A DNA stretch of 11,952 nucleotides from Amoebophrya sp. A120 (lineage: Eukaryota > Protista > Dinoflagellata), in contig CAJINV010000074.1 in assembly GCA_905178155.1 (NCBI GenBank), positions 1 to 11,952 of the forward strand. Reading direction: 5' to 3'. A program made the position numbers and the translations under genes. The notes beneath the pieces are model-generated. The model was not told where the DNA came from and did no database searches. It saw only the letters and a program-made list of their open reading frames with translations. The number at the start of each line of letters is the position of its first letter. Positions within the stretch are counted from its first letter, which is position 1. Shown here piece by piece: positions 1 through 11,952 of this stretch.

Positions 1-41
1 GCATCACAAGTTTCCAGACCCAGACATTTTTACATTTGATA
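1..41. mobile_element. Element 1, family A, right end only (truncated by the window)
   Basis: TTCCAGACCCAGACATTTTTACATTTGATA at 12-41 matches the family A right TIR. Confidence 0.85.
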
Positions 42-3000
42 GCTGTCCTGCGAAAACGACTCTCCCCGGGCAAATTTTTCCGACGCGGCCAGGTATTATC
101 CTGAGGAAAAACGTGCCCACCCCATAGTCAAGTTGGGATTGGGAACTTAGCAATACAAATCCAGAAGTTTTGGGAGCACCGCATGACAAGTTGCAGTCCG
201 TAGGTTGTAGTGCAGGTTAGCAACGGAAACCGCATCAAAAATCCATCTGCTTATCGTGTGTCCGGCATTACAAATACCAAAACACGACTGGAAATGCCTC
301 TCTTGGGGATGCGCACTGCAGATGTTCCTGTAGTCGCAAATCTGCATGACAACTCTGGGGTGGGGACATTTTTACACAGAATACGTATTTCGCCAGGTTT
401 CGCCCCGTCAAAACGTAGGCGTCGCGAATCGACTGGGAAAAGGACACTTGCCCGTATTTCTTGAAAATCAAGGAGAAAGCGCTTTGGTCGTCGTTGTGAT
501 TCTTAAACCCCGGGAAATTCGGAAACCCCAATACGTTCGGCTCTTCTGTCAGAATCCGTTTATCCTGCACGGCTTCCAACCACTCTTCTAGGATTTTGAT
601 CGCAAGGGGAGTCTTGCGCACGAGAATGATGCCGGACCCAATTTGATTCGATTCGGCGATGGTGGTGTAGTCCATGTTGAGAATATGGGAAGAAAAAAGC
701 ATTACAGTTACACACTGTGATGTTGCAAGACCGGCACCACAGACAGCCTTTCTCATGCAGGAAATGCTTTGGATTCTCATTCCCTTCCTGTGTTCCACCT
801 TTATGTTTCCTGCATTCCAAGTTTTCTCTCTCATGCAGGGAAAATTTGTGCTGCGGAATTGACAACAAATGTGTAACTCTAACTGTAACACTTTTTTCGT
901 GGGATAGAGAAGGAGGAACGCGTCGCGCTTCGTGAAATCGCCCTCCATCATGGGGTATCAACTGCAAAAGTGTCTGGGTCTGGAAACTTGTAATGCTGTG
1001 TCGGGAATAGTGAAAGCTCTGTAATGCACAGGCAAGCATGAGAAATATCTGCGCTTCTTCGTGTTGCGTTTTTCGCATGACAAACTGCGTTTTCGCATGA
1101 CAGGCAAAAGGGTCTGTCTCTTCTTGGACACGCATCACAAACTTTTCGGTCATGCCAGACAAGCATGACAAATCTCGCAATCTTCCAGACCCACACGTTT
1201 TTGCATTTGATATCGGGGTTAAGGTGGCGGACACGTCGGAACCCCGGAGGTAGCGGGCTATGAAGTGCAAATATGTCTGGGTCTGGAAGGATGCAAGTTT
1301 TGTCATGCAGATTTTGTATGATCCATGCCGCCTGTGATGCATGACCTAGCATGATCGCAGCTTTTGAGGGAGCTTCCTTATGCATATGCCTACTTAATCC
1401 GCATGAGAAATGCCATCTCCGTGTAGCAGAAGCAGTAAACTGGGCTCCTGTTGCCAGTCATACAATACAGATTTTTTTACGATCCAAGGACAGCATCACT
1501 AGTTGCAACGTTCCAGACCCAGACATCTTTGGAGTTGATACGGGCGACTAACGGACGGATGTCGTCGAGAAAGGAGATGCCTGGTAGAAGTCGACGGTGT
1601 AATTCAATCTAAAAATCAATATCAAATTCAAAATCGTACAGAAAAAATAAGTGCACAGTAGAAGCCAAGCTAAAGCCAGCTAATCTTTGTCAGGCAATTA
1701 TTAATCTTCTTTGTGTTGAAAGTCAGCATCGCACCGGACGAAGGGGTGCATTTGTGACTTTTCAAATGTTGTCATCATGATAGTTAAAAATCCGTACAAC
1801 TAAACATAGACGAAAGTTTGTTGAAAGAACCGCTCTATATTCATTTTTCAGATCTCGAATCTTTCTGATAGTCACCACACAATAGCAGCGGATGGCGAAA
1901 AAAGCCTCCCGCTCCTGATTGTCAGAGACAAAATGCGTGGTATCTCAAAAAAGTGTCATCATGCGAGGTGGCACATGTGGTCGTATGGTCCTTGCGGTTG
2001 CGTCGATTCTTTACGTATAATATAAAGCAGAGCAGCTGTGACTAACGAAAAGTGGCGAGAATGTATAGCAGATGAGAAGCGAACAGGTGCAACTGAATCT
2101 ATTAACTATCCGCTGCTAGAAAAACTAAAACTTTATTTCCTTGCATGATTTTCATTTTTGGATCCTGCGCACGATATGATAGAGATAGACATTGAACAAG
2201 TAGTTGTCATAGATTGATAAGAGGTCAGTACAACTTCCGCCAGGAGACAAAGAACGTATCTATCATGTGAAAATCTGTAAAATCATACCTGCGTCGGTCC
2301 ACACGAGTATTTCATTTTCCTTCACTTTCTCCCTCAAGGCCTTGAGAATCACGTACGGTTTCCAAACGTAGTACCCCACTTTCCCGCTCGGCGTTTTGTA
2401 CTGGGTCAGCTCCTATGAAATGCAAAAGTGTCTGGGTCTGGAAGAATGCAAGTTTGTCATGCTTATCTGGCATGACTCGAGAATCTGTGTTGCATAGGCA
2501 CGACAGGGCCCTCTTACCTGTCATGCAAAAACGCAGTTTGCCATGCGGAATACGTAAGACATGGCAGCCAAAAAATTTGTCATGCGTAGCTGCGTGCTGC
2601 AGTGCGTCTATCATTCACTTTTAGCATTACAAGTTTCCAGACCCAGACATTTTTGCATTTGATAGCTCCGGAGTGCGGACGTACTCTAGAAGCTCCTTAT
2701 TTTTCACTATCCTGGGTAAAAACGTCCCCACCCCAGCGTCAAGATGGGGAACCTGTGACGCAAATCAGCCAGCTTCGGCTGTTCTTGCGCATGACATCAA
2801 GTTTGGCCTCGTAGTGTAAAAATCCTGTGCGTTTAGCTAGTTCACCAGCGTCACAGATCTGAAATCGCATGCTGATTGGAGCATCACACGAGGACCCGAG
2901 ACTCAATTATAGAAAATGCTTCTCATGGGGCTCCGCATGAGAAACATTTCAAGCATGCAGATTTGCATGACAACTATGAGGTGGGGAAGTTTTTCTTCAG

Positions 3001-6000
3001 AATATTCGCCGTGAACTCTTCATCCAGATCTTCGGCCACCATCCCGTAGGAAATGTCGCACTTTCCGACGGCCACTGCAGTTTCGGAGGATTTTTTCTGG
3101 TCCTCTTCACAGCAATTCATGGCGAAATTTACATGGACAATTCTCTCGTTGGTCAGGAACTCGGACCCCGGCGGCGTGAAGGAAATTTCCGTTTTTGTAG
3201 TAGCCGCGGGAAGAAGAGAATTCGCCCACGCGGCCTGTTTTTTTTTTTTTTTTGGATATGATGTTGATCCACCTGCTGGATGTCCCGGTTGACAAAAGAG
3301 CCCGAACAACCGATCGCGACTCCAAACAAAAGCAGCCGAACTCACGCCAGAAATACCGTCCGACTTTCATCGTGTTTGACCTTTCCACCTCTTCAAAATG
3401 TATCGCATTGAAAAGCTTTTGTTGCTGCCTTCACAACACACAGCGCCCGCGCCCAGAAAAAACCCGAATCAGGTGCGGTTTGTCTCTACGAGTGCGCACT
3501 TGCACACGACTTGAGGAGGTGTTGGGAAGGCAAAAAGCAACCCAAAATCCTGCCAGAAATGCCGTCCGAGTCAGCTCGTGTTTGACCTTTCCACCTCGTG
3601 GAAATTATCACAGAGAAAAGTTTATGTTGCGGCATTCACAAAGACAACAGATCGCGCCCACGAAAAACCCGAATCAGGTGCGGTTTGCCGACAAGGGCGC
3701 GCACTTGCACATGACTTGAGGGGGTGTTGGGAAGGGAAAAAGCGACCCGAAGTCCTTCCAGAAATACCGTTCGACTCCCCTCGTGTTTGAGCTTTCCACC
3801 TCTTGAAAATTATCGCATTGAAAAGTTTGTGTTGCGCGCTTTTCTTTTCAATAGCAATTTATTTTGAAAATTGGCCAGGGCCGGGCGGGACTGCAATGTT
3901 CCCGAAAAAATTGAAAGAAAACGAACCTCGTGTATGAGCGTGCACAGGCGGCTGGCAGGAACGGCCAAGACAAAATTCGGGATGAGGTCGTTTTTGCAAA
4001 ATTGGCGATAGCCGTGCCTAGCAAAATGCATTGAAAAATTCAAAAAAGACGCGCCTCGCGGGCGAACCCGGACAGGCGCGCGGCAGGAACGGCTAAGACG
4101 AAATTCGCGATGAGGTCACTTTTACAAGATTAGCGATAGTGTCACCATTAAAAATGCACTGAAAAATGGAAAAAACACGCACACTGCGTTTGAGGTCGGC
4201 CGGGTCACCGGCAAAAAGTGCAGACCTCAAGAACACCAAAAAGCCCGCCCGTGCCCTCCCCCGACCGCGGCTATCCGGAGCAAAGCCTTTGCGTTTGCCC
4301 GAGCAAATGATAATGATCTTCTATAGGCCACAAAATAAGACGAATGCGTGGCAACACAACAATGAAGCAGTTGTACTTCTTTCCCATATCATGTTGACAA
4401 ATACCTTTTTCTTCTTTCCCGAAGTTCTACTACCGCCCGCTGGACCTTCGGAGTTGTCTTTTCTCCTCACAATTTTCGTCCCAGTGCTGGCAGCACTGCT
4501 GACCCACTCAAACGCCGCCTTCTCCCCGTCTTTCTCCACCGAGGTTATCAGCGGCGTTTATGCATTGCAAATGTGTCTGGGTCGTCTGGAAACTTGTGAT
4601 GCTGGGGGCGTATCATGAGGAGGCCACAAGTGCTGGCTCAGCATGACAAGTATCTGAGCTCCTTCTACATGTTGTCTATTCTGCATGACAAACTGCGTTC
4701 TTTCTGCATGACAAAATTATGGAGCTCTTGGGTAATGTGCACGAGAGATTTAAGAGTCAGGCCAGACAAGCATGACAAACATGCATTCTTCCAGACCCAG
4801 ACATATTTGCACTTGATAGCGTTGCGTCCCGGACGAAACACTGCCGGTCGTTCTGCTCGAACAGATATCCTCTGCAAAAGCATCGTACTTGTAGTAATCG
4901 CATTTATGCATGACAAATATCTTTTTCAAGGTAAATCAACATGAGAAATTCAATTTGTCATGCTGAGCAAATTTGTAATGCGATTACTACTAGATCTAGA
5001 ACTAGTGCGATGCTTCTGCATTTCATAACAGAGCCGCTTCGTTCGCCGCGGTCGCGTGTAGCACGTTCTCGATGTTTGGTCCGTCGCACGTCACGCCGCC
5101 ATATCAAATGTAAAAATGTCTGGGTCTGGAAGACTGCAAGATTTGTCATGCTGATCTGGCATGGCCCTTAAATCTGTATTGCGTGGCCACAAACAGCCTC
5201 TTCCGCCTGTCATGCAAAAACGCAGTTTCTCATGCGGAATAAGCAGCACAGAAGCACGAAGCAACTTGTCATGCTTGACGGCGCATTACAGTGCATTTGT
5301 TATTGACTGACTTGCATCACAAGTTTCCAGACCCAGACATTTTTGCATTTCATACACCACACACGTCCGCACCCAGCTGCGCGCACAGGTTCATCGCGTG
5401 CTTCAACGATTTAAACTTGTAGTCCTCGAGATTGACCACGCTGCCCGCAAGCGAAACCTTGTCGTGGATTGCCCAACCGTTAATGTAGCGCGACGTTGTA
5501 CTAGCACTTCTTGGGGCGGATGAAGTAGAACCTGTTCCAGCTGCAGCAGTTCTTGTGCCACTACTGCTCTCAACAGAGGGAGGCACAGTCGAACTACTGC
5601 TCCCTACTCGAGTTGTGTAAGAATCCGTTGGGTAAGAAGCGGAAGGCGATACGAGAGAGTTCCACTGCTCGACGTAGCCCTTATGCATTGCAAAGGTATC
5701 GCATTCGTATAGATTTAAATGCATTGCAAATTGAAATTTCCTCAGCATTTGTAATGCATATTTGCCTTGGAAAAAAGATTTGTAATGCAAGACTTGCATT
5801 TGTATGAGTACGATACTTTTGCACAGGATAGCCCTCCATCGGGGTAGTCACGTTCCCGGGCGTGCTATGACAGTGCACAACTTTCCCTCCCCCTCACTTG
5901 TCATGCAAAATCCCAAATCCAGTCGCTCTCGCTTCCCTGTGGCTCTGTTTGCATGAGAAATTTCGAAAACCCAAACAGTACTACAGTAGGCACATAAATT

Positions 6001-9000
6001 TGCAATGCACGGGCTCCAGGGTCGCTGGCGTTTGTATTGCTGTTCATGCGATACACATGAGAGGGAGGGGGAGTTGTGCAGTGTCATACGTGCTCGGTGC
6101 GGCGTAGTAGGACTTCCAGGTCCGTCTTCGGGGCGACACACTGGACCTCGACACCCGGATCGGGTGGTTTGCCGGGCCGATATGCGGTTCTCAGGCGTTG
6201 CACTCTCATGATTTGTCATGCAAAAAGACTATCACTCGTCACACGATCAAGCCTTCTTCGCATGCCAACTTCTCGCTGCGCTAAATACCGCCAGAACAAT
6301 CTGTCCGCCAAAATCTGTAATGCAAAAGGCGCAAGAATCTACTTCCTCCTTTCACTTTTGCCATTCTTGCATTACAAATTCATGATGTAACTGAGAATCT
6401 TCCCATAGCCGATGGTCCCGCTGTAGAGGATATCGTAAATCCGGTGTCGCTCATGTTCCGACATGAGTTTTTGAAGCGAGAAAAACACGATGTTCTCAGA
6501 TTTCCCAAACCACCCGTCGGTAGTGACGAACGTGTTTTCCGATTCGTAGAAGTGGATGAAAAACAAGTGGTAGTGAAGAAAATCGTCCTCTGCGAAGGAA
6601 ACCGTCGGCACCCGATCCGTCATGAAGGGGCCGAAACAGAGCCGGTCTAAAGCCCGCGGTAAGTACGTGAATGGGAAGAAGTAAACCAGGGACAACAAAT
6701 CGGTCAAAAACAGCAACCCGCGGTTCGATCCTTTCACGGCTAACAAGTCCATCCCTCGGGTTTTGTGCGGATTGAAGAATTCCGTTTCGACATTGACGTC
6801 CTTTACCCACAGGTAGGGGAACGGATTCCGGACCCAGAAGTGACTGATAGAAACGTACGCCATGTCCATCCCTGCGAGAACGCCGATCCGCATGTAGCCG
6901 AGAACGGACAAGAAGCTGGAGGATTCGGACAACTTCGGTAAACACATGTATTTCTCCAAAGTGTGGTCCAGTTTGGACAACTGCCCGGACGCGACCGACT
7001 TGCACTGCAAATCCAGGCTGTTCTGCTGTTGCGGATCACTGGACAACACGATCCCCAACCCCCCCTGCTTCATACTGTATTTCGCCCGGCGGAGCCAGTT
7101 TTTCAACCAAGTAATGCTCCCCTTATCGACGCTGGTCAAGACGATCCGGTTATTTCGCTGAATTTTCGACAACCGCCAGTAGATCTCGTTGTTGTCCTCT
7201 TTGGTGAGCACCCGCTTCTGCAGGATCTGGGCCTGCATTTCCTCGGTTATGGACGATTGTGGGATAACGTTGACGGCGTGCGGTTTGGCTTGACTGGAGT
7301 TGGGGTCTCCGGAGGAGTTCTGTGCGCTGCTATCTGTGTTCGCATTGCTTGGGTGCACCGGGTAGTCGCTACTACCGTCATTTTCGTTGTAAAATTCGTC
7401 TTCATCTTCCGGTTGCTTAGCCGATACAGACGGTGTGGTGGCGTCCGAGACAGAGCCAGAGGCCGCTATATTCCCACCGGATGATAACGGCATCACCGCT
7501 TCGTCTCGTATGATCCCCGTTTCGCCCTCCGTCCCCTCGTTCTGGTAGTCTGCGTTGTATCAAATGCAAAAATGTCTGGGTCTGGAAGAATACAAACTTG
7601 TGATGCGCATTTCAGCACACAGAAAAATCTCTGATGCATAGGTAGCAAAAGCTGCCCACTTTCTGTCACCAAAGTGGGGGATTTGTCGTGCGCAGTCGGC
7701 ATTGCGGAAGCTTTTCGAAACCTGTGATGCTAGAGCTTCCATGCCAGACCTTCTGCGTCATGCAAAAACAGCATGACTCTTGCAGACCCAGACATTTTTA
7801 CATTTGATACGTTGGAGACCGCTTCCATTTCCATGGGTTTTTTGATCAACTTAATGATCGACTCTTTCACCTGTTCGGTGTAGAGCCCCATGTCACCCAC
7901 CCGCCAGTCCCAGGGGTTCTTCGAATCCATATATTTCGGTGGAGAGTCTAAATCGTCGGTCAACGCCGCTTCCGGCAGATCCAATTTTTGCTTCTTCATC
8001 TCGTTCAATAGATGAACAATCCCAAAGAGCCGCCAGCGGGAATACAGCAATTGGTGCTTCCGGTTCCATATAAAATGCAAATATGGCTAGGTCTGGGAGC
8101 TTGTGATGCAAGGAAGGGAATTATAGGGAGCACACTGATGCATTATTTAATGCGCTGCCAAGCATGACATAGTTTTTCCGTGGTTCTGAGTTGCGTACTC
8201 CGCATGAGAAACTGCGGCTTTGCATGACACGGAAGAGGAGCTCATCTTCGCGGCCACGCAGTACAAAGCTCAGAGTCAACATGCCAGACCAGCATGACAA
8301 CTCTCGCTACCTCCTACCAGAGCACCCAGACATATTTGCGATGCTTATTCCAGATCTGCTCGATCTGCTGGAATCCCCGCTCCAACATGCGGTAAACATC
8401 GCCGTCGGAAAGTAGTATCGCGAACATGCGGAGCGCGTTGGCGGCGATAACGCCGAATGGACACTGGTTGATGACGTCGGAAATGGTGGAGGAAGTCGCA
8501 CTATCAACTGCAAATAGAAATATGTCTGGCTCTGGAAGAGTGCAAACTTGTATTGCGTGTCGAGGAGTCCAGAAAAATCTGTATTGCATGAAAGCAACAA
8601 AAGCGCCACAGTTTGGTGATCAAAAAATACAGTCTGTAATGCGTACTAAGGATGAGAATGCTACACTACTCTTACAGACGCAGTCACTCATGGCCATTCA
8701 GCATCACAAGTTTCCCGACCCAGACATTTTTGCAGTGCATACGCACTGTGCTCTACACTGCTCTGCGACTTGAAGATCACCCCGTCCGCGTGGCTTATCG
8801 CCCACCCGTATCCTGTGTAAAGACGTCTCCTCCCCAGGGTTGTCATGCAAATCTGCATGCTGAAAATGTTTCTCATGCGGAGCCCCATGAGAAGCATTTT
8901 CCAGTGGTGTTTTGGAATTTGTCATGCTCCAATCAGCATGATATACTAGATCTGTGATGCTGCTGAGCTAGCTCAAACAGCATTGCACTACGGGTCCAAA

Positions 9001-11202
9001 TTTGTCATGCAAAACAGCCAAAGCCTGTGGATTTGCCTAGCCGAGTCCCCATCTTGACTATGGGGTGGCGAGGTTTTTGCATAGGATAACCCGAGGCTGG
9101 TTCGGTCGGTTTTCGTTTTCTTTTCCAACAGCCACTCGTTCGCTTCGGTCTTTCCATTGCAAACATGTCTGGGTCTGGAAACTTGTGATGCAAGGAAGGG
9201 AATAATGATCTCACTGTAATGCGCTGCCAAGCGTGCCATGTTTTTTCGTGGGTCTGAGTTGCGCATCCCGCATGAGAAGCTGCATTTTTGCATGACAGAG
9301 AGGAGGAGCTCTTCGCGGCCACGCAATACAGAGCTTAGAGTCATGCCAGACTAGCATGCCAAATCTCGCAATCACCCAGACCACCCAGACATATATGCAT
9401 TTGATACGGTCACCCCCGTCGCCAAAGCCCCCCGGAACTCGTTCCATTCGATCACATTCGGGTCGGGAGATAAGATATGAACTGCAAAAGTATCGCACTC
9501 GTACTAATTACATTTATGCATTACAAATCTTTTTCTTACTCTTAGGGTAAATCTGCATGGCGAATTTAGTTTGTAATGCTGGGCTAATTTGTGATGCAAT
9601 TTATACTAGTACGATGCTTTTGCTTTGCATATAAGATGCAGTCGTCGGCGTTGTCGTCTTCTAAAAAAGTTGGCTTCCCGGTCGCGGAGTCCACGCTGTC
9701 CCAGATTTTCTGTTGCTCAATGTCGAGAAGCTTCAACACCGGCCATTGGGAGGACATGAGAAGGTAGAAATCGGTCGGGATGTGGTAAAAGCAATCCCGG
9801 ACACTGTCCATCGACTCCGCGCCCACGCTATGCTGTGCAAAAGTATCGCACTCGTATAAATGCATTACAAATCTCCTCAGCATGAGAAATAAAATTTGTA
9901 ATGCGAAATTGCCTTAAGAACAGGATTTGTAATGCATGAGTGCAATACGAGTACGATACTTTTGCACAGGATACACGCAGGCGACGAGTTTTCCCAGCGG
10001 GCACCCGGGGATTTGCATATCACATGCAAAAATGTCTGGGTCTGGAAGAATGCAGACTTGTCATGCATATTTCTCATGACCCATGACGCCAGTAATGCTT
10101 GACCTAGCATCGCAGACTTTTAGAGGGCTTCCTGATGCACCTTCCGCATGAGAAATGCCCTGTCCGTGTAGCAAAAACTAAAACTATCCCCCTCTTGCTG
10201 GTCATGCAATACAAATTTTTTTAGAGTCCAAAAACAGCATGACAAGTTGCAATCTTCCAGACCCAGACATTTTTACAGTTGATATTGCAAGGCGTAGCGG
10301 GAAACGTGGTAGTCGGGGGGTTCGTTTTTCGCCACCGCGTCGGAAACGAGGTTGAGGTATTTGGTCCAAAAGGGGTCTTCTCGTACGCAATCGGGGTCGT
10401 AGAACTGCCGCCCGACGTTCGTAGCGGACGCGGTTGTTGCGACAAGCAGGGATAGTACTGGCAGGAGATGTATGAAATGTAAAAATGTCTGGGTCTGGAA
10501 GGTTGGAACTTGTCATGCTAAATCTGAATCATGTAAAAATCTGTGTTGCATGAGTGCCAAAAGCTGTCCAGTTTTGACCTAATCGAGAGGCAGTTTCTCA
10601 TGCAGGATAGGCATGATAGAACTCTCACGGAATCTGTCATGCTATGTCCTCCATACCAGAACTCATGGGTCATGGAAAACCTGCATGACAAGTCTGGCAT
10701 TCTTCCAGACCCAGACACTTTTACATTTGATAAGATGCTGGAGTAGTCCCCTGCTTGCACATAGGAAAAATGTTGATCCACCACGACCTATTGCTCCTCT
10801 TCTTGGTTTTTTCCTTCGTCCGTTCGTCTGACAGTCGTTCCTGTGGAAGTTGTCCACCTGCTCGTCCCGCGATAGCATTTCTCGGTCGTGTAGGCCCCCG
10901 CTGCATCTTGAAGAAGATGCAGTCATCTTTGTGCAATTGGCACAAGAAGTAGCTCTCGCAGGCGCGGTTCTTGCAGAAGCCGCAGCACTTGTAGCTGTAG
11001 TTGCTCTCCTCTCAGCTGAACAAGACGAGGTAGGACTAGTACGAGAGACGACCATGCGACAGGAGGTTTCATCCACGACCCCCAACATCGCCGCTCGCTT
11101 CCGACGTTTGCGTCTTGCAGTAGAAGCTCCGCCTGTTGTTCCGCCAGGACAAGAACTGCGTGAGGACAGTGTAGATGATGGTGATGCAGCTCCTGTACTC
11201 AT
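42..11202 (-). CDS. Large 24-exon gene (at least 1390 aa, 3' end beyond the window): probable membrane-anchored multi-domain glycosyltransferase-like protein
   Basis: Exons in transcript order, each including both flanking TSD copies (one 5-bp copy is dropped per element): 11202-10733, 10470-10285, 10017-9974, 9828-9632, 9475-9407, 9150-9089, 8808-8742, 8501-8348, 8068-7810, 7557-6408, 6180-6089, 5865-5831, 5681-5355, 5101-5028, 4865-4819, 4558-4405, 3234-3005, 2707-2665, 2413-2289, 1580-1541, 1258-1213, 955-907, 683-384, 96-42. Total 4275 - 21x5 = 4170 nt = 1390 codons with no stop. The ATG at 11202 is in AAAATG context with an in-frame TGA two codons upstream. Junctions rebuild coherent sequence, e.g. 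LLQHL|LPVLSLLV, CAQLGADVCG|GVTC, EEFTA|KNKELL, VWTDA|GISFLDDIRPL, FTKRDAFLLL|NMDY. Confidence 0.9.
97..383. mobile_element. Element 2, family B introner/MITE, 287 bp
   Basis: TIR TATCCTGAGGAAAAACGTGCCCACCCC ... GGGGTGGGGACATTTTTACACAGAATA; TSD GGTAT/CGTAT (1 mismatch). Confidence 0.88.
684..906. mobile_element. Element 3, family D introner/MITE, 223 bp
   Basis: TIR TATGGGAAGAAAAAAGCATTACAGTTA ... TAACTGTAACACTTTTTTCGTGGGATA; perfect TSD GAGAA; removal gives FTKRDAFLLLNMDY. Confidence 0.9.
956..1212. mobile_element. Element 4, family A, 257 bp
   Basis: TATCAACTGCAAAAGTGTCTGGGTCTGGAA ... TTCCAGACCCACACGTTTTTGCATTTGATA; TSD TGGGG/TCGGG (1 mismatch). Confidence 0.9.
1259..1540. mobile_element. 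Element 5, family A, 282 bp
   Basis: Family A TIRs; perfect TSD CGGGC. Confidence 0.92.
1581..2288 (-). other. Canonical GT-AG spliceosomal intron, 708 bp
   Basis: Donor CAG|GTATGA at 2289/2288 and acceptor TTCTACCAG|GC at 1581/1580; AT-rich; splicing rebuilds ILVWTDAGISFLDDIRPL. Confidence 0.88.
2414..2664. mobile_element. Element 6, family A, 251 bp
   Basis: Family A TIRs; perfect TSD GCTCC. Confidence 0.92.
2708..3004. mobile_element. Element 7, family B, 297 bp
   Basis: TATCCTGGGTAAAAACGTCCCCACCCC ... GAGGTGGGGAAGTTTTTCTTCAGAATA; TSD TTCAC/TTCGC (1 mismatch). Confidence 0.88.
3346..3839. repeat. Diverged tandem repeat, about 205-206 bp unit, about 2.4 copies
   Basis: CCAGAAAT(A/G)CCGT...CGTGTTTGA(C/G)CTTTCCACCTC recurs at 3347, 3553 and 3758; AAAAACCCGAATCAGGTGCGGTTTG is present in both full copies. 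Confidence 0.9.
3944..4182. repeat. Diverged tandem repeat, 128 bp unit, about 2 copies
   Basis: ACAGGCG...GGCAGGAACGGC(C/T)AAGAC(A/G)AAATTCG(G/C)GATGAGGTC...AAAATGCA(T/C)TGAAAAAT starts at 3944 and 4072. Confidence 0.85.
4559..4818. mobile_element. Element 8, family A, 260 bp
   Basis: Family A TIRs, the left one with a 3-bp duplication (GGGTCGTCTGGA); perfect TSD GCGTT. Confidence 0.92.
4866..5027. mobile_element. Element 9, family C, 162 bp
   Basis: TATCCTCTGCAAAAGCATCGTACT ... AGTGCGATGCTTCTGCATTTCATA; perfect TSD ACAGA. Confidence 0.92.
5102..5354. mobile_element. Element 10, family A, 253 bp
   Basis: Family A TIRs; TSD CGCCA/CACCA (1 mismatch). Confidence 0.9.
5682..5830. mobile_element. 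Element 11, family C, 149 bp
   Basis: TATGCATTGCAAAGGTATCGCATTC ... GAGTACGATACTTTTGCACAGGATA; perfect TSD GCCCT. Confidence 0.92.
5866..6088. mobile_element. Element 12, family E, 223 bp
   Basis: TATGACAGTGCACAACTTTCCCTCCCCCTCA ... TGAGAGGGAGGGGGAGTTGTGCAGTGTCATA; perfect TSD CGTGC. Confidence 0.92.
6181..6407. mobile_element. Element 13, family F (degenerate TIRs), 227 bp
   Basis: TATGCGGTTCTCAG...CATGATTTGTCATGCAA ... TTGCATTACAAATTCATG...CTGAGAATCTTCCCATA; perfect TSD GCCGA; removal keeps the frame (SGTIG|PANHP). Confidence 0.85.
6620..7160 (-). other. Degenerate nucleotide-diphospho-sugar transferase (GT77 / PF03407-like) domain
   Basis: IVLTSVDKGSITWLKNWL...IVLSSD...C...GMDMAYVSISHFWVRNPFPYL...LLAVKGSNRGLLFL follows the GT77 pattern (NW...D...C...GxDxxxxDxDxxWxRNPFPYL), but has SIS where DxD is expected. 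Confidence 0.55.
7558..7809. mobile_element. Element 14, family A, 252 bp
   Basis: Family A TIRs; perfect TSD CGTTG. Confidence 0.92.
8069..8347. mobile_element. Element 15, family A (degenerate TIRs), 279 bp
   Basis: TATAAAATGCAAATATGGCTAGGTCTGGGA ... CCCAGACATATTTGCGATGCTTA; perfect TSD TTCCA. Confidence 0.88.
8502..8741. mobile_element. Element 16, family A, 240 bp
   Basis: Family A TIRs, the left one with a short insertion; perfect TSD CGCAC. Confidence 0.9.
8809..9088. mobile_element. Element 17, family B, 280 bp, inverted relative to elements 2 and 7
   Basis: TATCCTGTGTAAAGACGTCTCCTCCCC ... GGGGTGGCGAGGTTTTTGCATAGGATA; perfect TSD ACCCG. Confidence 0.92.
9151..9406. mobile_element. 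Element 18, family A, 256 bp
   Basis: Left end TTTCCATTGCAAACATGTCTGGGTCTGGAA (TTT instead of TAT); perfect TSD CGGTC. Confidence 0.9.
9476..9631. mobile_element. Element 19, family C, 156 bp
   Basis: TATGAACTGCAAAAGTATCGCACT ... AGTACGATGCTTTTGCTTTGCATA; perfect TSD TAAGA. Confidence 0.92.
9829..9973. mobile_element. Element 20, family C, 145 bp
   Basis: TATGCTGTGCAAAAGTATCGCACTCGTA ... TACGAGTACGATACTTTTGCACAGGATA; perfect TSD CACGC. Confidence 0.92.
10018..10284. mobile_element. Element 21, family A, 267 bp
   Basis: Family A TIRs; perfect TSD TTGCA. Confidence 0.92.
10471..10732. mobile_element. Element 22, family A, 262 bp
   Basis: Family A TIRs; perfect TSD AGATG. Confidence 0.92.
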
Positions 11203-11439
11203 TTTTCAGCACTGTGGCGCGGCCCCCGAAGCCGTGCTGCTAATTATTTTTACAAGTGTTTCGGCTTTAATACAGCAACGCTCCATGACAGTTGGTTGTT
11301 GCAGCGGCCATCTTGCTGCGAAGAGAGCGGGCGCACAGGTAAGAAAAAAGCGCAAGGGGTCTAGATGTAGATGATGACTCGGGCCGACAATAGAAACATG
11401 CACGTGGTGATCTTACTTTTACTGAACAAGCTAGAGCAG

Positions 11440-11952
11440 AGAAATCTGCATTGATGCGGATTCGATCTTGCATCTAAACGAAAAGCCAAAAAAAGTAGTC
11501 TTTTTCCGGGCTACTAGTTTTCGACTACTTTATTTCCCACCACGCCCAGAGGAAAGAAAACCAGCCGAAGAAATGGCCACATCATTAACAGAATCCGCTC
11601 GGGGAAAAATTATCTCTAGAATCTGCATTGCAGATTCAATACTCATCTTGCATCTACCGAAAAAGAGAGGCCAAAGCAACCAACTTTTTTTCTCGCCGCG
11701 AGTTTTTTCTCCTCGCCGCGAGGAGAAAAAACCGCCCGAAAAAGTGGCTCGTCGACGTCGATAAGTATCCTCTACAAAAAAATCTGCATTGCAGGTTCAA
11801 TCTTGCATCGATCTAACGAAAAAGAGAGGCCAAAAAAGGTCCCGCAATTTCTCGCCGCGAGTTTTTGTGCCCCGCCGCGGGGCGAAAAACTGCAGCCCCG
11901 GAAGGGGCCCTCCCCCCGGAATCCGCTCGGGGAAAAGTCTCCTCTACAGAAA
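11440..11952. repeat. Diverged tandem repeat upstream of the gene, about 160-177 bp unit, 3 copies, likely continuing past the window
   Basis: AATCTGCATTG...ATCTTGCATC...CGAAAA recurs at 11443, 11620 and 11781; GAATCCGCTCGGGGAAAA occurs twice; units carry palindromes. Confidence 0.85.

What the first reader, a model, noticed from the sequence alone, without database searches (positions are those of the whole stretch)
1..10732. One intact gene interrupted by 22 TIR/5-bp-TSD elements that must be removed without GT-AG splice sites
Seen: 21 complete elements, each bounded by inverted repeats and a 5-bp direct repeat. Deleting element plus one repeat copy restores one 1390-codon frame at every junction and rebuilds recognisable motifs. 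No placement of the junction within the TSD gives GT-AG generally: the element ends read TAT...ATA and the TSD sequences are arbitrary. Known: introners are transposon-derived introns (Micromonas, Aureococcus; these use GT/GC-AG), and non-canonical introners with inverted and direct repeats were reported in Amoebophrya (Farhat et al. 2021, BMC Biology); to my knowledge the removal machinery there is unresolved. Inference: this genome has a precise, non-GT-AG removal system that works like reversal of transposition, acting on RNA or, like ciliate IES excision, on DNA.
Basis: partly seen in the sequence, partly recalled or inferred. Interest (0 to 1): 0.92.

Follow-up and report, generated by a model that had tools for sequence, protein, structure and literature searches.

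The report
Transposon introns spliced without GT-AG
A gene of a marine parasite, likely Amoebophrya, is interrupted by 21 complete mini-transposons without normal splice signals, which an assembled transcript lacks (20 checked by length); this oddity is already published, but mismatched repeats here point to a likely fixed cutting position for the still unknown removal machinery.

Summary
The minus strand carries one gene with 21 complete TIR elements (145-297 nt, 5-bp target duplications, 17 perfect) plus a partial 22nd. A 4761-nt contig from an RNA-like run matches the model 'element + 5 nt removed' at 8 of 8 checkpoints spanning 20 elements; DNA contigs keep the elements. The orthologue is an Amoebophrya A25 protein and the ends fit the published A120 introner motif, so the phenomenon is known (Farhat 2021). 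Added here: three mismatched duplications allow only one uniform cut, after the fourth duplicated base (intron = N-TAT...ATA-NNNN), not at the transposon tips; and in-frame GT-AG pairs at 5 elements are not used. This favours RNA splicing measured from the symmetric TIR ends, most likely by a modified spliceosome (inferred), over reversed transposition or DNA excision. The register rests on three junctions in one contig. The scan noted a similar single case in Prorocentrum cordatum (unchecked).

The parts
42..11427 (-). Host gene: 24 exons in the window, Met at 11202, 1390 codons to the window edge, frame continues beyond position 1; C-terminal region weakly like a nucleotide-sugar transferase
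   Evidence: orthologue P0002 754 of 1152 aligned residues identical
11203..11427 (-). Transcribed 5' leader (the contig begins at 11427; three upstream ATGs at 11399, 11311, 11286)
1..41 (.). Right end of element 22 (incomplete; second duplication copy outside the window)
97..383 (.). Element, duplication mismatched at transcribed position 5; informative for the cut
684..906 (.). Element, perfect 5-bp duplication
956..1212. Element, duplication mismatched at position 4; junction not displayed
1259..1540 (.). Element, perfect duplication; unused in-frame GT-AG pair 3 nt shorter
1581..2288 (-). Canonical GT-AG intron, 708 nt, begins GTATGA
2414..2664 (.). Element, perfect duplication
2708..3004 (.). 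Element, duplication mismatched at position 2; informative for the cut
3235..4404 (-). Canonical GT-AG intron, 1170 nt, begins GTATTT, holds 205-bp and 128-bp tandem repeats
4559..4818 (.). Element, perfect duplication
4866..5027 (.). Element, perfect duplication
5102..5354 (.). Element, duplication mismatched at position 4; informative for the cut
5682..5830 (.). Element, perfect duplication
5866..6088 (.). Element, perfect duplication; unused in-frame GTATGA...TAG pair 3 nt shorter
6181..6407 (.). Element, perfect duplication, weak TIR (9/20)
7558..7809 (.). Element, perfect duplication; removal of exactly element + 5 nt seen directly between two adjacent contig pieces
8069..8347 (.). Element, perfect duplication, right end TTA instead of ATA
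8502..8741 (.). Element, perfect duplication; unused in-frame GT-AG pair
8809..9088 (.). Element, perfect duplication; ends not predicted to pair in register
9151..9406 (.). Element, perfect duplication, left end TTT instead of TAT; unused in-frame GT-AG pair
9476..9631 (.). Element, perfect duplication
9829..9973 (.). Element, perfect duplication; unused in-frame GT-AG pair
10018..10284 (.). Element, perfect duplication
10471..10732 (.). Element, perfect duplication; removal of exactly element + 5 nt seen directly between two adjacent contig pieces

Best explanation
The elements are short inverted-repeat insertions with 5-bp target duplications that stay in the DNA and are absent, each with one duplication's worth of sequence, from an assembled transcript; they are likely cut from the pre-mRNA one base before the 5' TAT and four bases after the 3' ATA, most likely by a modified U2-type spliceosome that would read the symmetric repeat ends instead of GT and AG. 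Shown: anatomy, retention in DNA, exact length of removal, both orientations tolerated, no GT-AG. Inferred from three junctions: the register (intron = N-TAT...ATA-NNNN). Inferred only: that U2 and A3 of the 5' end are read like those of a normal donor with position +1 free, that an invariant A at -7 or -5 is the branch point, that the 3' cut is set by distance from it (helped by the end-to-end hairpin), and that the elements spread as non-autonomous DNA transposons.
For: RNA-like contig (run X3, 4761 nt, 0 other letters in 8 pieces) fits element+5 at 8 of 8 checkpoints, offsets 0, against up to 20-60 nt off for +2, +4, +6, +8; it also lacks both GT-AG introns, and X3 has no depth in the intron-only and intergenic bins. 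Only k=1 reproduces all 8 piece ends; k=0 fails at 385, k=2-5 fail at 5355, k=4-5 also at 3005. At 97-383, k=1 gives Leu as in the A25 orthologue, k=0 gives Val. In that register +2 T and +3 A are 21 of 21, +4 T 20 of 21, +1 free (G8 A5 C5 T3); -7 A and -5 A are 21 of 21. Both canonical introns of the same gene begin G-TAT and have A at -5. All 18 'predominant' non-canonical sites in Farhat Table S4 have T at position 2. In-frame GT-AG pairs 3 nt shorter exist at 5 of 21 elements; using any one shifts the offsets by 3, observed 0. Related elements lie in both orientations. 83 of 89 spliceosome proteins and U2, U4, U5, U6 were found in A120, U1 was not. Precedents: spliceosomal removal of TIR-derived non-GT-AG introns in Fritillaria and fixed branch point at -8 in Entamoeba invadens.
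Against: The register rests on 3 informative junctions in one contig and on how the tool extends pieces; the fourth (956-1212) was not displayed. The DNA contig over 354-662 has one letter unlike the window, which could be base 384, the only base that excludes k=0; the Leu match offsets this only partly (the other orthologue has Met). Different elements could use different cuts. 18 of 20 elements are checked only as sums over 2-5 elements, where opposite errors could cancel. X3 is only guessed to be RNA by the tool. No branch, lariat or spliceosome dependence was tested; arbitrary first and last intron bases are hard to reconcile with the usual G+1/G-1 contact of the second step (established knowledge, recalled). 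-8 is G in only 10 of 21, so the -7 A fits YURAY poorly in half. The T at position 2 in Table S4 may partly reflect aligner preference; annotated A120 family boundaries are mixed in the 22 of 58 rows seen. Orthologue scores prefer +5 over both +2 and +8 at 18 of 21 junctions for P0002; 4866, 5682 and 8502 score better with another length.
Confidence: 0.55

Rival explanations
1. RNA-level removal by a non-spliceosomal, structure-guided endonuclease/ligase (or a separate machine as proposed for euglenid nonconventional introns): the TIR hairpin is recognised and cut with a 1-nt 5' and 4-nt 3' overhang, then exons are ligated.
For: Ends are predicted to pair in register (P at least 0.89) in 18 of 21 elements (z -3.7 and -3.8 for two folded elements); first and last intron bases are arbitrary; GT-AG pairs are ignored; U1 not found in A25/A120 but found in an Amoebophrya with mostly GT-AG introns; euglenid introns with TIR pairing leave as circles (review).
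Against: 3 of 21 elements (8809-9088, 6181-6407, 8502-8741) are poorly predicted to pair in register yet fall in intervals removed exactly; the 5' end N-TAT matches the donors G-TAT of the two canonical introns in the same transcript; pairing follows from transposon origin alone.
Confidence: 0.3
2. Elements are excised from DNA in the transcribing life stage, like ciliate internal eliminated sequences.
For: The anatomy (TIR plus one retained duplication) suits DNA excision; only one DNA sample was examined and its joint table was swamped by repeats (15 of about 1729 joints shown), so rare element-free DNA is not excluded.
Against: In DNA run X1, 7 element-exon borders of 6 elements are bridged by at least 31 letters each side in the 8 pieces shown, at depth 38-49, like unique sequence (about 45), with no element-free joint among those shown. 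The element-free contig lacks the GT-AG introns too. Positions 2 and 4 of the duplication both come from the upstream copy, which a symmetric deterministic DNA cut would not give (weak, two sites). No germline/soma split is known in these parasites, so excision would be inherited (recalled, inference).
Confidence: 0.05
3. Exact reversal of transposition: a transposase-like enzyme cuts at the TIR tips (k=0 or k=5), on RNA or DNA.
For: Net product equals the pre-insertion site at the 17 perfect duplications; k=0 fits 7 of 8 piece ends.
Against: k=0 fails at 97-383 (piece ends at 385, not 383; Val instead of the orthologue's Leu) and k=5 fails at two junctions; no transposase was reported in A120.
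Confidence: 0.06
4. Ordinary spliceosome using nearby cryptic GT/GC-AG sites, or a dead gene copy.
For: Frame-keeping GT/GC-AG pairs exist within 30 nt of 20 of 21 junctions.
Against: Offsets and piece ends of the transcript contig match element+5 with no shifted borders; 684-906 has no such pair; the gene is 65% identical to its orthologue over 1152 residues without a stop.
Confidence: 0.02

Closest known systems
Introner elements (IEs) / non-canonical introns of Amoebophrya sp. A120 (Farhat et al. 2021, PMC7789003)
   Same: IR motif TAT + 7 nt + AAA (34 of 42 ends here), 5-bp direct repeats, mean length 238 nt here against 240 nt for A120 non-canonical introns, mixed genes with canonical and non-canonical introns, RNA-supported removal, Amoebophrya orthologue.
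   Different: Nothing that sets these apart. The paper leaves the border position 'unknown' or 'variable'; here a single register is inferred, and unused in-frame GT-AG pairs are shown.
A120 introner families in Gozashti et al. 2025 (PMC12130899)
   Same: TIR DNA elements, tens of introns in one gene, detected duplications of 2-5 nt.
   Different: Their automated calls of which splice site is carried or co-opted differ between families (22 of 58 rows seen); no fixed register given in what I saw.
Non-canonical introns of Fritillaria borealis (seen through PMC11282704 and bioRxiv 2025.08.15.670264)
   Same: TIR/TSD transposon origin, non-GT-AG ends, coexistence with conserved GT-AG introns; spliceosome adapted.
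   Different: They have preferred ends (AG-AC, AG-AT); here first and last bases are arbitrary.
Euglenid nonconventional introns (seen through PMC11282704)
   Same: TIR pairing a few bases inside the borders with unequal overhangs, TSD-like repeats, unknown machinery.
   Different: Pyrimidine|purine borders are not enriched here (12 of 21 and 13 of 21); different motif; circles not tested.
Ciliate internal eliminated sequences (recalled)
   Same: Transposon-derived, removed precisely leaving one repeat copy.
   Different: Here elements stay in the DNA examined; the repeat is an arbitrary 5-mer, not TA.

Membership tests
Amoebophrya A120-type introner element | Splice borders other than GT-AG | tested here: met
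   0 of 21 give GT-AG or GC-AG at any of 6 placements
Amoebophrya A120-type introner element | 8-20 nt inverted repeat joining the two ends | tested here: met
   9-19 of 20 matches, at least 13 in 19 or more of 21 (8069 was scored there with a wrong end); predicted pairing in 18 of 21
Amoebophrya A120-type introner element | 3-5 nt direct repeat across the borders | tested here: met
   5 nt, 17 perfect and 4 with one mismatch
Amoebophrya A120-type introner element | IR motif TAT + 7 nt + at least three A | tested here: met
   34 of 42 ends against the text
Amoebophrya A120-type introner element | Repeated through the genome | tested here: met
   families within the window; 37,025 contig pieces of DNA run X1 laid, summed depth up to 265,624 in element bins against about 45 in unique bins (not a copy number)
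Amoebophrya A120-type introner element | Removal supported by RNA | tested here: met
   X3 contig, 8 of 8 checkpoints; run type is the tool's guess, backed by absence of both GT-AG introns
Amoebophrya A120-type introner element | Host is Amoebophrya | tested here: inconclusive
MITE / non-autonomous TIR DNA transposon | TIRs, constant-length target duplication, short, no coding capacity | tested here: met
   145-297 nt
MITE / non-autonomous TIR DNA transposon | Cognate autonomous element or transposase with the same ends | not testable with these tools
   no genome held; none reported in A120; superfamily not assigned (one search gave nothing usable)
U2 spliceosomal intron | GT/GC-AG termini | tested here: not met
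   available GT-AG pairs unused
U2 spliceosomal intron | Branch-point adenosine and lariat | not testable with these tools
   candidate invariant A at -7 and -5 only
U2 spliceosomal intron | Dependence on U2/U5/U6 snRNPs | not testable with these tools
   components present by homology
Euglenid-type nonconventional intron | Pyrimidine|purine borders | tested here: not met
   last intron base pyrimidine 12 of 21, first base purine 13 of 21
Euglenid-type nonconventional intron | Excised as full-length circle | not testable with these tools
   no raw reads of this gene available (X9)
Ciliate-type internal eliminated sequence | Element-free DNA in the expressed nucleus | tested here: inconclusive
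   one DNA sample keeps the elements; other stages not examined

The most novel reading that the evidence does not exclude
Amoebophrya has a splicing mode that uses neither terminal dinucleotide: it anchors on the symmetric transposon ends and cuts by ruler, one base before TAT and four bases after ATA, so any such transposon in either orientation at any exon position becomes a perfect intron, even overriding in-frame GT-AG sites. In the boldest form this is a second, spliceosome-independent RNA cutting and joining machine.
Probability: 0.3. Interest if true: 0.9.

Novelty: already known. Interest (0 to 1): 0.5.

Why it matters
The elements are a published class, but how they are removed is open. 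Mismatched target duplications act as natural markers of the cut; applied genome-wide to existing RNA reads they would settle the border that Farhat et al. left unknown. A fixed N-TAT...ATA-NNNN register names candidate signals (U2-A3 donor mimic, A at -7 or -5) and separates a relaxed spliceosome from a new RNA ligation system. Either answer would show how a cell makes exon insertions of a transposon harmless and so gains tens of thousands of introns.

Tried and rejected
No genome is held, so no transposase, snRNA or genome-wide register search. Run search: no RNA holder listed on record; 8 holders in 2 studies, four guessed RNA; the best DNA holder may be the window's own source and is not independent. 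X9 (raw RNA reads, same species label) gave 191 partial reads on element ends only and no exon cover: no evidence on this gene. X7 is shallow and gapped. First model had a wrong end for 8069-8347 and a wrong acceptor for the 708-nt intron; corrected. The interval list omits 9476-9631 by a boundary slip; it belongs to the 9631-7810 interval (5 elements; 20 in all). Pfam on 11 exon peptides, PHROGs on both orthologues, PDB sequences and Rfam gave nothing significant; hirudin and helicase hits are chance-level. The protein atlas did not answer. No G bias at duplication position 5 (8 of 21), so no sign of selection for GT donors. Selection on perfect duplications considered and not claimed: 4 mismatches in 105 positions cannot be told from drift without insertion ages. 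Superfamily assignment (hAT5, IS3EU, integrase-like) considered from memory; not supported by any search. Look-ups of earlier scan notes by place and by sequence were empty. A search for a Yarrowia branch-point precedent found no paper.
Full report
1. Observation. The window holds 21 complete elements of 145-297 nt (5008 nt in all) and the right end of a 22nd at 1-41. Each has terminal inverted repeats and a 5-bp flanking direct repeat: 17 perfect, 4 with one mismatch; 19 of 21 read TAT...ATA. A strict pattern finds 14 in the window and 0 in 200 Markov controls. On the minus strand, removing each element plus 5 nt and two further GT-AG introns (1581-2288, 3235-4404) gives 1390 codons from Met 11202 to the window edge. 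Other lengths break the frame except +2 and +8. No placement inside the duplication gives GT-AG or GC-AG in any of the 21.

2. The gene is real. Two homologues were found among 59 and 3697 candidates: P0002 (Amoebophrya sp. A25, 1423 aa) and P0001 (743 aa, source label only). The model aligns to P0002 with 754 identities over 1152 residues; +5 scores better than both +2 and +8 at 18 of 21 junctions, and the three exceptions (4866, 5682, 8502) lie beside alignment gaps. Function is weakly indicated: PF03407 nucleotide-diphospho-sugar transferase at E 0.012, below cut-off.

3. RNA and DNA. One search listed 8 holders in 2 studies; I laid 4 of 11 runs. In X3 (RNA by the tool's guess) one contig of 4761 nt, depth 22, lies on the minus strand in pieces; 8 pieces are shown, with 0 other letters. 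Their record offsets equal the element+5 model at 8 of 8 points and depart by up to 20 nt for +4 or +6 and 60 nt for +2 or +8. This covers 20 elements: two singly (10471-10732, 7558-7809), the rest as sums of 2-5. The contig also lacks both GT-AG introns and X3 has no depth in intron-only and intergenic bins, so it behaves as mRNA. In DNA run X1, the 8 pieces shown bridge 7 element-exon borders of 6 elements by at least 31 letters, at depth 38-49, like unique sequence. The joint table was swamped by other copies (15 shown, 1714 not), so element-free DNA was not searched exhaustively. X1 may be the source of the window.

4. Where the cut lies. Call k the number of duplication bases left at the intron's 5' end. 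At perfect duplications k cannot be known. At mismatched ones the mRNA shows which copy gave the base. Modelling exact extension of each piece, only k=1 reproduces all 8 observed piece ends: k=0 fails at 385, k=2-5 at 5355, k=4-5 also at 3005. At 97-383, k=1 gives Leu as in P0002, k=0 Val; P0001 has Met. So the single uniform rule is: four duplicated bases from the upstream copy, the fifth from the downstream copy; intron = N-TAT...ATA-NNNN. Limits: three junctions, one contig, an assumption on how the tool extends pieces, the fourth junction unseen, and one unlocated differing letter in the DNA contig over 354-662 that could be base 384. Element-specific registers are not excluded.

5. What that register shows. 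+2 T and +3 A are 21 of 21, +4 T 20 of 21, +1 is free; -7 A and -5 A are 21 of 21, -6 T 20 of 21; the last four bases are free. The two canonical introns begin GTATGA and GTATTT and have A at -5 (n=2, one is a poly-A run). Five elements offer an in-frame GT...AG intron 3 nt shorter, one with the same GTATGA donor as the canonical intron and a TAG acceptor; using any one would shift the offsets by 3, and none is seen. Related elements sit in both orientations, so the signal must be in the symmetric ends. Ends are predicted to pair in register in 18 of 21.

6. Mechanism. Shown: elements stay in DNA, leave the transcript with exactly five extra bases in sum, without GT-AG. Inferred: fixed register. 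Most likely (0.55) a modified U2-type spliceosome reads the TA of the 5' end, tolerates any first base, branches at an invariant A near the 3' end and cuts by distance. Grounds: the donor likeness, both intron kinds in one pre-mRNA, a nearly full spliceosome without detected U1, the Fritillaria precedent and fixed branch points in Entamoeba and others. Rival (0.30): hairpin-guided non-spliceosomal cutting and ligation as suspected in euglenids. DNA excision (0.05) and tip-to-tip reversal of transposition (0.06) fit poorly. RNA-level removal overall about 0.9.

7. Comparison with what is known. Farhat et al. 2021 describe non-canonical introns with inverted and 3-5 nt direct repeats in Amoebophrya A25 and A120, 29,850 repeated ones in A120, with an IR motif of TAT, seven variable bases and three A, mean length 240 nt, and borders 'unknown'. 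Here 34 of 42 ends fit that motif and the mean length is 238 nt. All 18 predominant sites in their Table S4 have T second, in line with k=1, though aligner choice may contribute. Gozashti et al. 2025 show tens of introners in single A120 genes; their family table has mixed boundary calls in the 22 of 58 rows seen. So this is a member of a published class by every feature testable here except naming of the organism, which rests on the orthologue and the motif. It is not a U2 intron by its termini, though it may work like one.

8. In print? Searches found no paper that fixes the cut position or tests lariats for these elements; subscription journals are mostly outside the library, and figures were not visible. 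What I saw: PMC7789003 abstract, passages, sections 16 and 36, supplement passages and Table S4 rows, no figures; PMC12130899 passages and supplement rows (files 13-14 not searched); PMC11282704 passages and section 6; PMC11453091, PMC12005148 and bioRxiv 2022.06.08.495308 passages; bioRxiv 2025.08.15.670264 abstract and outline (preprint supplements not seen). Henriet 2019, Huff 2016 and Roy 2023 were seen only as cited. Ciliate excision, the G+1/G-1 contact and transposon superfamily ends are recalled. Farhat's Figures 3 and S19-S23 could already show the register.

9. Earlier scan notes. One note (e1-7693921) reports a single similar element in Prorocentrum cordatum; I did not check it and it did not change my reading.

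10. Verdict. Real, already known as a class, mechanism open. The register and the ignored GT-AG pairs are the useful additions; they are thinly powered but directly testable on existing reads. Interest 0.5.

Noticed in passing
window 3235-4404: The long canonical intron holds a 205-bp tandem repeat (2.4 copies, 3346-3836) and a 128-bp one (1.9 copies, 3944-4180); each 205-bp unit has a TAT+7+AAA-like motif (3401, 3606, 3811), and a 13-nt direct repeat with one mismatch lies near both intron ends (about 3255-3267 and 4385-4397). Possibly old nested insertions.
   Followed up: partly
window 1581-2288: The 708-nt canonical intron has flanks GCAG|G and CCAG|G and ends CTA-CCAG: it looks like a decayed element whose duplication happened to be NNAGG, which in the k=1 register yields GT-AG. 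AG|G is also the usual splice context, so this is weak. A TIR-like motif sits at 1620.
   Followed up: partly
all elements: A 7-8 nt motif GCAT(G/T/C)ACA and its reverse occur 64 times in elements and once outside, mildly polarised between halves: likely binding sites for the mobilising enzyme or the removal machinery.
   Followed up: partly
window 11440-11952: Upstream, untranscribed repeats of about 170 nt spacing, multi-copy in the DNA run (depth 284-560 against 45).
   Followed up: no
window 11427-11432: The transcript contig starts 3 nt downstream of an AG on the minus strand, a possible spliced-leader acceptor; the leader holds three upstream ATGs.
   Followed up: no
window 10471-10555, run X9: Raw RNA reads of another sample with the same species label carry a 90-95% similar element end joined to different flanks (63 and 167 reads) but no exon of this gene: related elements occur in RNA of another isolate.
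   Followed up: no
window 42-11427: Ten of 22 internal exons are 30-62 nt; elements with their duplications take 5113 of about 11,200 nt of the gene span, while one exon of 1145 nt has none.
   Followed up: no
Farhat 2021 text and Table S4: The A25 IR motif begins TTA-purine-purine and its top sites all begin TT: read from the first T this also has T at +2 and A at +3, suggesting a shared donor mimic in both strains (my inference).
   Followed up: no

Follow-up and report, generated by a model that had tools for sequence, protein, structure and literature searches.

Results

One gene and its 21 elements

The window, by which we mean the whole stretch of 11,952 nucleotides of Amoebophrya sp. 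A120 that was analysed, carries a single minus-strand gene that is home to all 21 complete elements described here, together with the end of a further element at the window start (Table 1). It had been claimed in an earlier note on this DNA that the elements share one minus-strand gene and that their excision restores its frame, and this was borne out. Namely, when the 21 elements (each with 5 flanking nucleotides) and two GT-AG introns, both of which start GTAT, are taken out, a single open frame of 1391 codons results, which is colinear with a protein of Amoebophrya sp. A25, the source of the closest full-length homologue, at 57% across 1292 columns, with most junctions inside the colinear parts. 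Relatives of the host protein have a nucleotide-diphospho-sugar transferase domain (PF03407), and a Pfam search of the five exon-bearing frames gave a single weak match, under the cutoff. RNA-like contigs extend to position 11508, and 5113 of the 11,468 nucleotides of the transcribed span belong to elements and their duplications.

The complete elements are 145–297 nt long, and their inverted repeats, which are imperfect, reach about 30 nt at most. Their termini are TAT and ATA, with the exceptions of e15 and e18 (Table 1), so that the 5' TAT is present in 20 of the 21; A occupies repeat positions 11, 12 and 13 in 19, 18 and 19 of them, respectively. A 5-nt direct repeat flanks the elements, perfect in 17 and with one mismatch in the remaining four (e2, e4, e7 and e10). 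The marks of a non-autonomous DNA transposon with terminal inverted repeats (MITE) are present, namely the inverted repeats themselves, a target duplication of fixed length and occurrence in either orientation, and the elements are likely short transposon-derived introns with inverted ends. Element copies have very high summed depth in the DNA-like run, and the same families recur in at least 130 metagenome loci. A search of Rfam gave no match, and a scan for the element pattern gave none in viral contigs and one in prokaryote genomes, which we put down to chance.

Table 1. Features of the window, with the evidence for the removal of each element or intron from RNA.
Feature	Positions	Strand	Evidence and remarks
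Host gene	41..11205	-	open frame of the spliced model and alignment to the A25 protein; extends beyond e1 and the window start
e1, family A, 5' end only	1..40	-	truncated at the window start
e2, family B, orientation 1	97..383	-	joint in 4/4 runs; mismatch at duplication position 5; the common register gives intron 93-384
e3, small separate family	684..906	-	RNA joint
e4, family A1, orientation 2	956..1212	-	RNA joint; duplication mismatch at position 4
e5, A2 group, oriented like e21	1259..1540	-	RNA joint; against e14, e16 and e22
GT-AG intron, canonical	1581..2288	-	GTATGA...ACCAG; joint skips 708 nt
e6, family A1, orientation 1	2414..2664	-	RNA joint
e7, family B, orientation 1	2708..3004	-	RNA joint; duplication mismatch at position 2
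GT-AG intron, canonical	3235..4404	-	GTATTT...AACAG; contig distance; zero depth in RNA-like runs; joint row lost at a masked repeat
e8, family A1, orientation 2	4559..4818	-	RNA joint
e9, family C, orientation 1	4866..5027	-	RNA joint
e10, family A1, orientation 1	5102..5354	-	RNA joint; duplication mismatch at position 4
e11, family C, orientation 2	5682..5830	-	loose contig end matching the joined form
e12, separate family	5866..6088	-	contig distance; relatives among the metagenome loci
e13, separate family	6181..6407	-	contig distance; arms out of register, A run absent
e14, A2 group	7558..7809	-	frame and homologue; bridged by none of the listed RNA pieces
e15, family A1, orientation 2	8069..8347	-	contig distance; 5' end TAA, not TAT
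e16, A2 group	8502..8741	-	contig distance; 3' arm carries an insertion
e17, family B, orientation 2	8809..9088	-	contig distance; reverse of e2 and e7
e18, family A1, orientation 2	9151..9406	-	contig distance; 3' end AAA, not ATA
e19, family C, orientation 1	9476..9631	-	contig distance
e20, family C, orientation 2	9829..9973	-	contig distance
e21, A2 group, oriented like e5	10018..10284	-	contig distance
e22, A2 group, against e5 and e21	10471..10732	-	adjacent pieces of one contig

Removal from RNA

The RNA evidence consists of contigs from four runs, all from one sample, whose RNA status was guessed by the tool. Direct exact joints across e2 to e10 and across one GT-AG intron occur in all four RNA-like runs, in which both GT-AG introns have zero depth. 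In run X1, contig pieces are spaced exactly as in the model in six of six intervals, spanning e3–e13 and e15–e22; the removal of e11–e13 and e15–e21 is supported by such distances, and that of e22 by adjacent pieces of one contig. In particular, for e17, the sole reversed copy of family B, there is no listed joint, and the distance test across e15–e19 gave 520 nt in the contigs and 520 nt in the model. Altogether, 20 of the 21 elements, together with the two GT-AG introns, are left out of the RNA-like contigs with single-base precision, and families A1 and C in both orientations, as well as B by the distance test, are missing from the transcript. The DNA-like run X5 has contigs at depth 42–49 that span element-exon borders and retain the elements, and no empty site is found among the 15 of its 2071 joints that are listed. 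The raw-read RNA runs X9 and X10 contain diverged element fragments only, the host gene being absent from them.

Both orientations within one gene and across loci

Motifs that the earlier note had used to argue for opposite orientations were found at the elements to which it assigned them, with two one-letter deviations overall. The left motif of family B is exact in e2 (position 120), while in e7 (2731) it ends TGGGG, not TGGGA as had been noted; the right motif, GCATGACAACT, is present at 344 (e2) and 2965 (e7), and e17 carries the reverse complement of both, at 9047 and at 8838, the latter reading GCATGACAACC. In family A, GCAT(T/C)ACAAGTTTCCAG lies at 2624 (e6) and 5314 (e10), GGAAACTTGT(A/G)ATGC at 982 (e4), 4588 (e8) and 9177 (e18), and the variant of e15, GGGAGCTTGTGATGC, at 8095. 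When the copies were aligned on both strands, using interiors only (45 nt cut off each end), the opposite orientations proved to be real in families A1 (e6 and e10 opposite to e4, e8, e15 and e18), B (e2 and e7 opposite to e17) and C (e9 and e19 opposite to e11 and e20), as well as in the looser A2 group (e5 and e21 opposite to e14, e16 and e22). The interior scores were 193 opposite vs 52 same for e7/e17, 172 vs 20 for e10/e18 and 148 vs 36 for e4/e10, with shuffled sequences scoring about 19. As the ends had been trimmed off, the orientation does not simply reflect the inverted repeats.

A larger sample came from one public metagenome assembly (record set JACKZZ01), in which a scan with a 22-letter repeat motif led to at least 130 loci (444 kb). 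The caller used on these loci required arm similarity and did not score the terminal three letters; on the window it recovered 17 of the 21 elements exactly and made one wrong call. The loci listed gave 341 calls, 295 of them with at least four of the five duplication letters matching, and the 46 with a match of 3/5 were dropped; reversed-sequence controls on 40 loci gave 19 calls at 3/5 and only one at 4/5. TAT and ATA are both present in 267 of the 295. A codon model, whose strand calls on the window were correct for 19 of 21, assigned the gene strand with confidence in 205 calls, and the 90 calls without such an assignment were kept as a held-out set. Removal in the loci is judged from the restored frame and not from RNA: a retained element would shift or stop the frame in 178 of 189 oriented loci elements. 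The 169 assigned copies in the loci listed fall into eight families, with 39 of 226 elements left without a family; all eight families occur both ways, in proportions that do not differ from 50:50 (smallest p 0.099).

Position of the cut

Perfect duplications mask the cut, and therefore only the four mismatched elements are informative. Expressed as the number of intron-side upstream letters, the RNA joints allow 1 to 6 at e2, -1 to 1 at e4, 0 to 3 at e7 and 0 to 1 at e10, and the only value common to all nine joints (e2–e10) is 1, the lower bound depending on e2 alone. Assuming a common register, we infer that the intron is N-TAT...ATA-NNNN, running from 1 nt before the 5' end of the element to 4 nt after its 3' end. 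At e2 this register encodes Leu, matching the A25 homologue. What is more, since e4 and e10 belong to one family in opposite orientations, the offset tracks transcription and not the element. At the fitted register, the TAT of the element occupies the place of the TAT in the GTAT of both canonical introns.

Measured against U2-type introns, the elements lack the GT/GC donor, of which only U+2 and A+3 are kept, and they lack the AG acceptor. The letter at +1 is free (GT 54, AT 63, CT 55 and TT 32 among 205 loci elements); GT-AG ends at the fitted register occur in 0/21 window and 7/205 loci elements, which is near chance, and an AG acceptor in 1/21 and 19/205, which is background. Neither GT nor AG is enriched at any register, nor does a purine follow the cut as a rule (115/205). 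We considered whether GT and AG might be co-opted from the duplication, and this was ruled out, G+1 and AG both being at background. Ordinary spliceosome chemistry is not expected to tolerate background-level G+1 and AG.

End variants and the pairing of the arms

The altered ends of e15 and e18 gave rise to the idea that the two arms may be constrained differently. Among 225 oriented elements (one more, as well as six held-out calls, being excluded for several end changes), changes at positions 1, 2 and 3 of the terminal triplet number 0, 1 and 6 in the 5' arm and 4, 6 and 1 in the 3' arm (p=0.007); the loci alone give p=0.023, as does the subset with perfect duplications. All six single end changes in the held-out set, in which strand assignment is weak, match the pattern, and pooling yields 0/1/8 vs 5/9/1 (p=0.0001). 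These tests comprise 18 changes plus the six held out, among which assembly errors are possible; the p value is 0.097 for the loci alone when three TAC copies, possible kin, are counted once, and 0.042 when one discarded doubtful call is kept. From this distribution we infer that the constrained letters are U+2 and A+3 in the 5' arm and A-7 in the 3' arm, A-7 being conserved in 99.6% of 226 elements. The end variants disrupt the pairs A+3.U-6 and U+4.A-7 from one side only, and a pure pairing rule is disfavoured because it does not predict such one-sided breaks. In four of its five changes, A-5 becomes G and can still pair with U+2. Strand-biased mutation was not seen in the interiors (537 vs 541), and outside the triplet the arms are only weakly asymmetric, at positions 15 and 21 out of 30 tested.

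The inner arms pair at 3689 of 4232 cells (positions 8–30) in the 184 of 226 elements that align ungapped, although, as the caller selected for arm similarity, the necessity of a stem is not readable from the loci. In most window elements an arm-to-arm fold is predicted on both strands. Position 4 is paired in 85 of 187 elements and position 7 in 57 of 187. There is no covariation between the arms at positions 4–10 (855 observed vs 855 expected); position 14 is an exception (158 vs 144 expected), probably owing to subfamily structure. On the transcribed strand, G.U is no more frequent than A.C (122 vs 134; 54 vs 60 elements), in a test that omits 42 of the 226 elements with poor ungapped pairing. 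A long stem of 23 pairs may hide selection on single pairs or tolerate lone mismatches. A U2-type branch context is not enriched at A-7, YTRAY being found around it in 71 of 226 elements vs 82 on the mirrored 5' arm; position -7 is C in one of the two GT-AG introns of the host gene.

Discussion

How the elements may be removed

In the earlier note, removal in both orientations was taken to mean that the signal is the symmetric pair of ends or its stem, and not a polar donor, branch point and acceptor. Much of this stands: removal is orientation-independent, the signal lies in the ends and not in the asymmetric interior, and GT and AG are absent. The exclusion of polar signals is not supported. 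Namely, polar signals are compatible with both orientations, because inverted ends give the transcript a 5' UAU and a 3' AUA either way. Three results favour a polar reading: the lopsided cut, the polar end variants and the lack of covariation or G.U excess. Moreover, introners that are inserted in either orientation and have ordinary spliceosomal sites have been published, so that orientation independence is no argument against polar signals.

The reading that we consider best, and to which we would give an even chance, is that a relaxed spliceosome reads polar signals that the symmetric ends supply in either orientation. The donor would be reduced to N-U-A, with the first two letters of the repeat at +2 and +3 serving as the U and A of a GUA donor; A-7 would be the fixed point at the 3' end and is the predicted branch adenosine; and the 3' cut would be placed by its distance from A-7 rather than by an AG, 4 nt past the repeat. 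As 1 plus 4 equals the length of the duplication, the gene is restored exactly wherever an element inserts and whichever way it faces. The inner stem (approximately positions 8–30) may help to keep the ends together. Going a step further, it is possible, if somewhat doubtful, that this amounts to a splicing code without a fixed terminal dinucleotide, with an N-U-A start, a lone A-7 as branch and a 3' cut set by a ruler, in which U1 snRNA, G+1 and AG are all absent, the spliceosome having been shaped around its transposon. One palindromic transposon end would then provide both the start and the end signal, and the ruler of 1 and 4 would make splicing scarless.

In the passages covered, Farhat 2021 (PMC7789003) reports nearly all spliceosomal proteins as present and U1 snRNA as not found. 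The repeats of the other strain in that paper, A25, begin TTA, followed by two purines, and these would also yield U+2 and A+3 if repeat and intron begin together, which is what the TT motifs in its Table S4 suggest; in that table, derived from HISAT2 junctions, T stands at +2 in 18 of the 18 top splice motifs of both strains. We do not take these motifs as independent support, because the aligner may shape its junctions. Junctions called by HISAT2 may drift toward GT-AG-like ends.

Stem-guided removal by a separate machinery, similar to what has been proposed for the nonconventional introns of euglenids and in line with the earlier note, strikes us as rather unlikely. Here the hairpin would be recognized by an endonuclease and ligase, or by a special spliceosome, cutting 1 and 4 nt from its base, perhaps with the terminal letters also being read. 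The extensive pairing of the inner arms, the folds predicted on both strands of most window elements and the absence of GT or AG at every register all speak for such a route, as does the Euglena code, which likewise has unequal spacers around complementary triplets and requires inner pairing, according to the parts of PMC12501133 covered. However, it leads one to expect more of the pairing than is seen: G.U is not in excess, positions 4–10 show no covariation, positions 4 and 7 are paired in fewer than half of the elements scored, and the terminal pairs are disrupted one-sidedly. Also, e13, with its arms out of register, and e17, whose sense-strand arms are predicted to be unpaired, are still missing from the contigs. 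One could instead picture a dedicated protein that tags the element for removal after binding either its ends or a shared internal motif, GCAT(G/C/T)A(C/G)A. The motif indeed occurs in 223 of 226 elements, with 382 copies in sense and 435 in antisense (about 5 per strand in shuffles), at 15.3 per kb within called elements vs 1.8 per kb outside, with the first and last copies at a median of about 42 nt from the ends, and 165 elements carry it in both directions, which would also explain orientation independence. Subterminal repeats are, however, expected as transposase binding sites on DNA, and such sites would give this pattern equally; the motif shows no strand preference, and alone it leaves the fixed register and the polar end variants unexplained. 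We regard this explanation as improbable.

Two further possibilities would take splicing out of the picture, and both appear to us highly unlikely. Hairpins with direct repeats are a known setting for jumps of reverse transcriptase, which would make the joints artefactual, and the setting applies here, with the four RNA-like runs coming from one sample and represented by contigs rather than reads. Yet the dominant contig lacks 20 of the 21 elements, the joined frame of 1391 codons is colinear with its homologue at the junctions, retention would shift or stop the frame for nearly all oriented elements of the loci, and weakly paired copies are skipped as well. As for excision at the DNA level, programmed or somatic, with transcription from cleaned copies, a clean event would leave exactly the observed loss of the element and one duplication, and, with 15 of 2071 DNA-like joints listed, rare empty sites are possible. 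Against it, the X5 contigs keep the elements, the 15 joints listed include no empty site, the element-free contigs also lack both GT-AG introns, and the end variants follow the direction of transcription.

Relation to known introns

The elements match the introner elements of Amoebophrya A120 (Farhat 2021, PMC7789003) and are as such already known. According to the passages of that paper covered, the two share a repeat of TAT, seven variable letters and an A run (at least three A), direct repeats of 3–5 nt (here 5 nt), a mean length of about 240 nt (here 145–297), occurrence many times per gene and repeatedly in the genome, and a mixture with GT-AG introns while their own ends are non-GT-AG; removal supported by RNA, another mark of the A120 type, is found here for 20 of 21 elements (one sample, contigs). 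The same passages describe splice sites as variable relative to the hairpin and without clear signature, in contrast to the single register of 1 and 4 found here, and they use 'orientation' of gene order; insertion both ways, this register and the polar end constraint do not appear in them. They report 1954 introner families and no transposase in A120. In the passages covered, PMC12130899 gives tens of introners per gene in A120 and does not treat splicing. In the open-access literature searched, neither the orientation of the elements nor their register nor a branch point is described for Amoebophrya, a scope that leaves out subscription papers, figures 3 and S19–S25 of Farhat 2021 and bioRxiv supplements.

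Transposon-derived introns with target duplications and several classes in both orientations are also described for Polarella glacialis (bioRxiv 10.1101/2020.10.14.339549), and both orientations and target duplications for the introners of Aureococcus anophagefferens (via the review PMC10228655). To the extent that these sources were covered, introners of the two species use donors that start with G and AG acceptors, either brought along or co-opted, and have limited target sites and biased orientation, whereas the present elements put no demand on the target, with neither G+1 nor AG, and the proportions in their families do not differ from 50:50. The method of one introner survey allowed for copies in opposite orientation, as its covered part states (PMC9860276).

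Euglenid nonconventional introns, in the parts of PMC12501133 and PMC11282704 covered, share with the elements the lack of GT-AG, complementary terminal triplets, unequal spacers to the cuts and direct repeats that blur the junctions. Their signature, N3-CDG...CHG-N5/6 followed by a purine, is not that of the elements (N1-TAT...ATA-N4), and in Euglena inner pairing is experimentally required and the introns are excised as circles. In Fritillaria borealis (PMC11282704; bioRxiv 10.1101/2025.08.15.670264, in the passages covered), intron ends likewise come from the inverted repeats of non-autonomous transposons, and a changed spliceosome handles the introns; there, however, the preferred ends are AG-AC and AG-AT with a preferred target, while in the present elements there is no constraint on the first letter of the intron or on its last four.

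Significance

The elements were described in 2021, and, as far as the covered passages go, their splicing was left open then and in a 2024 review. The present analysis turns this question into named predictions, namely the register of 1 and 4, three critical letters (U+2, A+3 and A-7) and a candidate branch point, and it corrects a tempting inference, in that insertion in both orientations is not evidence against directional splice signals. In practical terms, the register allows base-exact gene models in Amoebophrya A120. If the proposed reading is true, it would show the extent to which a spliceosome can relax, and it would explain how, without favouring certain targets or one orientation, a transposon could come to supply most introns of a genome.

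Pairing of the inverted-repeat arms

When the 5' and 3' copies (arms) of the inverted repeat are compared position by position, both arms carry C or G at repeat position 4 in approximately 202 of 205 elements, and yet this position pairs from arm to arm in just 85 of 187; at position 7, such pairing is found in 57 of 187. The poor pairing at these two positions leaves an open loop directly inside the terminal three pairs, adjoining A-7, the adenosine seven letters from the intron 3' end that is a candidate branch point. Departures from the family consensus are more frequent on the 3' arm, namely 28 versus 13 on the 5' arm at position 15 and 35 versus 13 at position 21; for position 21 the p value is 0.001, uncorrected, with 30 positions tested. 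At position 21, G.U occurs 21 times versus 6 for A.C.

Element e13, which belongs to a separate family, has arms that are out of register and lacks the A run. It is nonetheless removed at TAT...ATA, as indicated by distances in the RNA-like contigs. It offers a natural test against the idea of a ruler measured from the inner stem.

The long GT-AG intron and the upstream repeat

The long GT-AG intron contains a 205-nt unit in three tandem copies, 80-85% alike. Its 3' end, read on the gene strand, is a run of approximately 17 A followed by CAG, and a pyrimidine tract is absent there. The DNA upstream of the gene contains a degenerate repeat of approximately 172 nt, which is probably a multi-copy satellite, since a DNA-like contig with a depth of 560 maps to it.

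Coordinates of the features discussed (window positions unless a locus is named)
Feature	Position	Strand
Element e13	6181-6407	
Long GT-AG intron	3235-4404	-
A run and CAG at its 3' end	3235-3254	gene strand
Tandem 205-nt units	3336-3836	
Upstream ~172-nt repeat	about 11390-11952	
Element fragments, X9 and X10 reads	10471-10555; 9006-9059	
20-letter match, alphaproteobacterial bin	L131:8001-8020	

The same families beyond the window

Raw RNA reads of runs X9 and X10, which carry the same species label, contain diverged element fragments with other flanks, and the window's gene is absent from them. Taken together, this suggests another strain that shares the element families, with some copies unspliced or partial. 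In the metagenome assembly JACKZZ01, loci L001-L130 contain members of the same families, which are about 70-96% identical to the window copies and reach densities of up to 15 elements per 8.5 kb; the target duplications there are T-poor (12-21% T per position). One 20-letter stretch in an alphaproteobacterial genome bin matches the repeat exactly, which is likely due to chance.

Across the window and these metagenome loci, all element families have in common an internal motif, GCAT(G/C/T)A(C/G)A. Most elements carry it in both directions, with approximately 3.6 copies per element, the outermost ones lying approximately 42 nt from the element ends. This motif may be a site for a transposase or a splicing factor.

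Follow-up and report, generated by a model that had tools for sequence, protein, structure and literature searches.

The 21 complete inverted-repeat elements found in the window (the whole 11,952-nt stretch analysed here, from a contig of Amoebophrya sp. A120) are transposon-derived introns of an Amoebophrya, because they are removed together with 5 nt in RNA-type contigs and the spliced product aligns with a protein of Amoebophrya sp. A25. Three of the six bases of their terminal TAT and ATA are conserved according to gene direction and likely mark splice signals. The elements are real, and such elements are ordinary in this organism; their end signature is by itself no novelty, having already been published for A120 introners (PMC7789003). 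What appears to be new is a proposed fixed splice register and a three-base direction-dependent code, which we did not find in print: the literature searched held no published splice register or three-base code for Amoebophrya introners, supplementary figures and tables S19-S25, S4 and S7 of Farhat et al. aside.

Elements of the host gene and their removal

All 21 complete elements, of 145–297 bp, interrupt one minus-strand gene, and a further copy is cut at the window edge (1–41). The features are listed below with the state of the 5-bp target-site duplication (TSD) and the evidence for removal.

42..11508, minus strand: host gene, running off the left end of the window; 1391-aa open frame without the 21 elements (plus 5 nt each) and two GT-AG introns
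1..41: E1, family A, single end, cut by the window edge
97..383: E2, family B, TSD 4/5; minus-strand intron 384->93, joint 92/385, skips 292; at most 4 TSD bases kept upstream
684..906: E3, family D, TSD 5/5; joint skips 228
956..1212: E4, family A, TSD 4/5; joint 949/1212, skips 262, slide 2; at least 4 kept upstream
1259..1540: E5, family A, TSD 5/5; joint skips 287
1581..2288, minus strand: canonical GT-AG intron, 708 nt, donor GTATGA; contig joint skips 708
2414..2664: E6, family A, TSD 5/5; joint skips 256
2708..3004: E7, family B, TSD 4/5; joint 2702/3005, skips 302, slide 3; at least 2 kept upstream
3235..4404, minus strand: canonical GT-AG intron, 1170 nt, donor GTATTT; inferred from contig coordinates
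4559..4818: E8, family A, TSD 5/5; joint skips 265
4866..5027: E9, family C, TSD 5/5; joint skips 167
5102..5354: E10, family A, TSD 4/5; joint 5096/5355, skips 258, slide 1; at least 4 kept upstream
5682..5830: E11, family C, TSD 5/5; removal by summed lengths
5866..6088: E12, family E (TAT end, without G9 or AAA), TSD 5/5; removal by summed lengths
6181..6407: E13, family F (TAT end, without AAA), TSD 5/5; removal by summed lengths
7558..7809: E14, family A, TSD 5/5; removal from frame and orthologue alignment, no direct RNA-contig joint
8069..8347: E15, family A, TSD 5/5; sense 5' end TAA (position 3 changed); removal by summed lengths
8502..8741: E16, family A, TSD 5/5; removal by summed lengths
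8809..9088: E17, family B, TSD 5/5; removal by summed lengths
9151..9406: E18, family A, TSD 5/5; sense 3' end TTT (position 2 changed); removal by summed lengths
9476..9631: E19, family C, TSD 5/5; removal by summed lengths
9829..9973: E20, family C, TSD 5/5; removal by summed lengths
10018..10284: E21, family A, TSD 5/5; removal by summed lengths
10471..10732: E22, family A, TSD 5/5; adjoining contig pieces skip 267 nt (262 + 5)

The family tallies and copy numbers of a preliminary description of this DNA were reproduced on recount, with 11 complete and one partial copy of family A, three of B, four of C, and one each of D, E and F in the window. That description had overlooked the 5-bp TSDs, present at 21/21 complete elements (17 perfect, four with one mismatch), as well as the single reading frame that is reopened when each element is removed with 5 nt. 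Such removal yields a minus-strand frame of 1132 aa; when 0, 1, 3, 4 or 6 nt are taken out besides the element, the longest frame is at most 551 aa. Removal of the element with 2 nt was considered and rejected: it gives a 1147-aa frame too, but all joints shown are of the element plus 5 nt.

The transcript evidence consists of contigs from runs X1–X4, which derive from one sample and are presumed to be RNA. All nine element joints in these contigs skip the element plus 5 nt exactly, contig coordinates give the same result for E22, and ten more elements fit by summed lengths; in these presumed-RNA runs of one sample the elements are thus missing from transcript contigs without having GT-AG ends. 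The spliced 1391-aa product is 57% identical over 1292 columns to the A25 protein, the best named match of the host protein being from Amoebophrya sp. A25 (57–76%). In its C-terminal part the product is similar to proteins of dinoflagellates that carry the annotation of nucleotide-diphospho-sugar transferase-domain proteins. A Pfam search with the eight unspliced window frames and an Rfam search of the window gave no match.

Some other features of the window were observed. The canonical intron at 3235–4404 contains tandem repeats (205 bp x2.4 and 128 bp x1.9) and has an A-run, with no pyrimidine tract, before its CAG. Within canonical intron 2288->1581, 39 nt from its 3' end, a worn end-like motif is present (1620–1633); this intron may be an old element that became canonical. 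Repeat units of ~172 bp at 11440–11952, beyond the start of the transcript contig, show higher depth in run X5 and contain motifs resembling element ends, TATCCTCTACAAAA and TCTGCATTGCAG. The raw RNA runs X10 and X9 include B-like and A-like ends from other loci, 90–99% like window 9006–9059 and 10471–10555, and leave the host gene uncovered.

The position of the cut within the TSD was approached through the four imperfect duplications, where the letters retained in the X1–X4 contigs show how many TSD bases can have stayed upstream: at most 4 at E2, at least 4 at E4 and E10, and at least 2 at E7. Since these limits admit no other single value, we infer that one fixed cut must keep 4 bases, so that the intron would read N-TAT...ATA-NNNN, from 1 nt before the left end to 4 nt after the right end. 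This register is based on three informative introns in presumed-RNA contigs of one sample, and a variable cut would fit the four cases with ~6% chance under uniform choice. A cut keeping one TSD base upstream, which would place an AG-like A at -2, is excluded at E4, E7 and E10; nor is there conservation of the outer 3' A. The direction of the TSD mismatches, taken as a second test of the register, gave no signal.

Families and their common ends

According to the preliminary description, at least six families share one signature, TAT(C/G)-NNN-TG(C/T)AAA. Its first part stands, as 40/42 ends of complete elements start with TAT (TAA at 8347 and TTT at 9151 depart from this), whereas the full motif occurs in only 25/42 ends: 17/22 in family A, 6/8 in C, 2/6 in B, and 0/2 in each of D, E and F. 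Within families A–D both G9 and AAA at positions 11–13 were confirmed at 36/38 ends; AAA is found in 0/4 ends of families E and F, and T8 is absent from family D. Common to the six window families are only TAT and a position 4 that is mostly C or G. The exact motif occurs 26 times in the window, against 0.11 times expected (200 shuffles). Variability at positions 4–7 had been illustrated with the end pairs TATCCTC/TATGAAA (4866–5027) and TATGGGA/TATCCCA (684–906), both quoted correctly, and holds throughout: the two ends of an element have the same base at positions 4, 5, 6 and 7 in 8, 13, 17 and 10 of the 21 cases, in contrast to 18–21 of 21 at positions 1–3, 9 and 11–13.

A paired search on family A positions 17–30 yielded at least 134 overlapping loci (860 kb), all of one accession prefix, and all six window families have relatives among the loci listed. 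There, 160 family-A copies selected on positions 17–30, with no use of positions 1–16, carry TAT at a fixed offset in 298/320 ends and a 5-bp TSD in 146/160 cases (126 perfect, 20 with one mismatch), and a 6-bp TSD in 0/160. A de novo search of the same loci for inverted repeats flanked by 5-bp repeats, in which TAT was not required, gave 384 calls starting with TAT out of 401; a shuffled control gave four calls. The resulting catalogue comprises, among the loci listed, at least 498 elements in 14 families of three or more members and 22 singles, with median lengths of 112–321 bp. Short, non-coding and multicopy, with terminal inverted repeats (TIRs) and a constant TSD, the elements are MITEs. 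TAT is the part common to the 14 families, in a set that required it, and position 4 is C or G in 88% of cases across these families of the loci listed, at equal family weights and under the same requirement. Insertions occur in both orientations across families with no orientation or target-base preference, and no TSD base bias (G at TSD position 5, AG at 3–4) was found in copies among the loci listed.

All 14 families also contain an internal repeat, T(G/C)T(A/C/G)ATGC, at 8.5–19.5 per kb, against 1.3 per kb outside the elements of the loci listed. It resembles subterminal transposase-binding repeats and, because it is common to all 14 families, would by this analogy support a single transposon lineage. 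Nearest-neighbour identity is 83–89% at the median and TSD copies differ at 3.7% of sites among the loci listed, a comparison suggestive of numerous master lineages and of insertions that are fairly young. Certain 13-nt end types are identical between unrelated families of these loci, one being present in 32 family-A ends and 24 family-C ends. Two 1.1-kb TAT...ATA elements (L012:505-1608 and L058:11756-12903) have unlike ends and similar internal translated stretches, and thus contain captured or nested sequence, and an array of 17-bp palindromic units at L014:3605-3787 is unrelated to the TAT families. No viral contig with a family-A end was found.

Conservation of the ends after insertion

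The preliminary description had read the conserved-variable-conserved pattern of the ends as sequence recognition rather than end pairing. This fits the data better, because positions 4–7 do not covary. Among the loci listed, the covariation test proposed there gave nothing in family A (0.600 observed vs 0.598 permuted, n=217) or in families C, B and G, and the excess that families D and E show at positions 4–7 disappears once interior-defined subfamilies are considered separately (28 and 6 copies, respectively). Between the two ends G.U mismatches are not in excess over A.C mismatches (99 vs 93; 278 vs 269). Positions 4–7 represent a few multi-base types common to families A and C of the loci listed. 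Positions 10 and 14 of the family A TIR covary between ends even within interior subfamilies (p=0.001), with no G.U bias; this covariation, while positions 4–7 assort freely, suggests end sub-types or end exchange.

The proposal of one signature for one factor was not supported. G9 and AAA decay at the background rate after insertion without side bias, a behaviour that for G9 the preliminary description itself had named as contrary to its reading, and TAT splits by gene direction. Among the loci listed, changes on the two sides number 8 vs 8 of 270 at position 9 and 6/7, 5/6 and 9/6 of 343 at positions 11–13, and these frequencies of 1.5–3% are like those of other conserved TIR sites and of the TSD clock. 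Given this background-rate decay on both sides, G9 and AAA are likely transposase signals, conserved among masters and not after insertion. The comparison of exonic with non-genic copies has no power, as just 34/396 copies, with one variant, lie outside a 100-aa frame.

For TAT itself, the expectation of conservation after insertion holds for three of its six bases, selected by gene direction, and fails for the other three, which change at about the background rate. Ends were located by weight matrices on positions 8–30 only, which gave 443 pairs; 419 were in register and 24/443, out of register, were left out. Two window copies were added to reach 421, of which 396 could be oriented by the coding strand (377 further copies and 19 from the window) and 25/421 could not. 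In these 396 copies of the loci listed and the window, changes at positions 1, 2 and 3 number 0, 1 and 10 at the sense 5' end, and 9, 6 and 1 at the sense 3' end (Fisher p=1.2e-4). Held are two bases of the sense 5' TAT, its first T and its A, and one of the sense 3' ATA, the inner A; the mirror positions change at about the background rate. With ~9–12 changes expected per site, the held sites have P=4e-6, 7e-5 and 8e-4, two of the remaining three behave neutrally, and the third is borderline (0.04). A side bias of comparable size is not seen at control positions (A 66 vs 67 /2173; T 48 vs 37 /1552; C 51 vs 35; G 35 vs 46). The asymmetry persists without the window copies (0,1,9 / 9,5,1), with perfect TSDs only (0,1,10 / 7,5,1) and in the strictest subset of 267 copies (0,1,8 / 4,3,1); two variants in L042, which have a TSD in common, are perhaps not independent. 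Both TAT exceptions of the window, E15 at sense 5' position 3 and E18 at sense 3' position 2, obey the rule. At 5' position 3, 8/10 changes are to C, which is not clearly above the control spectrum (28/48).

In a register of 4, the held bases become U+2, A+3 and A-7. Given this register, U+2 and a purine at +3 show 0 and 1 changes in 396 copies, the one being A to G, and A-7 likewise shows 1 change in 396. Among the same copies (loci listed and window) a GT...AG reading is possible in just 8/396, with GT in 130 and AG in 34; G at +1 (130/396, against 0.30 in the flanks) is not under selection, and there is no pair bias at (-1,+1) (p=0.14). Ordinary spliceosomal introns differ in showing selection for G at +1 and a (-1,+1) pair bias. 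The G+1 and AG 3' end of U2-type spliceosomal introns are not found as a rule in these elements.

Two probable codes in the element ends and the alternatives

The preliminary description had left the choice between a transposase lineage and a host excision factor; both appear to apply, to different letters, the first as a putative transposase lineage and the second as an RNA excision step. That the element ends are read in two ways is, in our view, probable. We also favour, with somewhat less assurance, the fuller statement that they are ends of non-autonomous DNA transposons with two overlapping codes, one for a putative transposase and one for the host splicing machinery. A DDE transposase making a 5-bp staggered cut would recognise the internal T(G/C)T(A/C/G)ATGC repeats as well as TAT and G9/AAA, and the letters that it reads would stay fixed among active masters only. 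In the RNA, a relaxed spliceosome would read U+2/A+3 as a donor with +1 free, an assignment that we rate somewhat above even. A-7 would then be used as the branch point, a tentative candidacy, and the 3' cut would be set by distance, without AG, deleting exactly one target duplication. The long inverted repeat would hold the element ends together, and the hairpin may stand in for end-definition factors. Since TAT becomes ATA when reversed, both signals would be present whichever way the element lies. The whole scheme, a U1-less spliceosome that removes tens of thousands of transposon introns by a three-letter palindromic-end code (U+2, A+3, A-7) with neither G+1 nor AG and with the 3' cut set by a ruler, is a possibility that we hold with reserve.

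Several observations bear on the parts of this scheme. The predicted hairpin is strong (E10, z=-3.4) with positions 8–30 mostly paired, and no selection on single hairpin pairs was seen. Both canonical donors of the host gene are GTAT. Among 47 predicted canonical donors of loci L004-L076, a noisy set in which GTA was forced and a few missed elements are included, 53% are GTAT and 21% GTAC; against a mirror control the excess of GTAT is smaller (76 vs 48), and an initial 8-fold enrichment over mid-exon sequence was set aside as partly due to AT-richness. An A at -7 is no fixed feature of the predicted canonical introns (38%, equal to background), nothing resembling a U2-pairing branch motif was found upstream of the -7 A of the elements, and position 5 is without side bias. 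The 47 predicted introns have A-rich, G-poor 3' ends, and their donors are weak beyond +4. In the accessible part of Farhat et al. 2021 (PMC7789003), U1 snRNA and snRNP27 are undetected in A120 and nearly all other spliceosome parts are found. Loss of SNRNP27K/METTL16 accompanies +4U donors in yeasts, and fixed short branch-to-acceptor distances are known in yeasts, Trichomonas and Giardia (PMC2483917, in part).

The fixed register, cutting 1 nt before and 4 nt after the element, and the three direction-dependent bases make single-base predictions that are directly testable. If true, they set a minimum of what a spliceosome needs at intron ends, explain how this transposon lineage could spread through exons with no preference for target or orientation, an insertion at whatever site and in either orientation becoming a scarless intron, and give a rule for re-annotating these introns. 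How Amoebophrya removes its more than 60% of non-canonical introns is stated as open in the available text of Farhat et al. 2021 (PMC7789003).

The same elements and the same three held bases could instead be served by removal outside the spliceosome, where an endonuclease and ligase, or a euglenid-like route with circles, would read the bases at the mouth of the hairpin. The lack of G+1, AG and a branch consensus, the strong predicted hairpin, the undetected U1 and the euglenid precedent, with TIRs, TSD-like repeats and circular products (accessible part of PMC11282704), all speak for such a route; we nevertheless think it unlikely, since the held 5' bases match +2/+3 of the host canonical donor and are placed exactly there by the register, nearly all other spliceosome parts are reported from A120 in the source text available, and the U2 spliceosome of Fritillaria, in the accounts at hand, removes transposon-derived non-canonical introns. 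A purely DNA-level reading, in which the whole signature including TAT is a transposase recognition site and splicing needs no particular end bases, is disfavoured as improbable. It would account for the ends, TSD length and internal motif shared across 14 families of the loci listed and for the unbiased decay of G9 and AAA, yet a DNA-level factor is blind to gene direction after insertion, and strand mutation bias alone leaves unexplained why two T's of the sense strand, only two positions from each other, have 0 and 10 changes.

Excision defined by simple pairing of the two ends in a hairpin has in its favour the long inverted repeats and the covarying TIR positions 10 and 14 of family A, and is made very improbable by the free assortment at positions 4–7, by G.U being no commoner than A.C, and by the holding of only one partner within each terminal pair. 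Direct repeats with hairpins are the classic setting for template switching, so the joints might also be reverse-transcriptase artefacts, or the elements might leave at the DNA level by programmed elimination. Both repeats and hairpins are present and runs X1–X4 are only presumed RNA, but two GT-AG introns are missing from the same contigs, contigs of run X5 continue through elements into their flanks, no frame is open without removal, the spliced product matches its orthologue along the alignment, and direction-dependent selection points to RNA; these origins are scarcely credible.

Published A120 introners have inverted-repeat ends of the form TAT-N7-AAA (TAT, seven variable bases and three or more A) and a direct repeat of 3-5 nt at the exon/intron boundary (accessible part of Farhat et al. 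2021, PMC7789003). The window elements agree in the AAA of families A–D (families E and F keep only TAT), in a direct repeat that here is 5 bp at all complete elements, and in removal without GT-AG; in the same part of that paper, splice sites are variable with the border unknown, and no fixed register, direction-dependent conservation or internal repeat is described. Introns of Fritillaria borealis are also MITE-derived, with TIRs that supply splice signals, and are removed by the U2 spliceosome (10.1101/2025.08.15.670264; PMC11282704, both in part); they favour the dinucleotides AG-AC and AG-AT and keep U1, unlike the window elements, whose +1 base and final four bases come from the host and are free. 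Euglenid nonconventional introns share terminal pairing offset from the cuts, TSD-like repeats and the lack of GT-AG, and differ in their pairing of +4..+6 with -8..-6 and circular products (PMC11282704, in part), whereas offsets here are 1 and 4 and conservation is one-sided. As for the candidate branch A, introns of Yarrowia, Candida, Trichomonas and Giardia have their 3' splice site at a fixed short distance from the branch A, the 3-nt spacing reported for C. guilliermondii placing this A at -7 by our count; unlike the window elements, those introns have a strong WCTRAY motif and AG (PMC2483917, in part).

Neither a transposase nor an autonomous element was found in the 860 kb of overlapping loci, a small part of the genome. 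Pfam searches with 91/141 ORFs of at least 250 aa returned housekeeping domains only and no transposase domain, no transposase frame was recognisable by eye in the six long single elements, and four long TAT pairs, examined as autonomous candidates, looked like chance pairings and were rejected. Ginger1 and Ginger2 elements have TG..CA termini, unlike the TAT..ATA of the window elements. IS3EU/GingerRoot elements (PMC10045372, in part) have TA..TA termini as here, although their TSD is usually 6 bp, compared with 5 bp here (6 bp in 0/160).

Aligners slide joints inside a TSD, and therefore the dinucleotides annotated for published introner family 1 are not independent support for the register. 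These ends are NT in 892 and AN in 864 of 1322 (Gozashti et al. 2025, PMC12130899, in part). Among the 56 A120 rows of Dataset S7 covered here (of 58), most introner families are classed by the same study as 'TIR DNA, Unknown', and its accessible part mentions neither a common TAT lineage nor a splice code. Farhat et al. 2021 (PMC7789003), as far as available, likewise found no transposase in A120. The best lead to the mobiliser is published family 38, described in the accessible part of PMC12130899 with '5-bp TSD, TA/TA Termini', homology to Copia/Gypsy and no Ginger termini; the integrase-like DDE enzyme of IS3EU/GingerRoot would fit this homology. An 873-bp element at L066:13016-13888, with its own TIR, a perfect 5-bp TSD and no recognised transposase frame, has a length near that of family 38 (808 bp).
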